DNA from: a bacterium
GTDB taxonomy: Bacteria; Patescibacteriota; Minisyncoccia; Ryanbacterales; GWA2-47-10b
Reading direction: 5' to 3'
Assembly (NCBI GenBank): GCA_027624915.1
Contig: JAQBTR010000001.1
Span: forward strand, 35,609 to 99,608
Length of the DNA: 64,000 nt
The translations under genes were made by a program, and so were the position numbers. The notes beneath the pieces are model-generated. The model had not been told where the DNA came from. It saw nothing but the letters and a program-made list of their open reading frames with translations, and searched no databases. This document shows, piece after piece, positions 1-64,000 of this stretch (its first letter is position 1; the number at the start of each line of letters is the position of its first letter).

Positions 1-2043
1 GACGCCGGTAAGACTACAGTCTCCGAGCGTATACTTTTTTATACTGGTGTTTCCCACAAGATTGGTGAGGTACATGAGGGCGAAGCAATCATGGACTGGA
101 TGGAACAGGAACAGGAACGAGGTATTACTATTACGTCTGCTGCCACAACCTGTTTTTGGAAACCAACATATTCACAAGACAAAAAAGACGAACATCGAAT
201 TAACATTATCGACACACCAGGTCATGTAGACTTTACGGTAGAGGTAGAGCGTTCACTACGTGTTTTGGATGGTGGTGTAGTTGTGTTTGATGGTGTTGCC
301 GGCGTAGAACCACAGTCAGAAACCGTATGGCGACAGGCTGACAAATATAATATTCCACGAATTTGTTTTATCAACAAGCTCGACCGAACAGGAGCATCTT
401 GGGAATTTAGTTACAAATCGATTCATGAAAGACTTTCACCAAATGCAATTGCAGTACAGCTTCCACTCGGTCTTGAGGCAAATCACGAAGGATCCGTCGA
501 TCTTTTAGCTCAAAAAGCTTACAAATTTGAAGGCGAGCGAGGTGAAAAAGTTGTTGAGACAGAAATCCCGGCCAACATGGCAGAAGATGTCAAAAAGCAC
601 CGAGCAAACTTAATTGAAAAAATTGTAGAAAATGATGATGCAATGATGGAGGCATATCTCGAAGGAAAAGAGCCACCACTCGATGAGCTCAAGCGCGCCT
701 TACGAGCCGCAACAATCGCATACAAAGTAATTCCTGTATATTGTGGAACCGCACTCAAGAACAAGGGTGTTCAACTTCTTTTGGACGGTGTGATTGATTA
801 TCTCCCAAGCCCACTTGATGTTCCTCCAGTTGAGGGTACCAAGCCAGATTCAGAAGATGTGATTACGCGCGAGGCCAAGGATGATGTATCATTTTCCGCA
901 CTTGCATTCAAGCTTCAGAACGACCCATTTGTAGGACAGTTAACATATTTCCGTGTGTATTCGGGTGTTCTTACCTCAGGTTCTTATATCTATAACTCAA
1001 CCAAAGATACTAAAGAACGAGTCGGACGAATTTTGCGCATGCACTCAAACAGCCGAGAAGAAGTAAAGGAAGTATTTACTGGTGAGATCGGTGCAATTGT
1101 TGGGCTCAAGGGAACCACAACTGGTGATACTCTGTGTGATCCAGAGAACCCGATTGTTCTTGAGCGGATCGTATTCCCAGAACCTGTTGTAGACCTCAAG
1201 ATTGAGCCAAAAACCAAGGCAGACCAAGAAAGGATGGGTCTTGCGCTCAAGCGACTTTCGGACGAAGATCCAACATTTAAAATTCACACTGACAAAGACA
1301 CGCTAGAAACTATTATTTCGGGTATGGGTGAACTTCATCTAGAGGTTTTGGTAGACCGAATGAAACGAGAGTTTAAGGTTGAAGCTAATATTGGTCAACC
1401 ACAAGTAGCATACAAAGAAACTATTCGTTCTGAAGCACAGGGCGAGGGAAAGTACATCAAGCAGTCTGGTGGTAAGGGTCAGTACGGTCACTGCAAGATT
1501 AAGGTTGAGCCCAATGAATCGGGCGCAGGATTTGAATTTGTTAATGAAATCAAGGGTGGGGCAATCCCCCAAGAATTTATTACGCCGGTAGAAAAAGGTA
1601 TCAAAGAAGCGCTCGATCGAGGTGTTATCGCGGGCTACCCAATGGTAGATGTAAGGGCACGTCTCTATGATGGTACATTCCATGACGTTGACTCGAGTGA
1701 ATCAGCCTTTAAGATTGCAGGCTCAATGGCACTTAGAGATGCAGCTCAAAAAGCCAATCCAGTTATTCTTGAGCCAATCATGCGCGTTGAGGTAATTGTA
1801 CCTACCGATTTTATGGGTGAAATTACAGGTGACCTTAACTCAAAGCGTGGGCGCATTGAAAGCATGGAAGACCGACTTAATCTCAAGGTAATTGATGCCA
1901 AGGTTCCACTTTCAGAAATGTTTGGATATGTTACACGACTTCGTTCTATGACAGAGGGACGAGGCTCATACACCATGGAGTTCGACGCATTTGAAGAAAT
2001 GCCAAAGAACATCTCTCAAGAGCTGATAGCTAAGAAGCAGTAA
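1..2043 (+). CDS. fusA: Elongation factor G, 5'-truncated at the window edge. The frame is open from nt 1 ([16 protein letters not shown]...), so the G1 motif lies upstream of the window.
   Basis: GTPase motifs DTPGHVDF and NKLDR; EF-G domain IV/V-like C-terminus; sits immediately upstream of tuf. Confidence 0.95.
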
Positions 2044-2087
2044 GACCAAAACAAAAATACTGCATATGCGGTATTTTTGTTTTGGTC
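2044..2087 (+). terminator. Rho-independent terminator after fusA: perfect 17-bp AT-rich stem gaccaaaacaaaaatac / gtatttttgttttggtc.
   Basis: Perfect inverted repeat starting 1 nt after the fusA stop codon, followed by ctat aatac. Confidence 0.6.
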
Positions 2088-2515
2088 TATAATACGGGCA
2101 TGGAGAAGAAAAGGAGTTCTATACCGTTTTATGTAGCGGCTACCATAACATTTGATACGATAGAGGTCTACGTGTCCCGTACAAAGTTTAGACGTGATAC
2201 TAGCTACAAAATATGAACATCAGCGATCTAAAACAATGTAAAATAAATTCTCGCTTTGGAGCGGAAATGTTTACATTCTCTATTTTGTATAGGATGGCAG
2301 ATGAAGACAAGGAAACATTTGCAAAGGAGGCGCCGACCGAGGACATTGATCTGGAGGAGGTTCCCCTTGAAGATTTGCCCTTGTAGGGGGGTTTGACAAA
2401 AACCCGTATTTTCCTTACCATTGGGCTTATCGAGCCCGTGTAGGAGTTTGCTTAAAAACAAGGTGTTTTTAGACTCCAATACAATTATTAATGTTTAGAG
2501 GTTATTTTTTTTACT

Positions 2516-3709
2516 ATGGCAGAAAAATTTGATCGAACAAAGCCACACGTCAACGTAGGAACCATTGGTCATGTAGACCACGGTAAGACTACTTTGACAG
2601 CGGCTATTCTCCATGGTCTCAACCTCATGGGTTACAAGGCGCGAGTTGAAGACGTAAGTCAGATCGACAAAGCACCTGAGGAGCGTGCACGTGGTATTAC
2701 CATTTCGCTTCACCACTCTGAGTATGAGACTGAAAAGCGTCACTTTGCGCATATTGATGCGCCAGGTCATGCTGACTATATCAAGAACATGATTACCGGG
2801 GCTGCCCAGATGGATGGTGCTGTCCTCGTGGTTGCCGCAACTGATGGCCCTATGCCACAGACCCGTGAGCACATTCTTCTTGCACGTCAGGTAGGTGTAC
2901 CTGCAATTATTGTTTTCATCAACAAGGTGGACGCAGTTGATGATCCAGAACTCGTAGAACTTGTTGAAGCAGAAATTCGTGAACTTTTGACAAAGTATGA
3001 ATACGATGGTGAGAACGCACCGATTATTAAGGGTTCGGCACTTAAGGCGCTCCAAGCTAAGTCAGTAGATGACGAAGCTATTAAGCCAATCAAAGAGCTT
3101 GCTGAAGCCTTGGATAACTATATTCCAGAGCCAAAGCGAGAACTCGACAAGCCATTTCTTATGCCAGTTGAGGATGTATTCTCAATTGAAGGACGTGGTA
3201 CCGTTGTAACGGGCCGCATCGAGCGAGGTCAGGTAAAGGTAGGTGAGGACATTGAAATCATTGGTCTTAAGGACACCGCAAAAACTACTGTTACTGGTAT
3301 TGAGATGTTTAATAAACAGCTTGATTCTGGTCAGGCGGGCGACAATGCAGGACTCCTCCTGCGAGGTCTTAAGAAGGAAGACGTAGAGCGTGGACAGGTA
3401 TTGGCAAAGTCAGGAACTGTCACACCTCACACCGAATTCGAAGCTGAAGTATATATCTTGAGCAAGGAAGAGGGTGGTCGTCATACTCCATTCTTCAAGG
3501 GCTACAAGCCACAGTTCTACATTCGAACAACTGACGTAACTGGTGAGGTTACTCTCCCTGAGGGTACTGAAATGGTTATGCCGGGGGATACCATGACATT
3601 TGATGTAAAACTTATCCAACCAGTTGCACTTGAAGAGAAGCAGCGGTTTGCTATCCGTGAAGGTGGCAAGACAGTTGGTGCTGGGGTTGTAACTAAAATC
3701 AAAAAATAA
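2516..3709 (+). CDS. tuf: Elongation factor Tu.
   Basis: [13 protein letters not shown] and NKVD motifs; 397 aa; canonical EF-Tu sequence throughout. Confidence 0.97.
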
Positions 3710-3711
3710 AC

Positions 3712-4074
3712 ATGGTAAAAAAAGCGGCAGCAAAGCCTGCAAAAGCAGAGAAGCCTGAAAAGGCGGAAATCAAAAGCAAGTTACGTATTCGTATTCGCGC
3801 ATACGACAACAAGGTAATTGATGCTTCGGTTAGGCAAATCGTTGATACCGCTCGTAGATACGGAGGTGAAATAGTTGGTCCTGTGCCACTTCCAACAGAA
3901 ATCCGTAAGTACACAGTGAACCGCTCAACCTTCGTTCACAAAAACGCCCGAGAGCAGTTTGAGATGAGGGTACACAAGCGAATAATCGACATTCTTGATC
4001 CAACGGCCAAGATTGTAGACTCGCTCACCAATCTCAACTTGCCAGCCGGCGTAGACATTGAAGTTAAAATGTAA
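3712..4074 (+). CDS. rpsJ: 30S ribosomal protein S10 with a Lys/Ala-rich N-terminal extension.
   Basis: Core ...RIRIRAYD...VDTARRYG...PLPT... matches S10; starts 3 nt after the tuf stop. Confidence 0.93.
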
Positions 4075-4080
4075 ACAAAA

Positions 4081-4107
4081 AACCGCCTTCTGGGCGGTTT
4101 TTTTGAT
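4081..4107 (+). terminator. Terminator hairpin aaccgcc-ttctg-ggcggtt followed by a T-run, immediately after rpsJ.
   Basis: GC stem plus ttttttt; a terminator between S10 and L3 is unusual. Confidence 0.6.
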
Positions 4108-4276
4108 GTTCGATTGACTACTAGTAGAGATTTGAGAGGGGGCTTTACATTTAAAGCCTAATTTGCTATATTTTAGAGCATGTTTTCGGAATGTTGAGGT
4201 AGTTAAAAGGCAACGCGTTGTCGGGGTCTAACCCGATTTTTTTTACCAAAATTAACTAGTGGGATAGCTCAAGAAA

Positions 4277-4822
4277 ATGAAGAAATTCATGCTTGGAAAA
4301 AAGCTCGAAATGAGCCAGATTTTTGAGGAAGACGGTACAGTAGTTCCTGTAACTGTTATTAAAGCTACTCCAATTGAGGTTACTCAGGTAAAAACAGATG
4401 AGAAGGATGGCTACAAGGCTGTTCAAGTTGCCACTGGCACCACACGACGAGAGTTTCGACCCGAAGAGAGCGAATTCAAGATGGGCGAAAAAATTGATGT
4501 CACCATTTTTGAAGCAGGCGACAAAGTAAAGATTGCAGGAGCCGTTAAGGGTCGCGGTTTCCAAGGTGTTGTAAAGCGACACAACTTTGCAGGTCAGCCA
4601 AAAACTCACGGCGTTAAACACGCTCACAGACAGCCAGGTTCCATTGGTGCTGTGTGGCCACAGCGCGTTGTAAAAGGAACTCGTATGGCAGGTCACATGG
4701 GTACCAATCGCGTAAGCATCCAGGGACTTAGGGTTGTTAAGACCGACAAAGAACAAAATCTTTTGTATATTCGTGGCGCCGTTCCAGGTGCACGCGGAAC
4801 TCTTTTAGAAATAACTGCATAA
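4277..4822 (+). CDS. rplC: 50S ribosomal protein L3.
   Basis: LGKKLEMSQIF...VTVIK... and GKGFQGVVKRHNF-like core motifs. Confidence 0.93.
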   Translation: MKKFMLGKKLEMSQIFEEDGTVVPVTVIKATPIEVTQVKTDEKDGYKAVQVATGTTRREFRPEESEFKMGEKIDVTIFEAGDKVKIAGAVKGRGFQGVVKRHNFAGQPKTHGVKHAHRQPGSIGAVWPQRVVKGTRMAGHMGTNRVSIQGLRVVKTDKEQNLLYIRGAVPGARGTLLEITA

Positions 4823-4823
4823 C

Positions 4824-5468
4824 ATGAAAGCTCCACTTTACAGTAAAGAAGGAAAGCAAGTTGGTGATGTAACACTCTCCGAATCACTCTTTGGTGTCCG
4901 TTGGAATTCAAAAATGGTTCAGGAAGTTGTTGTTGCTCTTCAGACTAATCGACGAGCAGGAACTGCACACACAAAAGATCGTGGAGATGTACGCGGTGGT
5001 GGTAAAAAGCCATGGCAACAGAAGGGAACTGGTCGCGCACGACACGGTTCAAGTCGTTCACCAATTTGGATTGGTGGAGGTGTAACCCACGGCCCAACAT
5101 CAGAAAAAAACTATTCAAAGAAGATTAACAAGGTTGTTAAGCGTAAGGCCCTTGCTACTGTATTATCCAAAAAACTCAAAGAAGGTGAGGTATATTTTGT
5201 TGAGGATTTAGTTATGCCAAACCCAAAGACAAAAGAGGCCTTCACTTCGGTTGAGTTGTTTGGAAAGAATGTTGGTATTGAGAAGCTTGGCAAAAAGGGA
5301 GGGCGCGCGCTCCTTCTTCTTGAAAAGCCTCACCCAGAAACAATCCGAGCATTCCGAAATCTTCCTTATATAACAATTGAGGAGGCACGAAACGTAAACG
5401 TCGAAGAGGCTTTGATTCCAAAGTACATTGTACTTACTAAGAACGCAGCTGATTCGATTAAGGCATAG
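4824..5468 (+). CDS. rplD: 50S ribosomal protein L4.
   Basis: ...KPWQQKGTGRARHGS...IWIGGGVTHGP... L4 signature. Confidence 0.93.
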   Translation: MKAPLYSKEGKQVGDVTLSESLFGVRWNSKMVQEVVVALQTNRRAGTAHTKDRGDVRGGGKKPWQQKGTGRARHGSSRSPIWIGGGVTHGPTSEKNYSKKINKVVKRKALATVLSKKLKEGEVYFVEDLVMPNPKTKEAFTSVELFGKNVGIEKLGKKGGRALLLLEKPHPETIRAFRNLPYITIEEARNVNVEEALIPKYIVLTKNAADSIKA

Positions 5469-5476
5469 GAGATTAT

Positions 5477-5902
5477 ATGGCACTTTTTGACTTCTTAAAG
5501 AAAAAAGAATATCAGGAAAAAATTGCACAACGTGCTGAGTCTAAAAAGGCACCTATTGAGAAAGCTACTGAGGCCCCAAAGGCCAAAGAAGCAGAGGAAA
5601 GGGTACCAGCTAGCTTGGAAGCACAGGTAAGTACCGAGGGTGTTTTGATAACCCCACACATTACAGAGCGAGCACGCGCTTTGGCTGAGATTGGGCAATA
5701 TGTTTTTCGAATTAACCGAGACGCAAACAAAGCTCAGGTTAAAAAGTCAGTGCAGGGCATGTACGGTGTTAACGTTGAGGGCGTAAAAGTTATTACAGTA
5801 CACGAGAAAAAGCGTCGTAGAGGCTTGACAGAGGGAGTTAAAAAGGGTTATAAAAAGGCGGTTGTAAGCCTTAGAGAGGGTGAAAAAATTGATATCTTTT
5901 AA
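5477..5902 (+). CDS. rplW: 50S ribosomal protein L23 with an N-terminal Lys/Glu-rich extension.
   Basis: C-terminal ...YVFRINRDANKAQVKKSVQGMYGVNVEGVKV... L23 core. Confidence 0.88.
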   Translation: MALFDFLKKKEYQEKIAQRAESKKAPIEKATEAPKAKEAEERVPASLEAQVSTEGVLITPHITERARALAEIGQYVFRINRDANKAQVKKSVQGMYGVNVEGVKVITVHEKKRRRGLTEGVKKGYKKAVVSLREGEKIDIF

Positions 5903-5904
5903 AC

Positions 5905-6747
5905 ATGAAGTTATATAAACCAACAACTCCAGGGCGACGAGGGATGACGGTAATTGAATACCGTAAGTTCCTCTCAAAAAAGACTAAAGAAAAGTCTTTG
6001 ACTTTTGGTTTCAAAAGGAGTGTTGGACGTAACAGTGCTGGACGTATTACTACTCGTCACAAGGGTTCTGGTAACAAGCGATTGTATCGTTTGGTATCTT
6101 TCAAATATGATAAAAAGGGTATTCCTGCAAAGGTTATTGGTATCGAATACGATCCAAACCGAAGTGCATTTATTGCGGCCGTCAACTACAAAGACGGTGA
6201 GAAGCGCTACCTTTTGGCAGACAAGGAAATGAAGGAAGGTCAGGCAATTATTCACGATGAGAATGCACCAGTACAATCAGGAAATGCACTTCCTCTTTCA
6301 AAGATGACACCAGGAACATTTGTCTATAATGTAGAACTTAAGCCAGATGGTGGTGCTAAGCTTATCCGAAGCGCCGGTTCTCACGCGGAGGTTATAGCTC
6401 AAGAAGATAATTACACCACGCTCAAGATGCCATCAAAGGAAATCCGAAAGATTCCAGCAAAGTCATGGGCAACTGTAGGTGTGCCATCAAATGAAGAGCA
6501 CGGATTTGTTGTCTTTGGTAAGGCCGGACGTTCACGTCACGCAGGTATTCGACCAACTGTTCGTGGTTCTGCTATGAACCCAGTGGATCACCCATATGGT
6601 GGTGGTGAGGGCGCACAGCCACGAGGTACAAATCGACCAAAGAATAAGTGGGGTCGTGGCACCCGTGGAGTAAAGACTCGAGACAAGAAGAAATATTCAA
6701 CAAGACTTATTGTGTCACGTCGACCTAAAACAAAACGTAAAAAATAA
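5905..6747 (+). CDS. rplB: 50S ribosomal protein L2.
   Basis: 280 aa; ...[16 protein letters not shown]... and ...HPYGGGEG... L2 motifs. Confidence 0.96.
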
Positions 6748-6749
6748 TC

Positions 6750-7076
6750 ATGAGTAGATCACTTAAAAAAGGACCATTTATTGATGCAAAACTCTTAAAA
6801 AAAATTAAGGCAGCCGCGCCTGGATCAAAAGAGGTTATTAAGACGTGGTCACGTGCTTCTACTATTTCTCCAGAAATGGTTGGATTTACCTTTGGCGTTC
6901 ATAATGGTCGCGAACACCTCAAGGTTCATGTCATTGAAGAAATGGTTGGACACCGATTGGGTGAGTTTTCGCCAACACGCAAGTTTATTCGTCATGGTGG
7001 AAAAATGCAGAAAGAATTAGAGGTGGCTGCAAAGCAGAAAGAAGTTGATGCGGCAAAAGCCGCTAAGGTCGCATAA
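6750..7076 (+). CDS. rpsS: 30S ribosomal protein S19 with a C-terminal Ala/Lys-rich tail.
   Basis: SLKKGPF...[27 protein letters not shown]19 core. Confidence 0.94.
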
Positions 7077-7085
7077 TAATTACAT

Positions 7086-7430
7086 ATGTCTAAATCAACA
7101 GCAAAACTTAGCTTCTTACGAATCGCACCACGAAAGGTACGCTTGTTAGCTGACCTTGTTAAGGGAAGCGAAGTTAGTATTGCTATCAATCAGTTGACTA
7201 TAAATACTAAGCGTAGTGCTGAGCCACTTTTGAAGTTGATCAAGAGTGCCGTTGCAAATGCTCACGAAAACTCGAAGGTTCCGGAGGGTACACCTCTATA
7301 TATTCGAAGTCTCCGAGTGGACGAGGGTCGTACGCTCAAGCGTATGATGCCACGAGCAAGAGGTCGTGCGACAACTATTCGCAAGCGATCTAGTCATATT
7401 ACTCTCGAGTTAGATACAGAAAAGAAATAA
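7086..7430 (+). CDS. rplV: 50S ribosomal protein L22.
   Basis: ...RIAPRKVRLLADLVKG... and ...LRVDEGRTLKRMMPRARGRA... L22 motifs. Confidence 0.93.
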   Translation: MSKSTAKLSFLRIAPRKVRLLADLVKGSEVSIAINQLTINTKRSAEPLLKLIKSAVANAHENSKVPEGTPLYIRSLRVDEGRTLKRMMPRARGRATTIRKRSSHITLELDTEKK

Positions 7431-7431
7431 T

Positions 7432-8100
7432 ATGACACACTCAGTTCACCCATACTCATTCCGTATTGGCACACTCCGCGACTGGAAATCGCGTTGGTTT
7501 CAGCGTCACGATTATGCCAAGTCTCTAGAGGAGGACGTAACCGTACGAGAGTGGCTCATGGAGAAGCTTCGTCCAGTGCAGGTTTCTGATATTGAAATTG
7601 AGCGTTCACGAAAGACAATAACCCTTATTATCAAGACTCCACGACCAGGACTTTTGATTGGTAGAGGTGGAGAAGGTGTCGAAAAGCTACGAAAGGAAAT
7701 TCAGAAGAAGATGGGATTTAAGGACTTTAAGGTAACTGTTGAAGAGGTACGAACCCCATATGCTGATGCACGAGTTGTAGCGCGTCTTGTAGTCACAGAC
7801 CTCGAACGACGTATGTCTTTCCGACGTGTACTTAAGATGACTATAGAAAAGGTTATGGCATCGGGTACCGTTAAGGGTGTTCGAATTGAGGTCTCTGGAC
7901 GATTGGATGGTGCAGAAATGGGTCGACGACAATGGCTTAGAAAGGGTCTTATTCCTTTGCAAACACTTCGCGCAGATGTTGATTACTGTCGAGACCGGGC
8001 AAGACTTCCATACGGAACAATTGGTGTTACCGTTTGGATTTATCGGGGTGAAGTATTTGAAAAGGACTCAAAAGACGATAAGAAAAAGCTTAAGAAATAG
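7432..8100 (+). CDS. rpsC: 30S ribosomal protein S3.
   Basis: HPYSFRIG...KH domain (GLLIGRGGEGVEKLRKE)... S3 C-terminal domain. Confidence 0.95.
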   Translation: MTHSVHPYSFRIGTLRDWKSRWFQRHDYAKSLEEDVTVREWLMEKLRPVQVSDIEIERSRKTITLIIKTPRPGLLIGRGGEGVEKLRKEIQKKMGFKDFKVTVEEVRTPYADARVVARLVVTDLERRMSFRRVLKMTIEKVMASGTVKGVRIEVSGRLDGAEMGRRQWLRKGLIPLQTLRADVDYCRDRARLPYGTIGVTVWIYRGEVFEKDSKDDKKKLKK

Positions 8101-8109
8101 GAGATTATT

Positions 8110-8523
8110 ATGTTACTTCCAAAAAAAGTAAAACATCGAAAATGGCACAAAGGCCGCTCACGAGCGCGTGTTATCGAGACTCGCGGCGTTAATGTCTCTT
8201 TTGGTGCATATGGTCTCAAGGCAACAACCTCTGCGTGGATTAACTCACGACAGATTGAGGCTGCTCGTAGAACCATTTCACGATATGTTCAGAAAGGAGG
8301 TAAGATTTGGATTCGTATTTTTCCTGACAAGCCAGTAACGAAAAAGCCACCCGAGGTAGGAATGGGTAAAGGAAAGGGTGCTCCAGATCATTATGTATTT
8401 CCTGTACGACCTGGCCGAGTATTATTTGAAATCGATGGTGTACCTGAAGCAACAGCAAAAGAAGCAATGCGACGTGCTGGTGCAAAGTTACCACTTAAGA
8501 CTAAATTCGTGGAGCGCGTATGA
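8110..8523 (+). CDS. rplP: 50S ribosomal protein L16.
   Basis: [16 protein letters not shown]...GKGAPDHYV... L16 signature. Confidence 0.95.
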
Positions 8524-8702
8524 AAATAAAAGACTTACGAGCAAAATCTGCGAAGGATCTGGAAGAGCTTTTAAAAACGACAACGCAAAAGATTGCTGAC
8601 AGCACGTTTTATCACGCACAGTCTCGATCAAAAAATGTTAAGGAAGTAAAAGAGCTTCGTCGAAGGCGAGCGCGAATCATCACGGTATTAAAGGAGAAAT
8701 AA
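8520..8702 (+). CDS. rpmC: 50S ribosomal protein L29.
   Basis: 60 aa; [17 protein letters not shown]...; overlaps the rplP stop (ATGA). Confidence 0.9.
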
Positions 8703-8704
8703 TC

Positions 8705-8947
8705 ATGACTGAAATAACAAAACATATTCAGAAATTACGAGGCACGGTAGTCTCAACAAAAATGCCAAAAACGGTAGTTATTTCAGTTACTCGTTTGGCC
8801 AAGCACCCACGTATTCACAAGTATGTGAAGATTACAAAGCGATACAAGGCTCATACTGAAGATACTTTTGAGGTAGGAGATTATGTAACAATCCAGCCAT
8901 CACGACCGATTTCAAAAGATAAACGATGGATAGTCGTTAAAGAATAA
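8705..8947 (+). CDS. rpsQ: 30S ribosomal protein S17.
   Basis: ...[32 protein letters not shown]...YKAHTE...[18 protein letters not shown]... Confidence 0.93.
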
Positions 8948-8956
8948 TAAAACACC

Positions 8957-9322
8957 ATGATACAACCACAAACATTATTAAATGTAGCGGACAACTCGGG
9001 AGCAAAAATAATCCGAGTGTTTAAGGTTCTTGGAGGCTCAAAGCGTAGGTACGCTCGAATTGGGGATCTTGTGGTTGCTTCAGTACAGGTGGCAGAACCA
9101 CGAAAGCAGGTTAAGAAAAAAGATATTGTGCGTGCAGTGATCGTTCGACAGCGAGCGCCAATGCGACGCAAGGATGGTTCATATATACGATTTGATGACA
9201 ACGCAGCAGTACTCGTAGAAAAGGGTGAGCCACGAGGTGCGCGTATTTTTGGACCGGTAGCACGCGAACTCCGAGATAAAGGTTATATGAAAATTATTTC
9301 TCTTGCCGAGGAGGTTTTGTAA
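8957..9322 (+). CDS. rplN: 50S ribosomal protein L14.
   Basis: [17 protein letters not shown]...; near-canonical L14. Confidence 0.96.
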
Positions 9323-9323
9323 T

Positions 9324-9629
9324 ATGAATATTTCAAAAAATATTAAAAAAGGCGACACAGTAATTGTTCTATCGGGCAAGGATCGTGGCAAAAAAGGGAA
9401 AGTAACCCGTCTCTCTAAAGTTGAAGACAAGGTTGTTGTCGACGGCATTAACCAGCGAATACGACACACACGCCCAAAGAAGCAAGGGCAAAAGGGACAG
9501 AAGGTTACAGTAACTCACCCAGTATGGTTATCAAACGTTATGATCGTTTGTTCAAAATGTGGAAAGGGCGTTCGAGTTGGGAGAAGTGACGGAAAACGAG
9601 TATGTAAGAAATGCGGGGGTAACTTGTAG
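9324..9629 (+). CDS. rplX: 50S ribosomal protein L24 with a C-terminal CxxC...CxxC zinc-ribbon extension. The start is moved to the ATG at 9324, which follows RBS gaggagg.
   Basis: KOW motif IKKGDTVIVLSGKDRGKKGKV; C-terminal CSKCGKG...CKKCGG. Confidence 0.88.
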   Translation: MNISKNIKKGDTVIVLSGKDRGKKGKVTRLSKVEDKVVVDGINQRIRHTRPKKQGQKGQKVTVTHPVWLSNVMIVCSKCGKGVRVGRSDGKRVCKKCGGNL

Positions 9630-9637
9630 GAGATATT

Positions 9638-10189
9638 ATGGCACCAAAAGAATTACATTTGAAAGACATCTATAAGGAAAAGACACTTCCTCTTTTTCAG
9701 AAAGAGCATGATTATAAAAACATCATGTCTGTTCCGCGTATCAAAAAAGTTATTGTAAACATGGGAATCGGACGCCTTAAGGATGACAAAGAACAGGATA
9801 CTGCACGTCAGGCTCTTGAGCTTATCACCGGACAGAAGGTTCAAATTCGTCCAGCTCGTATTTCAATTGCCTCGTTCAAGCTTCGAAAGGGCATGCCAGT
9901 TGGGTTTAGGGTTACTCTTCGTGGTAAGCGAATGTATGAGTTTCTTGAGAAGCTTATCTTTTCTGCAATTCCACGTATGCGTGACTTCCGAGGCTTCGAA
10001 GACAATATTATAGATGAGCATGGAAATCTTCACATTGGTATCAGAGAGCATATTATTTTTCCAGAAATGGTTGGTGAAGATGTTAACCGTATTTTCGGAT
10101 TTCAGGTATCAATTGTGACGAGTGCTGGGACAAAAGAAAAGGCCGACGCTCTGTTCCGGTCGTTACATTTTCCGCTTGCTAAAAAGTAA
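9638..10189 (+). CDS. rplE: 50S ribosomal protein L5.
   Basis: ...PRIKKVIVNMGIG...GQKVQIRPARISIASFKLRKGMPVGFRVTLRGKRMYEF... Confidence 0.95.
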   Translation: MAPKELHLKDIYKEKTLPLFQKEHDYKNIMSVPRIKKVIVNMGIGRLKDDKEQDTARQALELITGQKVQIRPARISIASFKLRKGMPVGFRVTLRGKRMYEFLEKLIFSAIPRMRDFRGFEDNIIDEHGNLHIGIREHIIFPEMVGEDVNRIFGFQVSIVTSAGTKEKADALFRSLHFPLAKK

Positions 10190-10217
10190 TTTTTAACGTA
10201 TTATATCCGAGTTCAAC

Positions 10218-10403
10218 ATGGCTAAAACATCAGTAATCGAACGAGCAAAAAAGAAACCAAAATTCTCATCCCGTATAGTGAGACGATGTTTTCGGTGTGG
10301 TCGAAAGCACGGTTTTATGAGAGATTTTGGTCTTTGTCGAATTTGCTTCAGAGAGCTTGCGAATGAAGGAATGATTCCAGGAGTTAAGAAATCATCATGG
10401 TAA
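10218..10403 (+). CDS. rpsZ: 30S ribosomal protein S14, zinc-binding type Z.
   Basis: 61 aa; [20 protein letters not shown] (C-x2-C...C-x2-C). Confidence 0.93.
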
Positions 10404-10792
10404 GAGATCGTATTTCAGATTACATAGTACGCTTGAAGAACGCCCAGGCAGTAAGCCGTGAGGTGACTACTGTTCCGTATACAGATCTTTTGTGGGAAAT
10501 TTCAAAGAAGCTCGAAGAGACTGGATATGTATCAAAGATTGATAGACGAGGAAAAAGAATTCAGCGTTCTATTGAACTTTCGTTTAAGTATGACAAAGAT
10601 GGCATAGGAAAAATTGATGGCGTGCGTCGAATATCAAAACTTTCACGTCGAATATACAAAAAATCAACCGAGCTTTTTCCTATTAAGCATGGACGTGGTC
10701 ACTCTATTATTTCTACTTCAAAAGGAATAATGACTGATGCTGAGGCAAGAAAAGGAAAAGTTGGGGGCGAGGTGTTATTCGAAATTTGGTAA
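10397..10792 (+). CDS. rpsH: 30S ribosomal protein S8.
   Basis: ...[12 protein letters not shown]...[31 protein letters not shown]. Confidence 0.94.
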
Positions 10793-10801
10793 TAAATAAT
10801 T

Positions 10802-11344
10802 ATGAGTCGAGTAGGCAAACAACCAATTGAAGTGCCAGCTGGTGTAGAGGTATCAATCGAACCTCGCCAGGTGACAGTGAAGGGACCGAAAGGAACTCTT
10901 GCTTTTGTTATGCCTCACGGAATCGAAGTAAAGAAAGAAGAAAGCTCGCTCGTTGTAACAACAACACAAAAAACACTCAGCACTAAAAAACTTTGGGGTA
11001 CCGTACGTTCAATTATTGCGAATAATATTGACGGCGTTACAAAGGGGTTTGAAAAGAAACTCGAAGTAGAGGGGGTTGGTTTTCGAGTGACGCTTCAGGG
11101 TAAGGACTTAGAAATGACTCTTGGATTTTCTCACCCAGTGAAATTCCCAGCACCAGAGGGTGTTGAGTTTGTGGTTGAAAAAAACACTATTACAATAACA
11201 GGTCCATCAAAGGATGCAGTTGGCCGTGCAGCCGCTGAGATTCGTTCACTCAAAAAGCCGGAGCCCTACAAAGGTAAGGGTATTCACTATGTTGGTGAAA
11301 TTATAAAACGTAAGGCTGGTAAGAAAGCTATGGGATCCGCTTAA
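10802..11344 (+). CDS. rplF: 50S ribosomal protein L6.
   Basis: MSRVGKQPIEVPAGVEV...; two-domain L6 of 180 aa. Confidence 0.94.
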   Translation: MSRVGKQPIEVPAGVEVSIEPRQVTVKGPKGTLAFVMPHGIEVKKEESSLVVTTTQKTLSTKKLWGTVRSIIANNIDGVTKGFEKKLEVEGVGFRVTLQGKDLEMTLGFSHPVKFPAPEGVEFVVEKNTITITGPSKDAVGRAAAEIRSLKKPEPYKGKGIHYVGEIIKRKAGKKAMGSA

Positions 11345-11353
11345 TACATCATT

Positions 11354-11701
11354 ATGTCTACTTCAACATCACGACAAAAACTAACAAGACGTCATGCTCG
11401 AGTTCGAGCTAAGATTTCGGGTACAGCTAAGTGCCCACGTATTTCTGTTTCTCGCTCTTCTCGTCACATACAAGCTCAACTTATTGATGATGAAAAGAAT
11501 GTAACACTTTTTGGTATGAGCGACCTGAAAGCAAAGAAAGGAACAAAAACAGAGCGTGCCGGAGCAATTGGTGCAGAAATAGCAAAAGCAGCTGCAGACA
11601 AAGGAATTAAAGAAGTCGTATTTGATCGTGGCGGGTTTAAGTACCATGGACGAGTTAAGGCATTAGCAGAAGCAGTCCGTCGCGGGGGGATTAAATTTTA
11701 A
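11354..11701 (+). CDS. rplR: 50S ribosomal protein L18.
   Basis: ...RHARVRAKISGTAKCPRISVSRSSRHIQAQLIDD...FDRGGFKYHGRVKALAEAVRRGG... Confidence 0.93.
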   Translation: MSTSTSRQKLTRRHARVRAKISGTAKCPRISVSRSSRHIQAQLIDDEKNVTLFGMSDLKAKKGTKTERAGAIGAEIAKAAADKGIKEVVFDRGGFKYHGRVKALAEAVRRGGIKF

Positions 11702-11703
11702 AT

Positions 11704-12198
11704 ATGGTTAAACCACCTACACCAACAAAGCGAGGACGACAAGGACGCGGCCGAAAACCTCGAGATCCAGAAGAGGGATTGAATCGACTTCTCGACCTTC
11801 GTCGTGTGACACGTGTTGTGTCCGGAGGCCGTCGATTTAGTTTTCGTGCAACAGTTGTAGCCGGTACAAAAAACGGTGAGGTTGGCGTTGGAACTGGTAA
11901 GGGAACTGACACAGCACTCGCAATTGAAAAGGGATTAAGACGTGCAAAGGCAAACTTTGTTAAGTTTCCTATTACAAAAGATAAGTCTATTCCATATGAG
12001 GTGGAGGCAAAATTTGGTGCCTCACGTCTTAAACTTAAGCCAGCACGAAAGGGGCGTGGTTTAATAGCTGGTGGAGCGGTACGATTGGTACTTGAATTCG
12101 CTGGTGTAGAAAACGCAAGCGCCAAAATGATTTCCCGTGGTACTAATAAGCTCAACAACGCACTTTGTGCAGTTGAGGCTCTCAAAAAATTAAAATAA
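11704..12198 (+). CDS. rpsE: 30S ribosomal protein S5.
   Basis: ...RVTRVVSGGRRFSFRATVVAGTKNGEVGVGTGKG... and ...KLNNALCAVEALKKLK. Confidence 0.95.
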   Translation: MVKPPTPTKRGRQGRGRKPRDPEEGLNRLLDLRRVTRVVSGGRRFSFRATVVAGTKNGEVGVGTGKGTDTALAIEKGLRRAKANFVKFPITKDKSIPYEVEAKFGASRLKLKPARKGRGLIAGGAVRLVLEFAGVENASAKMISRGTNKLNNALCAVEALKKLK

Positions 12199-12202
12199 TA
12201 GT

Positions 12203-12682
12203 ATGCAATCTCACACCCTTACAGCAAGTAAAAATAGAACAAAGCGACGTGTTGGCCGCGGAGGAAAGCGCGGTAGTTTTTCTGGGCGTGGAATTAAGGG
12301 TCAAAAGGCTCGAGCAGGACGCAAGATGCGTCCAGAGCTCCGTGATATTATTAAGAAAATTCCTAAGCATAAAGGATACCGTCATTCCTACAGACCAAGT
12401 AATATAGTGACAGTACGAGCCTCATCCATCTCAAAAGCCTTCAAAGCTGGTGAAACAGTTACTCCAAAGACATTGGTAGAGAAGCGAATCGTAAAGCGTC
12501 TTTCAGGAAGGGTTCCAACTAATATTAGAATTCTTGGAGACAAGAAGCTTCTTGCAAAGCTTGATGTGAACGGTGTTACGTTTACAGGTGAGAGCAAGAG
12601 TAATGCTAAGACTAAGGCAAAACCAGAAGTAAAAGTAAAACCAGAAGTAAAAACGAAAGCCACAAAAACAAAGACTAAATAA
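12203..12682 (+). CDS. rplO: 50S ribosomal protein L15 with a Lys-rich C-terminal tail containing a direct KPEVK repeat. It follows rpsE directly, with no L30 gene in between.
   Basis: ...RRVGRGGKRGSFSGRGIKGQKARAGR... L15 motif; tail ...KAKPEVKVKPEVKTKATKTKTK. Confidence 0.93.
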   Translation: MQSHTLTASKNRTKRRVGRGGKRGSFSGRGIKGQKARAGRKMRPELRDIIKKIPKHKGYRHSYRPSNIVTVRASSISKAFKAGETVTPKTLVEKRIVKRLSGRVPTNIRILGDKKLLAKLDVNGVTFTGESKSNAKTKAKPEVKVKPEVKTKATKTKTK

Positions 12683-13944
12683 TGAATACACTAGCAGCTA
12701 TTTTTAAAGACAAGGACCTTCGAACACGAATCCTTTTTGTTTTGGGTTTCTTGGGTGTTTTTCGACTTTTGGCGGTAGTCCCAATTCCAAATATTGATAC
12801 AAGCCAGTTAGCAGGTTTTCTTTCAGGTAATAACTTTCTTGGACTTTTGAATATCTTCTCGGGAGGTGGACTCGATAACATTTCTATTGTGATGCTCGGT
12901 GTTGGTCCATATATTACAGCCTCAATTATCATGCAGCTCTTCACTATGATCTTTCCTTCTTTGAAGGAGATGTATCAAGAAGATGGTGAGGCAGGCCGAC
13001 GCAAGTTTAATCAGTATTCACGACTTTTAACTGTGCCCCTCGCATTTTTGCAGGCGTATGGAATTTTGACACTTCTCATTAGACAGGGCGCACTTCCAGA
13101 GCTCGCGGCTTTTGGCATGTTTACAAGCATGATGGTGGCTGCCGCCGGTAGCATCCTTCTTATGTGGATGGGTGAGCTTATCACCGAGTATGGCATTGGC
13201 AACGGTGTATCATTGATTATCTTTGCAGGTATTGTCGCCTCAATTCCACAAACAGCTCAGCAAATTATTTTTCAGTATGATCCAACACTCTTGCCGACTA
13301 TCATTGGATTCTTGATTGTATCCATTTTGGTTATTGCAGGCGTTGTCATGGTAAGTGAGGCCGAACGACCGGTTCCGATTTCGTACGCACGACGTGTACG
13401 CGGCTCAAAAGTATACGGTGGTGTTTCAACCTACCTACCGCTTCGAGTTAATCAAGCGGGAGTCATCCCAATTATTTTTGCGCTTTCAATTCTTATCTTT
13501 CCATCAATTGTAGGAAGCTTCTTGGCAGCTGCCTCAAACCCAACTATTGCTGCCATCGGTTCTTATTTGGCCAACTTTCTAAACAACCTTTGGTTATATG
13601 GAATCTTTTACTTTATTTTGGTTGTTGCGTTCACATACTTTTATACGGCCGTCACATTTGATCCAGATGCAATCTCTAGTAACCTGCAAAAGCAAGGAGG
13701 ATTTATTCCTGGTATTCGTCCTGGACCATCGACCTCGCAGTTTCTTTCTCGACTTATCACGCGAATTACACTCGTTGGAGCCCTGTTCCTTGGTGTAGTT
13801 GCTGTTTTGCCTATTGCGATGCAGGGGCTCTTGGGAACGGCAACTCTTACGCTTGGAGGTACTGCACTTCTCATCGTGGTATCGGTGGTTCTTGAAACAC
13901 TCAAACAGGTGAAAGCGCAGATGACACTCCGCGAATACGACTAA
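12682..13944 (+). CDS. secY: Preprotein translocase subunit SecY.
   Basis: 420 aa; 10 predicted TM segments; ...LGVGPYITASIIMQL... and ...GNGVSLIIFAGIVA... SecY signatures. Confidence 0.95.
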   Translation: MNTLAAIFKDKDLRTRILFVLGFLGVFRLLAVVPIPNIDTSQLAGFLSGNNFLGLLNIFSGGGLDNISIVMLGVGPYITASIIMQLFTMIFPSLKEMYQEDGEAGRRKFNQYSRLLTVPLAFLQAYGILTLLIRQGALPELAAFGMFTSMMVAAAGSILLMWMGELITEYGIGNGVSLIIFAGIVASIPQTAQQIIFQYDPTLLPTIIGFLIVSILVIAGVVMVSEAERPVPISYARRVRGSKVYGGVSTYLPLRVNQAGVIPIIFALSILIFPSIVGSFLAAASNPTIAAIGSYLANFLNNLWLYGIFYFILVVAFTYFYTAVTFDPDAISSNLQKQGGFIPGIRPGPSTSQFLSRLITRITLVGALFLGVVAVLPIAMQGLLGTATLTLGGTALLIVVSVVLETLKQVKAQMTLREYD

Positions 13945-13980
13945 TCCCTCGGGCGGTTTTTTGGTCTTTTTTTCGTATAC
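13945..13980 (+). terminator. Possible terminator after secY: weak GC hairpin followed by two T-runs.
   Basis: ccctcgggcgg followed by tttttt ggtc ttttttt; the stem is weak. Confidence 0.35.
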
Positions 13981-14001
13981 TCAATATGCAATACTGTCTT
14001 C

Positions 14002-14691
14002 ATGGCATTCCCAAAGGCAATCCTCTTCGTTGGCCCACCAGGGTCCGGTAAGGGAACTCAAGCAGATGAAGTTCTCTCACGTTTTGACGGGTTTGTGCTT
14101 TTTGATACGGGACGAGAGATAGAAAAGACAGTTAATGATCCAAAACAGCTCGAGGACCCCGCCATTCGAATGGAGAAAGAAATGTTTGAGAAGGGCGAGC
14201 TTAACACTTCGTCTTGGGTTCAGGACTTGGTGAGAGATGGAATCAAAAGAATCTCAATGTCAGGGCAGGGGGTTATTCTCTCTGGTTCACCACGAACACG
14301 AGAAGAAGCGCAGTTTCTTATACCACTTCTGTTTGAAGTGTATGGAGAGGGTTCAGTTACGGTTTTTCAGCTTTTTGTAAGTGAAGAAACATCAATATTT
14401 AGAAATGGACACAGACGAATTTGCGAAACATGCGGTAGGTCAATAATGTGGTCAGAAGAAAACAAGGAAATTACATTTTGTCCTGTGTGTGGTGGTAAGG
14501 TTATCACGCGCGCACTTGATAAGCCCGAGATTATAAAAGATAGACTCAAGGTGTATAGGCGAAGGACGGAAGCTATCATGCCATTTATACGAGCGCTTGG
14601 GATTTCAATAATTGAAATTAATGGAGAACAGACACCCGATGCCGTGAGTGCGCAAGTTATTGGTACATTAAACGAACTAGCGTCTCATTAA
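14002..14691 (+). CDS. adk: Adenylate kinase with a zinc-binding LID, divergent from canonical forms.
   Basis: P-loop GPPGSGKGTQA; LID CETCG...CPVCGG; located after secY as in the spc operon. Confidence 0.75.
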   Translation: MAFPKAILFVGPPGSGKGTQADEVLSRFDGFVLFDTGREIEKTVNDPKQLEDPAIRMEKEMFEKGELNTSSWVQDLVRDGIKRISMSGQGVILSGSPRTREEAQFLIPLLFEVYGEGSVTVFQLFVSEETSIFRNGHRRICETCGRSIMWSEENKEITFCPVCGGKVITRALDKPEIIKDRLKVYRRRTEAIMPFIRALGISIIEINGEQTPDAVSAQVIGTLNELASH

Positions 14692-14713
14692 ATGAATTTT
14701 ATAATTCATAATC

Positions 14714-14803
14714 CCAAAATTTCGGCTACGACTCATCAGAAATTTTTCAAAGTATCTATGGATATTCCTCAAAATTTTTGATTTCGTCTCACTCAAAATT
14801 TTA
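14714..14803. repeat. Copy A of a ~95-nt intergenic repeat family (the other copies are at 48340-48436 and 50989-51084).
   Basis: Shares aaatttcggctac...aaatttt...tatctatggatatt...tcaaaattttt...cactcaaaattt blocks with copies B and C. Confidence 0.7.
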
Positions 14804-14842
14804 AGATTCTTAATCACAAAATTAAATTAACAAGACACTCAA

Positions 14843-15601
14843 ATGATTATTACAAACCCAAGTGCAATAGAAAATCTTCGCGAGGGCGGTAAAAAACTTG
14901 CTGAAATTTTACGTATGGTGGTTAGTCACGTAAAACCAGGTGTTATGACGATTGAGCTAGATCAGTTAGCAGAAGAAGCAATTTTAAAAGCTGGCGGTCG
15001 CCCATCGTTTAAGAATTATAAGACCGAGGGAACACGAGGTGCATATCCTGCGACCCTCTGTGTTTCACTTAATAATGAAATTGTTCATGGCATTCCAGGT
15101 CGCTATGTAATTAAGGAGGGAGATGTTGTTAGTCTTGATATAGGCATGCAGTACAAACAGATTTTTACTGACACGGCACTAACTGTTTCTGTTGGAGATG
15201 TTGGTGAAGACGTGGAACGTCTAATACGAGCAACAAAAAGGTCTCTTGATGTGGGCATTGAGGCTGCTGGCCCAGATGTTCCTATAGGGACAATTGGTAG
15301 TACAATTCAGAATCACCTAGAAGGAGAGGGTTTTGGTGTTGTTCGAGAGCTTGTTGGACATGGCGTTGGCGCTGATGTACATGAAGAACCAGAAATTCCT
15401 AATTGGGGCACAGAGGGACAGGGAGAAAAACTTGTTCCTGGCATGGTATTAGCGCTCGAACCAATGGCAACGTTGGGTTCTCCAGACGTTTCTCCAAGCG
15501 AAGACGGATGGGTGTGGTCAACGGCTGATGGTAGTATGTCTGCCCATTTTGAACATACAATTTTAATAACTGAAAACGGAAGAGAAATCATAACTAAATG
15601 A
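14843..15601 (+). CDS. map: Methionine aminopeptidase type I.
   Basis: ...VVSLDIGMQYKQIFTD...VGHGVGADVHEEP...EHTILITENG... metal-ligand pattern of MetAP. Confidence 0.93.
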   Translation: MIITNPSAIENLREGGKKLAEILRMVVSHVKPGVMTIELDQLAEEAILKAGGRPSFKNYKTEGTRGAYPATLCVSLNNEIVHGIPGRYVIKEGDVVSLDIGMQYKQIFTDTALTVSVGDVGEDVERLIRATKRSLDVGIEAAGPDVPIGTIGSTIQNHLEGEGFGVVRELVGHGVGADVHEEPEIPNWGTEGQGEKLVPGMVLALEPMATLGSPDVSPSEDGWVWSTADGSMSAHFEHTILITENGREIITK

Positions 15602-15718
15602 GTCCCGTTAGAGGCCGCGGTCACAAATAAAAAATAAAAATATGTATAAAATTCAGGTAAAAATTTGTTTAATTAAAAAAAATGCATGTCGCAGCAAACG
15701 CGACCTGCCTCTAACGGG

Positions 15719-16129
15719 ATGAGTCGAATCTTGGGATTAGATTATGGAATGCGCCGCATAGGGATAGCCTTGAGTGATGAGCGTGGTATGATGGGATTTC
15801 CATACGGTGTTTTGGATACAAAAGAAATGGAAGAAAAAGAGATTTTTGAGTACTTCGAGTCTTTGTGCAAAAAGGAAAGCGTTGGGGATATTGTACTTGG
15901 TATTCCTCGTGGACTGTCAGAAATGCAGGAAACCGAGATGACAGACCGCACGTTCACATTTGGTAAAAAGCTCAAAAAATTTGATATACCAGTACACTTT
16001 ATAGATGAATTTCTCTCGACAAAAGAAGCTAAACACGGCCCAACAACAAAGGAAAACATTGATGCGTCAGCTGCAACTATAATTCTCCAAAGTTTTATCG
16101 ATTCTAGAAAACAATTTGTGCTAGAATAA
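15719..16129 (+). CDS. ruvX: Holliday-junction resolvase-like YqgF/RuvX (pre-16S rRNA nuclease). Start assigned to the ATG at 15719 (MSRILGLDYG...).
   Basis: ILGLDYGMRRIGIALSD N-terminal RNase H-like motif; ~137 aa is typical for RuvX. The longer ORF from 15686 begins inside an inverted repeat. Confidence 0.8.
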   Translation: MSRILGLDYGMRRIGIALSDERGMMGFPYGVLDTKEMEEKEIFEYFESLCKKESVGDIVLGIPRGLSEMQETEMTDRTFTFGKKLKKFDIPVHFIDEFLSTKEAKHGPTTKENIDASAATIILQSFIDSRKQFVLE

Positions 16130-16133
16130 TTAC

Positions 16134-16868
16134 ATGAATCCACATCTTTCTGTAATCATTCCAGCATATAAAGAGGAGAAGAGACTCTCCAAATCTTTTA
16201 CTATGTTTGTTGATTATCTATCGGCTCAACCCTTTGAGTGGGAGCTTATTATTGTTGTCGATGGATCTCCTGACAAGACGGGTGAGGTTGCAAAAAAACT
16301 TGCACAAAATAACCCAAGCGTGCGTGTTATAGATCGTAAGGATAACCATGGCAAGGGTTATACCGTTCGCGAGGGCCTTTTGGCAGCCAATGGTGATATT
16401 AGACTTTTTGCTGACGCAGACAACTCAACCGACATTAATCATTTTGATAAGATGAAATCTCTTTTTGAAAATGGAGCAGATGTCGTAATTTGTTCACGAG
16501 ACGCAAAGGATGCGGCAGGTGCTTCCCAAGCAGTTAAACAACCTATTTTAAAACGAACACTTGGTAATCTCGGAAATCTCTACATACAGATAATGGCAGT
16601 ATGGGGAATTTGGGATACGCAATGTGGCTTCAAAGCATTTTCTGCAAAAGCTGCTGAAGATATTTTTTCAGTATCAAAAATTGATCGTTGGGGTTTTGAT
16701 GTAGAAACTTTAGCACTCGCACGACATTTTAAATATAAGATTGAAATTGTCCCAGCGTATTGGATTAACGACACGGCAAGCACCGTTACTCTTTCCGGAT
16801 ATCTAAAAGTGCTTTGGGAAACTCTTTTGGTTAGGTGGTGGCTGCTAACGGGAGGATATAAAAAATAA
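16134..16868 (+). CDS. Family 2 glycosyltransferase, dolichyl/polyprenyl-phosphate glycosyltransferase-like.
   Basis: ...LSVIIPAYKEE...IIVVDGSPDKT... and DxD (FADADNS) GT-A fold motifs. Confidence 0.8.
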   Translation: MNPHLSVIIPAYKEEKRLSKSFTMFVDYLSAQPFEWELIIVVDGSPDKTGEVAKKLAQNNPSVRVIDRKDNHGKGYTVREGLLAANGDIRLFADADNSTDINHFDKMKSLFENGADVVICSRDAKDAAGASQAVKQPILKRTLGNLGNLYIQIMAVWGIWDTQCGFKAFSAKAAEDIFSVSKIDRWGFDVETLALARHFKYKIEIVPAYWINDTASTVTLSGYLKVLWETLLVRWWLLTGGYKK

Positions 16869-17896
16869 TGGATAAAGATAATATTCCAGAACTTCGCCAA
16901 AACCCCGTAAGCGGCGATTGGCAACTAGTAGCACCGGGACGCCGTGGCCGTCCCGATCAGTTTATTCGTGAGAAAAAAGACAAAAAAGTACCAAAGAGTA
17001 AGTGCGCATTCGAAAATCCTCAAAAGTCTGGCAATGGTGAGCCAATCGTTTGGTATTCAAAAGATGGTGAGGAACATGACCCGGTTCGTCAAAAGGATTG
17101 GTTGGTGCAGGTAATACCAAATAAGTATCCAGCGCTTGTTCCACATGAGAATACGTGTCCGACAGCATCATCTCTTGATCTCACTCGTAAAATGGAGGGG
17201 AGAGGATTTCATGAGGTTGTTATATCACGTGACCATGAGCGTTCACTTGCGGACATGACGGCCGAAGAGGGGGAACCTGTTGTCCGAGCTTACCATGACA
17301 GGAGTCGGGCGCTTACTAAGGAGGATTGTTTAAAGTACACTATTATTTTTCATAACCATGGCGAGGCGGCTGGCGCTTCCATTGCTCACCCACATTCTCA
17401 AATTTTGGCATTGCCAATTATTCCGACCGACGTTCGTCGGTCGCTAGACGGCTCTTTGCGTAACAAAGAGAAGTTTGGAAAGTGTGTTCATTGCGAAATG
17501 ATTGCCTTTGAACAAAAGCAAAAGGTTCGGGTTATCTATCAAAATAAAAAATTTATAGTGATAGCACCTTTTGCATCAAGCGTTAATTTTGAGATGCGAA
17601 TTTTTCCGCTAAAACACGAGTCACACTTTGAGCACGTAGATGGCAAGGATCTTATTGATCTTTCTGACGCTCTCACAACGGCACTACACAAGTTACAGGT
17701 AGTATTAAAACATCCAGCATTTAACTTTTTTATTCATACGGCACCCATGCATGAAGGACAATACATGTTTTATCACTGGCACCTTGAGATTTTTCCTAAG
17801 ACGTCTCACATGGCTGGTGTGGAGTTGGGTACAGGAATTGAGGTTGTTACAATGCCACCAGAAGATGCCGCCAAGTTTTTACGAGAAGCAAAGTAG
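16868..17896 (+). CDS. galT: Galactose-1-phosphate uridylyltransferase, HIT superfamily.
   Basis: ...NPVSGDWQLVAPGRRGRP...; active site HPHSQI (HxHxQ); second half-domain ...HWHLEIFP... Confidence 0.75.
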   Translation: MDKDNIPELRQNPVSGDWQLVAPGRRGRPDQFIREKKDKKVPKSKCAFENPQKSGNGEPIVWYSKDGEEHDPVRQKDWLVQVIPNKYPALVPHENTCPTASSLDLTRKMEGRGFHEVVISRDHERSLADMTAEEGEPVVRAYHDRSRALTKEDCLKYTIIFHNHGEAAGASIAHPHSQILALPIIPTDVRRSLDGSLRNKEKFGKCVHCEMIAFEQKQKVRVIYQNKKFIVIAPFASSVNFEMRIFPLKHESHFEHVDGKDLIDLSDALTTALHKLQVVLKHPAFNFFIHTAPMHEGQYMFYHWHLEIFPKTSHMAGVELGTGIEVVTMPPEDAAKFLREAK

Positions 17897-17912
17897 ATTC
17901 TAAATACATTTT

Positions 17913-18662
17913 ATGAAAAACATAATTGTAGGTAACTGGAAGATGAACCCCAAGACCAAAAAAGAGGCCGAAAGTCTTGCAAAATCAGTCATAAAGGGAA
18001 TTGGCTCAAGTTCAAAAGTAGACGTAGTAATAGCACCCCCCCACGTTTTTCTAGGGGCTATTTCGGGCTCAAAAGCAGTATCTCTGGGGGCTCAGGATGC
18101 CTTCTATGAGCCTTCTGGGTCACAGACGGGTGAAGTATCCCCCCTGATGGTAAAGAGCCTTGGGGTTAAATATGTGATTCTTGGGCACTCATCGCGTAGG
18201 GCTCGTGGTGAGACGGATGAGGTCATAGCAAAGAAGGTTATAGAGGTCTTGAAGTCAGGGCTTGTGCCCATAGTATGTATTGGAGAGCGAGAGCGTGACC
18301 ATGATGGCAGGTTTTTGGCAGCAATAAAAGATCAGCTCATGTCTGCATTTTCAAAAGTTGCACGCAAGGATATTACAAAAGTTATAGTTACGTATGAACC
18401 AGTATGGGCAATTAGTGCAAATAAGTCTTCCCATCCAGCAAGTCCAGGGGACGCAAATGAAGCAGCACTTTTTATTCGAAAGACACTCGCACATAATTAT
18501 GGCATTCCAATCGCCAAAAAAGTTCGTATAATCTATGGAGGCTCATCTAATGCTAAAAATGCTGAATCTTTTTTGGCCGAACGCGAGGTTGCTGGTTTGC
18601 TGGTTGGTAGCGCAAGTTTAAATGCAAAAGAATTTGTAGAGATGGTAAAATGCGCCAGATAA
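17913..18662 (+). CDS. tpiA: Triosephosphate isomerase.
   Basis: GNWKMN..., ILGHSSRR, YEPVWAI and GGSS...N motifs. Confidence 0.88.
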   Translation: MKNIIVGNWKMNPKTKKEAESLAKSVIKGIGSSSKVDVVIAPPHVFLGAISGSKAVSLGAQDAFYEPSGSQTGEVSPLMVKSLGVKYVILGHSSRRARGETDEVIAKKVIEVLKSGLVPIVCIGERERDHDGRFLAAIKDQLMSAFSKVARKDITKVIVTYEPVWAISANKSSHPASPGDANEAALFIRKTLAHNYGIPIAKKVRIIYGGSSNAKNAESFLAEREVAGLLVGSASLNAKEFVEMVKCAR

Positions 18663-19789
18663 AATTTAAAAAACTTCCTAAGAATTTAAAAGACAAAACA
18701 GTACTATTGCGTGCTGGTTTTAATGAACCCGTAAAAAGTGGAAAAATTATTGATACCTTCAGAATTAAAAGTATTGCACCAACCGTACAAGAATTACATA
18801 GACGCAGCGCCCAACTGATAATCTGTGCTCACTTAGAGGGGCCATCTGGTAAGCCAGTTTCTTTTGCACCTTACGTTTCGCAAATCGAAAAAATACTCAA
18901 AACAGATGTAGTCTTTGTTAAGAATTACAAAAAACTACCAGACACCAAGGGTAAGCCTATATTTTTAGAAAACCTACGTCTTAACAAGGGAGAAAAGAAA
19001 AACGATCCAAAGTTCGCAAAACTTTTGGCTTCTCTAGCGGACGTATATGTTAATGAGGCGTTTTCAGTAAGCCATAGAAAACATGCCTCCGTTGTTGGCG
19101 TACCAAACTATTTGCCTTCATTCGCAGGCCCTCTTTTTTTACGAGAGATTTCCAAGCTCTCAGAAGTGCAAAAGCCGAAACACCCATACTTGGTAATGAT
19201 TGGCGGCGCAAAATTTTCAACCAAGTACGGACTTTTGAAAGAGCTTCTGAAACAAGCAGATGGCGTATTCGTTGGTGGCGCGCTCGCTAATACATTTTTG
19301 GCGGCCCACGATATCGAAATTGGCCAATCTGTTTATGAGCCATCAGCAATTAAGGATATAAAACGAAACCTACTTAAAAACAAAAAAATAATGCTCCCGT
19401 TTGATGTTGAGGTTAGGGGATCACACAAGAGCAAGAGTATATTTGAAGTAAAAAAATCAGAAGCAATTTTTGATATTGGAAAAGAGACCATAGAACTTTT
19501 AACAACTCTCGCCAAAAGTACAAAATATCTTCTGTGGAACGGTCCTCTGGGCTTCACTGAAAGGGGATATGATAAGGGAACCCGTGAGCTTCTAAAGGCT
19601 TTTGCCAAGATTAAATCAACCAAGGTAATTATCGGTGGTGGAGATACTCTTGTTGAGATAGACCAGCTTAGGTATCACGACAAGTTTTATCATGTCTCAA
19701 CCGGTGGCGGCGCCATGCTCGATTTTTTGGCAGAGGGTACATTACCGGGACTAGAGGCTATTATTAAGAGTCAAAAAAAGTTAAAATAA
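18650..19789 (+). CDS. pgk: Phosphoglycerate kinase.
   Basis: ...LLRAGFNEP... N-terminal motif; ...GGGDT...GGGA... C-terminal nucleotide-binding motifs; 379 aa. Confidence 0.85.
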   Translation: MRQIKFKKLPKNLKDKTVLLRAGFNEPVKSGKIIDTFRIKSIAPTVQELHRRSAQLIICAHLEGPSGKPVSFAPYVSQIEKILKTDVVFVKNYKKLPDTKGKPIFLENLRLNKGEKKNDPKFAKLLASLADVYVNEAFSVSHRKHASVVGVPNYLPSFAGPLFLREISKLSEVQKPKHPYLVMIGGAKFSTKYGLLKELLKQADGVFVGGALANTFLAAHDIEIGQSVYEPSAIKDIKRNLLKNKKIMLPFDVEVRGSHKSKSIFEVKKSEAIFDIGKETIELLTTLAKSTKYLLWNGPLGFTERGYDKGTRELLKAFAKIKSTKVIIGGGDTLVEIDQLRYHDKFYHVSTGGGAMLDFLAEGTLPGLEAIIKSQKKLK

Positions 19790-19793
19790 TCTT

Positions 19794-19982
19794 ATGTTAG
19801 GAGCCAAAGAACAACAAACAGCGGAAGAAAAATCATCGAGTTGGGTATGGGTGTTATTTATCATATTTGCCGCAGGTGTGCTTTTACTAGCCTGGTACTC
19901 TTCCCAAATCTTTTTGCTTGAGGAGGATTCTGTTGAGCAGGACTCTCAATTTCTCATTCCTCCAAAGGCGTTAAAAAAATAA
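19794..19982 (+). CDS. Small single-pass membrane protein, hypothetical.
   Basis: One TM helix followed by WYSSQIFLLEEDS; paralogous to the N-terminus of the next gene. Confidence 0.5.
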   Translation: MLGAKEQQTAEEKSSSWVWVLFIIFAAGVLLLAWYSSQIFLLEEDSVEQDSQFLIPPKALKK

Positions 19983-20536
19983 TGAACAACGAAGTTCATC
20001 CAAACAGGATCCTTTTTTATTTTATAGCGCTAAGTGCGATACTTCTTTTAGGTGTCTACTGGTACTCCCAGATGTATGTCATCGAAGAAGAAAATCTTTT
20101 GATTGATACGGTTAACAGCGTAGCCCCACCCGGAAGTATTTCAGACGATACTCAAAATTGGGAAACCTACCGCAACGAAGAATTTGGGTTTGAGTTAGTT
20201 TTCGGAGATGATTGGGGCGGGTATAAGATTGTGGAAAAAAGATATGATGGCGGTGTAGTTGGTTTTCTTTTCTGTCTACCTACACTACAAGAAAACTATC
20301 CTGATTCTGGTTGCGTTGAGGAGGAGATATATAGTGGATATGCCTCAGTGTTTTATTTGGTTTTAACTCCACGAAATGATTGGGTTGAGCCTGGAGATGA
20401 ACCAGGAGCGTCGTATTTAGATGAGAATGCGACTTATGTTGCTGCAATTGCGGGGCCACACGATATTCCAGACGACCTTATGGTTCAGTATATGGACAGA
20501 GAAAAAGTTATAAAAACCTTCAAGTTTATCCAATAG
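19982..20536 (+). CDS. Membrane-anchored hypothetical protein, N-terminal paralog of the preceding ORF.
   Basis: TM helix followed by WYSQMYVIEEEN, then a ~140-aa extracytoplasmic domain. Confidence 0.55.
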   Translation: MNNEVHPNRILFYFIALSAILLLGVYWYSQMYVIEEENLLIDTVNSVAPPGSISDDTQNWETYRNEEFGFELVFGDDWGGYKIVEKRYDGGVVGFLFCLPTLQENYPDSGCVEEEIYSGYASVFYLVLTPRNDWVEPGDEPGASYLDENATYVAAIAGPHDIPDDLMVQYMDREKVIKTFKFIQ

Positions 20537-20587
20537 CCGGCTTCAAAATTTATCCACAAGAGGTCATGGGGGCAGGCTTGATACATA

Positions 20588-20615
20588 CACTACTACGATA
20601 TATCGTAGTAGTGTA
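20588..20615. promoter_or_regulatory. Perfect 28-bp palindrome acactactacgatatatcgtagtagtgt abutting the start codon of the TrpR-like gene; putative operator.
   Basis: The same 22-bp core, ctactacgatatatcgtagtag, recurs at 21047-21068. Confidence 0.55.
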
Positions 20616-21022
20616 TGCCGCATATTTCCCAAAAACAACTCAGCAAAAAGGTTCAAAAACGTATCTCTCAACAGTTTTTTGAGACCCTTTATGATCTAAA
20701 GTCTCGAGAGGATTTTATTGGTTTCTTAAATGAACTGTTAACTGAAACCGAGCAACTCATGCTCATGAAACGTATGGCTCTCATTGTGATGACCGAGCGA
20801 AATATTCCCTTCAAAGTTATTGAAAAGACTCTTCATATGAGTCCTGACACCATAGCGCGTTATTGGAAACGCTCAAAAACAAAAGAGCATAAAATAATTA
20901 TGAGACGTCTTAATAAAGAAAGCGTGTGGGGTGAACTGTGTGACGACATAGAGAGAGCCCTTCTTTTTGGAATGCCATCTAGGAGTATGAAGCAGCGAAG
21001 GCGACTTGGGCGACCTCTGTAA
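20615..21022 (+). CDS. TrpR/YerC-like helix-turn-helix DNA-binding protein.
   Basis: ...FIGFLNELLTETEQLMLMKRMALIVMTERNIPFKVIEKTLHMSPDTIARYWKRS... aligns by eye to TrpR ...[25 protein letters not shown]...IATITRGS. Confidence 0.55.
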   Translation: MPHISQKQLSKKVQKRISQQFFETLYDLKSREDFIGFLNELLTETEQLMLMKRMALIVMTERNIPFKVIEKTLHMSPDTIARYWKRSKTKEHKIIMRRLNKESVWGELCDDIERALLFGMPSRSMKQRRRLGRPL

Positions 21023-21046
21023 TTACTTTATTGTCGCATGAACCAT

Positions 21047-21068
21047 AACATCTACTACGATATATCGT
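21047..21068. promoter_or_regulatory. Second copy of the palindrome ctactacgatatatcgtagtag, ~50 nt upstream of the nuclease gene.
   Basis: Identical 22-bp perfect palindrome; could also act as an RNA hairpin. Confidence 0.55.
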
Positions 21069-21119
21069 AGTAGTCTTGTTATACGTTTACAGCGGCAGTG
21101 GCGGGTATATACTGATGGA

Positions 21120-21932
21120 ATGCAATATGAGGGACCGGATGATTTTAAGGAGCAGAACGGTTACGAGGTGAATGGCACATGGTATCCTCGCGTAACACGC
21201 ATTTTGGATGTTATACCAAAGCCCGCCTTAAAATATTTTTTCCGCGAGATGGGTTCGCAAGAGGCGGCAGACAAAGTTACCAAAAAATCTGCAGAAGAAG
21301 GAACTTTAGTACATGAAATGTGTCAGAGCCTGGCAGTTGGTGAGAATGTGCACGTACCTGAGTCTGTAGCACCATCCGTTTTTGCCTTCTATGACTTTTA
21401 CAAAAAGAATAATATCCACTTTCACCCAGAGTTTATAGAAAAGACTATTTGGTCAGTAGAGCATAAGTACGCAGGCACCATCGACGCACTCGCCGAAATA
21501 GACGGCAAATTTGGTGTGTTGGATATTAAGACCTCAACTGGCGTTTTTGATACGTATGGATATCAAACAGCCGCTTATATGCAGGCATTAGTCGAAGAAT
21601 CGGTGCACAAAGCATTAGCGTTACCTCGTCAGGTAGAAAAGCGTTGGATACTGCGAATTGATCAACATCGGTTATGTCGTTTGTGCAGCGCGCGCCTTCG
21701 TGAAAAGGGGGGACGCAAAAAAATCCGAAACGCATATTCACAAAAAGCAAAAGTATGTGACCACTCATGGACCGAACCCATGGGTGAGGTACAACTCCAC
21801 TGGCTTGATAGCAAAAACGTTGATAACAATTATTATGAATATCTGAGGGACGCGAATCAGTTTAATGACGCAAAAGCAAAGTGGACACATCAAAATCGTT
21901 ATTGGCTAGAACAAATAGGATATTTTTCATGA
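21120..21932 (+). CDS. RecB-family PD-(D/E)XK nuclease (Cas4/lambda-exonuclease-like), stand-alone.
   Basis: Motif I YPRVTRIL; II/III GTIDAL...VLDIKTS; QxxxY YGYQTAAYMQAL; Cys residues at MCQ, CRLC and VCDH may form a metal/FeS site. Confidence 0.6.
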   Translation: MQYEGPDDFKEQNGYEVNGTWYPRVTRILDVIPKPALKYFFREMGSQEAADKVTKKSAEEGTLVHEMCQSLAVGENVHVPESVAPSVFAFYDFYKKNNIHFHPEFIEKTIWSVEHKYAGTIDALAEIDGKFGVLDIKTSTGVFDTYGYQTAAYMQALVEESVHKALALPRQVEKRWILRIDQHRLCRLCSARLREKGGRKKIRNAYSQKAKVCDHSWTEPMGEVQLHWLDSKNVDNNYYEYLRDANQFNDAKAKWTHQNRYWLEQIGYFS

Positions 21933-22369
21933 GTAAAGAAAAACTGATCATTTACACAGATGGCGGGTCGAGAGGAAATCCTGGGCCTTCGGCTCTTGGT
22001 GTGTCCATCAAAGACTCAAGCGGCAAGATACTCAGAGAGTTTGGCGAGACGCTTGGCCGGCGCACCAACAACGAAGCAGAGTATGAAGCGATTGTGGCGG
22101 GACTCAAAAAAGCAAAAGCTATGCTTGGCAAGACAAAGGCCAAGAAGATGACGATTGATATGCGCATGGACTCTGAACTCGCATGCCGCCAACTCAACCA
22201 TATTTACAAGGTAGAAAATGAAAAAATTATTCCACTCTTCTTGCAGATTTGGAACTTGATGCTTGATTTTGGTGAAGTTACATTTACCCACGTGTTGCGA
22301 GACAAAAACAAAGACGCAGATCGTATGGTAAATGAGGCACTTGATGGTGAGCAAGGGACGCTGCTCTAG
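21929..22369 (+). CDS. rnhA: Ribonuclease HI. Start set to the ATG at 21929, which overlaps the nuclease stop (ATGA).
   Basis: IYTDGGSRGNPGPSALG, TNNEAEYEA, DSELACRQL and ...RDKNKDADRMVNEAL RNase H catalytic motifs. Confidence 0.85.
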   Translation: MSKEKLIIYTDGGSRGNPGPSALGVSIKDSSGKILREFGETLGRRTNNEAEYEAIVAGLKKAKAMLGKTKAKKMTIDMRMDSELACRQLNHIYKVENEKIIPLFLQIWNLMLDFGEVTFTHVLRDKNKDADRMVNEALDGEQGTLL

Positions 22370-22380
22370 AGCGCATTTTA

Positions 22381-22410
22381 AAAAACACCCCGCCTTGGCG
22401 GGGTGTTTTT
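22381..22410. terminator. Bidirectional terminator caccccgcc-tt-ggcggggtg flanked by an A-run and a T-run, between rnhA (+) and the 64-aa ORF (-).
   Basis: GC-rich stem followed by tttttt; A-run upstream serves the opposite strand. Confidence 0.65.
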
Positions 22411-22604
22411 TATTTGATATGTTCTTTGATGAGGGATGAGAGTTCGTTTATGTGATCCTCTTTGTCTTTGGCGAGTTTTTCCCAAATGCCCTTGCACCCA
22501 GAACAGTCCCCAGCGTCTTTTGTATATTCATTTTTAATTCTCCAGAGACTTTTGTGCTCCTCAGTCATTTGAAGCATGAGGTTATACGCATGATTGTCAA
22601 ACAT
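22410..22604 (-). CDS. Small hypothetical protein of 64 aa.
   Basis: ORF with a terminator at its 3' end; contains a CSGCKG motif. No clear RBS. Confidence 0.4.
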   Translation of the reverse strand: MFDNHAYNLMLQMTEEHKSLWRIKNEYTKDAGDCSGCKGIWEKLAKDKEDHINELSSLIKEHIK

Positions 22605-22655
22605 GATATTTATTGTTAGGAATATTGATAATACAAGTAGTATACCACTTTAAAT

Positions 22656-23648
22656 ATGCGGGCACATTATGTTATTCTCGCGCTCATTGCGGGGATTTCA
22701 TTTCCAGTTTCAATAGATATTAGAATTCCGTCGGTAATTGCCGGGGTTCTTATCGCACTTTCTTTTTGGCGACCCGAGCTACGACTATGGGCAGGGGTCG
22801 CTACAGCCTTTGTTTTAGGGGTATTACGCGCTTCATTCGGCCCGTGGGAGCTTTGGTTTGTTGGTGATATACGTATATTGCTGGAGGCTATGCGTGACAT
22901 ATTTGCCGCTCGAATTTCGCTTATATTGCCAGAACCCCATGCTTCATATTTAAATGGTCTTTTGTTAGGGCTTCGTGGTGATATTCCTATTGCAATACGC
23001 GACGCATTTCGTGATACAGGAACAAGCCACCTCATCGCGCTTTCTGGTTATAACGTAACCATTATTACTTCATACTTAGGAAAGATATTTTCTGGGTTTT
23101 GGGTGCCAGTCGTTGGAGTTGTTTTGTTTGTGTTGGGTACTGGTGCTCAAAGCTCTTTAGTGCGAGCAGCACTCATGGGTATATTGGTTCTGGGTGCTCA
23201 AAAGTTAGGGAAAAAATATACACCAACACGTGCGCTTCTTTTGGCAGCAACCCTCATGATTTTGTTTGAGCCTACAATTCTTTTTGAAGATGTTGGATTT
23301 CAGTTGTCGGTTGCCGCAACTGCGGGACTTATATATCTGACACCGATGATTGAACCGTATTTTAAATGGCTTACTAATAAGTGGTCAGTTCGCGAATCAC
23401 TTGTTGTGACATTGGCGGCGCAAGCAGCTACCTTTCCAATTATCTTTTATTATTTTGGTTCGCCATCACTATGGTCGCCATTCGTAAATGTGTTAGTTAT
23501 CGTAACGATACCGGCTGTGATGTTTTTTGGTTTTGTAGCTGGCGTTGCTGCATTTGTGCACACAACAATCGGTATTATTGCGGTGAGTCCAGCCTATGCG
23601 CTACTTTTATACCAGCTTTTTATTATTGAGTTTTTCGCGAAGCTGTAG
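22656..23648 (+). CDS. comEC: ComEC/Rec2 competence (DNA-channel) domain protein, encoded on its own without OB or MBL domains.
   Basis: ...EPHASYLNGLLLGLRGDIPIAIRDAFRDTGTSHLIALSGYNVTII... matches the Competence-domain signature; ~8 TM segments. Confidence 0.75.
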   Translation: MRAHYVILALIAGISFPVSIDIRIPSVIAGVLIALSFWRPELRLWAGVATAFVLGVLRASFGPWELWFVGDIRILLEAMRDIFAARISLILPEPHASYLNGLLLGLRGDIPIAIRDAFRDTGTSHLIALSGYNVTIITSYLGKIFSGFWVPVVGVVLFVLGTGAQSSLVRAALMGILVLGAQKLGKKYTPTRALLLAATLMILFEPTILFEDVGFQLSVAATAGLIYLTPMIEPYFKWLTNKWSVRESLVVTLAAQAATFPIIFYYFGSPSLWSPFVNVLVIVTIPAVMFFGFVAGVAAFVHTTIGIIAVSPAYALLLYQLFIIEFFAKL

Positions 23649-24843
23649 GGTGTGCAAAGTCTAGGTCGCGCGCTCTAATGAGGTTAAACGCAATTGCGGC
23701 GATAGCGGCAAAAACAAAACTCCAATTAAGCGAAACCAAGAGAGAGACCCCAATAATGATAAGTGCAATCAAGACCTTACCAAAATTTAGAGCCATTTCT
23801 TTGATGACGGTATATTCGTCCACATAGTGTCCTTCGTCAGCTGCCATTTCGTAATCGAGCGTAAGAAAAGGAGTTTGCGCGAAGATTTGTACAACACGAT
23901 GATAGACGCCGGCGATAAAAATATGAAATGCGGTCAGTATAAAAATTTTGAAAATCCACCCAAAGGCATAGAGCCAACTACCAAAGCCCAGCACCTTTTC
24001 TTTTCTGATATTCTTATCCATATATTTTCCAAGGGTGAGTTGAAGTATGACAGCAACACCGGTGATAAGTGTTGAGAGAGCACCCACCTGAAAGTAGTCT
24101 CCTTTAAGAAGTTGAAATATAAATATCGGCCACACAACAAAACCAAAAATATTTTCGGCACCGTGTGCGGCATAGGCCCAAAAGACACGGGTTTTCATAC
24201 TTTTGAAAAGCTCTTGCCATGTTTTTTTGACGGACCAGCTAAACTTTTCTTTTGCATGAGGAACTGCAGTATATGCGAGCGAGGCCACAATAAACATGGC
24301 TATTCCAAGTAGGAATAAGACCTCAAATCCATAAAGGCTAATGATTACTCCAGAGATAAGTGGGATAAAGACACTCAAAATGAGTTGAAGCGCGATAAGT
24401 GCTGATAGTTCTCGACCCCTACTTTCACGATCGGTAAACTTTGCCATGTCTATGTGGTAGGGAAGCCAATAGAGAAGCCTAAATAGAGTAAGTGCCGCAA
24501 TCGTCAGCGGGATAATATAGAGAATGTTTTCTTTGTTTGCAAAGTAAAAAAGTCCATAAAAGATTGAGCTTGCGTACATACTTATAATAAGCGCCCTTCG
24601 AAATCCAAAGGTATTGAGCTTGATGGCAATAAAAGGGACAGAGATGGCGTATAAGAATTGACCAACTGCCATATAGAGCACGACCAAAATAAAACTTTCA
24701 TTGAGAAGTTCATAAAGAAAAATGGGGAGAAAAAGCCCCATGAGTCCAAACCCAAGGGCGGTGATAGTCCGAGCAATAGTAAGTGACACAAATGCTGGAG
24801 AAACGGATTTGTCGAAATATGTCATTTGTATTGGGAAGTGCAT
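23623..24843 (-). CDS. Major facilitator superfamily transporter.
   Basis: 406 aa; 12 predicted TM helices; MFS-like loop motif FGFRRALI. Confidence 0.7.
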   Translation of the reverse strand: MHFPIQMTYFDKSVSPAFVSLTIARTITALGFGLMGLFLPIFLYELLNESFILVVLYMAVGQFLYAISVPFIAIKLNTFGFRRALIISMYASSIFYGLFYFANKENILYIIPLTIAALTLFRLLYWLPYHIDMAKFTDRESRGRELSALIALQLILSVFIPLISGVIISLYGFEVLFLLGIAMFIVASLAYTAVPHAKEKFSWSVKKTWQELFKSMKTRVFWAYAAHGAENIFGFVVWPIFIFQLLKGDYFQVGALSTLITGVAVILQLTLGKYMDKNIRKEKVLGFGSWLYAFGWIFKIFILTAFHIFIAGVYHRVVQIFAQTPFLTLDYEMAADEGHYVDEYTVIKEMALNFGKVLIALIIIGVSLLVSLNWSFVFAAIAAIAFNLIRARDLDFAHPTASRKTQ

Positions 24844-24927
24844 ATTAGCTATTGTACTACAGTTGGCTTGATTTTATCGGGGTCTTTGGGCTAGTTTTAA
24901 TACAGAGGTTAAGGGGCGGAGGGCCTT

Positions 24928-25869
24928 ATGCATTCGTTTATGCGCGGACTACTTTTAGCTCCAATTTTTTTGTTGGCATGTGCACGAGTTGTTTCTCACG
25001 ATGACTTTTTGAGAACAGAACAACTTTCTCGTGATGTAAAGAAGTTTGGCGAGAGTATCGGTATAGATTCAACCAAAGTTCTTACAAAAAGCTACAAAAA
25101 AGGAGAACGTGTATTTTCCTTTATGTGGATTTGGGTTCAAAAAAACGGTGTTATTTCTGCTGAACTTGTAGATAGGGTATATATAAAAATTGAGGGTCTC
25201 GTTGAAGACACCAACCCTCTCGAGCACCCAAGGGTAAAAAAGACGTTTCTAAAATATTCATCAGGATACAGTCTTTTTTATAGGCATGAAAATCAGAGTT
25301 CGTCCACCGATTCTTTGATAACACCTAGCTTTGTACGAGAAAGACAAAGACGACAGGTTGAAGTAATTCTCCATGAAGACCTACACCACAGTGTAGGGGC
25401 GCCGTACAGGATAGATGAGTCTATTTCGACGGCACTCGGTCATTTGGCAACGGTCAAATTTTTTGAAAATATTGGAGATGCGACCGGTCTCGAAGAGGCT
25501 AAAAGTCAGCTTCGAGCAACTTGTCGCGGGCCAAGCAGAGACCTTAATACTTTTGTTGTGCGGGCGAGACGCCTGTTTGCTACATTTCCACTCAAAGAAG
25601 CTCGCTCTCGCATCAGGTCAATGATACGCTCATATCCTTCGTACTATAGATACCGATGGCCCATAACAAAAGATGGGTCTCCAGTTGAAGCCATGTTAAG
25701 CCACGACCTTGTGTATTTAAAATACTGCGACAGTATTGTTGAACTCTATGAACATACGGGTGGGGATCTAAAGTCTATCATTACTTTTGTTCGGACAATA
25801 CCGGATGAAATAACAGACGAAGAGTTTGAAGACCTGCTTCTATCATTTAGAGTATCATATGTCCGGTAA
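24928..25869 (+). CDS. Putative lipoprotein with an HEXXH zinc-peptidase motif.
   Basis: Signal peptide plus lipobox LLAC; ILHEDLHHSVG (HExxH). Confidence 0.45.
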   Translation: MHSFMRGLLLAPIFLLACARVVSHDDFLRTEQLSRDVKKFGESIGIDSTKVLTKSYKKGERVFSFMWIWVQKNGVISAELVDRVYIKIEGLVEDTNPLEHPRVKKTFLKYSSGYSLFYRHENQSSSTDSLITPSFVRERQRRQVEVILHEDLHHSVGAPYRIDESISTALGHLATVKFFENIGDATGLEEAKSQLRATCRGPSRDLNTFVVRARRLFATFPLKEARSRIRSMIRSYPSYYRYRWPITKDGSPVEAMLSHDLVYLKYCDSIVELYEHTGGDLKSIITFVRTIPDEITDEEFEDLLLSFRVSYVR

Positions 25870-25893
25870 CATCTGTTACCGGTTTTTGTTTGC
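25864..25893 (+). terminator. Terminator ccggtaac-atct-gttaccgg followed by tttttgtttg.
   Basis: Perfect 8-bp stem overlapping the stop codon, then a T-rich tract. Confidence 0.6.
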
Positions 25894-25924
25894 AGAAAAC
25901 AAAAACCCCAGCTAACATGCATTC

Positions 25925-26779
25925 ATGTTTTCCCGCCTCCAGAAGTTTGTGTTAATCGCCCTCACCCTAGGAGCGTTTTTTGTTTGGAATACAATTTTTA
26001 CTCAAGACTCTGGATTATTAAAAGTTGTGTTTTTGGATGTGGGACAGGGGGATGCGACTTTTATTGAAACTCCATCAGGTAATCAGGTTTTGGTTGATGG
26101 AGGGTATGGACGAAAGGTTTTATCAGAACTTGGACGTGTTATGTCAGGTCATGACCGCACCATTGATGTTTTGATAGCAACACATACAGATAGTGATCAT
26201 CTCGGAGGACTCGTTGAGGTTTTAAATAGGTACGAAGTAACCACTGTTATTGATAATGGATTCAAAGCAGAGTCCGGCGTCTACAAAGAATGGGAGCGCC
26301 TACTTGTAGAAAAAAATATAAAACGAATAATAGCTAACTCGGGTGATGTTTTAGATTTGGGCGAAGGGGCTCTTCTAGAGATATTAAGCCCAACAGAAAA
26401 TGATAAAAATGATACGAGCGCCAACGATGTCATGGTTGTTTCAAGGCTTATATATGGCGAACATGAGTTTTTGTTAGCAGGAGACATTGAGCGCGGAGAT
26501 GAGCTTGCGCTTGCAAAATCCAACGCCGAGCTCAGTGCAGATGTTTTGAAGGTTGGTCATCATGGGTCCAAGACGTCTTCAACTAATCTATTTTTAAAAA
26601 GTGTTGCGCCAGTTTATACAGTAGTTTCTGTAGGGAATAAGAATATATATGGTCATCCAGACGAAGAGGTATTGAGAAGACTTGCGAGTCTTGGGGCAAC
26701 CATTTTTCGTACAGATACAGATGGAAGGATTGCATTCTTTTCAGATGGTTTTATTCTCGGGTTTGACCCCCCATACTAA
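25925..26779 (+). CDS. comEC: ComEC-type metallo-beta-lactamase domain protein (the C-terminal domain of ComEC) encoded separately.
   Basis: N-terminal TM; ...VVFLDVGQGDATFIETPSGNQVLVDGG...IATHTDSDHLGG...VGHHGSKTSS... ComEC-MBL pattern. Confidence 0.75.
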   Translation: MFSRLQKFVLIALTLGAFFVWNTIFTQDSGLLKVVFLDVGQGDATFIETPSGNQVLVDGGYGRKVLSELGRVMSGHDRTIDVLIATHTDSDHLGGLVEVLNRYEVTTVIDNGFKAESGVYKEWERLLVEKNIKRIIANSGDVLDLGEGALLEILSPTENDKNDTSANDVMVVSRLIYGEHEFLLAGDIERGDELALAKSNAELSADVLKVGHHGSKTSSTNLFLKSVAPVYTVVSVGNKNIYGHPDEEVLRRLASLGATIFRTDTDGRIAFFSDGFILGFDPPY

Positions 26780-26828
26780 TTATCACAATGTATTTTATGC
26801 GGTGCGCAGCACTTTTGCTAGGCCTTTT

Positions 26829-28166
26829 CTAACTCTGTTTATCTTTGAGTGGGAAGGTGACGATAAAACTCGAACCAGTTCCCTTTATAGATTCGACAAC
26901 AATATCTCCGTTCATAAGTTCAACAATTCGTTTTGTAATCCATAGACCAAGTCCTGTGCCACGAACCTTACTTGTTCGCTCATCTTTGATTCGTGAGAAC
27001 TTGTGGAACAGCTTCTTTTGGTCTTCACCAGATATTCCGATACCACTGTCGTGCACGCTTACCGCTAACTCATCTCGTGTAGTCTCAAGGTCAACAGTTA
27101 CACTTCCTTGAAGTGTGTACTTAACAGAGTTGGACACCATGTTAGTTATTATCTGACGGAAGCGCTCAGGGTCTATTGTTACAACACCAGAACTTTTATT
27201 AACGAGATCAAGTGTGAGCCCTTTTTCTTTGGCCTGTCCCTGGAACATGCTCACAATATTTTCAACAATATCAGCTGGGTCAATATCTTGGTTTTCCATC
27301 TTGAGTCGTCCAGATTCGATTCGTGAGACTTCGAGAATATCTTCAACAAGTTTGGCAAGTTGATCCGAGTGATTTTTTATTATTTCAATTTTGTCTTTGT
27401 CTGACGGGTCCCCCTTGAGTTCATCCGCATAACCTCTGATTAGGGTTAAGGGAGCGCGAAGTTCGTGAGAGGCAATAGAGATAAACTCGTCTTTGAGTTG
27501 GTTAAGTTCCGAAAGCCTCCTATAGAGAGCTGTATAGTCGACGATACGAGCATGACGAAGGATAAAGAGAACGATTACTGCAACGATTGCCGCTAAAATA
27601 ATATATGCAATTTGTATGTTGCGAGCACTAATACTATCTATGTGCTCCATGGAGATTTCGGTCATCAAAAATCCCGTAAGATTACCATCGTTGCTCAGGA
27701 TTGCGCGAAAGGCTTGCCAGTGTCGTATCCCGTCCTTAAATTTTTCTAGAATAAACGATTCCTCGAGATTTAGGCCAACGAGTCCATATTCTTGTGGGTA
27801 TTCTAAGTCTTCATTTCCAACCTCGTTTTTATTAAGTGAGGCAATAATAAATTGACTGTTACCAGTTTTTCGTAATACTCGAAAGGTGATGATGGAGTTG
27901 TTTTGTGAGCCGAGGCTTTCTATCCGTTCTTGTAAGAAATCTGGATCATCCAAAAACTCTGCAGCAAATGCAACAAACGTATCCTGCATAAGACCGATAC
28001 GATCTTTTTCAATTCGTTCCTGGTTTTTTTCGGCTACACTTAAGAAGTTTTGACCTGTGTATATAAAAGCGAGCGGAATCAAAATAGACAGCGATAATGT
28101 ATAGATAAGCTGTGGGTTTTGGCGGAGAAATTTTGTGCCGCGTTGTATACTGTCTTTTAAACTCAT
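26829..28166 (-). CDS. Two-component sensor histidine kinase.
   Basis: N-terminal TM, extracytoplasmic domain, second TM; HisKA box SHELRAPLT; HATPase_c with N, G1 (DSGIGI) and G2 (GTGLGL) boxes. Confidence 0.85.
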   Translation of the reverse strand: MSLKDSIQRGTKFLRQNPQLIYTLSLSILIPLAFIYTGQNFLSVAEKNQERIEKDRIGLMQDTFVAFAAEFLDDPDFLQERIESLGSQNNSIITFRVLRKTGNSQFIIASLNKNEVGNEDLEYPQEYGLVGLNLEESFILEKFKDGIRHWQAFRAILSNDGNLTGFLMTEISMEHIDSISARNIQIAYIILAAIVAVIVLFILRHARIVDYTALYRRLSELNQLKDEFISIASHELRAPLTLIRGYADELKGDPSDKDKIEIIKNHSDQLAKLVEDILEVSRIESGRLKMENQDIDPADIVENIVSMFQGQAKEKGLTLDLVNKSSGVVTIDPERFRQIITNMVSNSVKYTLQGSVTVDLETTRDELAVSVHDSGIGISGEDQKKLFHKFSRIKDERTSKVRGTGLGLWITKRIVELMNGDIVVESIKGTGSSFIVTFPLKDKQS

Positions 28167-28374
28167 CCCGTATGAAATAGGAAAGATCTCAAGCGCGACT
28201 CAAGCCCTCCCTGTATTAAGCAGTTACTGCTACCTTGTATATTTTGTAATATATTCATGATATTCCTTGAGATATTTCCGTTAGTTTTTCTAATGACTTT
28301 AATTTAAGTCACAGCTCCATAAGATTTGTATCTTTGTAGATTTCTTACGTGATGTATTTCGTACGGGACTCATA

Positions 28375-30321
28375 TTAACCAGGGAAGTTTGGAATATTTA
28401 TTCCTGATGTTGGGTCTTCCCGTCTTTTGCGCCCAAGGACTACGAGTATGATTACTAATATTACAATCATACCGGCTCCCGTAAGTCCAAGTGTGGTTGA
28501 GTTAAAGAAGCTGGGAGCCTTTTCTTGTTCTGGGAGATTCAGTCCGATTTTACCAAGTTCAATAGCTTGCGCCTCTTTTACGAATGGTACCGGGCTACCT
28601 TTGGCAACAATTCCACCTCGTGCATCTGTAATTGCTACATATATTTCATGATTTCCTTTATCTAATTCTCGGTCAAGTTCATACACCCAGTTACCATCGG
28701 CGTCAGTTTCAACCGTTACAATTATTGGTGTCGAAAAGAAGTAAAGTGTAACAATGCTATTTGGCGGACCCGTACCCTTAAATATAAACGACGACGGTTC
28801 GTATGTATCTGCAGGAATCGGACCTGGCGTAACCTCGTCTACTGAGAAAAGCTCTGGTTTTTCCTCACCTCTCTGTCTTGGGTCATGATAAATAATCCCA
28901 GACTCCCTTAAAAGAAGTGATGGATTGGTAGGGTTAATACCCCTTAGAAGTTCTTCCTTGTCCTTCATACCATCTCCATCTGTATCATCTGATTCTGGGT
29001 CTGTTCCATAAAAGTAGACTTCGTCGTAATCTGTTATGCTGTCGCCATCTTTGTCTACTGTTTGTGACGCGCGCTCCGCAAAAATTGTGTCAGAAAGTGC
29101 CACCCGTTCTTTTGTTGTGGGTTTTTCAACAATCTGAGAAATCCTTTCTTCGCTTTGCGCTTCACGTATAACATCTACGAGAGAGATAACTTTTACAATC
29201 CAGTCCTGTGACACCCATCCATCTGGCGAAGAGTCAAAGTCCACCTGCCACCATGTGAGGTTAGCCGCACTTCTTGGCCCCCCAGTAATATTTCCTTCGG
29301 CTCCCTTCAGCTGCGCTCGTATGATTGTTGATTTTTCGGTTGATGGAGTACTACGAACATTGACTATGTCGAGCGCGCGTACACGATCCCCGAGTGCAAA
29401 AATTATTTGAGTTGTTGGGATTGTTGGTGCGCCCGTTGTAGTTACTGGCTTAGGGGGTGGTGGAGTCACAACCGGTGGAGGTGGTGGCGCTGGGTCTTCT
29501 ATGCCAGTGGGTGGAGGTGGAGTTCCGGTTGTGCCAGATGGGGGTGGCACTATTTCAGGAGCCTCTTTTATACTAAATGACCATATGGAGCCAAGCTTTA
29601 CTTCACCATCTGTTAGATGAGTAACAATTCGCCAGTAGTAGGTCGTATTATATTCAAGAAGTCCAGGATTATAGTTAGTGTTCACATAATTATTTACTAC
29701 AAGTTGAGGCGGGCTAATTTTTCCAAAAAATACATCGTAGTAGGATGCGTTGTTAGCGCTCCAGTTGAGTTCCACATTACGAATTAAATTGTCGGCACCA
29801 TCCGCAGGCCCAGCATTTACTGCCGGTCCAGATGTACCACCGCTTGGAGGTGGAGGTGTTGGCGATGGAGGTGTTGGATCTGGTGGTGGTTCACTTCCAC
29901 CATCTGCCGCGACATCAAACACCACCTGATCTTCATTTACAAAAACATCATCATCGCTACCACTATTATAATTTCCATTTATTCCATGGTTATAGCATTT
30001 TACGCCAGCAGTTATATTTCCGCTGGTGTTCATTACCATTTTGTATGCGCCGACCAGACTAAGATTTGTAACTGGAATTCTCCAGCTGTTGCCTCCGAAT
30101 TGGTAGAGGACATCGTCTCCATCGGCGATACAAAAATCTATAGTACTTCCAGCGGTAAGGGTAACACTCCAACGGTACTCCACAATCTCATTTTCTTTGA
30201 TGCTCGTTGGGTTATCACTTCCATTGACAAGAAAATCGACGGTGCTTTGAGCCTGCACACTGCTAGCAACCGCAAAAAATGCCAAACTGACTAAAACGAT
30301 GTATTTGAATTTTAAAATCAT
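28375..30321 (-). CDS. Large cell-surface protein: signal peptide, Pro-rich linkers, FN3/PKD-like and SH3b-like modules, thrombospondin-type-3-like Ca-binding Asp repeats, C-terminal TM anchor plus KRRE.
   Basis: SH3b-like LDIVNVRSTPSTEKSTIIRAQLKGAEGNITGG...WWQVDF; DKDGDSITDYDE...DPESDDTDGDGMKDKEEL; PPPP linkers. Confidence 0.6.
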   Translation of the reverse strand: MILKFKYIVLVSLAFFAVASSVQAQSTVDFLVNGSDNPTSIKENEIVEYRWSVTLTAGSTIDFCIADGDDVLYQFGGNSWRIPVTNLSLVGAYKMVMNTSGNITAGVKCYNHGINGNYNSGSDDDVFVNEDQVVFDVAADGGSEPPPDPTPPSPTPPPPSGGTSGPAVNAGPADGADNLIRNVELNWSANNASYYDVFFGKISPPQLVVNNYVNTNYNPGLLEYNTTYYWRIVTHLTDGEVKLGSIWSFSIKEAPEIVPPPSGTTGTPPPPTGIEDPAPPPPPVVTPPPPKPVTTTGAPTIPTTQIIFALGDRVRALDIVNVRSTPSTEKSTIIRAQLKGAEGNITGGPRSAANLTWWQVDFDSSPDGWVSQDWIVKVISLVDVIREAQSEERISQIVEKPTTKERVALSDTIFAERASQTVDKDGDSITDYDEVYFYGTDPESDDTDGDGMKDKEELLRGINPTNPSLLLRESGIIYHDPRQRGEEKPELFSVDEVTPGPIPADTYEPSSFIFKGTGPPNSIVTLYFFSTPIIVTVETDADGNWVYELDRELDKGNHEIYVAITDARGGIVAKGSPVPFVKEAQAIELGKIGLNLPEQEKAPSFFNSTTLGLTGAGMIVILVIILVVLGRKRREDPTSGINIPNFPG

Positions 30322-30366
30322 AGGGTTTTAAAAATTAATTAAATATGATATCTTATCTACTATTAT

Positions 30367-30957
30367 ATGATACATCCACGAGAAGAAAAAACATTTATCA
30401 TGGTAAAACCCGACGGAGTACGTCGAGGTCTTACAGGTGAGATAATTAAGCGAATAGAGCAGCGAAACCTCAAGATTATAGCTCTTGAAATGGACAGTCC
30501 CTCAAAGGACAAATTTGATGGTCATTATCCAAAAGATCCAAAATGGATCAAACGAGTAGGTGAAAAAACCCTTACTACGTATGCAAAATATGGATTTGAT
30601 GCAAAAAGAGAGCTTGGGACTGACAAGACCGAGGAGATTGGTCCTATGGTTCGAGAGTGGCTTTTGGACTTCATGACATCTGGTCCAGTGGTGCGTATGG
30701 TTGTTGAGGGCGTACACGCTGTTGACATGGTACGAAAGATAGTTGGTGATACTATGCCTGCAAAGGCCGAGATGGGTACTATTCGAGGAGATTTTTCTGC
30801 AGACAGTGCAGCATCAGCCAATCGTGATAAGCGTGCCGTACATAACCTAGTTCATGCGTCTGAAACCCCAGAAGAAGCAGAACACGAAATCGGATATTGG
30901 TTTGAAAAAGGCAGTGTGTATACCTACAAGCGAACAGATGAAAATCTCACTCATTGA
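30367..30957 (+). CDS. ndk: Nucleoside diphosphate kinase.
   Basis: EKTFIMVKPDGV...; active-site region NLVHASE (NxxHxSD-like). Confidence 0.75.
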   Translation: MIHPREEKTFIMVKPDGVRRGLTGEIIKRIEQRNLKIIALEMDSPSKDKFDGHYPKDPKWIKRVGEKTLTTYAKYGFDAKRELGTDKTEEIGPMVREWLLDFMTSGPVVRMVVEGVHAVDMVRKIVGDTMPAKAEMGTIRGDFSADSAASANRDKRAVHNLVHASETPEEAEHEIGYWFEKGSVYTYKRTDENLTH

Positions 30958-30966
30958 AAATTTTTT

Positions 30967-31347
30967 GTGATAAGAATAGTAGTTTTTACAATAATTCTTG
31001 CGGCAATTCTAACGGCGCATAGTTATATTGTCGATCATAATCTTTATAACGAAATTTGGTGGCTTGATATGGTCCTCCACTCTCTCGGTGGGTTATTGGC
31101 GAGCTCAGTGTTTGTTACCTTTTTAAGGCCAAAGAATTATTGGCCCCTTTTTGGTTTTATTTTTCTCGTTGCTGCTGCGTGGGAGCTATTAGAATTTTTT
31201 ATAGATGTTCCATTTTTTGGTGGCGGTCCCATACGTCTTTCCGATCCGATTTGGGCGCTCGATATGCTTTCTGATATGGCAATAGCGCTAAGCGCGTCAT
31301 TCCTTTTATGGCTCGCATATTGTCTATATAATAAAAGTAATGTCTAA
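30967..31347 (+). CDS. Hypothetical 4-TM membrane protein with a GTG start.
   Basis: Hydrophobic ORF filling the gap between ndk and the MBL gene. Confidence 0.4.
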   Translation: MIRIVVFTIILAAILTAHSYIVDHNLYNEIWWLDMVLHSLGGLLASSVFVTFLRPKNYWPLFGFIFLVAAAWELLEFFIDVPFFGGGPIRLSDPIWALDMLSDMAIALSASFLLWLAYCLYNKSNV

Positions 31348-32692
31348 ACTTACTTTTTATGGGGGTGCGCAAGAAGTAACTGGTGCGAATTATCTACTAG
31401 AGACTGACGGAGGAGCTAAGATATTAATTGATTGTGGGCTATTCCAATGTCCTGGATTTTGTCGCTCTCTTAATCAAGATAAGTTTGAATATGACCCAGC
31501 AGAAGTAGACGCTCTTTTTGTAACGCATGGTCACATTGATCACTTGGGACGAGTACCAAAGCTCGTTCACGAAGGCTTTAAAGGAAAGATCTATTCTACC
31601 CCACCAACAAAAGACTTTGGTGCAATCATGCTCGAAGATAGCATGGGTATTTTGGGTAAGGAAGCAGAGCGTGAAAAACGAAAACCCATTTACGACCTTA
31701 ATGATGTAGAAGCTACCAAAAAATTATGGGAGGGAATTCCGTATGGTGAGTCGGTTACAACTAAGGACGTGACGGTAACGGTACGAAATGCGGGTCATAT
31801 TTTAGGCTCGGCTATCTACGAGTTTAAGGTGGCCGACAAAAAACTAGTCTTTACAGGAGATTTGGGCAATACTCCGATGCCTCTTTTGCCTCCACCTGAC
31901 AAGGTAACAGGAGCTGATTACCTAGTGATTGAGTCGGCATATGGAGATAGAGAGCATGAAGACATAACCGAAAGAAAGGGTAAGCTAGAGGGGGCAATCG
32001 AAGATGTAGTAAAACGTAATGGTACTCTTATAATTCCTTCGTTTGCACTTGAACGAACACAAGAGATTTTGTTTGAACTCAATGATCTTGTTGAAAATGG
32101 CCGTATACCACGGGTTCCTATATTTATAGATAGTCCACTCGCAATTAAGGCAACGACCGTGTACAAAAAGTACGAAAATTATTTTAGTAAAAGCGCTCAA
32201 AATATCATCAAGTCGGGGGATGACTTATTTAAGTTTCCTGGTCTTCATATGACACTAAAGACCGAGCAGTCAAAAGCGATCAAGGATCAAAAGGGTTCAA
32301 AGATAATTTTGGCAGGAGCTGGGATGATGCATGGCGGCCGTATAGTACATCACGCTCGTGAATATCTACCAGGAAAAGATAATATGATTTTGTTTATTGG
32401 ATATCAGGCGGCAGGTTCTCCAGGGCGTCGAATTTTAGAGGGAGAAAAAGAGGTTCGAATCACAGGGGAGATGGTGCCGGTTCGTGCAGAGGTTCGAAAA
32501 ATCAGAGGGTATTCGGCACATGCAGATACTAATGCTCTGTTTGAATTTATCCAGAACAACGCAGAAACTCTCAAAAAGGTCTTTGTCGTACAGGGAGAGG
32601 CCAAAGCATCACTGTTTTTGGCCCAGCGAGCAAGAGACCATCTCGGGTTAGATGCAATAGCGCCTGAGCTTGGGTACAGTTTTGAATTTTAA
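31340..32692 (+). CDS. Metallo-beta-lactamase-fold beta-CASP ribonuclease (RNase J / CPSF-like).
   Basis: ...VTHGHIDHLGRVP... (HxHxDH); 450 aa; downstream beta-CASP motifs (D...H...H). Confidence 0.7.
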   Translation: MSKLTFYGGAQEVTGANYLLETDGGAKILIDCGLFQCPGFCRSLNQDKFEYDPAEVDALFVTHGHIDHLGRVPKLVHEGFKGKIYSTPPTKDFGAIMLEDSMGILGKEAEREKRKPIYDLNDVEATKKLWEGIPYGESVTTKDVTVTVRNAGHILGSAIYEFKVADKKLVFTGDLGNTPMPLLPPPDKVTGADYLVIESAYGDREHEDITERKGKLEGAIEDVVKRNGTLIIPSFALERTQEILFELNDLVENGRIPRVPIFIDSPLAIKATTVYKKYENYFSKSAQNIIKSGDDLFKFPGLHMTLKTEQSKAIKDQKGSKIILAGAGMMHGGRIVHHAREYLPGKDNMILFIGYQAAGSPGRRILEGEKEVRITGEMVPVRAEVRKIRGYSAHADTNALFEFIQNNAETLKKVFVVQGEAKASLFLAQRARDHLGLDAIAPELGYSFEF

Positions 32693-32765
32693 AGAACTAA
32701 TACCCTTTTTATTATGACCTTCGTAGTGCCTAGAGAACATAAAAAGGTTCTGATATACTAGCGCT

Positions 32766-33344
32766 ATGAGTGACAAACACATACACCATAAGCTAAAGTT
32801 TTGCGTTTCAGGGGCGGCAGAAACCGGCATGTGCTCTGAGAATGCACTTGAAAATGGTAAGACGATTGGGCGTGAGATAGCTAAGATGGGTGCGGTACTT
32901 GTTAATGGTGCGACGAGTGGATTTCCATATTGGGCAGCAATTGGAGCAAAAGAAGCTGGTGGGTTTACTATTGGTATTTCTCCAGCAGAATCAGAGCGAG
33001 AGCATGTTGACCGTTACAAGCTTCCACTCGATTATATGGATATGGTTGTTTATACAGGCATGGGATACTCGGCACGTAACTTACTTCTTACACGAACTGC
33101 AGATGCCGTTATTATTGGATGCGGAAGAATAGGGACGCTTAACGAGTTTACTGTTGCATTCGAAGACGGCAAGCCAATAGGAATACTTGAAGAAGATGGC
33201 GGTACTACAAACCTTCTTGATGAAATAATTGAGGCTTCACATCGTTCACAAGATAATCCAAATATAGTTTTTGAAAAAGATCCAAAAATTCTTCTAAAAA
33301 AGCTAACAGAACTTGTAGAAAAAGGCAAAGTTAAAAAGGATTAA
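32766..33344 (+). CDS. LOG/TIGR00725-family Rossmann-fold nucleotide-binding protein.
   Basis: ...CVSGAAETG...VLVNGATSGFPYWAAIGAKEAGGFTIGISP... pattern. Confidence 0.5.
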   Translation: MSDKHIHHKLKFCVSGAAETGMCSENALENGKTIGREIAKMGAVLVNGATSGFPYWAAIGAKEAGGFTIGISPAESEREHVDRYKLPLDYMDMVVYTGMGYSARNLLLTRTADAVIIGCGRIGTLNEFTVAFEDGKPIGILEEDGGTTNLLDEIIEASHRSQDNPNIVFEKDPKILLKKLTELVEKGKVKKD

Positions 33345-33349
33345 TTACT

Positions 33350-34444
33350 ATGCGCTCCCTTAAGGCGGCAGGGCTGTTAATAGGGATGATTGTTGGGGCA
33401 GGAATCTTTGCCCTTCCTTTTGCTGTCTTTCGCGGGGGACTATACTGGTCTTTGTTTCATTTTGCTCTGGCAATTTCTATTGTTACTGTCCTACATCTTC
33501 TGTATGGAAAGATGTTCTATGACCATCGTTCGCGACATCATTTACCAGGTTACGTTAAGCAATATTATGGAAAGTATGCTAGTAGATTAGTTGTTGTATC
33601 GAGGCTGTTGAGTTACTACGGCTATCTCTTGGCGTACAGCGTACTTGGAGGAATTTTCTTGTCCAATGTACTACCTGTTGGAAAAAAGACTCTTACTATA
33701 ATAATTTTTTTGGTATTATCTCCTGTTGTATACGCTAATCTGCGCAAGGCCGGGTCAATTAACTTTTTTCTGACTATACCTCTTGTGGCATTCCCAGTAC
33801 TACTCTTTTTAGTACTAGCACCAGAACTGTCCTTTAAGGATGTTCCTTTGATGGCTACAGGCTCTGACTGGTTCTTCCCATACGGTGTCTTTTTGTTTGC
33901 CCTGAGTGGGGCATCTGTCATACCAGAGGTGGTAAACATACTTGGAAAATATGAAAGGAAACATTTTTCTAAGGTTATCATTGGTAGCGCCATTGTTGTC
34001 TCTTTAATTTACTTTTTATACATAGCATCTATATTGGGGATTGCTGGCGGAGAGGTATCTAGCGACAGCTTGTCTGTGCTTGCCTCTCAGGGCAGTCTTC
34101 TTCTTGGTATAGGCTCCTTGATAGGCCTCTTGGCTATTGTTACGTCCTTTATAGCGCTTGGTCTTGAGCTACGTCTCACGTTTCAATACGATCTTCGTTT
34201 CAAGCGTTTACATGCGTGGCTTCTAACAGTTTCAATTCCACTCGGATTGTTTTTGCTCGGGCTTAATGACTTTGTTTTAATTATAGGAATCATTGGTGCG
34301 ATTGGTATTGGTATCGAGGGTACGTTCATAGTACTTTTGAGTCACAAAATTAGTAAGACTAACATAGCCCTAGTCGCAACGCTCATAGGAATTTTTGCGC
34401 TAGGCGCTCTATTTGAAATTGCCACTGTTGTTGGTATTCTCTAA
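33350..34444 (+). CDS. Amino acid permease-like membrane transporter.
   Basis: GMIVGAGIFALPF N-terminal motif; ~11 TM segments. Confidence 0.5.
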   Translation: MRSLKAAGLLIGMIVGAGIFALPFAVFRGGLYWSLFHFALAISIVTVLHLLYGKMFYDHRSRHHLPGYVKQYYGKYASRLVVVSRLLSYYGYLLAYSVLGGIFLSNVLPVGKKTLTIIIFLVLSPVVYANLRKAGSINFFLTIPLVAFPVLLFLVLAPELSFKDVPLMATGSDWFFPYGVFLFALSGASVIPEVVNILGKYERKHFSKVIIGSAIVVSLIYFLYIASILGIAGGEVSSDSLSVLASQGSLLLGIGSLIGLLAIVTSFIALGLELRLTFQYDLRFKRLHAWLLTVSIPLGLFLLGLNDFVLIIGIIGAIGIGIEGTFIVLLSHKISKTNIALVATLIGIFALGALFEIATVVGIL

Positions 34445-34446
34445 CA

Positions 34447-34995
34447 ATGGATAAAAAATTAGAGCTCGGTCGGCTTGCTTCCAAAATGCAGACCGCCAAG
34501 CTTCCTCTAAAAACAAATTTGGTTTTTGGTGAGGGCTCACCCGAGGCTCAAGTTTTATTTATTGGTGAGGCACCGGGTGCAAAAGAAGATTTACTTGGTC
34601 GACCGTTTGTTGGTCGAAGTGGTGAACTCCTTACAAAAACAATTGAGGAGATTGGCTGGAAACGCGAAGATGTTTACATAACGAACATTGTAAAACGAAG
34701 ACCTCCTGAAAATCGTGACCCCTCGCCTGAGGAAATCGAAGCCTACACTCCCTATTTAGCCAAACAAATTGAAATAATCAATCCAAAAATTATTGTAACT
34801 CTCGGGCGCTTCGCTACGAATTATTTTTTACCAGAATTAAAAATAAGCAAAGATCAGGGTAGTGTGTTCAAATATGAGGGGAGGACGATTATCCCTCAAT
34901 TTCATCCAGCTGCGGCCCTACGGGGAACAACCGTAAAAAATAAATTTCGTAAAAGTTTTGCTAAGCTTCCAAGACTTATCAAAAAGATTTCCTAA
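34447..34995 (+). CDS. Uracil-DNA glycosylase, family 4.
   Basis: ...GEGSPEAQVLFIGEAPGAKEDLLGRPFVGRSGELL... and ...HPAAALR motifs. Confidence 0.8.
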   Translation: MDKKLELGRLASKMQTAKLPLKTNLVFGEGSPEAQVLFIGEAPGAKEDLLGRPFVGRSGELLTKTIEEIGWKREDVYITNIVKRRPPENRDPSPEEIEAYTPYLAKQIEIINPKIIVTLGRFATNYFLPELKISKDQGSVFKYEGRTIIPQFHPAAALRGTTVKNKFRKSFAKLPRLIKKIS

Positions 34996-35045
34996 GAGTA
35001 CTCAACTTTTAAAAATTAAAGAATAGACTTACTATAAAAAATAAT

Positions 35046-35666
35046 ATGAAACTATCAGTAAACAACGTTATAAAAATTCTTCTCGGTTTTCTTTTTGTGC
35101 TCAATGTTAGTGATGGATTGTTTACGCCAATCATTGCTGTTTTTGTTGGCAACACAATTTTAGGAGCCTCACTTTCTACAGTTGGTTTTTCTATAGCAAT
35201 ATATTCAATCTCAAAATCTATTGTTCAGATTCCTGTAGCTCGTTGGTTGGATACTCAGATAACTGAAAGAATTGATTTTTATGTTTTGCTCACAGGGGTT
35301 GTTATCGGAATTGTATTTCCCCTTGCTCTCATCTTTACAACAACAATCACAATGCTCTATCTTCTTTTTGCCCTTACCTGTGTTGGGGCTGCATGTTTAA
35401 TGGCGTCATTCTATGCGCTCTTTAATGATCATATAGATAAAGACAGGGCGAGTTATGAGTGGAGTTTGTTTAGTGTTGGTGGCTTAACAATCTCTTCTGC
35501 GATAGGTGGCGCTGTCGGCGGTGTAATTGCAGATTACTATGGGTTCAAAACTTTGTTTCTTATAAGTGCGATTCTTTATGCTGTTGGTGGCTCCATACTT
35601 TTGTTTTTGTACCCCCATATTTCTAAGTTCAGAATTCCAAAAGTTTTATCTGCTGAGACTAGCTAA
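35046..35666 (+). CDS. 6-TM membrane protein, MFS-half-like.
   Basis: Six TM helices; PVARWLD resembles an MFS loop motif. Confidence 0.45.
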   Translation: MKLSVNNVIKILLGFLFVLNVSDGLFTPIIAVFVGNTILGASLSTVGFSIAIYSISKSIVQIPVARWLDTQITERIDFYVLLTGVVIGIVFPLALIFTTTITMLYLLFALTCVGAACLMASFYALFNDHIDKDRASYEWSLFSVGGLTISSAIGGAVGGVIADYYGFKTLFLISAILYAVGGSILLFLYPHISKFRIPKVLSAETS

Positions 35667-35678
35667 AGAATTAAAAAA

Positions 35679-35708
35679 ACCCCTGAGCTTTGCCCAAGGG
35701 GTTTTTTT
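35679..35708 (+). terminator. Terminator acccct...aggggt followed by tttttt.
   Basis: Stem plus T7 immediately after the stop codon. Confidence 0.55.
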
Positions 35709-36171
35709 AAAAAAGAAAATACACCAATGATACGGTGCATCGCTTTTAAAAATAGAAAAAATTAAGACCCGCACGCTGGCAGGTCTTTACGAGAGAGATA
35801 AATTGTCCAAGGTTCAGGAGAGGAGAGTGACGAAAGAGAAAGAGAGTTTAATGTGATGCAGGAGCATCGGGTCTAAGGTTGAGAGCCAACGGGCTCTCCT
35901 CTTCTTGTGTCACTTTGCCTCTGTCGAAGTTCTGATACTAGTATAAGATGTGGCTCATGAAGTCTCAATAGATTTTAAAAAAATCCCTGTGGAAAACATT
36001 CAAAATAAAATAAAAAGTATACAATTAGGTATTTTTGTTCATTATAAATCTTGCACTAATACCAAATATGTGTTAGGGTGCAGGTAAGCGTGTCTCGTTT
36101 GAACCGCATGGTTAACCTCTTCGGGAGAGATTATAAAGAAGTTTCAGCCGTGCTCGAGCGCCACATTATCT

Positions 36172-36672
36172 ATGGAAAACAAAAAAGTAAAAGTAGAACG
36201 GTCTGCTGGTGCCGTTGTGTTTCGTAAACAAGGAAGAAGAATTCTTTACCTGCTTTTGCAACACATGCGTGGTCACTGGGCATTTCCAAAGGGTCACATA
36301 GAAGAGGGTGAAAAACCAGTTGAAGCGGCCCGACGTGAAATAAAAGAAGAAACTGGAATTGGTCGCATTCGTTTTTTGCAGGGATATAAAGAAAATATTC
36401 GTTTTCGTTTTCAGTGGCCACCGAAATCACTTGACGCAGAGTCACGTTTGAAGTTTGTTGTGTTTTACCTCGGCCAGGTTTTTACTCGTGACGTAGTTAT
36501 CTCCGAAGAGCATAAAGATTTTCAGTGGGTTCCCTATGAAAAGGCAATGAAAATATTAAAGCATAAAAATGTTCGAGAGCTGCTCACAAAAGCTCACGAA
36601 TTAGTTACTAAAAAACCAGCTCCAGAAATAGTAAGAAAACCACCGATACAACACAAGAAAGAATCAAAATAA
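36172..36672 (+). CDS. NUDIX hydrolase.
   Basis: Nudix box GHIEEGEKPVEAARREIKEETGI. Confidence 0.85.
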   Translation: MENKKVKVERSAGAVVFRKQGRRILYLLLQHMRGHWAFPKGHIEEGEKPVEAARREIKEETGIGRIRFLQGYKENIRFRFQWPPKSLDAESRLKFVVFYLGQVFTRDVVISEEHKDFQWVPYEKAMKILKHKNVRELLTKAHELVTKKPAPEIVRKPPIQHKKESK

Positions 36673-36705
36673 AAAATCCTCCAGAGTTGGAGGATTTTTT
36701 ATTTT
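36670..36705. terminator. Bidirectional terminator atcctcca-gagt-tggaggat with flanking A- and T-runs, between the NUDIX gene (+) and rplT (-).
   Basis: Perfect 8-bp stem; aaaaaa upstream and tttttt downstream. Confidence 0.7.
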
Positions 36706-37064
36706 GCCTCAACAGGTTCTTTGGTCACCTCTTCTACAATCGAATTGAAAATGTTTGGATGTTTTTGGGCAAGCTGTGAGAGAATCTTTCGGTCTAGTTT
36801 AATGTTCGCTTTTGTTAGCTGGTCTATGAGCTTGCTGTATGTGATACCTTGTGCGCGTGCTCCTGCATTAATTTTTATAGTCCAGAGACGTCGCATTGTT
36901 CGTTTCTTTTTTCGTCGGTCATTGAACGAATGTGTGTATGCGTGAAGAAGAGCTTCGCGTGCTGCGCGCTCTTTAGAACTTCGATCCCATCTAAACCCTT
37001 TTGTTTGTTTAAGGATTGAGCGACGTCGTTTTATTGAAGTTGTTCCTCGTTTAACTCGTGTCAT
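36699..37064 (-). CDS. rplT: 50S ribosomal protein L20.
   Basis: MTRVKRGTTSIKRRRSILKQTKGFRWDRSSKERAAREALLHAYTHSF... near-canonical L20. Confidence 0.95.
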   Translation of the reverse strand: MTRVKRGTTSIKRRRSILKQTKGFRWDRSSKERAAREALLHAYTHSFNDRRKKKRTMRRLWTIKINAGARAQGITYSKLIDQLTKANIKLDRKILSQLAQKHPNIFNSIVEEVTKEPVEAK

Positions 37065-37070
37065 ATGTTA

Positions 37071-37259
37071 TTACGTACCTGGCAAATACCTTCTTTTTAT
37101 TTGTTCACCAAAATCAAATTCCTTCCAACCTTTGTTGGTGATTTGTTTGCTCCGACTTTTCTTTGCTTTGAAGTGATTAAGATGGGGAGTCCGTTTTAGA
37201 ACTTTCCCCGTCCGAGTCACTCGGAGTCGCTTGCTTGCTGATTTGTTTGTTTTTGGCAT
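37071..37259 (-). CDS. rpmI: 50S ribosomal protein L35. Start assigned to the MPKT... ATG at 37259.
   Basis: MPKTNKSASKRLRVTRTGKVLKRTPHLNHFKAKKSRSKQ matches L35 (E. coli [26 protein letters not shown]...); the longer ORF from 37313 lacks this conserved N-terminus. Confidence 0.8.
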   Translation of the reverse strand: MPKTNKSASKRLRVTRTGKVLKRTPHLNHFKAKKSRSKQITNKGWKEFDFGEQIKRRYLPGT

Positions 37260-37770
37260 GATCTGGCTCAATTGTTGTAAGAAGTCCTCGTGGTCCCTTT
37301 TTTGGTCCTTCACTAATTTTAAATGGAACAGTAATGGCTTCGAGTAGTTTTGTTATTCTACTCTCAATAAACTTTCTATCGAGATATTTTTCCCGTCCTC
37401 GCAAGGTCATCTGTACAAGTACGCGATGACCCTCTTTGAGAAATTCTTCAGCTCGTTTTGCTTTTAGCGTTAAGTCGTGTGCTCCAGTTCCAAGCCTCAC
37501 GCGTATTCCTTTTATTTCTACGTCATGAGATTTTTTCTTGGTCTTTCTGGCTTCTTTATCAAGTTGGTACTGATATTTACCCCAATCCATTATGCGCACA
37601 ACTGGTGGCTTTGCGGTTGGAGATATTTCGATGAGATCGAGATCGGCTTGCTGCGCCAACTCAAGCGCCTCCTTGGTTGGTTTAACGCCCAAATTTTCGC
37701 CTTCCGCTCCGATTACTCGGACCTCGGGTGCTGAAATCGCCTTATTAATTCGAGTTTTTTTCTGTACCAA
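37177..37770 (-). CDS. infC: Translation initiation factor IF-3 with a TTG start and a ~25-aa Ser/Asp/Lys-rich C-terminal extension that overlaps rpmI by ~83 nt in another frame.
   Basis: ...VRVIGAEGENLGV...ALELAQQADLDLIEISPTAKPPVVRIMDWGK...HRVLVQMTLRGRE...; infC-rpmI-rplT gene order. Confidence 0.85.
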   Translation of the reverse strand: MVQKKTRINKAISAPEVRVIGAEGENLGVKPTKEALELAQQADLDLIEISPTAKPPVVRIMDWGKYQYQLDKEARKTKKKSHDVEIKGIRVRLGTGAHDLTLKAKRAEEFLKEGHRVLVQMTLRGREKYLDRKFIESRITKLLEAITVPFKISEGPKKGPRGLLTTIEPDHAKNKQISKQATPSDSDGESSKTDSPS

Positions 37771-37852
37771 TGTTTTACTAGTCTACCTACTTTGACCCAA
37801 AAAGTCAAGCTATAGAGCACTAAAATAAAAGGCCTCCGAGCAAGGTCGGAGG

Positions 37853-38278
37853 CTAACTAAGGACCGGGTCTTCTTCTGGGCTTGGAAGGAGGGTCGCCTC
37901 ATTTTTGAAGGCCTCCCGAATTTGTCGTTCAAGCGGACTTCTGGACTTACCTCCAGCACCTGGATGGGTTCCAGGATAAAGCATGATGATTATCTTGAGG
38001 GATCCCTCAGGATTTCCCTTAGGATGCGACCCAAGAAAGATTGCAGCAACTTCGCTGATGCGAAAGAGCTCTTTAACGGACGCCGCAACTCTAGCGCTTG
38101 TCTGCTCTTCGATGTGCGAAAACTTTTCGGTGATTGGATTTACTTCGTCTGGAGCATCGATGTAGAGTTCTTTTTTTGGTCTCGAAAATTTACTCATGAG
38201 AAAGAAAAAGGCTGGTATATACTTATCTCGTGCCGCGAGTGTGAGTGCACCTTTTTCGGACATTCCGATTATTGGCAT
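37853..38278 (-). CDS. Hypothetical protein of 141 aa.
   Basis: Longest ORF in the region; no recognisable motif. Overlapping plus-strand ORF 37922..38293 is the alternative. Confidence 0.35.
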   Translation of the reverse strand: MPIIGMSEKGALTLAARDKYIPAFFFLMSKFSRPKKELYIDAPDEVNPITEKFSHIEEQTSARVAASVKELFRISEVAAIFLGSHPKGNPEGSLKIIIMLYPGTHPGAGGKSRSPLERQIREAFKNEATLLPSPEEDPVLS

Positions 38279-38326
38279 TATTCTCCCTCCTGAAATGGAA
38301 ACTGGTAAAAAGTATACCCAAAAACT

Positions 38327-38340
38327 CTTGACTAGTCAAG
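38327..38340. promoter_or_regulatory. Perfect 14-bp palindrome cttgactagtcaag in the divergent intergenic region. Each half contains TTGACT (-35-like) on opposite strands.
   Basis: Reverse-complement identity; lies between the divergent genes 37853..38278 (-) and 38389..38679 (+). Confidence 0.4.
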
Positions 38341-38388
38341 AATTTTTGGTAAAACTAAGAGTAGTAAGTACCAAGGAGTCTATTAGAC

Positions 38389-38679
38389 ATGGAAACTCCT
38401 GCCGCTCGAGGCACACTCCAAGAATTTGAAGCCGAGATAGAGTCTTATCTCAGTGAAAATTGCCTAAAGAATGAATCGGATGAAGTAAGATGTCGTTGGT
38501 GTTGGACGAAGACAGAATTCAAAGTCTGCTATGTCTCTATACATACGACAGCTTTTGATAATTGTTCTGGCAGTGGAAGAGTTAAACAGATACCCATTCC
38601 TTACTGTCCTAATTGTGAGACAGAGCCAACGCAAGATAGAAGCTGTGTTCATTTGAGTCCAGCTGAAGAGCTTTATTGA
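38389..38679 (+). CDS. Cys-rich small protein of 96 aa, putative zinc-binding.
   Basis: CRWCW...C...C...CPNC pattern. Confidence 0.4.
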   Translation: METPAARGTLQEFEAEIESYLSENCLKNESDEVRCRWCWTKTEFKVCYVSIHTTAFDNCSGSGRVKQIPIPYCPNCETEPTQDRSCVHLSPAEELY

Positions 38680-38721
38680 GTCCAGCTTTGGGCTTTTTTT
38701 GTTTCAAGCTATACTACGGAT

Positions 38722-39504
38722 ATGACGACCTCTATATTATATGCGTTTGGTAGTGTGGTCATTGTTAGTTTGATTTCGCTCATTGGTTTATTTACCTTGT
38801 CGCTCAACGAGCGCATATTACGTAAATCAATTTTTGTCCTTGTAGCTCTTGCTGTTGGAGCTCTCTTGGGGGATGCATTTTTGCACTTGATTCCTGAAGC
38901 ATTAGAGGCAGACTCAACAGGACTCGCTCCACTATTAATAGTGGCAGGAATCCTATCATTTTTTGTTTTAGAAAAAGCACTCGGGTGGCATCACCACAGT
39001 GCTCACGATGAAGACTCTCACCATCACGCGAGAGAGGAAAGAGTGGGTCAGCCGGACATTCAACCAGTAGGAAAAATGGTTCTCATCTCCGATGGTCTTC
39101 ATAACCTCATAGATGGGATTATTATCGGTGCCAGTTTTTTGATTAGCATTCCTGTTGGAGTAGCATCTACTATTGCGATTATTCTCCACGAAATTCCTCA
39201 GGAGATAGGAGACTTTGGGGTTCTTCTTCATTCTGGATATACCAAGTCTCGTGCCTTGGTTCTTAATTTCTTCTCGGCGCTTCTAGCGGTACTTGGTGTC
39301 GTGATAGTTGTAGTCATGGGTGAAACTGCTCAAAAATTTGTTGAATATGTTATTCCATTTGCAGCTGGTGTCTTTATATATATTGCGACAGCAGACTTGG
39401 TGCCCGAGCTACACAAGCGACATTCGCAAGCAAGTACATTTTTTGAAACGGCGGCAGTTTTTGCAGGTGTGTTCATGATGTATGGACTCCTCTTTCTAGA
39501 GTGA
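38722..39504 (+). CDS. ZIP-family metal (zinc) transporter.
   Basis: His-rich loop HHHSAHDEDSHHH; conserved ...LHEIPQEIGDFGVLL... ZIP signature; 8 TM segments. Confidence 0.8.
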   Translation: MTTSILYAFGSVVIVSLISLIGLFTLSLNERILRKSIFVLVALAVGALLGDAFLHLIPEALEADSTGLAPLLIVAGILSFFVLEKALGWHHHSAHDEDSHHHAREERVGQPDIQPVGKMVLISDGLHNLIDGIIIGASFLISIPVGVASTIAIILHEIPQEIGDFGVLLHSGYTKSRALVLNFFSALLAVLGVVIVVVMGETAQKFVEYVIPFAAGVFIYIATADLVPELHKRHSQASTFFETAAVFAGVFMMYGLLFLE

Positions 39505-41003
39505 GAGCAAAACAAGAGATCCCCTTGAAAAAACCTACAAAATGTTGTATGGTTTTTTTAGAATTCATCCCGAGACAGGAGTGGAAATTGGATAAGTCTG
39601 CCCGTGGAAAGATCATATGTACTGATACAAGTACTATAGTTCACGATCCTCATGCAATCTTGCGTTTTGAAGAAAACGAAGTACGCCTTGATGCCGTCTC
39701 TGTCCAAGAGCTTGAAGCTCTAAAAACTAAGAAGTACGGCGCACGCGAAGCAATTCGTGTTCTCGATGAGCTAAAAAGGCGAACTCGAGACGCAGGTCTT
39801 GAAATCAAGGATGGAATGCCTACACCAGGTGGAGGTAGGGTTTTCTTTCACAACTATAAGCCACAATGGGATTTGGCCCCCAACTTTGAAAGAACCAATG
39901 ACCTCCGTATTGTTCTTGCAGCTCTTAGTATGCAAAAAAATACTAAAGAGTGTAATGGCCGTGAGGTTGTACTTGTTAGCAAAGACATTGCACAACGACT
40001 TACTGCTGAAATTCTAGGCGTTCGAGCCGAGGACTATAAGCATGACAGAACGTTTGAGAATTATGGAGATGTATACACAGGTCATCGGCAAATTGTTCTT
40101 CCTAATGGAGATGTAGGTAACATCTTTGGTCTATTGCCTCGTGAGAATTTTGTTTCGCTCAGTGCGGCTCAAGAATCTGTAGAGGATTCTATCGAAGACC
40201 TTCATCCGAATGAGTGTGTGACTTTTGTCCGCAGCGATGAAAGCAGGGCGTGTGCTATCTATGATGCAGGAGCCGAGAGATTTGTTCGGGTTCCGTTTAA
40301 ATACTCTGATCTTGAAAGTTATAACGATGGCAGGAAGAAGGGCATACGTCCCAAGACAGAAGAGCAGGGTTTTGCCCACACACTTTTGACCAATGATAAT
40401 ATCTCACTCGTTACTCTGATGGGAGTCGCGGGTTGTGGTAAGACTCTCATGGCATTGAATGCTGGTATCGAACAGATGTCAGGTTCGAATCAGAAATTCG
40501 AGAGAATAGTCGTCTTTCGTCCAATGGAAACAGTGGGGGAAAGCATGGGTTATCTTCCTGGCTCTGTTGCTGAAAAGTATGAGCCATGGACCGAGGCGGT
40601 TCGTGATCAGCTCGAAGTTATTTTTCAGCATGACATAAGACCAGATTATGATCATGACAAGCAGGGCACTAGGGGCGACATGCTTTTAACTTCGAAAAAA
40701 ATTGTTTGTTCGCCCATTACGTTTACTCGTGGGCGAACATTACGAAACACATTCATTATTATTGACGAGGCTCAAAACCTTACCCCACTCGAGGCAAAGA
40801 CCCTTGGTACTCGTGCGGGGACTGGCTCCAAACTTGTATTTACTGGAGATCCGGAACAGATTGATACTCGTAACCTCGATATATTGAGCAATGGCCTAGT
40901 GCATGCTGTTGGTCGCTCAATGGGTGCTGCCCACTATGGTCACATTCGCATGAGACGATCTGTACGTTCTGAGTTGGCTCAGTTCGTCGCCGATCGGTTC
41001 TAA
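39501..41003 (+). CDS. PhoH2-type protein: N-terminal PIN domain fused to a PhoH-like ATPase. The start may be internal (MVFLEF...).
   Basis: PIN-like ...KIICTDTSTIVHDP...; Walker A GVAGCGKT; Walker B IIIDEAQNLTP; overlaps the ZIP stop by 4 nt. Confidence 0.75.
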   Translation: MRAKQEIPLKKPTKCCMVFLEFIPRQEWKLDKSARGKIICTDTSTIVHDPHAILRFEENEVRLDAVSVQELEALKTKKYGAREAIRVLDELKRRTRDAGLEIKDGMPTPGGGRVFFHNYKPQWDLAPNFERTNDLRIVLAALSMQKNTKECNGREVVLVSKDIAQRLTAEILGVRAEDYKHDRTFENYGDVYTGHRQIVLPNGDVGNIFGLLPRENFVSLSAAQESVEDSIEDLHPNECVTFVRSDESRACAIYDAGAERFVRVPFKYSDLESYNDGRKKGIRPKTEEQGFAHTLLTNDNISLVTLMGVAGCGKTLMALNAGIEQMSGSNQKFERIVVFRPMETVGESMGYLPGSVAEKYEPWTEAVRDQLEVIFQHDIRPDYDHDKQGTRGDMLLTSKKIVCSPITFTRGRTLRNTFIIIDEAQNLTPLEAKTLGTRAGTGSKLVFTGDPEQIDTRNLDILSNGLVHAVGRSMGAAHYGHIRMRRSVRSELAQFVADRF

Positions 41004-41037
41004 CCCCAGCAACACTGCTGGGGCTTTTCTTTTGTTT
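41004..41037 (+). terminator. Terminator ccccagc-aacact-gctgggg followed by cttttcttttgttt.
   Basis: Perfect 7-bp GC stem plus a T-rich tract directly after the stop. Confidence 0.65.
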
Positions 41038-41061
41038 AAAAAAAGATGATAGCATTGAGCT

Positions 41062-41610
41062 ATGAGCTACGCGCATATTTGGAAAAAAGTGGTTAATTCT
41101 GACGAGCTTATTGTATATGAATTTTCAATCGGAAAAGGTTACATAACATACAATCTTGTCGTGTGGACATTGTTGAGTATGGCACTTATATTTATTCCGA
41201 TGGCCACAACGAGTCTTGCCGATAACCCAGCTATGCTATCTGTGAGCGCTGCTGGCTTTATTTTTTTTCTTTTATCTTTCTTTCATTTTGGTTTTTATCT
41301 TCGAATTGCTAATGCGTATGCTTTTACATCAAAACGAATCTTGATACACAGGGGTTGGTTTTCTACACATACGATAAGTATCCCGTACCACAAAATCACC
41401 GATGTTTCGGTGACAGAGTCTTTCATCGAACGAATTCTTACACGAACCGGTCAAATTTCAATCAACACAGCTGGAACCAATGTACATGAGATTCACTTGC
41501 GTCACATAACTAATCCTTATGAAGCAAAAAAAGAGCTAGATAAGGTTCGTGATCGATATAGACGATTGCACATGAGTGGCACGATAGCCGATCATTACGA
41601 GTCTCCATAA
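41062..41610 (+). CDS. Bacterial PH-domain (bPH_2/DUF304, YdbT-like) membrane protein.
   Basis: Two TM helices, then ...YAFTSKRILIHRGWFSTHTISIPYHKITDVSVTESFIERILTRTGQISINTAG... Confidence 0.6.
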   Translation: MSYAHIWKKVVNSDELIVYEFSIGKGYITYNLVVWTLLSMALIFIPMATTSLADNPAMLSVSAAGFIFFLLSFFHFGFYLRIANAYAFTSKRILIHRGWFSTHTISIPYHKITDVSVTESFIERILTRTGQISINTAGTNVHEIHLRHITNPYEAKKELDKVRDRYRRLHMSGTIADHYESP

Positions 41611-41615
41611 AAAAA

Positions 41616-41634
41616 GAACTCCCATTGGGAGTTC
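41616..41634. terminator. Convergent terminator hairpin gaactccc-att-gggagttc with an A-run upstream, shared by the 41062 (+) and 41633 (-) genes.
   Basis: Perfect 8-bp stem; on the minus strand it is followed by ttttttt. Confidence 0.55.
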
Positions 41635-42217
41635 AAACATGACGTACACTTTCCTTGAGCCTTTGTAGTTCATTTATTTTTTCAAAAAGCGATGGAGTGT
41701 CTGGAGCTGCACGATTGACAGCCTTTTCTATTTCATGAAAATAGGTAGCCTTTTGCAATTCATCTTCCGAAAATTCTTGCCACCGTTCGAGTGATTCACG
41801 CTCTTCTTCAGAGTTTACTGGTGCATTGGCCCAGGCTGCTTGAGCCTCCTCGAGAGTGGTAATGGCGGCTACCTCATAGGCAGATAATTGTCTCCAGTGA
41901 GTGAGCGCTATTTTTTTTGCATCACATTTTTCGTCATCGGGCGCGCGTTCAAAAATAAATTTAGTTTCGTATATGTCTGTTGCTCTAAGAGCGAGCCTGG
42001 TTGATATTCGACACCACCTATCAAGGGCCTGTGTCTCTGCAACGCTTCCTTGAGGGGAGGTCATATGAACCATTTTTGCTTGAGCAAGTATCGAATACAG
42101 AGTGTAGTTACCATTATGTTTGGGCAGCGTATCCAGATTAATTTTTGCTGTATAGATGGCACGACAGCCATTTGTCAAAATTGTGATCAGTGCGATTGCT
42201 ACAAGCGCAAATTTCAC
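41633..42217 (-). CDS. Hypothetical lipoprotein.
   Basis: Signal peptide plus LTNGC lipobox; no other motif. Confidence 0.5.
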   Translation of the reverse strand: MKFALVAIALITILTNGCRAIYTAKINLDTLPKHNGNYTLYSILAQAKMVHMTSPQGSVAETQALDRWCRISTRLALRATDIYETKFIFERAPDDEKCDAKKIALTHWRQLSAYEVAAITTLEEAQAAWANAPVNSEEERESLERWQEFSEDELQKATYFHEIEKAVNRAAPDTPSLFEKINELQRLKESVRHV

Positions 42218-42247
42218 CGTCTTATCTCCTATCTATATATAACCCTG

Positions 42248-42284
42248 CCAAAGAAAAAAAATACCCGCAAGGATTATCCACTTG
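42248..42284 (-). terminator. Minus-strand terminator acccgcaag...cttgcgggt with a T8 run on the minus strand, at the 3' end of the 42274..43447 minus-strand gene string.
   Basis: Perfect 9-bp stem; reverse complement is followed by tatttttttt. Confidence 0.55.
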
Positions 42285-42516
42285 CGGGTTTGAGGGTTAT
42301 AGACCTGACGGTAAAATCTCCAATTGCTCGTGCGAGTTTGTGATTTTGTTCGACGACCAGTTTGAGGATGCTATCTGAAAGCTGGCACCCTTTAAATGTT
42401 GCCCAAGGCAAGAAGAAGAGCGCAACCACCCCAAAGGTGATGGTTTCTTCGTGCCCGAGTTGATGCTCAACGCTGACCTTTGTTAGGAGATCGAGCGCTC
42501 CTCCATGGATTTTCAC
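42274..42516 (-). CDS. Hypothetical protein of 80 aa.
   Basis: ORF only; its 3' end overlaps the terminator stem. Confidence 0.35.
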   Translation of the reverse strand: MKIHGGALDLLTKVSVEHQLGHEETITFGVVALFFLPWATFKGCQLSDSILKLVVEQNHKLARAIGDFTVRSITLKPASG

Positions 42517-42617
42517 CGTGTTAACTCCTTTCGGTGCATGGATTGAACCGCCCCTACTATACTATAACTGAGCCATTTTGTAAATAGTTTCAAAGCCAAA
42601 AAAAAGAGCAGTAATTA

Positions 42618-43019
42618 CTACTGCTCGTGAATTGCGAGGGTTGCTTCAACCCCATCGATAAGGGCTTGGAGGTATGCCATGGTATGAAGCGCTGATTCGC
42701 GTGCTTCTCTGTCGTCGGGATTTTGTCGTACACGATCTATGTGACGTGCCAGTTCAGATACGCTATGTGAAAATGAGCCCATTTGCTCGGCGTGTTGAGA
42801 AAGACATGTTGTCTTGTCAGATTCAGTGCTGGCCTCGATGACTTTTGTCATGCGACGGTCCAGGTCGTGGGCCACCTGATCATTTACTCGATCATGAAAT
42901 GCTCGAATGACATAGAGACTCTCTGGTCCATAGACCTGAGGTCTAAATGATACGATATTTGCTTCGCTCGCATTACAGATGGAGCGAGCCGAGTCTTCTA
43001 CTGCTCGTTCGAACGACAT
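42618..43019 (-). CDS. Hypothetical protein of 133 aa.
   Basis: ORF only; GC-richer than the core genes. Confidence 0.45.
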   Translation of the reverse strand: MSFERAVEDSARSICNASEANIVSFRPQVYGPESLYVIRAFHDRVNDQVAHDLDRRMTKVIEASTESDKTTCLSQHAEQMGSFSHSVSELARHIDRVRQNPDDREARESALHTMAYLQALIDGVEATLAIHEQ

Positions 43020-43099
43020 CCTAACCTCCTTTTATCTAGGAGAAAATATACCATAAAAAACTTATTTTGTAAATAAAAGCACTTCCCGAGTAGGAAGTG

Positions 43100-43447
43100 T
43101 TATGAAATTGGCTTTCGCATGGCGGTCAAGATGATTTCTCGTAGCTGGTAGTTTTGAACACTAAGGTCTTTTCTTGTTGGCCTGGTACATTCTTCGGGGA
43201 CTGTGTCCTTGGGGATCTCTCCACGAATTGCACCATGAATAAGTTCTATGAGAACTCTATTTTCAAACATCAGATATTCTTCACAACTTTCATATCGCTC
43301 AATTTCCTCAGACTGACGTTTGTTACGTTCTTCCAAGTCTCTAACATCAGCCTCAAGTTCTTCCACTCGTGCACGGAGTTGGATTGTTTGTCTTACAGCG
43401 GCACTACCCCTTGGTAATTCGCTAGAGCTCCAAGCTGTTTTTTTCAT
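43100..43447 (-). CDS. Hypothetical coiled-coil protein. Start assigned to the ATG at 43447 (MKKTAWSS...), which has RBS ggagg 5 nt upstream.
   Basis: RBS plus ATG; the track's TTG start at 43459 lacks an RBS. Confidence 0.5.
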   Translation of the reverse strand: MKKTAWSSSELPRGSAAVRQTIQLRARVEELEADVRDLEERNKRQSEEIERYESCEEYLMFENRVLIELIHGAIRGEIPKDTVPEECTRPTRKDLSVQNYQLREIILTAMRKPIS

Positions 43448-43477
43448 AGGTGCCTCCAAAAAAATTGTAACAAAAAT

Positions 43478-43520
43478 GCCCGGTTTGCGATACGACTATG
43501 CTAGTCGTTCGCAAACCGGG
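43478..43520. promoter_or_regulatory. Near-perfect palindrome with 21-bp arms: gcccggtttgcgatacgacta / tagtcgttcgcaaaccgggc. Operator or terminator.
   Basis: 20 of 21 positions complementary; on the minus strand it is followed by a U-rich tract and then the RBS of the 43447 gene. Confidence 0.5.
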
Positions 43521-43528
43521 CTTCAGCT

Positions 43529-43747
43529 TCAGTTCTTGGCGGTCTTCTTGCCGGCGCGAGCGCCACCGGCCTGCGAGCCACCGACGCCAGCGACCGGCGC
43601 ACCGCGCGTGACGCTGTCAGTCGGCTGGTTTCGGCGACGACGATGGGCGCGCTCCTGGCGACCACTCTTCCCAGAGTTGGCCTTGGGAGGGCAGTTGAAC
43701 TTTTTGTGCTCACGAGTTCCGGTACCACACTTACTGCAATGTGCCAT
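43529..43747 (-). CDS. Small basic Arg/Gly-rich protein with an N-terminal zinc-ribbon-like motif.
   Basis: Strong RBS aaggagg 6 nt upstream of the ATG; MAHCSKCG...FNCP; locally >60% GC. Confidence 0.5.
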   Translation of the reverse strand: MAHCSKCGTGTREHKKFNCPPKANSGKSGRQERAHRRRRNQPTDSVTRGAPVAGVGGSQAGGARAGKKTAKN

Positions 43748-43782
43748 TCTCTTCCTCCTTGGTTGGGCTCGCTACCGGCGAG

Positions 43783-44139
43783 CTAGTCTTTTCTCATCCC
43801 GCTGTCACCCGTTACTGGGTAGGGGATTTTTTGTTTCGCGATCGATACCCTGACAAGGGTGAAGACTGCGATGCTAACCCAGACCACCTCTAGGCCGACC
43901 ACCGGCCAGGCTGTTCTCACGTAGGCATGAAAGCCGTACGCGAGACCGCCTACGAGATTGATCCATTGGTACGAACGCCCAGTTGCCGCGACCTTCTCGG
44001 TCGAGACCAGGGCGTATGCAACGATGAAGCAAATGGTTCCGAACCACCCGACGTATTCGTCGAAAGCAAGTTGCAGGACACTCCTCCTGTCTGAGAACTG
44101 ATTTGTGAGCATATTAGCATGAAAATAAGCATTTGTCAA
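43783..44139 (-). CDS. Small 3-4 TM membrane protein.
   Basis: Hydrophobic ORF of 118 aa. Confidence 0.45.
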   Translation of the reverse strand: MTNAYFHANMLTNQFSDRRSVLQLAFDEYVGWFGTICFIVAYALVSTEKVAATGRSYQWINLVGGLAYGFHAYVRTAWPVVGLEVVWVSIAVFTLVRVSIAKQKIPYPVTGDSGMRKD

Positions 44140-44200
44140 TGCTTAGGAAAAGATGCAAAAAATATGTATTCTAAAAAAAGATAACGAAAGGAGGTGCGAC

Positions 44201-45058
44201 ATGTCTTACGTAGCTCATCATGCGACTATTCTCGCATCGTTCCTTGTAACATATGTTCTTCTTTATAATCAGATTCAACCCGGATTTATCTTGGCGTATT
44301 TAACGGCATTCAACATAATGCTTTTGCTTACACTCGAGCAATTGCTTCCGTACAAAAAGTCTTCGAGTCCGTTTAGCGACCAAGCGACACCTAGCGATCT
44401 AGGACATTTTCTTGTTTCTTCATTTGGCCGTGCAATCATCGGTGGCGGAGTACTCATGGTGGCCACCCTGCAAGGTGAAGGTGGAGTGTTTGGCATGTGG
44501 CCAAGGCATCTCCCATGGATGATTCAGTTCTTGATTGTAATCTTTGTATGGGAGGCCGTGGTGTATTGGAGACATCGGATTCAGCACGGAGTGTTCGGTG
44601 TCGAATATTTTTGGCCGATGCATGCGATTCATCACGATACGAAAGTTTTTCATACGTTCAAAGCTATTCGTGCTCACTTTTTGGACGACTGGTTCTCGTA
44701 TGGGTTTGAGGTTTTCATACCACTTGTTCTTGGAGCCCCCGTTGAGATATATGTTTGGGTCTACACCTGGAATATTAGCTTTGGCAACCTCACTCATGCC
44801 AATATTAGACAAGATAATCCAGCGTGGCTACACTATTTTTTGCCAACGATTCAGCTACATCAGTGGCACCACAAAGTAGATGGAATGAATAAAAATCTCG
44901 CAAACAATTTTCCGTTAATTGATATATTGTTTGGTACGTATCAACACCCAAGTACATACAAAAAAAGCGAACTCGGCTGCGGAATACCCGAAATGCCCAC
45001 CACTTTCTTGTGGCAGCTCTGGTATCCTGTTCGCCTGCTCAACCCATGGTCGACCTAG
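44201..45058 (+). CDS. Fatty acid hydroxylase / sterol desaturase family membrane oxidoreductase. Start assigned to the ATG at 44201, which has RBS aaaggaggtg.
   Basis: Three His boxes: WRHRIQH, HAIHHD and HQWHHK. Confidence 0.75.
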   Translation: MSYVAHHATILASFLVTYVLLYNQIQPGFILAYLTAFNIMLLLTLEQLLPYKKSSSPFSDQATPSDLGHFLVSSFGRAIIGGGVLMVATLQGEGGVFGMWPRHLPWMIQFLIVIFVWEAVVYWRHRIQHGVFGVEYFWPMHAIHHDTKVFHTFKAIRAHFLDDWFSYGFEVFIPLVLGAPVEIYVWVYTWNISFGNLTHANIRQDNPAWLHYFLPTIQLHQWHHKVDGMNKNLANNFPLIDILFGTYQHPSTYKKSELGCGIPEMPTTFLWQLWYPVRLLNPWST

Positions 45059-45072
45059 TGTCGACTTTTTTG
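45049..45072 (+). terminator. Terminator gtcgac-ctagt-gtcgac followed by tttttt.
   Basis: Hairpin overlapping the stop codon, then T6. Confidence 0.5.
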
Positions 45073-45123
45073 TTGTTTGGCGGCGACTTGATATTTTAAC
45101 CTTTTTATGCTATAAGTAGAGTT

Positions 45124-45687
45124 ATGAAAAAGCACATATTACCAGCTATTATTCTCTTTCTTTTGCTTTTGGCAGCAGCCGCCCTATTGATTGGGTACTT
45201 GCGAGCCGAGACAGAAGTAATTGATCCATTCGTACGAGTACAGGAATCCGAGGTTCGGATTCCAAATGATACAGAAGATATTTTTGTATCTCTCGATGAG
45301 GGTGTAGGACATTACATTGTTCCTGAGACTGGCGTTGTTGGTCACGTGTTGATTGGCGATGCACATGATTCTTGGAGCGGCGAGGAACATGAAGATCTTT
45401 TGGTTGTTTTCGATGTTAACGAAGATGGCTCAAGGACTAACACATTTCTTGTTGTTATCGATGTAGAGTCGGGCGACTTCACACAAGTTTCTGGTGTATT
45501 CGTTGGTAGTCGAATTGAGGTTGAGTCAGTAGAGGTTGTAACCGATACAGATTCAGAAGATTCAGATTACGAAGTACTAGTCAAAACACTTGTACGTCCT
45601 GCAGGAGCTTCATTCAGCCAACGACCATCAGTCGAAGTTGAGCGAGTATTCTCTGTAAAAGATCAAGAAATTAAAGAGATTAAATAA
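45124..45687 (+). CDS. Secreted or membrane-anchored acidic hypothetical protein.
   Basis: N-terminal signal/TM (LLLLAAAALLIG) followed by a very acidic domain. Confidence 0.5.
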   Translation: MKKHILPAIILFLLLLAAAALLIGYLRAETEVIDPFVRVQESEVRIPNDTEDIFVSLDEGVGHYIVPETGVVGHVLIGDAHDSWSGEEHEDLLVVFDVNEDGSRTNTFLVVIDVESGDFTQVSGVFVGSRIEVESVEVVTDTDSEDSDYEVLVKTLVRPAGASFSQRPSVEVERVFSVKDQEIKEIK

Positions 45688-45690
45688 GCT

Positions 45691-45728
45691 AAAAATCCCC
45701 TCCGACGTTACGTCGGAGGGGATTTTTG
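45691..45728 (+). terminator. Terminator atcccctccgacg-tta-cgtcggaggggat followed by ttttg.
   Basis: Perfect 13-bp stem. Confidence 0.7.
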
Positions 45729-45741
45729 TTATGCTAAAGAC

Positions 45742-46005
45742 ATGGGACTATTTTCAAGCGAACCAAAAATATCAAAACGTGAACTCGACGAGGCTCGTTC
45801 TACTTTGTTACGCAAGGGATTTAGTGATGCAGATGTTGATGCGGTCATGATGACGTTTCGAGGAGATATAGAAGAAGTAGATGTCGGCATAACAAAGCAG
45901 GAATTAGAGCGTGGACTTAAGTGGCTTCGTGACAACAAGTCACGCCATAGTTTGTCTGATTCGCAAATTGATACATTAAAGGAAGTATTAGAAAGTAAAT
46001 TATAA
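45742..46005 (+). CDS. Hypothetical protein of 87 aa.
   Basis: ORF only. Confidence 0.4.
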   Translation: MGLFSSEPKISKRELDEARSTLLRKGFSDADVDAVMMTFRGDIEEVDVGITKQELERGLKWLRDNKSRHSLSDSQIDTLKEVLESKL

Positions 46006-46007
46006 AT

Positions 46008-46304
46008 ATGGAAGGATCACCAACATTTGAAGAAGATCAAGAAAGTACTGAGGCAGAATTTACTATAGAGGAGGGTGAGACAGAGCTTTCACCAGAAGGT
46101 GAGATTAGTCTGATACACGAAATGGTTTTGGAAGGCGAGCAAGCACTAAGAGATCTTGCTGCCCTAATTGAAGATCCTGATATTAACGACGATGAAAAAA
46201 GAGATGCACAACGCCAAGTGGGTATTGTACTAGCCGGAATGTCAGAATACGAAGAACTAATTGTTGAGCTTCAAAAGCCAGACCAAGAAGTAAAAAGTAA
46301 GTAA
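46008..46304 (+). CDS. Hypothetical highly acidic protein of 98 aa.
   Basis: ORF starting 3 nt after the previous stop. Confidence 0.4.
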   Translation: MEGSPTFEEDQESTEAEFTIEEGETELSPEGEISLIHEMVLEGEQALRDLAALIEDPDINDDEKRDAQRQVGIVLAGMSEYEELIVELQKPDQEVKSK

Positions 46305-46399
46305 GAAACGTTATATTCTATAACGTTTCTTGAAACTCCGTCACTCGCTCCAAATAAATACAAGCTTTTATTTGTAAGCTCGCTAGGAATTATAAAAAT

Positions 46400-46421
46400 A
46401 CCCAGGATTATTTTCCTGGGT
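46400..46421 (-). terminator. Minus-strand terminator acccagga-ttattt-tcctgggt overlapping the stop codon of the 46408 gene.
   Basis: Perfect 8-bp stem; on the minus strand it is followed by atttttat. Confidence 0.55.
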
Positions 46422-46599
46422 GTTGCGTTCTGTCTAGTATTGTTCGGATTGTTTCTTTGGCCTCATGACATTGGAAAAATTCCTTTTTCATGACGGCCGT
46501 GTGTGCAAGGGCTGTTTTCACCGCAATTCGGATTTTTTGATCCGTATAACCTTTTTCGTACAAGAGCTCACGAGCATGCGTCGGACCTGTGATGATCAT
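46408..46599 (-). CDS. Hypothetical protein of 63 aa.
   Basis: Overlaps the upstream gene's stop (ATGA); ends in the terminator. Confidence 0.4.
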   Translation of the reverse strand: MIITGPTHARELLYEKGYTDQKIRIAVKTALAHTAVMKKEFFQCHEAKETIRTILDRTQHPGK

Positions 46600-46892
46600 A
46601 GAGTTTTATAAAGCTCAAATCCGTTTACTGGTCTCTCAAGGTCTGATTGTCCATCTGCACTGATGGATTTTTCGCGACAATTTTCACACGATTGAATATG
46701 ATCGAGTAACGCCCTAACTAGAGGGGTGATTGATGTGTGAGTCGAGGCTTTTTCAAATTGAGCCTCAAAATTCGCACACGTGACTTTCAGATCGTTCATC
46801 GCGGCCAGTAAATCAGAAGGAGTAATGGGATTAAAAGTACAACTTCTACGCCAAGTGCAGACACAAGGCATCTGTACATGGGGAAATCCCAA
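46596..46892 (-). CDS. Small protein with an HxxxCxxC motif, putative zinc-finger anti-sigma-like.
   Basis: ...LLDHIQSCENCRE... (H-x3-C-x2-C). Confidence 0.35.
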   Translation of the reverse strand: MGFPHVQMPCVCTWRRSCTFNPITPSDLLAAMNDLKVTCANFEAQFEKASTHTSITPLVRALLDHIQSCENCREKSISADGQSDLERPVNGFELYKTL

Positions 46893-46994
46893 ATGCTATC
46901 GTTCATTCCAAACTCGTCGCGCTTGGTTTTCATGCCCACTCCTATTTCCGATAGGAGATTGCAACAAAAAACTTAATAAGTCAATCTTTCTTAT

Positions 46995-47288
46995 TTAAGC
47001 TTTTTGTTTTGGAGCTCTGCGCCCCCATTCGATAACACCCCAAATACGTTCGTGGCCATAGTAAAATAGTAGTTTTAATACAACCTCAAGTGCTCCGATT
47101 TCTGCAGCTATAGTTAGATTCCCAGTAAAAATCCAAACAAGAAAAAACGTTATAATTGTAGCAACTGCGCGCCAACTAACCGTTTTGATAATGCTTCGAC
47201 TCTGCGATTCTTTGCACTCACAAGGGCTTTTGTGTTTTATTTTCTGTGCGTCTTCAATTACTCTTTCGGGTGTAATGATATCATCCAT
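46995..47288 (-). CDS. Small 2-TM membrane protein, DUF2061-like.
   Basis: ...KTVSWRAVATIITFFLVWIFTGNLTIAAEIGALEVVLKLLFYYGHERIW... Confidence 0.45.
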   Translation of the reverse strand: MDDIITPERVIEDAQKIKHKSPCECKESQSRSIIKTVSWRAVATIITFFLVWIFTGNLTIAAEIGALEVVLKLLFYYGHERIWGVIEWGRRAPKQKA

Positions 47289-47324
47289 TGATATGTATTA
47301 TAACGTAGCGTACGTGATACACAA

Positions 47325-48296
47325 CTATCCCTGACTTTTTTTGTTAGATAGGCTAGATAATATTTTTTCAACCGCCTTTATATCATCATCTTTTAATATA
47401 GAGAGACCCATTACCTTTTTGCTGTGTTTTTTGAGGATCGTTATTTTTTTCTTAAGCTCCTTTTCGTCTACTTCGTCACTTTTGCTTACAAATATATATT
47501 CTGGCTTGTCCATTAGTTCTGGATTATGTGCTTTGAGTTCTTTTCGTATTGTTTTGTAGTCGGCAACTGGAGTGGTGGATTCCGCGGATATAAAATGAAA
47601 TAACGTGCCAGTTCGTTCTACATGGCGCAAAAATTTTATTCCGAGACCCTTCCCTTTCGAGGCCCCCTCAATAAGTCCTGGGATGTCAGCTAAGATGAGG
47701 TCATGATATACACCAAGTGCTGGTTCAAGTGTAGTAAATGGGTAGTTAGCAACCTTACTTTGCGTATTGGTGATTTCGTTAATGAGGCTTGATTTGCCAA
47801 CATTTGGAAGACCAACAAAACCAACGTCAGCAATAAGCTTAAGCTCAAGACGTAACTCGAACTCTTCTCCAGGAAGTCCGGGTTGAGTTTGGGTAGGGCT
47901 CGTGTTGGTGGGTGAGCGGAAGCGATAGTTTCCCTTTCCTCCGAAGCCTCCTTTGGCGAACAATGTTTTTTCGCCGATAATTAAAACTTCTATGTCTTTT
48001 TTTGTGGTGAGGTTATGAATGACGGTCCCAACTGGGATTTTAATAACAAGGTCTTCTCCATGAGCACCATCATTGAGTTGTATTTTACCAGCTTCACCAT
48101 CCTCTGCTCTCACTTCTTTTTTGTATCTAAATTGATTCAATAGGTCGATATTGGACGATCCCTCTATATATATATTGCCGCCACGCCCTCCAGAACCTCC
48201 AGTTGGTCCCAAAGCAAGCGCATTCTTATCAAATGCGGACTTTCCAGGGCCACCGTGACCGGCAGCTAATGTGATTGTTATATCATCAATAAGCAT
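47325..48296 (-). CDS. obg: GTPase Obg/CgtA.
   Basis: Obg fold with Gly-rich loops (GGPGKS..., GGSGGRGGN, GGFGGKGN); G domain ADVGFVGLPNVGKSSL, ...DIPGLIEGA... Confidence 0.9.
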   Translation of the reverse strand: MLIDDITITLAAGHGGPGKSAFDKNALALGPTGGSGGRGGNIYIEGSSNIDLLNQFRYKKEVRAEDGEAGKIQLNDGAHGEDLVIKIPVGTVIHNLTTKKDIEVLIIGEKTLFAKGGFGGKGNYRFRSPTNTSPTQTQPGLPGEEFELRLELKLIADVGFVGLPNVGKSSLINEITNTQSKVANYPFTTLEPALGVYHDLILADIPGLIEGASKGKGLGIKFLRHVERTGTLFHFISAESTTPVADYKTIRKELKAHNPELMDKPEYIFVSKSDEVDEKELKKKITILKKHSKKVMGLSILKDDDIKAVEKILSSLSNKKSQG

Positions 48297-48339
48297 AAAG
48301 TAGTTGTGGGGCTACTACCAAACTTCATTTCTACCAAAA

Positions 48340-48436
48340 TCTCTAAATTTCGGCTACAACGTGTCAAAAGTTTTTTACCAATACCTATGGCATTAAGCTC
48401 AAAATTTTTGACTACGTTTCGCTCAAAATTTAGAGA
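48340..48436. repeat. Copy B of the ~95-nt intergenic repeat family. Its ends are perfect 10-bp inverted repeats, ctctaaattt / aaatttagag.
   Basis: Aligns by eye with copies A and C; internal tcaaaagtttttt / aaaatttttgac complementarity suggests a long hairpin. Confidence 0.7.
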
Positions 48437-48486
48437 CCCTGCTAACGAAAGCAAGTTTAGGAGTAGCCCCATTGTAGCGTGTATTG

Positions 48487-48515
48487 TCTTTAATCCAAAA
48501 AAACATCCTCGCACG
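48487..48515 (-). terminator. Minus-strand terminator atcctcgca-cgt-tgcgaggat plus T7 on the minus strand, after the oxidoreductase gene.
   Basis: Perfect 9-bp stem; A7 on the plus strand equals a T-run on the minus strand. Confidence 0.65.
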
Positions 48516-48524
48516 TTGCGAGGA

Positions 48525-50165
48525 TTAGAATCGGAGCATTTCGGCTGCTGCATTTCGACCGCAGATTCCCATGACGCCACCACCAGGATGACTAGCCGCT
48601 CCACACAAAAACAGGTTTTTGATTGGAGTTGTATGGTCGGCCCATCCGGCGACAGGTCTAAATGAAAAGAGCTGATGGGGGAGCATTGCCCCCTGAAAGA
48701 TGTTTCCACCAGTAAGACCGTATCTTGCCTCAATGTCAGGTGGCGCGAGCACTTCGCGATGGATGATTGAATTTCTAAATCCAGGTGCATACTGCTCGAT
48801 TTCTTGAGTACACAGATCCCCAAACCATTCGCGCTTATCATCCCACGTTCCGTCTCTTAGCTCGTACGGAGCGTATTGCACAAATATGTTCATGACATGA
48901 TGACCACTTCCTTCAGGTACGAGCGTTTTATCGATACTCGTTGGAAGTGTCATCTCGAGCACGGGTTCGTCGCTTGGATGCCCCATGAGCGCATCATGAT
49001 ATGCTTGCTCTATGTATCTGACATCAGGTGAGATGTGCATCGTACCCATATGGCACTCACCAATCCTGCCACCTGTTGGGAATGCAGTGAATCTTGGAGG
49101 TTCAGAAAGCACAAGATTGATTTTTGCTGATGCGGACGAGTAGTCAATTTTTTCTACTTCCTGTGCGAATAGCACAGGAAGTTCTTTTCGATCAACAAAG
49201 TGTAGAAAGGTATGATTAGCGTCCACGCTTGAAGCAATTTGTCTTGCATTAATGACAGTACCATCTTTGAGTTCGACAGCGCGTGCTTCTCCACCTATGA
49301 CAAAAATTTTGCCGACAGGTGATTCGCGCTTGATATCAACACCCAGGTCAAGACATGTTTTTTTGAGTGCACTGGCCAGTCCGCCCATGCCTCCACGGAC
49401 GTAGCCCCATACTCCACGAGCTCCACCCGCATCTCCCATTACGTGATGCAAGAGTACATAGGCACTACCAGGTGAGGACGGTGGCATGAAGGCGCCAATG
49501 ATGGCGTCTGTTGCGAGCGTTGCTTTGAGTGCATCGGTCTCGAACCATCTATCAAGAATAGGAGTCGCAGCACCTGTCAAAAACCTGATGGCATCCGGAA
49601 CATCATGCCCCAGTGAAATAGCAGACTTAAAGAGGGTAAAGAGTTTACGCGCATCGCGCATTCGTTTTGTGACACCCATCTGACGCCAAAAGTGTCCCAT
49701 TGGTATAATATCGGGAGCCGCCATCTGAATCGCGGGCTCGATTGCATCAGCAATGCGTTCAAGCAATGCTTCGTATGCGGGGTACCTTTCTGCATCAGTT
49801 TTACTAAAGCGCGAAATTTCTTCTTGGTTACGAACCATGTCTGCCCCTAAGATGAGGCTTCGATTATCAAGGAGTGGCGTAAACGAAGATGGTACTCGAG
49901 GTAGGATCTCGAGACCATTTTGCTTAAGTTTGAGACTATCAATGATGTCACTTGGCATGAGACTTAGAACGTATGCGGCAGTTGAGATTTTGTATCCCGG
50001 CCACAACTCTTCAGTTGTCGCCGCACCTCCAAGCACATGACGTCGCTCAAGTACGCAAACCTTCTTACCGGCTTTTGCCAAATAAGCAGCACACACAAGT
50101 CCATTGTGTCCGCCACCAATGATGATCGCGTCGTAGTCATGCTCTTCCATCACGATTCCTTTCAA
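48525..50165 (-). CDS. FAD-dependent oxidoreductase, phytoene desaturase (CrtI)-like / amine-oxidase family.
   Basis: N-terminal dinucleotide fold YDAIIIGGGHNGLVCAAYLAKAGKKVCVLERR; 546 aa; C-terminal ...GAASHPGGGV... Confidence 0.75.
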   Translation of the reverse strand: MKGIVMEEHDYDAIIIGGGHNGLVCAAYLAKAGKKVCVLERRHVLGGAATTEELWPGYKISTAAYVLSLMPSDIIDSLKLKQNGLEILPRVPSSFTPLLDNRSLILGADMVRNQEEISRFSKTDAERYPAYEALLERIADAIEPAIQMAAPDIIPMGHFWRQMGVTKRMRDARKLFTLFKSAISLGHDVPDAIRFLTGAATPILDRWFETDALKATLATDAIIGAFMPPSSPGSAYVLLHHVMGDAGGARGVWGYVRGGMGGLASALKKTCLDLGVDIKRESPVGKIFVIGGEARAVELKDGTVINARQIASSVDANHTFLHFVDRKELPVLFAQEVEKIDYSSASAKINLVLSEPPRFTAFPTGGRIGECHMGTMHISPDVRYIEQAYHDALMGHPSDEPVLEMTLPTSIDKTLVPEGSGHHVMNIFVQYAPYELRDGTWDDKREWFGDLCTQEIEQYAPGFRNSIIHREVLAPPDIEARYGLTGGNIFQGAMLPHQLFSFRPVAGWADHTTPIKNLFLCGAASHPGGGVMGICGRNAAAEMLRF

Positions 50166-50275
50166 TGTTTTTCTAGCTACACACTAAGCCGTGAGTAGTA
50201 TTTGGTCAAATAAAAAAGACACGAGTAAAGCCGCATGTGCGCGCGGCTTTTACAGTTGGACCTAACTCTTTCAAT

Positions 50276-50299
50276 AAAAAAGCCCGCACATGGTGCGGG
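50276..50299 (-). terminator. Minus-strand terminator cccgcac-atg-gtgcggg plus T6 on the minus strand, after the 50310 gene. A G9/C9 homopolymer follows at 50301-50309.
   Basis: Perfect 7-bp GC stem; A6 on the plus strand. Confidence 0.6.
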
Positions 50300-50309
50300 A
50301 GGGGGGGGG

Positions 50310-50540
50310 TTAGTGAGGAGTTAGGCAAACTCGGTGAGTTTTTCCAGCAGAGTCTTTTACGGCTACAACCACAGGACCCTCACCAGGTTCTAGTGTCTGT
50401 ACCCGTAGTACCGTAGACATATCAGCATCAGGAACGATTGATTCCACGCGTTCCATTTCTTCCACGGTATACGTGGCGAGTCCAGCATCTTCCACTAAAT
50501 CTCGGACTGTTGCTATGAAGTCGTCTTTAGGGTTTGGCAT
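50310..50540 (-). CDS. Hypothetical protein of 76 aa.
   Basis: RBS aaggtg upstream; terminator downstream. Confidence 0.5.
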   Translation of the reverse strand: MPNPKDDFIATVRDLVEDAGLATYTVEEMERVESIVPDADMSTVLRVQTLEPGEGPVVVAVKDSAGKTHRVCLTPH

Positions 50541-50717
50541 GTGCTACACCTTTCTCTTGATGTACCGTAGGACTCCTTTGTGATGTGCAGTTCGAAAAAA
50601 CAATATCATGAAAAAAGCAAAAAGTCAACGGCTCATCATGAGCCGTTAAATATGCTAGTATAAAAACATAGATAAAATAGGACTCGTTTAGTTGGAGATT
50701 ACAATTAATTTTAAAAC

Positions 50718-50954
50718 ATGAAGAAATTAACATGTGTTGATCTTGGTGGTCCTGAGGATTGCCCAGCAGAGTTTGAGGCAGGTACGTTTGATGACATGGG
50801 CGAAAAGTGTAAGTCTCATGTCATGGAAAGGTTCCAGGCAGGAGATGAGGCTCACACGACAGCAATGAACAAGATGAAGAGTGCAACGACCGAACAACAA
50901 CAAGCGATAATGGAGGGGTATCGCAAGAAGTTCCAAGAAACTCCAGACGAGTAA
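50718..50954 (+). CDS. Small protein, DUF1059-like.
   Basis: MKKLTCVDLGGPEDCPAEFEAGTFDDMGEKCKSHVMERF... resembles the C.D.G..C...EEL...H pattern of DUF1059. Confidence 0.4.
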   Translation: MKKLTCVDLGGPEDCPAEFEAGTFDDMGEKCKSHVMERFQAGDEAHTTAMNKMKSATTEQQQAIMEGYRKKFQETPDE

Positions 50955-50988
50955 AGGGACTACTTCAAAACTCCACTTCTGACAAAAC

Positions 50989-51084
50989 TCCTAAATTTCA
51001 GTTGCAGCTAGGTAAAAATTTTTCATCAATACCTCCGGCATTAGATTCAAAATTTTTACCTTCGCTTCACTCGAAATTTAAAAT
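50989..51084. repeat. Copy C of the ~95-nt intergenic repeat family.
   Basis: ctaaatttcagttgcagctaggtaaaaatttttcatcaatacctccggcattagattcaaaatttttacc...cactcgaaattta aligns with copies A and B. Confidence 0.7.
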
Positions 51085-51119
51085 TTTTACCAAGAAAGCG
51101 AGCTTTGAAATAATCCCAT

Positions 51120-51152
51120 AAAAAACTCTAGAGTTAACTCTAGAGTTTTTTT
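51120..51152. terminator. Bidirectional terminator aaaaaa-ctctagag-ttaa-ctctagag-ttttttt.
   Basis: Perfect stem flanked by an A6 and a T7 run. Confidence 0.7.
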
Positions 51153-51204
51153 GTCCATTAAAATAAGTTATCCAGTGCTGACATAATGAGCTCTTTGGGT
51201 TATC

Positions 51205-51567
51205 TTGGTCTCTATGAAATCAGCACAAGAAATTTTCGATCGGATGCAAGAGGTTAAAGTCGAACAGCGCGAGCTACGCCGAGCGTATAAAGATACGCTT
51301 GATAACATGACTGACTACAGAGAACTAGTAGACCAGTACAACAAGGCCAGAGACAAAAAACTATCTATAGAGCACAAAGTTAAGCAGGATTCGGCTAACG
51401 AATTCGCCAAGCTCGAGACCATGAAGATGAATCTTAAGAGCGACCAAGAGATGTTAAGTGATATCGCGCTTACAACTATGATGAAGGGGGAGCAGGTGGA
51501 AATAACTGACCAGCACCAAAACGAATACGAACCAGTATTTTCAGTAAAGTTCAAAAAAAGGACCTAA
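51205..51567 (+). CDS. Hypothetical coiled-coil protein of 120 aa.
   Basis: ORF only. Confidence 0.45.
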   Translation: MVSMKSAQEIFDRMQEVKVEQRELRRAYKDTLDNMTDYRELVDQYNKARDKKLSIEHKVKQDSANEFAKLETMKMNLKSDQEMLSDIALTTMMKGEQVEITDQHQNEYEPVFSVKFKKRT

Positions 51568-51725
51568 AATTCAACGGCTCACCACAAGGGCATTTCCATT
51601 TTTATACTCTTTCCAGCCGTTAAAAATTAGGTCACATATATAAGCCGTTGAATTTTTGCATGAGAAAAGCCACCCATCGGGGTGACTTTCGCAGATCGGC
51701 TAGGACTCTGCGGATCCTTAGGTCT

Positions 51726-51935
51726 TCAGGCGATGTTGATGGTTTGCGGTATACTTCCGACGCCATCTTCACACCATGGGCCGGAGTCACCGAACATTTT
51801 GTGAGGTGCTATGACCCAGTTCATTTCCTCGCCATGGCCGGACTCCTCGAGCTCTTCTTGTTCGATGCTCGAGAGGCTGGCCGGGATGATTTGGTGCACA
51901 GACTGACACGAACAGCACACTCCTTCTTTTGTCAT
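51726..51935 (-). CDS. Possible small protein of 69 aa in a GC-richer segment just downstream of ssrA.
   Basis: aggaaa 4 nt upstream of the ATG; hairpin plus U-tract downstream on the minus strand. The overlapping plus-strand ORF 51648..52049 runs into the tmRNA gene and is judged spurious. Confidence 0.3.
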   Translation of the reverse strand: MTKEGVCCSCQSVHQIIPASLSSIEQEELEESGHGEEMNWVIAPHKMFGDSGPWCEDGVGSIPQTINIA

Positions 51936-51983
51936 GAGCTTTCCTGTTCGATTCCGCTTTTACCTATCCACCAACAAAAAACA

Positions 51984-52006
51984 CGGACACAAGGTCCGTA
52001 TTTTTT
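51984..52006. terminator. Hairpin cggac-acaag-gtccg with flanking T-runs on both strands; terminates ssrA on the minus strand.
   Basis: Located immediately 3' of the tmRNA CCA end. Confidence 0.5.
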
Positions 52007-52008
52007 AT

Positions 52009-52351
52009 TGGTGGAGACGGGCGGAATCGAACCGCCGTCCGAAGAGTAATATAGAAAGAATTTGTTACAAGCTTGTCTAGTTTTTAAGGCTAGAGGTTTG
52101 CTCGATGGGGTGTCGCGATACCGTATCGAGCAGTAGTATCGCCAAGCTCGAATTTATAACACCGGTTACCAGACAGTCGAGCGCCAACTGGGCCGATGGC
52201 CTATGCTATTTAAGCGTAGGCGGGTACGAGCTCTCGCTCGCCAAATAAGTTTGCACTTATCAAGTACACGGACAGTTTTGAAAGAGTTAGCCGTGTCGGC
52301 TCTTGCTTGATCCCTAATATAAAAGCTTCCCCGTCGAAGCCTAGCGTCCCC
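52009..52351 (-). ncRNA. ssrA: tmRNA (transfer-messenger RNA, SsrA), ~343 nt with an encoded CCA end. Predicted tag reading frame resumes at GCA-AAC and reads ANLFGERELVPAYA-stop (UAA at 52210-52212).
   Basis: 5' end GGGGACGCUAGGCUUCGACGGGG (compare E. coli GGGGCUGAUUCUGGAUUCGACGGG). 3' end GGCGGUUCGAUUCCGCCCGUCUCCACCA (T-arm + acceptor + CCA). A 7-bp acceptor stem can form with one G-U pair. Adjacent to smpB. Confidence 0.85.
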
Positions 52352-52422
52352 CGCGCACGATTGATAATGCATCAAAAGAAATGCTTCAATCATGCGCGGC
52401 GAAAGCCAGACATACGCTTTGT

Positions 52423-52866
52423 TTATTCGTACTTGAGAGTTCGGCTGATGTTGCGGTCAGACTCACGCTTTTTAATCTTGTCGCGTTTGTCGAACTTCTT
52501 TTTACCACGTCCAACACCAAATTCAAGTTTTAAGTTTCGACCCTTATTATACAACGAAATAGGCACTAATGTCAAGCCCTTCTCGTGCTCTTTTCCAGCC
52601 AGATAGCTAAGCTCTTTTTTACCTAAAAGAAGCTTGCGCGTACGTCCTACATCATAGTCACTTGGAGTGTTTGCTGATTGGTATGGTGGCACATGTCCTC
52701 CAATTAAAAATGCCTCACTTCCGCGGACAATCACGCGAGCTCCATCGAGCTTTGCATCTCCGCGTCTGATTGCTTTTACTTCATATCCAAAAAGCTCGAT
52801 GCCTGCTTCGAACTTCTCAAGAATCTCATAATCAAAATAAGCTTTTTTGTTTGATGCTAGTGCCAT
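52423..52866 (-). CDS. smpB: SsrA-binding protein SmpB.
   Basis: ...NKKAYFDYEILEKFEAGIELFGYEVKAIRRGDAKLDGARVIVRGSEAFLIGGHVPPYQ... SmpB signature; basic C-terminal tail. Confidence 0.9.
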   Translation of the reverse strand: MALASNKKAYFDYEILEKFEAGIELFGYEVKAIRRGDAKLDGARVIVRGSEAFLIGGHVPPYQSANTPSDYDVGRTRKLLLGKKELSYLAGKEHEKGLTLVPISLYNKGRNLKLEFGVGRGKKKFDKRDKIKKRESDRNISRTLKYE

Positions 52867-52938
52867 ACCTTTAATATAGTATATGTAACGAAATTACGTT
52901 AGAGTAGGGCTATTAGCGACGTATGGCTCGTATTTCCT

Positions 52939-54540
52939 ATGAATATCAACCCAAGACAGGCCGTAAAGGAATTACTATCCAAGGAAATCGGGGACGATGT
53001 CCATTTTTCGGTTGAAATCCCTGAGGTTAAGGGTCGTGGTGACTACTCTACTAATATAGCACTCGCTCGCGCCAAGGTTGAGGGCAAGAATCCTATGGAT
53101 ATGGCCAAAGAGTGGTCAAAAGAGCTTGCTGACAAACACCCTGAGATATTTAGTGAGGTAGTACCACTAGAGCCAGGTTTCATTAATATGCACTTGGCTC
53201 CCAAATATATTTGGAAGCAGGTTGAGGGTTTTCGTAAACGAAAGAAAGCCAAGCGAAAGGGTAGGGCATCAGTTGAGTTTATCTCAGCTAACCCAACAGG
53301 ACCTTTACATATAGGAAATGCGAGGAGTGGTCCAATTGGTGATACCATTTCGAATGTTTTGATGGAGGATGGATACAAAGTAAAAAGAGAATATTTGCAT
53401 AATGACGCGGGAGCTCAAATTGATCGTTTTGGTGAAAGTTTGTGGCACTGGTACCAAGTGGCCATTAATAAACCAAGCGAACTTCCGGAACATGGATATG
53501 AGGGCGAGTATGTAAAAGAAATAGGGCGCGAAGCCGAAGAAAAATTTGGTAAGGAACTTAAAGGTAAGAAGGGGCAAAAAGTGGTAACCGAAATGGCTCT
53601 CGCCAAATTCGAAAAAGAAAATTTTGATGTAATGCGTCACATGGGGGTTGAGTTTGATCTTGTAACCAAAGAAAGCAAGCTCGTCAAGACCAAGACCAAA
53701 AAAGCAATCGAAGATTTGCGCGAGAAGGGACTCCTCGAAGAAAAAGAGGGAGCTACATGGTTTGTACCAAAAGACGAGCACCTCAAGGACCGTGAGACTG
53801 TAGTTATCAAGGGAGATGGCACCTATTTATATTTTGCGAATGACATTGCGTATCACCGCGAAAAGTTTAAAAAAAATGACTTTGTTATTGATATTTTGGG
53901 TGAGAACCATGAGGGGCACGTACCTAAGCTTAAGGCTGTTGCTAATGCCTTTGGTTTTGATGAGAGTAAGTTTGAAGTGCTTATCTATGGTCAGGTTACA
54001 GTCAAGGATGGAGACAAGGTTATATCTATGTCCAAGCGAAAGGGGAACTTTGTAACAGCCGAAGAAGTATTAGAAGAAGTTGGAGTAGATGCCTTTCGAT
54101 ATTTTATGCTTCAGTACGCCCCACGTTCGGGTATGAAGTTCGATCTTGAGCTTGCAAAACAGCAGTCAAAAGTTAATCCTGTCTACTATATACAGTACGC
54201 GCATGCACGCGCTTGTAGTATTTTGGCTAAGGCTGAGACCGAGACACCAGCAAAACCAAAATGGAAAGTACTTGGTACAACACACGAACTCGAGCTTATA
54301 AAAAAATTGATTAGATATCCAGAAATGATGGAAGAAATAGCTCACAGTTTTCAGGTACAGCATTTGGCAAAGTATGCGCACGATTTGGCGCACGCATTCA
54401 CTCGATTTTATGAAAGCACTAAAGTGATTGGCGCTGACGGTGAGCTAGAAGCAAATAGAATCGCACTTGTTACCTTGACTCGCGATACCATCGCACATCT
54501 TTTGAGTCTCATGGGCATCTCAGCCCCAGAACACATGTAG
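52939..54540 (+). CDS. argS: Arginyl-tRNA synthetase.
   Basis: HIGH-class motif ...SANPTGPLHIGNARSG...; N-terminal MNI...; C-terminal DALR anticodon-binding region. Confidence 0.9.
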   Translation: MNINPRQAVKELLSKEIGDDVHFSVEIPEVKGRGDYSTNIALARAKVEGKNPMDMAKEWSKELADKHPEIFSEVVPLEPGFINMHLAPKYIWKQVEGFRKRKKAKRKGRASVEFISANPTGPLHIGNARSGPIGDTISNVLMEDGYKVKREYLHNDAGAQIDRFGESLWHWYQVAINKPSELPEHGYEGEYVKEIGREAEEKFGKELKGKKGQKVVTEMALAKFEKENFDVMRHMGVEFDLVTKESKLVKTKTKKAIEDLREKGLLEEKEGATWFVPKDEHLKDRETVVIKGDGTYLYFANDIAYHREKFKKNDFVIDILGENHEGHVPKLKAVANAFGFDESKFEVLIYGQVTVKDGDKVISMSKRKGNFVTAEEVLEEVGVDAFRYFMLQYAPRSGMKFDLELAKQQSKVNPVYYIQYAHARACSILAKAETETPAKPKWKVLGTTHELELIKKLIRYPEMMEEIAHSFQVQHLAKYAHDLAHAFTRFYESTKVIGADGELEANRIALVTLTRDTIAHLLSLMGISAPEHM

Positions 54541-54582
54541 AGGGTTTGCCACTTACAGAGATTTCCTATATCTTATTTTTAT

Positions 54583-55269
54583 ATGGATATACAAGACCCA
54601 AAGCACATGATAGGCGCATTTCTAGTAATAGTAGTAGTTTTTGCCGGAGGTGTATTTTTATTAAAAGGTAGTGACACCACAGTCGATACTAATAACCAAG
54701 GTCGTGGCGGGGCTATGACCGATGAAGTAACAGCTATGACAGACAAATTAAAAGAGGCATTATCAGAAACAGTTAAAGTAACTATTTCTACAGAGAAGGG
54801 TGACATCAAATTGGATCTATATCCAAAGGTAGCACCAAAGACAGTAGAGAACTTTACCAAGCTCGCACGTGATGGATTCTATGATGGGATTACATTCCAC
54901 CGAGTTATTCAAGAATTTATGATTCAAGGTGGTGACCCAGACGGAACTGGTTCGGGCGGACCTGGTTATAGCTTTGAGGATGAAATTAATCCAGAGTTTC
55001 TTGGTCTCCCATCAGAAGCAATTGCGGCCAACGAAGCACGAGGATATGTGTACAACAAAGACCTAGTATCTTTGCCGAACCTCCCAGGCTCACTTTCAAT
55101 GGCGAACGCTGGCCCAAACACAAATGGTAGCCAATTTTTCATCATCACACGTGAAGCACAATCACACCTCGACGGACTCCACACGGTTTTCGGTCAGGTT
55201 GTTGAAGGCATGGATGTTGTCCTAAACATCGCTCAGGGCGACAAGATGACCAAGGTAACAGTTGAGTAG
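54583..55269 (+). CDS. ppiB: Cyclophilin-type peptidyl-prolyl cis-trans isomerase with an N-terminal TM anchor.
   Basis: ...[15 protein letters not shown]...GSGGPGY...[17 protein letters not shown]...[14 protein letters not shown]... Confidence 0.88.
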
Positions 55270-55502
55270 TTAATACTTAAGTAATAAAAAATGCCGGAGT
55301 CTCCGTTTGAGGCTTCGGCTTTTGCTAATTGACACGCAATACGGTACCAAGAATGCTGAGAGCGATGTCTACCATCGCGGTGATAGGCCCTCGGTGAAGA
55401 GGGCGTTTGACCTCCTCTGTTGTTGGCATTGCTGACGATTGATGAATATTCTTCGTGTTCTGATTTGTTGAATAATAACTAAATTTTTAGTACACTGACC
55501 TC

Positions 55503-58500
55503 ATGCATGATGAGCATGAGGTCCTTGGATTTTGGGCCCAGCGGAAGATATTCGAGAAGAGTATCAAACAACGCGGGGCGAAAGCCAAGCGTTTTGTTTT
55601 TTTTGAGGGTCCACCATATGCCAATGGTCTCCCTGGTATACATCACGTAGAAGCACGTGCTTTTAAGGATGTTGTTGCGCGCTACAAGACATTGCGTGGT
55701 TTTCGTGTTGAGCGTAGAGCTGGATGGGATACTCATGGTTTGCCAACGGAGATGGCAGTAGAAAAGAAGCTTGGCATCAAATCCAAGCGTGAGATTGAAG
55801 AAAGGATAGGTGTTAAGGCCTTTGTTCAAGCAGCTAGAGAGGACGTGTTTTTCTATAAAAGAGAGTGGGAGCGCATGACCGAGCGAATGGGGTATTGGCT
55901 CGATTTTAAAAATGCCTATGTCACCATGGATAACTCATACATTGAGTCTTTGTGGTGGATTATGAAAGAGTTTTGGGACAAAAAGCTTTTCTATGAGGAC
56001 AGAAAGGTTTTGCCGTGGTGCTCTAGGTGTGGAACGGGACTTTCTACACATGAAGTAGCGCAGGGTTACAAAAAAATTACAGAAACATCTGTTTATGTAC
56101 GATTTTATCTCAAAACACGCAGAGGAGTTCTCTTAGTGTGGACAACAACACCATGGACGCTTCCTGCCAACGTGGCAGCGGCTGTTGACCCCAAGGCAAC
56201 ATACGTAACCATTGATGACCGAGGCGAGAAGTTTATTTTGCATGAGAAGTTGGCGTCCAAGCTATTCCCTAGTGTTGAGCCACAGTTCAAAGAAAAGGGT
56301 AGCGACCTAGTTGGTCTTACGTACGACCCGCCATTTGGTCACGATGACATTCCTTATAAAGTAGTAGGTGCTGATTTTGTTTCAGACAAAGATGGAACGG
56401 GTATCGTACATATTGCACCAGCCTTCGGTGAGGACGATATGCGTGTTGCTAAAGATGAGGAGTTACCCGTTTTGATGACGGTAGATGACGAAGGAAAATT
56501 TAACGATGAAGTTCCACAATGGAAGGGACAGTTTGTAAAAGATGCTGACCCAGACATAATCAAAGACCTAAAGCAAAAGGGTATTTTGTGGCGCGAAGAA
56601 GAGTACGAGCATGATTATCCATTTTGTTGGAGATGTGATTCTCCGCTTATTTATCTAGCGCGCAAGTCCTGGTGGGTGAAAGTGAGCAGTATGCGCCAGC
56701 AATTAGTTGAGGCAAACAAAGAAATTAATTGGTACCCAGAATATCTCAAGGAGGGTCGCTTTGGACAGTGGATTAGTGAAGCAAAAGACTGGGCGTTTTC
56801 CAGAGAACGATATTGGGGGACACCAATTCCTGTTTGGCAGTGTACCGAATGTAACAATTCTGAAATGTTTGGTTCGGTAGAAGAGATGAAAAAGCGTACA
56901 AGGCCATCATTAAATAATTACTTTTTGATGCGTCATGGACTTGCCAAGTCAAATATGCTTGATATTGGTGTTGGCAATCCAAAAGACGATGTGTGGGGGA
57001 TTACCCCAAAGGGAAAACTTCAGGTTAAAAAAGCTATAACAAAACTTAAAAAAGAAGATATTGATTTGGTTATTTCTTCTGATCTTTTACGTACAAAAGA
57101 AACAGCACAGATGATTGCTAAGGAATTACATGTTCCTATTTTGTATGATGAGGATTTACGCGAGATGCAGTTTGGAGACTATGAGCGTAAAAATTCTCGC
57201 CCAATTATGGATGAGTGGGGTTTGACTGCCGAGCGACTCGATATGAAACTTCCTGGCATGGGCGCCGAATCATGGAACGATATTAAAGCACGTATGAATA
57301 AAGTCTTTAAGCGACTTGAGGAACTACATAAAAATAAAAATATTGTCCTTGTTGGCCACGGTGACCCACACTGGTTTTTGGAAGCTATTATGACGGGCTC
57401 ATCTGATCCAGAGGGTATTCCCGATGTTGCCGTCTATCCAACCAAGGGAGATTTTCATAAGGTTACACCTGTTTCTCTCCCTCGAGATGATAAGGGTAAT
57501 CTAGACTTGCACAAGCCTTTTATTGATGAGGTTAAAATCGATTGTACTCGCTGTCGAGCACCCATGCGCCGCACAATTGGAGTAGCTGATGTGTGGTTTG
57601 ATTCGGGCTCTATGCCGTATGCCGCATGGCACTATCCATTTGAGAACAAAGCACAAATCGACAAAAAGATTTCATTCCCAGCAGATTATATAGCAGAGGC
57701 AATCGACCAGACGCGTGGATGGTTTTATAACCTACTATCTGTATCTGTGCTCCTTGGAAAAGGTGCTCCATATAAAAATGTAATTTCACTCGGTCACGTA
57801 CTCGACAAAAAAGGTAAGAAAATGTCTAAGTCAAAGGGTAATGGAGTCAACCCAATGGATCTCTTCGAAAAGTATGGTGCCGATGCCGTTCGATGGTACT
57901 TCTTTACGGTGAATCAACCAGAGGATTCTAAGGTATTTGATGAACTTGATATACAAAAAGCAAAACGAAACTTTCTTGATCTATTAACAAACTCGGCCAA
58001 GTTCTACGAGATGTATAAAACAAGCAAGCGTACCACCAAGAAACACGTCCTTGATGAGTGGGTGCTTGCTCGTCTAGGCGAAGTTAGAGAAGACATGACC
58101 AAAAAAATGGATGAGTATGATATTGTTGGGGCCGCACGAGAACTCGAAAAATTTGTAGCAGAAGATATTTCTAGATGGTATTTGCGTCGTTCGCGTGAGC
58201 GTATGCGGACCGGACAAGGAGTGTCCATCCTACGAACGGTCTTGCTAGAGACGGCAATTCTTGCATCGCCCTTTGTACCGTTCACTTCAGAGATTCTCTA
58301 TACTTCTCTTGGTGGCAAATCAAAGAGCGTTCATTTAAGCGATTGGCCAGAAAAACGAGCTTCCACACGCAAACTATTAACTGACATGCAAGAAGTACGA
58401 ATGTTGGCAGCACGAGGGCTCGAATTGCGTTCCCGTTCGGGATTAAAAATTAGACAGCCCCTTGCATCATTCTCTGTAAAATCACGAAAGTTAAAAGAGA

Positions 58501-58820
58501 AAAAATTGTTAAATGTGCTTGCCGAAGAGCTTAACGTAAAAAATATTCTTATTGGTAAAAAAATAAAGGAGGACGTAGAGCTCGATACTGTTCTTACCCC
58601 AATCTTGAAAGAGGAGGGTGAGGTACGAGAGACTATTAGATTAGTACAGAACATGAGAAAGGAAGAGGGGCTTCATCCAAGAGACCTTATTATGCTTACT
58701 TTATCTGGAACATTTTCAAAGGTATCACTCAAAAGTATTAAGGATGGCGTGCATGCAAAAACGGTTACATTAAAAAATAAGACTGTGAAAGTCGAGATAC
58801 ATGGGATTACAAAAGTTTAA
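55503..58820 (+). CDS. ileS: Isoleucyl-tRNA synthetase (KMSKS type) carrying a ~190-aa in-frame histidine-phosphatase (PGAM-like) domain at aa ~466-660.
   Basis: HIGH region PPYANGLPGIHH; editing domain TTTPWTLPAN...GTGIVHIAPAFGEDD; KMSKS = KKMSKSKGN. Insert carries LMRHGLAKSN (RHG motif) and ...IVLVGHGDPHW... (second catalytic His). Confidence 0.9.
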   Translation: MHDEHEVLGFWAQRKIFEKSIKQRGAKAKRFVFFEGPPYANGLPGIHHVEARAFKDVVARYKTLRGFRVERRAGWDTHGLPTEMAVEKKLGIKSKREIEERIGVKAFVQAAREDVFFYKREWERMTERMGYWLDFKNAYVTMDNSYIESLWWIMKEFWDKKLFYEDRKVLPWCSRCGTGLSTHEVAQGYKKITETSVYVRFYLKTRRGVLLVWTTTPWTLPANVAAAVDPKATYVTIDDRGEKFILHEKLASKLFPSVEPQFKEKGSDLVGLTYDPPFGHDDIPYKVVGADFVSDKDGTGIVHIAPAFGEDDMRVAKDEELPVLMTVDDEGKFNDEVPQWKGQFVKDADPDIIKDLKQKGILWREEEYEHDYPFCWRCDSPLIYLARKSWWVKVSSMRQQLVEANKEINWYPEYLKEGRFGQWISEAKDWAFSRERYWGTPIPVWQCTECNNSEMFGSVEEMKKRTRPSLNNYFLMRHGLAKSNMLDIGVGNPKDDVWGITPKGKLQVKKAITKLKKEDIDLVISSDLLRTKETAQMIAKELHVPILYDEDLREMQFGDYERKNSRPIMDEWGLTAERLDMKLPGMGAESWNDIKARMNKVFKRLEELHKNKNIVLVGHGDPHWFLEAIMTGSSDPEGIPDVAVYPTKGDFHKVTPVSLPRDDKGNLDLHKPFIDEVKIDCTRCRAPMRRTIGVADVWFDSGSMPYAAWHYPFENKAQIDKKISFPADYIAEAIDQTRGWFYNLLSVSVLLGKGAPYKNVISLGHVLDKKGKKMSKSKGNGVNPMDLFEKYGADAVRWYFFTVNQPEDSKVFDELDIQKAKRNFLDLLTNSAKFYEMYKTSKRTTKKHVLDEWVLARLGEVREDMTKKMDEYDIVGAARELEKFVAEDISRWYLRRSRERMRTGQGVSILRTVLLETAILASPFVPFTSEILYTSLGGKSKSVHLSDWPEKRASTRKLLTDMQEVRMLAARGLELRSRSGLKIRQPLASFSVKSRKLKEKKLLNVLAEELNVKNILIGKKIKEDVELDTVLTPILKEEGEVRETIRLVQNMRKEEGLHPRDLIMLTLSGTFSKVSLKSIKDGVHAKTVTLKNKTVKVEIHGITKV

Positions 58821-58830
58821 CATATAGTAT

Positions 58831-59370
58831 ATGTCTCAGTATTATGGGACGGAGGCGATAATTCTTTTCTCTCGTGATTGGGGCGAGGGTGACCGTTTAA
58901 TAACCTTCTATACAAAGGACTTAGGGCGTATAGACGCAATAGCAAAGGGTGTTAACAGAGCAAAGTCAAAATTGCGTGGCCACCTTAATCTTTTTTCTCG
59001 CTTGCGTATCATGGTCACACCAGGGAGGGAGTACTGGAGACTTTTGGATGCTGAACAGACTCCTTTAGACGGCGTGCGTTATGGACTAGCTAGCAAAAAT
59101 GAATATGCAAGGTTTCTTGTACGAGTGTTAGCAGAATCAGCAAAAGACAATGAGGTCTGGCAAGTCCTCGATAGGTTTGAGGGGTTAAAAACTCGTAGCC
59201 AATTATTTTTTGAAAAAGTAAGAATATTAAAGGCTCTTGGACTCATGCCAGATACGGGTTTGATGTGCGCAAAAACATCACGCCGGATAGAGGAGGATGA
59301 TCATGAGGGCTTCATGCCGAGTGCGGGCGAAGAAGGGGTTCTTGAGAAAATTATCGCTCAAAATATATGA
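58831..59370 (+). CDS. recO: DNA repair protein RecO-like (short form).
   Basis: N-terminal OB-fold ...EAIILFSRDWGEGDRLITFYTKDLGRIDAIAKGVNRAKSKLRGHLNLFS... resembles the RecO N-terminus. Confidence 0.55.
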   Translation: MSQYYGTEAIILFSRDWGEGDRLITFYTKDLGRIDAIAKGVNRAKSKLRGHLNLFSRLRIMVTPGREYWRLLDAEQTPLDGVRYGLASKNEYARFLVRVLAESAKDNEVWQVLDRFEGLKTRSQLFFEKVRILKALGLMPDTGLMCAKTSRRIEEDDHEGFMPSAGEEGVLEKIIAQNI

Positions 59371-59382
59371 TATACTTGCCAT

Positions 59383-61281
59383 ATGCCACTTGATGACTTA
59401 CGGAGAAAATTATTTCGAAAGAGTTCGGATTTTTCACGTCGTACGAAAGAGCCTACCTTAGAAAAACATAAAGACAGTCCACCTGCATCGTGGGAGCATG
59501 AGACCCATGATGCTGCGGCTGCCATTGCATTGCGTAATCAAAAAATTGTGAAATGGGGACTTAGTATAGGTGTAGTTATTATAGTAGCGGGACTTTTAGG
59601 CCTGTTCTTTTGGTTTGGCGGTTTTGGAGGGAGTAATACACAAAAGTTATTGGAATTTAAAATAGAGGGCGGAGAGGAGGTAACCGCCGGACGGAAAGTC
59701 ATTTGGAAAGTTACGTATAACAACAAGAATCAGATAAATCTTGATGATGTAGTTATTACATTTCAGTATCCTGAAAATTCACAACCCTTGGTCGGACAAT
59801 TTTCTCAAAACGGATTAGGACGCGAAGTACGAAAACTTGGCAATCTGGAACCTGGTGAATCCGGTGAAGAAATTTTTTCAGCGCTCCTGTTTGGTGCTAA
59901 GGACCAGATTTTGACGGGACACGCAGTTATGGAGTATAGACCAGAAAGTTCATCAGCGCGTTTAACCAAAGATTCGGACTATTCTTCGCGTGTTGTCTCT
60001 ACACTTCTGGCGCTCGAACTTGATATACCAGAAGAGCTTAAGTCTGGTCAGGATGCTGACCTAACGCTTCGTGTTACAAATAGCTCTGAAACAGTGTTTC
60101 GTGGACTTACTGTTGGGCTCGAATACCCAGATGCCTTCGAGTTTATATTTTCACAACCAGAGGGAACTCGTGGAGATGGGCTCTGGAATATAGGAGATTT
60201 GGCGCCCGGAGCAGAATATATAGTTATTATTCGAGGACGGATTAAAGACTCGGCCTCAGCCGAGACATTCAGGTCTAAGGTTGGTATATATGATCGTATT
60301 GCAAATACACTTTCTGATTTTAATGAGATTGTACGATCATTCCAGACAACAGATGCTCTACTTGCCATACAGGCCTTTGTTGATCGAGGTGAAGAATTCC
60401 CTGGTGTTGTTGCTGCTGGGAGTAGAGTAGACGTAAGGGTTGTGTGGAAAAACAACCTACCAGTATCTATTTCTAATGTTGTTCTTGAGGTAGGTCTTCG
60501 TGGGATTGCAATTGAGCCAAGGTCAATTGATAGCCAGACTGGAGAATATTCGGCTCCAGCAAATTCTATGCGATGGATCCCAGGACGCATCCCTGAACTC
60601 TCTGTTATTGACTCTGGAGAGGAGGGCGAATTTACATTCCAGTTTAAGACAAAAGAGAATATACCTGTTACTGGTTTTTCTGACCGTGATTTCACAGTTG
60701 GTCTTGAGGGGCGCGTTGCCAGCTTTGATGTCCCATCAGGATATGAGGGTGTCGATATTTCAGGGCGTTCTTTTAAGGAATATAAAGTAGCAAGCAAAGT
60801 GACTCTTTTGCAGAAGGGTTTCTTCACGGATTCGCGTATAACAAATTCAGGTCCCATTCCACCAAAGGTGGGACAAGAGACAACATATCTTATCGTATGG
60901 TCGCTTCTCAATACTATTAGTGATATAGAAAATGTTGTCGTCCACGCGACCATACCTTCATATATACGATGGACTGGACGTGTCATTCCACCAGACCCAT
61001 CTCTTTCCTTTGATCCTGCAACGCGTGTTCTTGAATGGCGCCCTGGCGTAGTTCCCGCTGGAACAGGCCAGATACGACCAGCGAGAGAAGTAGCCTTTCA
61101 AATTGGACTAACTCCGTCGTTGCCACAGGTTGGAGATCGACCGGAGCTTATCTCTAAGGCAAAAATTACAGCAAAGGATTCGTTCGTAGAGACTCCGGTT
61201 GAGATAGAAGTCGCGAATGTAACTACGTTATTACCTGACGATACGGGTCCCGGCAAGGGTGGAGGCAGAGTTGAGGAATAA
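59383..61281 (+). CDS. Large membrane-anchored extracytoplasmic protein with ~4 DUF11-like beta-sandwich repeats.
   Basis: N-terminal cytoplasmic segment, one TM helix, then repeated modules (...VTAGRKVIWKVTYNN..., ...DADLTLRVTNSS..., ...SRVDVRVVWKNN..., ...QETTYLIVWSLLN...). Confidence 0.55.
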   Translation: MPLDDLRRKLFRKSSDFSRRTKEPTLEKHKDSPPASWEHETHDAAAAIALRNQKIVKWGLSIGVVIIVAGLLGLFFWFGGFGGSNTQKLLEFKIEGGEEVTAGRKVIWKVTYNNKNQINLDDVVITFQYPENSQPLVGQFSQNGLGREVRKLGNLEPGESGEEIFSALLFGAKDQILTGHAVMEYRPESSSARLTKDSDYSSRVVSTLLALELDIPEELKSGQDADLTLRVTNSSETVFRGLTVGLEYPDAFEFIFSQPEGTRGDGLWNIGDLAPGAEYIVIIRGRIKDSASAETFRSKVGIYDRIANTLSDFNEIVRSFQTTDALLAIQAFVDRGEEFPGVVAAGSRVDVRVVWKNNLPVSISNVVLEVGLRGIAIEPRSIDSQTGEYSAPANSMRWIPGRIPELSVIDSGEEGEFTFQFKTKENIPVTGFSDRDFTVGLEGRVASFDVPSGYEGVDISGRSFKEYKVASKVTLLQKGFFTDSRITNSGPIPPKVGQETTYLIVWSLLNTISDIENVVVHATIPSYIRWTGRVIPPDPSLSFDPATRVLEWRPGVVPAGTGQIRPAREVAFQIGLTPSLPQVGDRPELISKAKITAKDSFVETPVEIEVANVTTLLPDDTGPGKGGGRVEE

Positions 61282-61305
61282 TATACAATCTGATACCTTT
61301 CTTTT

Positions 61306-62601
61306 ATGGCAAATTTAGAAACAATTGTATCTCTTGCAAAACGCCGAGGATTTGTATTCCCCGGTTCTGATGTATATGGCGGTCTTGCAGGAACGTGGGA
61401 CTATGGCCCTTTAGGCACCTTGCTTAAGGAAAATATTAAGAAAGAATGGTGGGCCTCCATGTTGGAGCCACACATTTATCCATTGGACTCTGCAATTATA
61501 TCGACCAAAAAAGTCTGGGAGGCCTCAGGCCATTTAGAACATTTTTCAGACCCACTTGTTGAATGCAAAAAATGTAAAAAACGTTTTCGTGCTGACCATA
61601 TTGATGGTGACAACTGCCCCGAGTGTAAGGGCGAGCTTGGTAAAGCGCGAGAGTTTAACATGATGTTTAAAACTCATGCGGGAGCGGTAGAGGACGAAAG
61701 TGCTGAGGCATATTTACGACCAGAAACTGCTCAAGGCATTTTTATCAATTTCAAAAATGTCGTTGATGCTTTTCATCCAAAGATGCCGTTTGGTATAGCA
61801 CAAATTGGTAAGGCATTTCGAAACGAGATAACACCACGTAACTTTCTTTTTAGAGCACGTGAATTTGAGCAAATGGAACTCGAATATTTCTGTGATCCAA
61901 AAAATGCTGACCAATACTTTAGCGATATTCGTGAAATGCGCATGAAGTGGTTTTTGAAGCTCGGCATCAAGGAAAAAAATATTAAGTTTTATGATAATAC
62001 TGAGGATGAGCGATCCCACTATTCAGTAGCTACAACAGATATTCTATACAATTATGGGATTTCGGATGACGGGTTTGAAGAGCTTGAGGGTATCGCGAAT
62101 CGAACAGATTATGATTTAAAAAATCATTTCCCAGGTCACAATTGGACTGGTGAGGATTTTTTGGAGGACAAAGATGGTTTTGTTCCTTATATTATAGAGC
62201 CATCACTTGGTGTAGATAGGGCATTTCTTGCCTTCATGATGGATGCATATGATGAAGATGAGATTGGTGGAGAGAGGCGAGTAGTGTTGAGACTTCACCC
62301 AAAACTTGCCCCGTTCAAGGTTGCCGTGTTCCCACTTGTTAAAAATAAGGAAGAGATTGTGGGAAAGGCAAAAGAAGTTTTTGATGACTTACGTAAAAAA
62401 TTTATGTGCCGATGGGATGATAGCGGTAATGTAGGCAAGCGCTATCGCCGACAAGATGAAATTGGTACACCGTGGTGTGTAACAATAGACTATGAAACGC
62501 TCGAAGAAGGAACTGTGACAGTACGTGATAGAGATACCGCAAAGCAAGAAAGAATCAAAACTGAAGACCTGAACTCATACTTTCAAGAAAAATTGAGTTA
62601 A
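61306..62601 (+). CDS. glyQS: Glycyl-tRNA synthetase, homodimeric class II type.
   Basis: ...RRGFVFPGSDVYGGLAGTWDYGPLGTLLKENIKKEWW... plus class II motifs; 431 aa. Confidence 0.9.
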   Translation: MANLETIVSLAKRRGFVFPGSDVYGGLAGTWDYGPLGTLLKENIKKEWWASMLEPHIYPLDSAIISTKKVWEASGHLEHFSDPLVECKKCKKRFRADHIDGDNCPECKGELGKAREFNMMFKTHAGAVEDESAEAYLRPETAQGIFINFKNVVDAFHPKMPFGIAQIGKAFRNEITPRNFLFRAREFEQMELEYFCDPKNADQYFSDIREMRMKWFLKLGIKEKNIKFYDNTEDERSHYSVATTDILYNYGISDDGFEELEGIANRTDYDLKNHFPGHNWTGEDFLEDKDGFVPYIIEPSLGVDRAFLAFMMDAYDEDEIGGERRVVLRLHPKLAPFKVAVFPLVKNKEEIVGKAKEVFDDLRKKFMCRWDDSGNVGKRYRRQDEIGTPWCVTIDYETLEEGTVTVRDRDTAKQERIKTEDLNSYFQEKLS

Positions 62602-62629
62602 AAAGAGGAGCGAGACCCCTCTTTTTCTT

Positions 62630-63928
62630 TTGTCTAATTTTAGCTATACTCGGTATATGAAATTTAAGAAAAAGACATTCAAAAATGGTCTGCGCGCTAT
62701 AGTAGCCCCCATGCCCTCTACAGAGACCGTATCAATAATGGTTCTTGTTGGAACTGGTGCAAATTATGAAAATCTTGATAATAATGGCCTTTCTCACTTT
62801 CTTGAGCATATGTTTTTTAAAGGGACGAAAGACTTCCCAAAACCAGGAGAGCTTGATCGTGGATTGGATGCAGTTGGTGCGATTCACAATGCTTTTACGT
62901 CCCGCGAAGAGACGGCTTACTGGATTAAGGCTGATGCAAAAAAGTTTGATTTAACACTCCACTTTGTTTCAGATATTTTACAAAACGCACTCATCAAGCA
63001 AGAAGAAATTGATAAGGAGCGTACGGTTATTTTGCAGGAGATGAAAGTTTGGGCAGACAATCCGATCAACGATATTTGGTCTCACGTAGAGGCGTTAATA
63101 TATGGAGATAATTCATATGGCTGGCAGGTAATTGGAACCCCAAAAAATATTAAAACAATGGGTCGTGCTAAGTTTATGAAGTACTGGAAGAGTCAGTACG
63201 TGGCGTCTAACACGGTCGTTGTGGTAGCCGGAAATGTAAATGAAGAACAGACATTCCAAAAAATTGAAAAAGCTTTTGAAAACCTTAGAGTTGGTAAACA
63301 TGAAAAAGAGTCAGCATTCAAAACTCCAAAGCCAGGACCACGAACTGCAATAATAGAGCGAGAGACAGAGCAGTCCCACGTTGTTGTTGCAGCTCTTGGG
63401 TATGGAGAAAATCACAAAGATCGTTTAACGGCAGATGTACTAGGTACTATTCTTGGTGGGTACATGAGTTCGCGATTATTTGAGGATATCCGCGGCAAGC
63501 TTGGTTTGGCCTACGTTGTACGAGCTGGTCATGATTCATACAGACAAACAGGTTTTTTTGGGGCTTATGCAGGAGTTCTTACAGAAAAGAGACATGAAGT
63601 TATTGAGCGCATTGTTGGCCACTTAAATCGAATTAAACGAACAGGCCCTACAAGTGAAGAGGTCACGCGTGCAAAGGAGAACATCAAGGGTACTATGGCA
63701 CTCGCCCTTGAATCTACAGATAAGGTGGCACTCTTCTTGGGCGGACAGGAGATTTTGCATGGCAAGATTAAGAAGCCGGAGGACATAAAGAAGAAACTAG
63801 ACAAAATAACGAAAGCAGACCTTCAGCGGGTAGCAAAGGATCTCTTTAAGCCAGAGAATCTATATCTTACAATCATTGGCCCTCGCACCGACAAGGATGA
63901 TTATGATACAATATTGAATGAGGTATAA
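62630..63928 (+). CDS. M16-family zinc peptidase (pitrilysin-like). The start may instead be the MKFKKK... ATG at 62657.
   Basis: Inverted zinc motif HFLEHMFFKGT (HxxEH) and a downstream Glu; 432 aa. Confidence 0.85.
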   Translation: MSNFSYTRYMKFKKKTFKNGLRAIVAPMPSTETVSIMVLVGTGANYENLDNNGLSHFLEHMFFKGTKDFPKPGELDRGLDAVGAIHNAFTSREETAYWIKADAKKFDLTLHFVSDILQNALIKQEEIDKERTVILQEMKVWADNPINDIWSHVEALIYGDNSYGWQVIGTPKNIKTMGRAKFMKYWKSQYVASNTVVVVAGNVNEEQTFQKIEKAFENLRVGKHEKESAFKTPKPGPRTAIIERETEQSHVVVAALGYGENHKDRLTADVLGTILGGYMSSRLFEDIRGKLGLAYVVRAGHDSYRQTGFFGAYAGVLTEKRHEVIERIVGHLNRIKRTGPTSEEVTRAKENIKGTMALALESTDKVALFLGGQEILHGKIKKPEDIKKKLDKITKADLQRVAKDLFKPENLYLTIIGPRTDKDDYDTILNEV

Positions 63929-64000
63929 TAAAATAACGGGATGAATCAAAACAGGCAGCCAGCGACAAAAATAACGGTTTCAACCGGAACACTTGTCCGG

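Follow-up and report, generated by a model that had tools for sequence, protein, structure and literature searches.

A probable MITE family of long palindromic hairpin repeats in Patescibacteria

Results

Three long palindromes between housekeeping genes

Genes in the 64-kb stretch of DNA analysed here (the window) include the S10-spc ribosomal protein cluster, secY, adk, map, obg, a tmRNA and several aminoacyl-tRNA synthetases. The DNA comes from a Patescibacteria (CPR) MAG; apart from one identical protein, the nearest relatives of its Map protein belong to Patescibacteria and share at most 63% identity. Three of its intergenic segments resemble one another. Copy A lies between adk and map, copy B between an FAD/amine oxidoreductase gene and obg, and copy C directly to the right of a 78-aa open reading frame (ORF; 50718-50954). 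The genes beside A and B were assigned by Pfam; the ORF left of C had no Pfam match, and the 'DUF1059' label given to it in the initial annotation could not be confirmed.

The homology of the three segments, as first annotated, held up. Mean column identity in a MAFFT alignment was 80%, and a repeat finder aligned B with C without gaps across 125 nt (74% identity) and matched both arms of A to those of B at 78-85%. With an nhmmer profile of the three copies, exactly these three were recovered in the 64 kb, with E-values of 7.5e-33 (B), 1.4e-29 (C) and 8.8e-27 (A); the other matches were the copies' own reverse strands and noise at E>1. Chance similarity between AT-rich segments is excluded.

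The segments of ~95 nt outlined initially are the cores of larger elements. Each window copy measures 159-163 nt and is a near-complete palindrome that closes into one long hairpin; across the whole family, copy length ranges from 159 to 190 nt. The hairpin of B and C opens with GGG(G/A)CTACT and closes with a sequence like AGTAG(C/T)CCC. The extended 5' flank similarity that had been noticed between B and C is real, and a matching 3' extension exists too, because the elements are larger than the segments first described. The 10-bp inverted repeats of B (ctctaaattt/aaatttagag) are also present, but they are internal to the stem and not terminal as had been stated. All three copies share one register on the plus strand. 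We call this register P and its reverse complement, the minus strand of the window, M; in each copy M is the better-folding strand.

Copy A, a palindrome of ~159 nt, occupies positions ~14680-14838, an extent set by giving it arms equal in length to those of B and C and by its 13-bp outer stem. The spacer between adk and map is taken up by this copy, which on its left covers the last codons of adk together with the stop (14689-14691) and on its right falls 4 nt short of the map ATG (14843). Copy B (48308-48470, 163 nt) has the ends GGGGCTACT...AGTAGCCCC and lies in the stretch that separates the oxidoreductase gene's terminator from the start of obg (ATG 48296, minus strand), with its better-folding strand being the mRNA-sense strand of obg. 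That terminator-like hairpin (48505-48525, minus strand; a 9-bp stem followed by GTTTTTTT) lies outside the element, just upstream of B in the minus-strand sense. It precedes B together with a weak promoter-like TTGGAT-16-TACAAT, and B lies just downstream. Copy C (50956-51117, 162 nt), with the ends GGGACTACT...AATAATCCC, begins 2 nt past the 78-aa ORF's stop codon, and a bidirectional terminator-like hairpin (51120-51152) follows immediately. This hairpin consists of an A-run, a perfect 12-bp stem and a T-run (aaaaaactctagagttaactctagagttttttt); it abuts C, is outside the element and folds separately. The sole ORF within the elements is a spurious 39-aa ORF with a TTG start in copy C.

The right arm holds a conserved core, which in A (14769-14801) reads TCAAAATTTTT-N13-CTCAAAATTT on the plus strand and AAAUUUUGAG...AAAAAUUUUGA on the minus strand. 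The equivalent block lies at 48399-48431 in B and at 51047-51079 in C. Tracts of AAATTT and AAAATTTT recur at spacings of ~10 and ~23 nt, and each arm contains two to three AAATTT(Y)GAG / AAAATTTT motifs.

Members of the family outside the window

Outside members were collected with a pattern of three conserved blocks, which was run over one genome per species and over metagenome contigs, and the matches were then filtered with an iterated profile. About 20 further unique members were found in Patescibacteria (CPR) MAGs and metagenome contigs. Their sources are the MAGs H52-bin123, H41-bin027, MAG221 and GFS_5529, two Saccharibacteria-labelled MAGs, one contig binned as Nanoarchaeia, and groundwater and further metagenome contigs. 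The contigs of MAG221 hold at least five full copies and two partial ones, of which one is a half element and the other is cut by a contig end. Four of the MAG221 copies contain a 27-nt GC-rich insertion in the apical loop.

The pattern required CAAAATTTTT, CTCNAAATTT and AAATTT, so the invariance of these blocks is unbiased only in the three window copies, among which they are identical. Of the 118 pattern matches in metagenomes, most arose by chance, came from one conserved coding region or belonged to simple tandem arrays and satellites. Nothing in the element family itself is tandem, and we rejected a relation to TIGR-Tas arrays, which are tandem. With regard to a phage or plasmid origin, blastn and two viral-contig pattern scans gave chance matches only.

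Hairpin structure and covariation

The RNA minimum free energies of copy A (14665-14850) were -55.5 kcal/mol on M versus -26.9 on P. The corresponding values were -79.3 versus -57.0 kcal/mol for copy B and -71.8 versus -42.5 kcal/mol for copy C. Folding z-scores for the minus strand of B and C were -10 to -12. When copy B was folded with DNA parameters, the energies were -37.5 (M) versus -31.1 (P) kcal/mol, with a z-score of -8.2.

For covariation we used an alignment of 19 sequences read on the M strand (alignment A2). RNAalifold folded the consensus into one hairpin of 44 pairs, 31 of which showed compensatory double changes. Standard pairs filled 89.9% of the A2 cells versus 73.4% in column shuffles, and none of 500 shuffles reached the observed value on any of five measures. 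In a slid control, where pairing partners were moved by 1-3 columns, only 30-55% of cells paired. The long hairpin first ascribed to each copy is therefore real and backed by covariation. The covariation proves selection for, or inheritance of, complementarity between the arms; alone, it cannot separate an RNA from a DNA palindrome.

Several motifs were invariant across the 19 sequences, an invariance that is partly forced by the search pattern outside the window. They are AAAUUU(Y)GAG, with a bulged A, opposite (A/G)CC(G/A)AAAUUU, together with AAAAAUUUUGA near the apex and AAAAUUUU. Under the same restriction, conservation is higher in the interior motifs than at the extreme termini. Conservation begins and ends exactly at the paired termini of the element.

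One strand carries the wobble pairs

The M strand was more stable than P in all 23 unique copies, by 8-33 kcal/mol. The main hairpins contain 144 G·U pairs on M versus 20 on P, where M-strand A·C oppositions are counted as G·U on P; over all pairs of alignment A2 the numbers are 78 and 14. The bias is also found in the variable helices, with 28 G·U pairs on M versus 8 on P in the outer helix H1 and 20 versus 2 in the apical helix H4. As the copies are related, none of these counts are independent. Paired cells in A2 amounted to 89.9% on M versus 82.2% on P. For copy B, the strand asymmetry was 22 kcal/mol with RNA parameters versus 6 with DNA parameters.

Because the bias holds in H1 and H4, whose sequences differ between subfamilies, it goes beyond inheritance from one ancestor. 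Mutational strand bias is an unlikely cause, because element orientation is random relative to skew and genes (see below). The wobble bias suggests that a single-stranded form of the M strand is under constraint, be it RNA or ssDNA, with RNA the more natural choice. Pairing reaches the ends of the element and conservation stops there; thus, an RNA spanning the whole hairpin can only come from host read-through and not from a promoter inside the element.

Sharp ends, target duplications and an interrupted gene pair

Five near-identical copies in MAG221 define the ends of the element. Their similarity stops abruptly at GGGACTG(C/T)CGCC...GGCG(G/A)CAGTCCC, and the element ends are GGGACTGCCGCCGAATGCC...GGCATTCGGCGGCAGTCCC. 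Three of these copies are flanked by perfect 5-bp direct repeats, GTATA (L032), TTATT (L035) and ATTGA (L037), and another by a 7-bp repeat, TTTAAAT (L038); the fifth, L036, has no clear flanking repeat. A perfect 5-bp repeat, ATATA, also flanks L074. Among the 11 elements with well-defined GGGRC...GYCCC ends, a perfect 5-bp duplication was found in four and a 7-bp duplication in one. We estimate the chance of a perfect 5/5 match in AT-rich DNA at ~0.002-0.003 per element, and by this estimate the observed count is far beyond chance.

Older copies in other MAGs mostly lack a clean duplication. In the window, whose copies are older too, copy C has a candidate target-site duplication, GTAAA on the left (50951-50955, containing the TAA stop of the upstream ORF) and ATAAA on the right (51118-51122), which match at 4/5 positions. 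The flanks of copy B, TTGTG versus TTGTA with a 2-nt offset, are ambiguous or degenerate as a duplication. At copy A an AAATGA repeat is present (14690-14695 and 14841-14846); its left copy lies inside the predicted stem and it was not counted as a duplication.

The adk-map junction offers a comparison among relatives. In the two closest relatives on long contigs (L161 and L163), synteny with the window is full from the ribosomal proteins through secY-adk-map-ruvX-GT2-galT-tpiA-pgk. There adk and map overlap by 4 nt (ATGA), and no family member turned up in 20 kb. In the window the two genes stand 151 nt apart, with copy A filling the spacer. Because the syntenic relatives have overlapping genes and lack the element, we take copy A to be a lineage-specific insertion that split a formerly overlapping adk/map pair; the relatives are distant (62-63% Map identity), so this is not a strict empty-site comparison.

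A transposase, or an autonomous parent with the same ends, was not found among the ten largest ORFs of the window, at the loci beside other copies or in phage, plasmid and viral collections. Neither an HUH protein nor a reverse transcriptase was found among those ten ORFs or beside other copies, and the large ORFs of the 64-kb window include no Tn3-type transposase. We also considered a composite transposon at L036, where inverted copies lie 5.2 kb apart. Between them are thioredoxin-reductase-like and PEP synthase genes, and one 'copy' is a half element; the idea was rejected.

Gene context and orientation

The ORFs flanking the family copies occur in all four arrangements, including convergent genes, which bears out the mixed orientation relative to genes that was first seen in the window. 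There, two of the three copies are antisense to the surrounding operon direction. The neighbouring genes are unrelated housekeeping genes, among them those for ribonucleotide reductase, a PilB-type ATPase, SMC, ParB and OMP decarboxylase; others encode a solute-binding protein, VanW, GH130, PEP synthase and a thioredoxin-reductase-like protein. As neighbours and orientations are unrelated, the element is not the leader or riboswitch of one particular gene. When flank GC skew was oriented to the element, it was positive at 12 loci and negative at 11. Thus, element orientation is independent of replication and of the dominant direction of transcription.

Discussion

We consider it probable that a transposable element of the MITE type, non-autonomous and non-coding, gave rise to the three segments, each ~160 nt long and palindromic throughout. 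For the repeats as a family, the best explanation is a MITE family of Patescibacteria not described before. The elements are short (under ~500 bp) and non-coding, and in place of terminal inverted repeats alone the whole element is an inverted repeat. Duplications of 5 bp flank L032, L035, L037 and L074, and one of 7 bp flanks L038. The copies are dispersed, with three in 64 kb, and differ in presence among relatives, the adk/map junction being empty in the distant ones. Searches for a cognate autonomous element that shares these ends, made in the window's large ORFs, the loci beside copies and the viral, plasmid and phage sets, found none.

The initial annotation had favoured a mobile repeat, MITE/REP-like, or else a family of small structured RNAs, and had proposed looking for further copies in other genomes, for target-site duplications and for covariation. 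Such a search gave ~20 more unique members, perfect 5-bp duplications at young family members, and compensatory changes at 31 of 44 pairs that none of 500 shuffles equalled. The mobile, MITE-like part of that reading agrees with the sharp ends, the duplications, the insertion between adk and map, and the lack of any tie to particular neighbours or orientations. The REP-like part does not, since the element is too long, is AT-rich and has duplications at its ends. A free-standing small RNA family is not supported either, as there is no Rfam match and conservation starts exactly at the first paired base.

Whole-length palindromic MITEs of bacteria include Correia/NEMIS of Neisseria, ERIC of enterobacteria and RUP of Streptococcus pneumoniae, and these are the closest in architecture to the element (for reviews see PMC2229807, PMC3184786, PMC10969869). 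We know of no report of a one-strand wobble bias for Correia/NEMIS, ERIC or RUP. These families too are 100-200-nt non-coding intergenic repeats with inverted ends and flanking target duplications. They are dispersed in both orientations, their co-transcribed copies fold into long RNA hairpins, and their possible sites include positions inside operons and next to start codons, as seen for the element. The element differs in its duplication, which is ~5 bp and AT-rich and not TA, and in its hosts, which are several deep Patescibacteria lineages and not one genus or family. Unlike many MITEs, its interior is better conserved than its termini, a contrast partly forced by the search pattern outside the window. 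Blastn of the element against E. coli genomes, plasmids and phages gave no match, so no homology with E. coli repeats such as ERIC or REP was detected.

Other small mobile elements share single features with the family. TIMEs insert into AT-rich DNA and leave AT-rich duplications of 5 or 6 bp, for example AAATT, AAATA and AATAT; they are 262 bp long, have 38-bp inverted repeats clearly homologous to Tn5563a/Tn5044 and are usually single-copy (PMC4133298). The duplications of our element are likewise short and AT-rich (GTATA, TTATT, ATTGA, ATATA, TTTAAAT), but the element is palindromic throughout and multi-copy. Tn3-family ends begin with GGGG or GGGA, and so do several of our subfamilies. Together with the duplications, such ends are reminiscent of Tn3-family derivatives; in a by-eye comparison with the Tn3 inverted repeat, the resemblance is limited to the first 4-6 bases (GGGG/GGGGTC).

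REPs have no target duplications and occur together with a RAYT gene. Like REP/REPIN-RAYT and IS200/IS605 systems, the family consists of a repeated extragenic palindrome, and the strand-specific recognition of folded DNA in those systems would fit its strand asymmetry. Unlike them, the element is ~160 nt long and AT-rich, has duplications and shows no GC-skew orientation bias. We therefore rejected membership of either type on duplications, length, AT-richness and the 12/11 skew; no HUH gene was found beside copies. REPs are described as GC-rich hairpins of 20-40 nt with a GTAG/CGTC tag (PMC3733652). An integron attC site was likewise rejected: the element ends in GGGRC...GYCCC, and its copies lie between housekeeping genes and not in cassette arrays. 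In attC sites, R''/R' core sites (RYYYAAC...GTTRRRY) end an imperfect hairpin of 57-141 nt at cassette boundaries.

Could the hairpin be the product rather than the vehicle? If the copies were multi-copy genes for a structured small RNA transcribed from the minus strand, the hairpin might serve, for example, as an RNase III substrate or a protein sponge. The strong and covarying hairpin, the strand-specific G·U enrichment that is typical of RNA, the z-scores of -10 to -12 and the conservation across distant Patescibacteria would all fit. But no Rfam family matches: with Rfam 15 at gathering thresholds only the tmRNA passes in the window, and at E<=10 the sole overlap is a sub-threshold STnc430 match (37.4 versus 47 bits) that spans the right arm of C and the neighbouring terminator. 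Conservation is bounded by the paired termini, which leaves no conserved promoter or terminator, and promoter and terminator scans stayed at chance level. Moreover, two of the three window copies are antisense to the operon direction and orientations are mixed elsewhere, and the duplications, the near-identical copies within a genome, the half-copies and the lineage-specific insertion indicate mobility. We find this reading very improbable. It is still harder to believe that the copies are host regulatory DNA, such as a portable promoter, a bidirectional terminator or a bent-DNA or protein-binding site made of phased AnTn tracts, and we give that reading almost no credence. In some copies the right arm does read like AAAATTT-TTGAC/TTTAC-N17/18-TAnnAT, with C scoring 9/12 (TTTACC-18-TAAAAT), A and B each end a few bases ahead of a start codon, and the AAATTT and AAAATTTT tracts are spaced by ~10 and 23 nt. 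However, the -35-like hexamer varies freely, covarying with its pairing partner rather than staying TTGACA-like; A has 0 promoter-like sites and overall counts are near the shuffled expectation; no T-run follows the hairpin; and some copies lie between convergent genes. The argument made at the outset against a simple promoter thus holds, since the hexamer is not conserved family-wide and the promoter scan is at chance level.

The wobble bias deserves separate consideration, because simple double-strand cut-and-paste transposition gives no reason to expect a consistent strand asymmetry. The asymmetry would fit movement of the element by way of a single-stranded M-strand hairpin, either as ssDNA with an HUH or other single-strand enzyme or as an RNA that is reverse-transcribed and then integrated at a staggered nick. 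For this speak the greater stability of M in all 23 unique copies, the G·U ratios of 144:20 and 78:14 with the same trend in variable helices (28:8, 20:2), and the far larger asymmetry with RNA than with DNA energies (22 versus 6 kcal/mol in B). Orientation is unrelated to flank GC skew or gene direction, which makes mutational bias unlikely; the bulged A in AAAUUUYGAG and differences between the arms are conserved family-wide; and duplication length varies (5 and 7 bp). On the other hand, target duplications are present and orientation bias is absent, neither an HUH transposase nor a reverse transcriptase lies beside the copies examined, and ordinary transposons often differ between their left and right ends. 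IS200/IS605, IS91, REP/RAYT and attC systems act without target duplication and have sequence-specific targets or a replication-related orientation bias. On balance, movement of this kind seems to us improbable. A somewhat broader idea is that propagation needs a single-stranded form of one strand (RNA or ssDNA, a wobble hairpin of ~75 bp) and yet ends in staggered-cut integration; alternatively, a function of the M-strand hairpin RNA might keep the family alive across deep lineages. We offer this tentatively and consider it rather unlikely. To our knowledge, no described family of bacterial insertion sequences combines single-strand dependence with a staggered-cut duplication.

Based on these results, we propose a model for the MITE-type element that addresses how it moves and what its copies do in the host. 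We propose that a transposase encoded elsewhere binds the ends of the element. Its binding sites are probably the repeated AAATTT(Y)GAG / AAAATTTT motifs in the arms. The transposase would then insert the element into AT-rich intergenic DNA by a staggered cut of ~5 bp, and repair of this cut would leave the short direct duplication.

The second part of our model concerns transcription. Host read-through of any copy would yield an RNA that folds into a long hairpin, and its strength should depend on which strand is read. In the obg leader, the sense strand of copy B is the strongly folding one, with a predicted -79 kcal/mol and a hairpin that would end ~12 nt before the start codon. Conversely, in the adk-map operon the sense strand of copy A is predicted to be the weaker-folding one, at -27 kcal/mol. 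Effects of such hairpins on mRNA stability, processing or translation are plausible. We also propose that copy A uncoupled adk from map, and it may supply the last codons of adk.

Patescibacteria (CPR) genomes are tiny and streamlined, and their mobile DNA has been little described. In the literature we searched, neither MITEs nor hairpin repeats had been described for Patescibacteria, and the group goes unmentioned in the main text of a 2024 MITE survey that covered 183,232 prokaryotic genomes. The element is a likely cause of assembly breaks, as MAG221 copies sit at contig ends, and in comparative screens it gives rise to false calls of conserved structured RNA. The split of the translationally coupled adk/map pair and the -79 kcal/mol hairpin in the obg leader may affect how core genes are expressed. 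If functional, the strict one-strand wobble bias could point to a transposition mechanism or to one acting at the RNA level. A hairpin MITE common to distant CPR lineages, two Saccharibacteria-labelled MAGs included, offers a useful marker of horizontal exchange among them. In kind, the element is ordinary selfish DNA, yet it spans deep lineages of the CPR.

MAG221, a Patescibacteria MAG, carries five near-identical copies of the ~160-nt palindromic hairpin repeat that we read as a MITE. Four of the five (L035, L036, L037 and L038) have an identical 27-nt GC-rich insertion, TACCCCAAGGGCACTTCCTACGGGGCG, in the apical loop, and the fifth, L032, is without it. The insertion itself forms a small hairpin. 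It may be a mini-insertion nested in the element, or else it marks a subfamily. The MAG221 contig L036 starts within a copy of the element and contains element segments at positions 1-139, 448-637 and 5768-5837. One of these segments is a solo right-arm half of the element, inverted and 5.2 kb away, and the genes in between are housekeeping genes. The element is a probable cause of assembly breaks and is probably itself subject to deletion.

Copy A, which lies between adk and map in the window, is flanked on either side by AAATGA (14690-14695 and 14841-14846). In syntenic relatives, adk and map overlap by 4 nt (ATGA). Taken together, these sequences could mean that adk and map once met at a TAAATGA junction and that insertion of copy A duplicated a 6-bp target there, a reading that is ambiguous because the left AAATGA falls within the predicted outer stem.

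The 3.7-kb contig L030 (DATJQC010000109.1), which is labelled Candidatus Nanoarchaeia archaeon and was binned with the DPANN archaea, carries one clear member of the family. This element is flanked by five small membrane proteins (114-162 aa) that are paralogous to one another, and the elements of the metagenome contigs L137 and L153 are near-identical to it. Either L030 is a mis-binned Patescibacteria contig or the element has spread across domains. The pattern scans also returned nine metagenome contigs (L048, L060, L088, L095, L099, L105, L111, L115 and L126) with tandem arrays that have a period of ~20-30 nt, and the repeat unit of these arrays shares the CTCAAAATTT(TT) motif with the core of the element. 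These arrays are probably unrelated satellites that were caught by the search pattern.

Two other genes in the window were noted. A tmRNA gene (52009-52351, minus strand; Rfam 98 bits; ARAGORN), with the tag peptide ANLFGERELVPAYA, is about 0.9 kb from copy C. In a class I tRNA synthetase of the isoleucyl/valyl type (55503-58820, plus strand; 1105 aa; tRNA-synt_1 and Anticodon_1), the catalytic region is interrupted by an entire histidine-phosphatase domain (His_Phos_1, residues 474-631, E 8e-30), and this fusion is unusual.

Along the better-folding strand of the element, a promoter-like TTGGAT-16-TACAAT (48471-48504, minus strand) follows the terminator of the oxidoreductase gene and precedes the 5' end of copy B; it was read from the sequence and scores under the threshold of the promoter scan. 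If this sequence acts as a promoter, transcription of obg would begin at approximately the first base of the copy B hairpin.

Follow-up and report, generated by a model that had tools for sequence, protein, structure and literature searches.

A TrpR-like regulator gene bracketed by two identical palindromes, its predicted operators, as a probable autoregulated cassette in Patescibacteria

The stretch of DNA analysed here (64 kb, hereafter the window) contains a small gene for a TrpR-like regulator that stands between two identical palindromes, and the segment from about 20578 to 21082 is probably a self-contained, leaderless and negatively autoregulated cassette bracketed by two operators that its own protein would recognise. 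Patescibacteria (CPR), ultra-small bacteria with genomes of about 1 Mb, account for much of bacterial diversity, and to our knowledge almost nothing is known of gene regulation in them. A full-text literature search found no description of this regulator family in CPR. The cassette would supply a widespread and easily recognised regulator family for the group, in which the predicted cognate site of each member can be read from the flanks of its own gene, giving a natural protein-operator table for the specificity of the TrpR fold, along with predictions on CPR promoters and leaderless starts.

The first-pass annotation had noticed a palindrome on both sides of the TrpR-like gene, and this was borne out. 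The core CTACTACGATATATCGTAGTAG, a perfect palindrome of 22 bp, occurs in exactly two identical copies in the 64-kb window when up to three mismatches are allowed, and was absent from all of 100 dinucleotide-preserving shuffles of the window. While the number of copies stood, their limits had to be redrawn: copy 1 is a perfect palindrome of 34 bp at 20584-20617 (CATACACTACTACGATA followed directly by TATCGTAGTAGTGTATG), not of 28 bp at 20588-20615, and copy 2 lies at 21052-21073, not at 21047-21068 (Table 1). The final three bases of copy 1 are the ATG of the regulator ORF. Copy 2 begins 29 nt past the regulator stop and ends 46 nt ahead of the ATG at 21120, and its outer stem is imperfect, pairing ATAACA (21045-21050) with TGTTAT (21077-21082). 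A co-directional gene precedes each copy in the window. The small membrane proteins encoded upstream, previously described as two paralogs, are joined by one BLASTP match, which covers only 45 residues of a membrane segment at 24% identity (E 0.005).

Table 1. Coordinates of the regulator cassette and its neighbours in the window.
Feature	Position	Strand	Remarks
-35-like hexamer TTGATA	20578-20583	+	Abuts the left edge of copy 1; consensus scan
Palindrome copy 1, proposed autoregulatory operator	20584-20617		22-bp core at 20590-20611; holds the -10-like hexamer and the start codon
-10-like hexamer TATCGT	20601-20606	+	Right arm of copy 1, 8 nt ahead of the ATG; consensus scan
TrpR/YerC-fold helix-turn-helix protein, 135 aa	20615-21022	+	PF01371, PDB profile matches, AF2/Foldseek
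Palindrome copy 2, proposed second operator (roadblock, insulator or loop anchor)	21052-21073		Outer stem 21045-21082; closes the cassette on its 3′ side
Promoter-like site of the nuclease, TTTACA-16-TATACT, 6 nt, ATG	21086-21113	+	Consensus scan, 10/12
PD-(D/E)XK nuclease, MGME1-like, with CxxC...CxH insert	21120-21932	+	Neighbour of the cassette, not part of it
RNase HI, start overlapping the nuclease stop (ATGA)	21929-22369	+	Pfam, NCBIfam
Canonical bidirectional intrinsic terminator (A-tract, G+C stem, T-tract)	22379-22412		Ends the nuclease-RNase HI unit

The assignment of the regulator to the TrpR/YerC-like proteins also passed the profile search, marginally, with 27.4 bits against the Trp_repressor family of Pfam (PF01371, cut-off 27). 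A three-member profile matches PDB 3kor, 3frw and 3g1c at E 2e-6 to 1e-4. The AF2 model (pLDDT 84.8) has eight helices, and the top 30 Foldseek matches in the PDB are all TrpR or YerC-like chains, at E values of only 0.04-1, the best being 3kor, 3frw, 3g1c and E. coli TrpR; the target-normalised TM-score against TrpR-family structures is 0.6-0.77. As modelled, the regulator is an all-helical protein of the TrpR/YerC-type fold with a helix-turn-helix. It falls outside the YerC/YecD (HisR) subfamily (TIGR02531), scoring 23.3 bits against an equivalog cut-off of 42.2, and no his genes lie near the regulator in the window or the homologous loci; the operator is also unlike the HisR motif. The family comprises 739 clusters of proteins of about 135 aa at E ≤ 1e-10. 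Its signature is LLTxTE..ML.KR with a recognition helix SxxT..R (MSPDTIARYW in this region of the window regulator), and its invariant residues are the signature residues of TrpR.

The placement of a gene between two sites is conserved. Homologous loci, designated by L numbers, were compared with the window and contain 70 homologous genes; the genome scan used a 19-sequence alignment. At least 54 of the 70 have the same lineage-specific palindrome just 5′ of the start and just 3′ of the stop, compared with 4 of 322 ORFs taken as controls from these loci; a gene counted as bracketed if its upstream and downstream flanks had at least 12 identical nucleotides in common; the 54 are a lower bound because the palindrome finder missed degenerate copies, as at L012. 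Most homologous loci hold just two palindrome copies per ~12 kb. In the homologs at L001 (79% identical) and L002 (33% identical) the palindrome abuts the ATG and recurs past the stop, and in L002 the outer arms are swapped symmetrically relative to the window. The sequence CGATATATCG occurs 40 times in 637 kb of homologous loci, 37 times beside a regulator gene. Across the family, the two copies lie 412-607 bp apart (462 bp in the window), and their spacing, tested for looping, shows no helical phasing (Rayleigh p > 0.1 at 10-11.5 bp).

Protein and site vary together. The palindromes fall into six classes that go with distinct recognition-helix sequences (SPSTVAR, SAPTIAS, TRITVSR and SVSTVN among them), a match that is confounded by phylogeny, and one Giovannonibacteria genome has two paralogs with two variants, GTGATACGATATATCGTATC at L004 and GCTTCGATATATCGAAGC at L005. 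The bracket is also independent of the genes downstream. The downstream copy sits at a median of ~10 nt past the regulator stop codon, and convergent genes on its far side (gyrA, lysS, htpX, yidC) make no difference to its presence. Proteins encoded by neighbouring genes across the family are mostly unrelated housekeeping proteins (137 of 192 are singletons), and no conserved downstream target gene for the cassette was found among the homologous loci. Judged from these comparisons, the palindrome is very probably the cognate operator of the TrpR-like protein.

The position of copy 1 fits autoregulation, since it overlaps the regulator's own promoter and start. A consensus scan scores this promoter, TTGATA-17-TATCGT, at 9/12, and TTGACA-type -35 hexamers abut the palindrome in the matching position at the homologous loci. 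A -10-like hexamer ends 4-12 nt (mostly 6-8) ahead of the ATG in 74% of the TrpR-like genes versus 41% of other genes, while SD-like motifs precede 4% versus 12%, and the regulator mRNA is predicted to be leaderless or near-leaderless. We propose that the TrpR-family protein, presumably a dimer and perhaps in need of a small-molecule corepressor by analogy with TrpR and HisR, would recognise the palindrome that brackets its own gene. Copy 1 would cover the spacer, the -10 element and the start site of a sigma-70-type promoter; as this promoter would yield a leaderless mRNA and copy 1 lies across it, bound protein would stop its own transcription. Copy 2 may be a second operator of the same cassette, most likely a 3′ boundary that, when bound, would block both read-out and read-in transcription, and/or a partner that cooperates with copy 1 through looping over the 462 bp. 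Any effect of copy 2 on the nuclease promoter would be secondary.

The first-pass annotation had gone further and proposed a single dedicated module for DNA processing or defence, in which a repressor with two operators controls itself from one and the nuclease-RNase HI genes from the other. The comparative evidence agrees with the TrpR-like protein, its cognate palindrome and an autoregulatory copy 1, and only weakly with copy 2 as an operator of the nuclease-RNase HI genes, and we regard the module as a whole as unlikely. The proximity is real: copy 2 ends only 12 bp upstream of the nuclease -35 and could for that reason modulate this promoter. Three lineages (the window, L001 and L197/L198) have the cassette in the neighbourhood of PGK...nuclease-RNase HI-ComEC, RNase HI directly follows the cassette in L036 and L052, RecJ lies upstream in L002, L036 and L052, and in five loci (L018, L025, L028, L015, L039) the downstream copy abuts the start of the next gene with the geometry of an upstream copy. 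Against the module, the centre of copy 2 is near -57, outside the nuclease promoter, and across the family the downstream copy is tied to the regulator stop, is kept next to convergent genes and has unrelated neighbours. The nuclease, in turn, does without the cassette. Four relatives (L189, L191, L193, L195; L196, whose sequence ends short upstream, is outside this comparison) have a PGK-hyp-nuclease-(x)-RNase HI-ComEC block with neither regulator nor palindrome beside the nuclease. In L189, L191 and L193 the spacing of -10, 6 nt and ATG is retained at the nuclease gene, and no palindromic target site was found in the cassette-free relatives. L197 has the cassette in the same neighbourhood but in the opposite orientation, 3.7 kb away from the nuclease.

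The nuclease itself also speaks against a part in defence. Its motifs (GTIDAL, VLDIKTS and QTAAY, the last matching QxxxY) and its ATGA overlap with rnhA are as first described, and they place it in the PD-(D/E)XK superfamily, with a PDDEXK_1 score of 21.6 bits (cut-off 22). The Cas4 part of the further label, Cas4/phage-exonuclease-like, fares less well: the Cas4 model TIGR00372 scores 23.1 against a cut-off of 65, PADLOC, which is silent on the regulator and RNase HI, gives weak Cas4 matches only for the nuclease, and MGME1 (E 8e-8), not Cas4, is the closest in fold. The nuclease is a member of the superfamily and is probably not Cas4. No cas genes lie beside it, and general repeat searches of the window, which were not CRISPR-specific, listed no repeat array. 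Its family is conserved, with 1,314 matches, the best at 50-58% identity, all named matches are from Patescibacteria, and the synteny is fixed. Because the nuclease is MGME1-like and conserved, it is probably not a defence protein, contrary to one of the roles suggested earlier. The RNase HI ORF scores above the cut-offs for RVT_3 (62.1 bits) and RNase_H (38.8 bits) and also matches the NCBIfam RNase HI models; ComEC starts at 22656.

Sites away from the regulator genes raise a different question. In metagenomes, the 18-mer core of the palindrome also occurs at a distance from TrpR-like genes, for the most part at the 3′ ends of genes or within ORFs, in some cases in frame in housekeeping genes. 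The intergenic occurrences comprise 10 convergent, ~17 tandem and 1 divergent, A/T tracts are frequent, and the dispersed sites have the common consensus AAAn-core-nTTT. Within MiaA the 18-mer is conserved at the nucleotide level in two reading frames with the length unchanged, and a gap-free alignment to 2qgn rules out an insertion there; it is also present within LeuRS, TrmD, glycosyltransferases and 19 DGR-type reverse transcriptases. Lying at 3′ ends and inside ORFs, these sites form a pattern unlike a promoter regulon. They could mean that the protein is a chromosomal site-binding factor, acting as a roadblock or in termination, or in the manner of parS, matS or Ter sites, with a handful of sites per genome of which two surround its own gene. 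Both the scarcity of divergent promoter regions among the sites that are not linked to TrpR-like genes (a single case) and the retention of the downstream bracket next to convergent genes are consistent with such a factor. Some of the 18-mers in ORFs may nevertheless be chance matches in a very large database, the 64-kb window has no third site, and no partner ATPase or other machinery is encoded nearby; we consider this role improbable. A link to a replication origin or terminus was rejected, as GC skew is positive throughout the window with no switch at the locus.

Taken to its limit, the same pattern would make the TrpR-like protein and its palindrome an undescribed site-specific DNA-binding system of Patescibacteria whose sites are not mainly promoter operators. 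They would flank the gene of the protein itself, lie as markers at the 3′ ends of further genes and be kept at the nucleotide level inside miaA, leuS, trmD and the DGR reverse transcriptase gene. Their function, in a group for which very few regulators are known, would be to form a boundary or roadblock for transcription that depends on the protein, or to structure the chromosome, and the gene would travel together with its two sites. We put this forward as a speculative and rather doubtful extension of the sequence comparisons. If the same protein does bind dispersed and intragenic sites, transcription boundaries or chromosomal site systems of this kind would be new.

That palindrome, gene and palindrome move together as a mobile or selfish cassette, comparable to RAYT-REP, and that the palindromes spread elsewhere, is a reading we hold to be quite unlikely. 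The context of the cassette is highly variable, it is present or absent in an otherwise conserved block and inverted in L197, and nucleotide homology ends at the cassette in three pairs of loci (L009/L012, L101/L163 and L055/L064) whose proteins are 75-85% identical. The dispersal of the 18-mer at 3′ ends and inside genes, with extra copies clustering near the regulator gene, would also suit a spreading element. Yet the hallmarks of insertion sequences, MITEs or REP-RAYT systems (a transposase or HUH protein, target-site duplication, many near-identical copies) were not found: no transposase, recombinase or HUH motif is encoded, the invariant residues being those of the TrpR signature; by visual inspection, the sequence immediately flanking the two window copies has no obvious direct repeat; and each genome has one or two diverged copies, not many identical ones. 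Orthologous positions are kept, moreover, with upstream and downstream copies differing orthologously (L046/L049, L059/L066, L015/L039, L054/L062 and window/L001), and the MiaA sites are not insertions. A phage origin was rejected, as no relative was found on viral contigs.

The remaining explanation takes the palindromes as RNA hairpins only, which terminate or stabilise the mRNAs of the upstream gene and the regulator gene, while the protein acts elsewhere. As RNA, copy 1 would fold at -26.7 kcal/mol (z -5.2) and copy 2 at -21.8 kcal/mol, very stable hairpins comparable to the terminator at 22379-22412. Copy 2 was flagged as weakly terminator-like (5 T in an 8-base window), both copies follow co-directional genes, and the metagenomic 18-mers are mostly at 3′ ends, often with A/T tracts. 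Dyad symmetry also often outruns the shared core with copy-specific sequence (by at least 4 bp in 8/31 upstream and 10/31 downstream copies), an extension that one protein reading both sites leaves unexplained and that hints at hairpin or cruciform potential or at mutational bias. Neither window copy, however, combines a G+C stem-loop with a U-tract as an intrinsic terminator does, copy 1 being without any T-run, and ordinary terminators of the window genome look quite unlike the palindromes. Across the family no U-tract follows the downstream copies (T fraction 0.26, equal to background; at least 5 T in 8 for 4 of 57), the stems show no bias to G:U (14 G:U versus 13 A:C), and dyad symmetry usually runs through the exact centre, where a loop would be expected. 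Arms are not significantly longer where the upstream gene reads into the site (12.6 versus 11.4 bp, p = 0.13), upstream copies between divergent genes match the others in length, and tmRNA is the sole known RNA family in the window. The -10 element in the right arm of copy 1 means that the regulator mRNA would not contain copy 1. A hairpin is indifferent to sequence, yet the cores are identical within a locus and differ between loci, paralogs keep their own variants and site class tracks the recognition helix, so that a role as hairpins only is very unlikely.

The autoregulated cassette that we favour has its closest parallel in known TrpR-family systems. The HisR/YerC proteins recognise palindromic sites of 20 bp, which in many cases precede the regulator's own gene (PMC9413887). 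With E. coli TrpR and HisR (YerC/YecD), the window regulator has in common the fold, the LTPxE...R signature helix and the SxxT..R recognition helix, and copy 1 resembles their operators, palindromes of ~20 bp that overlap a promoter, frequently the regulator's own (PMC9413887). The window family differs by some 30-40 additional residues, by further helices at the C terminus and by the conserved motif GMPPxGKGRW, and its operator departs from the TrpR motif TGTACTnGTnnACnAGTACA and the HisR motif cacTTTA-n6-TAAAgtg. Amino-acid biosynthesis genes are absent nearby, a second identical site after the stop is the rule, the gene looks leaderless, and most loci found are Patescibacteria records.

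Paired sites around a gene are familiar from other systems. Repressors that use an auxiliary operator downstream of the promoter act at lac O1-O2, which are ~400 bp apart, and at gal OE-OI; in pB171 par2, parC1 and parC2 lie on either side of parAB; and tus lies beside TerB, and rtp beside its own Ter sites. As in lac, gal and pB171, the regulated gene stands between two cognate sites, here at a distance of 412-607 bp, with one site overlapping the promoter. The cassette is distinguished by its identical or near-identical cores and by a second site just past the stop of a single small gene; looping or tetramerisation would be putative here, with no helical phasing of the sites. RAYT genes are flanked by REP sequences (REPINs), their cognate palindromic repeats, and there too a small gene stands between cognate palindromes with further copies mainly at gene 3′ ends. 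The TrpR-like protein, unlike RAYT, has an all-helical TrpR fold and no HUH/Y1 nuclease, and its sites are few per genome, with two in 64 kb. For the neighbouring nuclease the best structural match is human MGME1, with which it shares the D...D/ExK and QxxxY motifs; it is a bacterial protein, only 15-17% identical, with an extra conserved CxxC...CxH insert and a predicted function. In mitochondria, MGME1 and RNase H1 jointly process primers and flaps, and the nuclease of the window is likewise genetically coupled to RNase HI.

The TrpR-like regulator gene is very probably a leaderless, autorepressed member of the TrpR family flanked by two cognate palindromes, and this bracketed-gene architecture, shared by roughly three in four of the homologous genes compared, appears to be undescribed. 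In the 64-kb window, CTACTACGATATATCGTAGTAG occurs exactly twice, with no further site at up to 3 mismatches and no occurrence in 100 dinucleotide-preserving shuffles. The two copies reported by the first-pass annotation are thus confirmed by sequence search, with corrected limits: copy 1, upstream, does abut the regulator start but extends to 34 bp, while copy 2, downstream, lies 5 nt further right than had been given, and its outer stem is imperfect. The annotation had also named a widespread repeat as a possible objection. Within the window, the copies are unique to the cassette (the palindrome-gene-palindrome unit), although the core does occur elsewhere in nature, at metagenome sites. The window's longest palindrome (46 bp) is unrelated in sequence.

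Coordinates of features in the window and, where a handle (L plus number) is given, in comparison loci or contigs from other genomes and metagenomes
Feature	Position	Strand	Remarks
Copy 1, full extent	20584-20617		34-bp perfect palindrome; final 3 bases are the ATG of ORF 20615-21022
Copy 1, CTACTACGATATATCGTAGTAG	20590-20611		
Copy 2, CTACTACGATATATCGTAGTAG	21052-21073		begins 29 nt past regulator stop; 46 nt from its end to ATG 21120
Copy 2, outer stem	21045-21050, 21077-21082		ATAACA pairs with TGTTAT
Regulator promoter (promoter scan)	TTGATA 20578; TATCGT 20601-20606	+	17 nt between hexamers; 8 nt to ATG
Nuclease -10	21108-21122		TAtACT-type, exactly 6 nt from ATG; interval includes the ATG
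Nuclease -10, L189, L191, L193	each ~3985-4003		identical spacing
MGME1-like nuclease, RNase HI, ComEC, MBL-fold protein	21120-23648		block
64-aa ORF	22410-22604	-	CSGC motif; between RNase HI and ComEC
Bidirectional intrinsic terminators	22379-22412, 35671-35710, 36665-36706, 45691-45727, 51120-51151		canonical (A-tract, stem-loop, T-tract); reference set for this genome
Longest palindrome	2043-2088		46 bp, near-perfect, AGACCAAAACAAAAATACTGCAT/ATGCGGTATTTTTGTTTTGGTCT, 96% complementary
tmRNA gene	52009-52351	-	tag peptide ANLFGERELVPAYA
L013 repeated segment	5907-5976, 6455-6524		70 nt with two palindromes, on either side of gene
L053 third copy	7360-7385		past convergent neighbour
L056 palindromes	4204, 4682, 4774, 4856		three downstream of gene
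L197 palindromes	323-346, 606-630, 853-876, 1407-1430		four sites in 1.1 kb
18-mer in reverse transcriptase ORFs	L075:1612, L081:2512, L088:1859, L171:2752, L160:2089, L173:12496, L170:308, L156:11176		
18-mer in reverse transcriptase ORFs	L113, L123, L096, L091, L184, L130	reverse	
18-mer in housekeeping ORFs (including MiaA, LeuRS, TrmD)	L119:4428, L166:458, L085:3356, L108:311, L150:586, L151:7528, L093:3144		
18-mer in L144	6887, 9728		part of a longer repeat

Among recorded homologs, the nearest two are already bracketed. In L001 (79% identity), ACTACGAT(GT/GC)ATCGTAGT occurs twice upstream, once abutting the ATG, and once downstream; in L002 (33% identity), TAGTAGCGATATATCGCTACTA abuts the ATG and recurs 6 nt past the stop, its outer arms being those of the window, symmetrically exchanged. 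We compared 66 loci with 70 regulator genes (one genome per species scanned), scoring a gene as bracketed when at least 12 identical nt were common to the 130 nt before its start and the 160 nt after its stop. This held for 54/70 regulator genes versus 4/322 control ORFs from the same loci, the former a minimum, since this scoring overlooks degenerate copies (L012 is one case). Most bracketed loci contain just these two copies within about 12 kb, the upstream copy ending 0-30 nt from the ATG in most loci and the downstream copy beginning a median of ~10 nt past the stop. The palindromes differ by lineage (e.g., NNNNCGATATATCGNNNN, AATGATTTAAATCATT, TGTATCATA-N8-TATGATACA, GATGTTTTAAAACATC, AATGAATCGATTCATT and GATGATACGTATCATC), and their classes track distinct recognition-helix sequences; the paralogs L004 and L005 of a single Giovannonibacteria genome each have a separate variant. 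Additional palindromes are found in L013, L053 and L056 (table).

Record titles of the 66 loci name Patescibacteria for most and Gammaproteobacteria or Lysobacterales for 14 (L011, L016, L019, L023, L026, L033, L039, L042, L046, L049, L054, L058, L063 and L068). The L046 and L049 proteins are 62-68% identical to those of Levyibacteriota L025 and L028, with the same palindrome class, and the L026 and L033 proteins are 62-63% identical to that of L031 (all four, 62-69% identical to proteins of Levyibacteriota loci). The titles of these MAGs may be wrong.

The layout of the predicted regulator promoter (table) places copy 1 over the spacer between the hexamers, the -10 itself and the start site. 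Family-wide, TTGACA-type hexamers often adjoin the left edge of the palindrome. In 74% of regulator genes versus 41% of other genes, the ATG follows the end of a -10-like hexamer by 4-12 nt (mostly 6-8); Shine-Dalgarno (SD)-like motifs precede 4% versus 12%. From these sequence features we infer that regulator transcripts would be leaderless and that protein bound at copy 1 would repress its own gene by occluding the promoter in the classical manner. SD-like motifs are scarce (12%) among the long ORFs of the homologous loci, and the nuclease gene has its own closely spaced -10 (table); these genomes may have many leaderless mRNAs.

The cassette has likely relocated over evolutionary time. Its genomic contexts vary, comparison with syntenic relatives shows it as an indel, and nucleotide homology ends at the cassette in pairs with 75-85% identical proteins (L009/L012, L101/L163 and L055/L064), as a mobile element would predict. 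However, it contains no catalytic protein and has a low copy number, inspection of the window by eye showed no evident target duplication, and in related genomes (L046/L049 and others) orthologous positions are kept and the differences between upstream and downstream copies are orthologous. Viral contigs yielded no relative.

We prefer to read copy 2 as a 3′ operator of the cassette, with a presumed role as boundary or roadblock, as loop anchor, or both; the two copies lie 412-607 bp apart across loci, and no helical phasing of these spacings was seen. Copy 2 could also have a local effect on adjacent genes, as the nuclease -35 begins 12 bp past its end and in L036 and L052 RNase HI comes straight after the cassette, the next gene of L036 resembling ComEC by eye. 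The earlier proposal made copy 2 the operator of the nuclease-RNase HI operon; three results speak against such a dedicated connection. Cassette neighbours family-wide are unrelated housekeeping genes, and the palindrome still directly follows the regulator stop next to convergent downstream genes (gyrA in L054 and L062, lysS in L013, htpX in L048 and yidC in L044, assigned by reading of sequences). The block GalT-TIM-PGK-(hyp)-nuclease-(x)-RNase HI-ComEC-MBL of L189, L191, L193 and L195 has no regulator or palindrome beside the nuclease, and in L189 and L191 the nuclease comes immediately after an ortholog of the 184-aa protein encoded upstream in the window. In L197 and L198, the cassette sits in the same neighbourhood on the opposite strand, 3.7 kb from the nuclease. 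These results make the cassette a unit of its own inside a conserved block. An 87-aa gene beside the TrpR-like gene of L197 and L198 is also bracketed by sites (that of L197 by two, and it has no Pfam match).

Both copies are predicted to form very stable RNA folds (copy 1, -26.7 kcal/mol; copy 2, -21.8 kcal/mol), but several observations point to a double-stranded DNA site that would be read by the encoded protein. No U-tracts accompany the flanking palindromes, which are quite different from the window's ordinary terminators (A-tract, G+C stem, T-tract), G:U versus A:C counts show no bias (14 vs 13), and symmetry is usually continuous through the very centre. Arms are equally long in divergent intergenic regions and behind co-directional genes, the core is identical between a locus's two copies, and protein and sites co-vary. 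A pure operator would not explain one feature, namely that the dyad symmetry often reaches past the common core via copy-specific sequence, as in the window (CATACA/TGTATG and ATAACA/TGTTAT) and L053 (8 and 10 bp, sequences unrelated), with extensions of at least 3 bp at both copies in 6/31 loci. Hairpin or cruciform potential, or template-switch correction of near-palindromes, could account for this.

A possible wider reading than that of a promoter operator alone is based on dispersed sites of the 18-mer ACTACGATATATCGTAGT, of which a metagenome scan found at least 138 on at least 120 contigs. Among the matches listed, 33/138 adjoin a TrpR-like gene and the 105 others, pooled, give the consensus AAAn-core-nTTT; 82 of the latter have at least 300 bp on either side, and crude ORF calls place 32 in intergenic regions and 50 in ORFs. 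The intergenic matches listed are mostly at gene 3′ ends (28 sorted by hand: 10 convergent, ~17 tandem, 1 divergent). Many of the listed in-ORF matches are in frame, translated TTIYRS or LRYIVV, and fall in at least 19 DGR-type reverse transcriptases at one position (L086:2974 at another), LeuRS (two positions), glycosyltransferases and TrmD. In MiaA, the 18-mer occupies the same protein position in two reading frames, with gap-free alignment to PDB 2qgn. The in-frame sites point to conservation of nucleotides rather than protein, and the motif would thus be kept where a promoter operator makes no sense. Some of the in-ORF matches may have arisen by chance, given the very large database. In the reverse transcriptases, LRYIVV lies shortly past the YADD motif, with Avd-like genes nearby; homologs without the 18-mer have IPQIRDF or IPKINSF there, and L086 has TTIYRS, in another frame, immediately after YADDF. 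In the L144 repeat, similarity reaches at least 30-45 nt to either side of the 18-mer, and L118:7069 and L135:695 share the adjoining flank GCTACATATAACTGTCTTTGAAAGG.

The nuclease call itself was right (PD-(D/E)XK motifs in a 270-aa ORF), as were the ATGA overlap with RNase HI and the adjacent ComEC, while the two upstream membrane proteins described as paralogs match each other once, weakly. Its family is conserved (1,314 matches), with proteins of about 264 aa and an invariant CxxC...CxH insert. The predicted structure of the nuclease (pLDDT 89.6) is closest to human MGME1 (E 8e-8), then RecE, with Cas4 a weak match; scores on Cas4 profiles lie far under their cut-offs. The nuclease-RNase HI-ComEC-MBL block recurs in the five relatives examined (L189, L191, L193, L195 and L197) and may be a module processing primers, flaps or imported DNA. 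That the nuclease is constantly linked to RNase HI and ComEC suggests that it does such processing as a housekeeping function, not the defence role raised earlier. The 64-aa ORF between RNase HI and ComEC shares a bidirectional terminator with the nuclease-RNase HI side, and L197 and L199 have a 63-aa minus-strand gene at a similar position.

The TrpR-like identity proposed for the 135-aa regulator holds, at 27.4 bits against a Pfam Trp_repressor cut-off of 27, and NCBI names it 'Trp family transcriptional regulator'. An exhaustive profile search gives 1,822 cluster representatives at E<=1e-3, of which 739 reach E<=1e-10; the 150 listed are almost without exception 130-145 aa with end-to-end matches. 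We found no account of this family in Patescibacteria in the literature searched. The AlphaFold model (pLDDT 84.8) predicts eight helices, and the best PDB matches to it are, throughout, YerC-like chains and E. coli TrpR. The regulator differs from YerC/YecD in scoring under the equivalog cut-off, and its C-terminus carries ~40 additional residues with a conserved GMPPxGKGRW motif. A three-sequence profile matches only 3kor, 3frw and 3g1c in the PDB, all structural-genomics TrpR-like proteins; 3g1c is of the HisR/YerC type, whose members recognise 20-bp palindromes and are frequently autoregulated (PMC9413887).

Follow-up and report, generated by a model that had tools for sequence, protein, structure and literature searches.

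Channel and nuclease genes that probably represent two halves of a split ComEC in a Patescibacteria genome

The metallo-beta-lactamase (MBL) domain of the DNA-uptake protein ComEC is a Mn2+-dependent nuclease that is needed for efficient transformation, as described for Moorella and B. subtilis (PMC8579336). Substitution of the two motif II aspartates abolished the nuclease activity of the Moorella ComEC CTD and lowered the transformation of B. subtilis 10-100 fold (PMC8579336). In full-length ComEC the transmembrane helices TM10 and TM11 lie at the periphery; TM11 shows mobility, and a flexible linker attaches the MBL domain (PMC13539106). The first-pass annotation of the DNA analysed here had described channel and MBL domains as fused in most bacteria, which overstates the case since Lactamase_B is carried by only 52% of the Competence-domain proteins (PMC6299819); Competence-only ComEC proteins are known to support transformation (PMC12455585; PMC6299819). 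Not all ComEC proteins possess the OB fold, as the family also includes C and CL profiles. Natural transformation of the Saccharibacterium S. epibionticum is supported by a channel protein that has no MBL domain fused to it (PMC10633639), and according to Meheust et al. 2019 (PMC6744442) the Patescibacteria essentially lack the fusion of ComEC with the MBL domain. No paper was found in the literature stating that the nuclease persists in these bacteria as a separate linked gene.

The window, i.e. the whole 64 kb stretch of Patescibacteria DNA that was analysed, contains both open reading frames which had been proposed as separate channel and MBL parts of ComEC, here termed ORF1 and ORF2 (Table 1). 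Both are located on the plus strand with the channel gene first, lie 2.3 kb apart and are already named ComEC/Rec2 in the public annotation. The profile searches back their ComEC domain identity, and a profile scan of all open reading frames in the 64 kb window detected neither a fused comEC nor a second Competence or ComEC-type MBL gene.

Table 1. Coordinates of the features of the split comEC locus within the window.
Feature	Position	Strand	Description
ORF1, comEC channel gene, 330 aa	22656..23648	+	three N-terminal TM helices, followed directly by the Competence domain
Competence (channel) domain, aa 102-329 of ORF1	22959..23642	+	Pfam PF03772 envelope
Inserted gene 1, MFS transporter, 406 aa	23623..24843	-	PF07690 (MFS_1), E 1.9e-18
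Inserted gene 2, predicted lipoprotein, 313 aa	24928..25869	+	lipobox LLAC, HEDLH motif
Terminator-like hairpin and T-run between lipoprotein and MBL genes	25863..25882	+	consensus scan: 8 pairs, 5 GC; pattern match only, count of such sites in the region not above shuffle expectation
ORF2, ComEC-type MBL nuclease gene, 284 aa	25925..26779	+	short basic N-tail, one TM helix, predicted extracytoplasmic MBL domain
Membrane anchor of ORF2, aa 8-26	25946..26002	+	hydropathy; homologous to TM11 of fused ComEC
MBL motif II, H87-T-D89-S-D91-H92 (ComEC-type HxDxDH metal site)	26183..26200	+	
H212-H213-G-S motif of ORF2	26558..26569	+	conserved MBL motif residues, as also D187 (bridging Asp) and H244

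ORF1 was found to carry the Competence domain only. It matched PF03772 with an E-value of 4.2e-41 (141.5 bits; Pfam gathering cutoff 23) and the NCBIfam model TIGR00360 (ComEC_N-term) with 65.1 bits (cutoff 36.5), and the Pfam search returned no match to either DUF4131/OB fold (PF13567) or Lactamase_B. Against the ComEC/Rec2 equivalog TIGR00361 it scored 62 bits over model positions 122-350, below the curated cutoff of 190.05. Residues 86-309 of ORF1 correspond to residues 215-442 of the solved full-length ComEC 30bt_A (E 8.6e-20), and the solved ComEC 9vc6_A likewise aligns with ORF1. Judging from the alignment to the Neomoorella ComEC, ORF1 comprises TM1-3, the non-spanning helices NS1-4, TM4-9 and NS6-7, and is devoid of both TM10 and the MBL domain. 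The AF2 model of ORF1 is a confident all-helical membrane bundle (pLDDT 93.9, pTM 0.86) containing no beta strands; a Foldseek search with this model against a PDB library (to 2026-04-08), which evidently holds no ComEC cryo-EM entries, gave nothing at E <= 0.001. Relative to the other Patescibacteria ComECs of ~500 aa, ORF1 lacks an OB insert of ~140 aa, visible as an alignment gap of ~140 columns, and the C-terminal TM helix. It is of full length relative to its own clade, which consists of 28 protein clusters of 282-357 aa including that of the window and has lost the OB fold and TM10. The Competence-domain residues G105, H125, S130, G131, G163, R170, F215, L217, S218, N278 and P286 are invariant among 120 homologues.

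ORF2 is a ComEC-type MBL protein with its own N-terminal membrane helix, as had been recognised before. It matched Lactamase_B (Pfam, E 1.4e-12), positions 427-663 of TIGR00361 (E 7.6e-36; 123.5 bits, below the cutoff of 190.05) and the isolated ComEC nuclease domain 9ic4_A (E 3.2e-38), and its residues 13-276 correspond to residues 517-789 of 30bt_A (E 7.2e-39). All ComEC-type metal ligands are present (HxDxDH, bridging Asp, HH and H motifs). In 30 stand-alone homologues of ~45-60% identity D91, H92, D187, H212, H213, G214 and S215 are invariant, and H87 and H244 nearly so. In alignments with 30bt_A and with fused Chloroflexota ComEC, the membrane anchor corresponds to the helix that precedes the MBL domain. 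Among the stand-alone homologues, 97% share L13 and 93% share W21 of this helix, a conservation which would be unexpected for a generic anchor and was counted in favour of ORF1 and ORF2 being two halves of ComEC. The hydrophobic helix is preceded by R4 and K7, and according to the positive-inside rule the N-tail is predicted to be cytoplasmic and the MBL domain extracytoplasmic.

The presence of a minus-strand MFS transporter gene and of a gene encoding a lipoprotein with an HEXXH motif between the two halves was confirmed. The MFS gene is convergent with comEC, overlaps its 3' end by 26 nt and is absent from the corresponding position in the relatives L003-L007. The lipoprotein belongs to a rare HEXXH family with only 53 representatives among 1.84 billion proteins, in which H149, E150 and H153 are invariant and E164 is nearly so. 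PF10023 ("putative aminopeptidase") was matched by six of 32 family members with a best E-value of 1.4e-06, and no PDB match was obtained for the lipoprotein; from its sequence it is likely to be a zinc peptidase and a distant relative of PF10023. The synteny comparison showed that the window shares its flanks with the same relatives, namely RNase H upstream and a histidine kinase, a Big_13 protein, NDK and beta-CASP downstream, and in two close relatives among them the channel and MBL genes are only 46 and 4 nt apart. The adjacency of the genes in these two genomes and the conserved flanks indicate that the gap of 2.3 kb in the window results from a local insertion. In the closest relative found, no MBL gene is present within 2.7 kb downstream of the channel gene, and the best-matching MBL gene of the same sample is located on another contig.

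The split arrangement had initially been taken as a peculiarity of this genome, a view that did not hold, as the split ComEC is the norm in Patescibacteria. None of the 31 Patescibacteria-labelled loci sampled encodes a fused ComEC. In 24 of the 27 evaluable loci, which represent many classes, the channel gene is located upstream of the MBL gene on the same strand at a distance of <=2.5 kb, and in three evaluable loci the MBL gene has no channel gene within 5-8 kb. Unrelated genes, frequently encoding a superoxide dismutase, interrupt the pair in 15 of the 24 linked loci. Since such intervening genes are often encoded on the opposite strand, in the window as well, co-transcription of the two halves is not conserved. 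In Chloroflexota, the group with the most similar MBL domains, the fused form predominates (17 of 20).

According to the Pfam, NCBIfam and 30bt_A matches, ORF1 and ORF2 cover consecutive, non-overlapping parts of ComEC, which was counted in favour of their being the two halves of one DNA-uptake protein with channel and nuclease acting in trans. We consider this reading, which corresponds to the two-subunit machine already suggested by the first-pass annotation, probable and the best available hypothesis. The pairwise distances of channel and MBL proteins were correlated with r = 0.71 in 30 split pairs, a value reached by none of 1000 partner shuffles, and those of the two domains of 22 fused proteins with r = 0.84. 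Given the peripheral position of TM10 and TM11, the mobility of TM11 and the flexible linker in full-length ComEC, a break at this site appears structurally tolerable. We infer that the two proteins associate physically and serve DNA uptake. ORF1 would represent a minimal channel subunit without OB fold or TM10, and ORF2 a nuclease subunit whose single TM11-equivalent helix spans the membrane. The TM11-like helix and the MBL domain would dock on the channel, where the nuclease may degrade the non-transported strand of the incoming DNA at the channel mouth, and the other strand would pass through ORF1. The contribution of the OB-fold loop to the positioning of the MBL domain in full-length ComEC (PMC13539106) was counted against this reading as the OB fold is missing here, and so were the frequent interruption of the pair and its occasional unlinking. 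A single-sequence concatenated AF2 model of ORF1 and ORF2 was too poor for use (pLDDT 40.7). The more specific proposal that the Patescibacteria ComEC is a genuine two-subunit machine, in which the channel of the window's clade is reduced to TM1-9 and NS1-7 and the nuclease is supplied in trans via the TM11-like helix, is put forward tentatively. If true, it would define the minimal DNA-conducting core in a natural way and would explain, for one sizeable portion of the bacterial tree, by what means the non-transported strand is degraded where ComEC has no fused nuclease; the uncoupled nuclease might also be expressed separately for nucleotide scavenging.

It seems rather unlikely that the two halves, while homologous to ComEC, have become independent, with ORF1 alone acting as ssDNA channel and ORF2 as a free-standing, membrane-anchored surface nuclease or phosphodiesterase which, undocked, would scavenge nucleotides by degrading DNA from the environment or some other phosphodiester. 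Such a role would agree with nucleotide synthesis being generally beyond these bacteria (PMC6744442), with the pair being often interrupted and sometimes unlinked, and with the ComEC MBL domain being structurally closest to a teichoic-acid phosphorylcholine esterase (PMC12455585). Furthermore, Bacillota, Armatimonas and contigs labelled archaeal contain ComEC-type MBL proteins that have no Competence gene nearby, so that this type of MBL can work without a channel partner. The partner may also be dispensable: in the annotation table of the transformable S. epibionticum ML1, the comEC required for transformation has DUF4131 and Competence domains only, no second ComEC/Rec2 gene is listed, and the sole protein annotated as "MBL fold" has 211 aa, belongs to PF13483 and is encoded elsewhere. 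However, the same-strand linkage within 2.5 kb, which 24 of the 27 evaluable loci from many Patescibacteria classes have retained, speaks against independent halves, as do the conserved L13 and W21 of the TM11-like anchor and a co-inheritance nearly as tight as that of fused domains. An artefact is highly improbable, whether through frameshift or decay of a fused gene or through mis-assembly with foreign DNA between the halves. Although the contig is metagenome-assembled and the lipoprotein/MBL junction is covered by only one assembly, neither ORF is disrupted, each begins with ATG, and both are of full length compared with dozens of homologues of the two-gene type. This architecture was recovered repeatedly from independent samples and by different assemblers, the independent Logan assembly contig L002 also shows the channel/MFS junction, and an ENA scaffold contains the whole locus. 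Moreover, the flanking synteny is kept on both sides, the GC content is even across the region and no long repeats flank the insert.

With regard to its origin, the split probably arose once near the base of the Patescibacteria by fission of a fused gene. In the neighbour-joining tree of the MBL domains, which is midpoint rooted and without support values, the split MBLs from these bacteria group together in one cluster adjoining the fused Chloroflexota cluster, and the fused forms of Acidobacteriota, Margulisbacteria, Symbiobacterium and Gemmatimonadota are placed further out. The opposite direction, an ancestral unfused two-gene state, had been raised by the first-pass annotation and is now the less favoured, indeed improbable, alternative; under it, Patescibacteria would never have possessed a fused ComEC, and other phyla would have joined adjacent channel and TM-anchored MBL genes. 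In favour of it, genes fuse more often than they split in general, and where a TM-anchored MBL gene lies directly 3' of a channel gene, loss of a stop codon would fuse exactly these two. Pimentel and Zhang (PMC6299819) have also reconstructed an ancestor with the Competence domain only, followed by repeated gain and loss of Lactamase_B. On the other hand, ORF2 carries a membrane helix which is the homologue of TM11 in fused ComEC, down to the conserved Trp, and the single cluster of split MBLs beside fused forms argues weakly for one fission as more parsimonious than several independent fusions. Following the presumed fission, the junction between channel and nuclease would have become a frequent site of gene insertion; in the genome of the window the genes of the MFS transporter and the putative zinc-peptidase lipoprotein would have been inserted there, so that the two halves would no longer be co-transcribed.

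Full-length ComEC/Rec2 as known from Neomoorella carbonis (PDB 30bt) and B. subtilis shares with the locus described here the homologous channel core, TM11 and the MBL domain with its HxDxDH motif. It differs in being a single polypeptide and in possessing the OB fold between TM3 and NS1 as well as the beta-strand, TM10 and the cytoplasmic loop linking NS7 to TM11, all of which are absent here. The typical Patescibacteria pair consists of a DUF4131 and Competence protein of ~500 aa and a stand-alone "ComEC/Rec2 family" MBL protein of ~285 aa. The window resembles it in the two-gene architecture, gene order, strand and the TM-anchored MBL protein (45-60% identity), whereas the OB fold and TM10 were additionally lost in the window's clade and the junction carries the MFS transporter and HEXXH lipoprotein genes instead of the superoxide dismutase, VTT/DedA protein or methyltransferase found elsewhere. 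The Competence-only ComEC of Helicobacter pylori (ComEC/ComE3; the "C" profile of Pimentel and Zhang) is, like ORF1, a channel without OB fold or MBL domain. However, a single N-terminal TM helix is predicted for the H. pylori protein (PMC13539106) compared to three in ORF1, and no ComEC-type MBL partner is known in H. pylori, whereas a ComEC-type nuclease gene is located 2.3 kb downstream here. EndA of Streptococcus pneumoniae, a membrane-bound nuclease with a gene of its own, sets a precedent for degradation of the non-transported strand beside the ComEC channel (PMC8579336); EndA belongs to an unrelated nuclease family, whereas ORF2 is the ComEC MBL domain itself.

Transforming DNA universally enters the cell through ComEC. 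As proposed in the first-pass annotation, comEC is present in the window as two genes, of which ORF1 carries only the Competence domain of the channel and ORF2 the ComEC-type metallo-beta-lactamase (MBL) domain, according to Pfam, NCBIfam and solved structures. The profile searches suggested there as a check assigned ORF1 to Competence of Pfam and both ORFs to ComEC models of NCBIfam. The two genes it had placed between them, a minus-strand MFS transporter and a protein carrying a lipobox and the motif HEDLH, were likewise found, and when all ORFs of the 64 kb window were scanned with profiles, no further Competence or ComEC-type MBL gene was detected. Based on the identities of the ORFs, the intervening genes and the lack of a second copy in the window the observation is regarded as confirmed. 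The window is a metagenome contig from Patescibacteria (candidate phyla radiation); its own proteins are deposited as "MAG: ... [bacterium]", and their closest homologues are labelled as Patescibacteria group. No further competence genes were revealed by Pfam annotation in the 30-50 kb stretch of the window.

Coordinates of the comEC genes and of other features in the window
Feature	Position	Strand	Basis
RNase H gene	21120-22369	+	RVT_3/RNase_H
ORF1, comEC channel, 330 aa	22656-23648	+	Pfam Competence
MFS transporter gene	23623-24843	-	PF07690
HEXXH lipoprotein gene, 313 aa, lipobox and HEDLH motif	24928-25869	+	sequence motifs
ORF2, MBL-fold protein, 284 aa	25925-26779	+	Pfam, NCBIfam
206-aa ORF	35046-35666	+	MFS_1
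tmRNA gene	52009-52351	-	
smpB	52423-52866	-	
Class I tRNA synthetase, 1105 aa	55503-58820	+	Pfam

The Competence domain is the sole Pfam match of ORF1 (E 4.2e-41, aa 102-329). In NCBIfam ORF1 scored above the cutoff for ComEC_N-term (TIGR00360) and covered positions 122-350 of the full-length ComEC/Rec2 model, and a search against solved structures aligned its aa 86-309 to residues 215-442 of 30bt_A, a chain of the full-length ComEC of Neomoorella carbonis (E 8.6e-20). An alignment with 21 homologues indicated that ORF1 has full length within its own clade, which comprises 28 protein clusters of 282-357 aa including the window's own, none of them with DUF4131 (0/28). Compared to the commoner Patescibacteria ComECs of about 500 aa, the aligned proteins of this clade lack the OB-fold insert of about 140 residues after the third transmembrane (TM) helix and also about 40 residues at the C-terminus. 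The AF2 model of ORF1, which rests on 120 homologues, was confident (pLDDT 93.9, pTM 0.86) and all helical, with only a six-residue loop at the OB-fold site. A Foldseek search of the PDB with this model gave no match (best E 0.54) in a library reaching to 2026-04-08, evidently without the ComEC cryo-EM entries. No separate OB fold was found in the window using a small home-made OB profile, nor by Pfam on the checked neighbours.

ORF2 matched positions 427-663 of the full-length ComEC/Rec2 model of NCBIfam (E 7.6e-36), the isolated ComEC nuclease domain 9ic4_A (E 3.2e-38) and, with its aa 13-276, residues 517-789 of 30bt_A (E 7.2e-39), so that ORF1 and ORF2 align to consecutive stretches of one chain. 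The protein consists of a basic N-terminal tail (R4, K7), one hydrophobic helix and the MBL domain. Its own N-terminal membrane helix, already noticed in the first reading, spans aa 8-26 and was aligned to TM11 of fused proteins. Among 30 stand-alone homologues L13 of this helix is kept in 97% and W21 in 93%, and the tryptophan is common to many fused proteins in the alignment. The ComEC-type metal site is intact (H87xD89xD91H92, D187, H212H213, H244), its residues being invariant or nearly so. Loss of the motif II aspartates abolished nuclease activity and reduced transformation 10-100 fold in the systems studied (PMC8579336).

The cryo-EM structure of ComEC contains 11 TM helices, of which TM1-3 precede the OB fold, and the channel is lined by TM4-9; after TM9 come the non-spanning helices NS6 and NS7, then TM10, a cytoplasmic helix and the mobile TM11 (PMC13539106). 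According to this description and an alignment including fused Chloroflexota proteins, ORF1 stops directly after NS7, and the TM11-equivalent helix of ORF2 is preceded by seven residues in the same alignment. The beta-strand, TM10 and the basic cytoplasmic loop which connect NS7 to TM11 in fused proteins are missing from both ORFs. The break is located at the one place in ComEC with peripheral, flexible structure, and the channel of the window, without OB fold and TM10, shows which parts of ComEC are dispensable.

No connection with DNA uptake is evident for either of the intervening genes. The family of the HEXXH lipoprotein is rare, 1.84 billion proteins containing 53 representatives of it at 50% clustering; H149, E150 and H153 are invariant, and 6 of 32 members have a weak match to PF10023 ("putative aminopeptidase"). 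The lipoprotein had no match in the PDB, and it is probably a zinc-peptidase lipoprotein. The channel and MBL genes of two close relatives are same-strand neighbours separated by 46 nt (L003-L005) or 4 nt (L006, L007), and both relatives share the upstream flank (RNase H) and the downstream flank (histidine kinase, Big_13 surface protein, NDK, beta-CASP nuclease) of the window. The synteny comparison proposed earlier therefore identifies the 2.3 kb gap as two genes inserted into a conserved pair. It is very unlikely that the two-gene arrangement is an artefact. In another close relative the 2.7 kb downstream of the channel gene contain no MBL gene, and the matching one was found on another contig of the same sample. 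A recognisable mobile element was considered for the insert and rejected due to the lack of long direct or inverted repeats, a GC anomaly and a tRNA. A terminator-like hairpin was detected between the HEXXH lipoprotein gene and ORF2; the counts of the promoter and terminator scan did not exceed the shuffled control, and the cited sites are pattern matches only.

The RNase H gene is located directly upstream of comEC also in all close relatives examined (L003, L006, L091), and its upstream neighbour in the window is a weak PD-(D/E)XK nuclease-like gene. The comEC upstream region is a conserved neighbourhood of nucleic-acid enzymes.

Elsewhere in the window, the class I tRNA synthetase is probably an IleRS, and its Pfam order (tRNA-synt_1, His_Phos_1, tRNA-synt_1) suggests an inserted histidine-phosphatase domain. 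The match of the 206-aa ORF to MFS_1 is confined to positions 5-173 of 347, the first half of the model, and the ORF may represent a truncated or split second MFS transporter. The tmRNA gene, with the tag ANLFGERELVPAYA, adjoins smpB. The GC content is raised at 42001-44000 (0.48) and at 48001-50000 (0.47), the latter including a flavin amine-oxidase-like gene, compared to about 0.42, and the GC skew is reversed; these stretches could be foreign DNA.

The best matches of the channel search were all unfused, with either Competence only or DUF4131 and Competence. The MBL search returned 6759 proteins at E <= 0.001, the best 120 of which were all short (240-314 aa) and MBL-only; many of these 120 already bear the NCBI or JGI name "ComEC/Rec2 family competence protein". 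For a census of the relatives of the MBL protein, one genome per species was used, resulting in 80 loci that were classified with home-built profiles and grouped by record label. The 31 Patescibacteria loci comprised no fused gene, 24 split pairs and seven MBL genes only (four of them at contig edges and not judgeable), compared to 17 fused, two split and one MBL-only among the 20 Chloroflexota loci. The split, which had been taken as unusual, is therefore ordinary within the phylum. Each of the 24 split Patescibacteria pairs has the channel gene first, on the same strand as the MBL gene and at most 2.5 kb upstream of it; nine pairs are adjacent (<250 nt apart), and in the other 15 a stretch of 580-2500 nt intervenes. 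The genes located there are heterogeneous (VTT/DedA protein, methyltransferase, proline dehydrogenase with a CAP protein, malic enzyme), and a minus-strand Fe/Mn superoxide dismutase repeats in eight loci. This recurrent association (Sod_Fe_C and Sod_Fe_N; loci L008, L014, L016, L023, L028, L029, L041, L046) spans several Patescibacteria classes.

Stand-alone ComEC-type MBL genes without a nearby channel gene were detected in Bacillota, Armatimonas and two archaeal-labelled contigs. The latter (L066, Hadesarchaea label; L069, Bathyarchaeia label) encode MBL domains with 37-39% identity to ORF2 in ORFs of 378-514 aa, with no Competence domain nearby. Sporadic splits outside Patescibacteria were found in L054 (Armatimonadota) and in L039 and L044 (Chloroflexota). 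The channel and MBL ORFs of L054 and L039, in different frames, abut or overlap; this may reflect either a genuine split or a frameshift. Those of L044 are 6.3 kb apart. Three MAG contigs labelled "uncultured Gammaproteobacteria" (L056, L065, L080) carry a Patescibacteria-type split ComEC, and their MBL proteins fall inside the Patescibacteria group near Magasanikbacteria; the label is probably due to mislabelling or bin contamination.

In a neighbour-joining tree of the MBL domain, midpoint-rooted and without support values, the split Patescibacteria proteins formed one cluster beside the fused Chloroflexota cluster, with other fused forms further out; the exceptions were two Peribacteria loci grouping with the Chloroflexota cluster. 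The channel-protein distances correlated with the MBL-protein distances at r = 0.71 across 30 split pairs, a value reached by none of 1000 partner shuffles, compared to r = 0.84 for the two domains of 22 fused proteins. The two halves are thus co-inherited. Together with the tree and the TM11 homology of ORF2, this co-inheritance speaks for one fission near the base of Patescibacteria. The ancestral unfused state considered in the first-pass annotation, with fusion having occurred in other lineages, is still conceivable, though less probable.

The nuclease domain is missing from about half of all ComEC proteins, and Silale et al. 2021 stated the degradation of the second strand without it as an open question (PMC8579336). 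That these bacteria essentially lack the ComEC-MBL fusion was reported by Meheust et al. 2019 (PMC6744442). The survey by Pimentel and Zhang 2018 was limited to Competence-containing proteins, so that a detached nuclease was invisible to it (PMC6299819). The literature searched yielded no paper that explicitly describes a separately encoded ComEC nuclease, nor one in which the nuclease persists as a linked gene anchored by TM11, although such absence is no proof. Judging from the sequences, Patescibacteria may have kept the nuclease as a separate membrane-anchored protein usually encoded just downstream of the channel gene, a simple candidate answer to the second-strand question for this group. 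This is relevant as Patescibacteria depend on external nucleotides and natural competence is their only genetic tool. The insight is incremental, since annotation pipelines already name both genes ComEC/Rec2 and the absence of the fusion has been published: the window contains a two-gene ComEC, further without OB fold and TM10, that is ordinary within its phylum.

Weighing the points for and against a complex, we consider it rather probable that the two genes encode a two-subunit system, in which ORF1 would be the channel subunit and ORF2 a membrane-anchored nuclease supplied in trans. It is more doubtful that ORF2 acts as an independent surface nuclease. An AF2 prediction of the ORFs concatenated as a single sequence was unusable as a complex model (pLDDT 40.7, pTM 0.28). 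Several findings argue against an obligate complex: co-transcription is often lost across the split loci, the pair is occasionally unlinked, and other lineages possess the ComEC-type MBL without a channel gene. For no Patescibacterium other than S. epibionticum has comEC been proven necessary for transformation, and the genome table of this species lists no second ComEC/Rec2 gene (PMC10633639). Its comEC consists of DUF4131 and Competence only, which also counts against an obligate complex, as does the difference from full-length ComEC, where the OB loop helps to position the nuclease, whereas the proteins of the window lack this loop.
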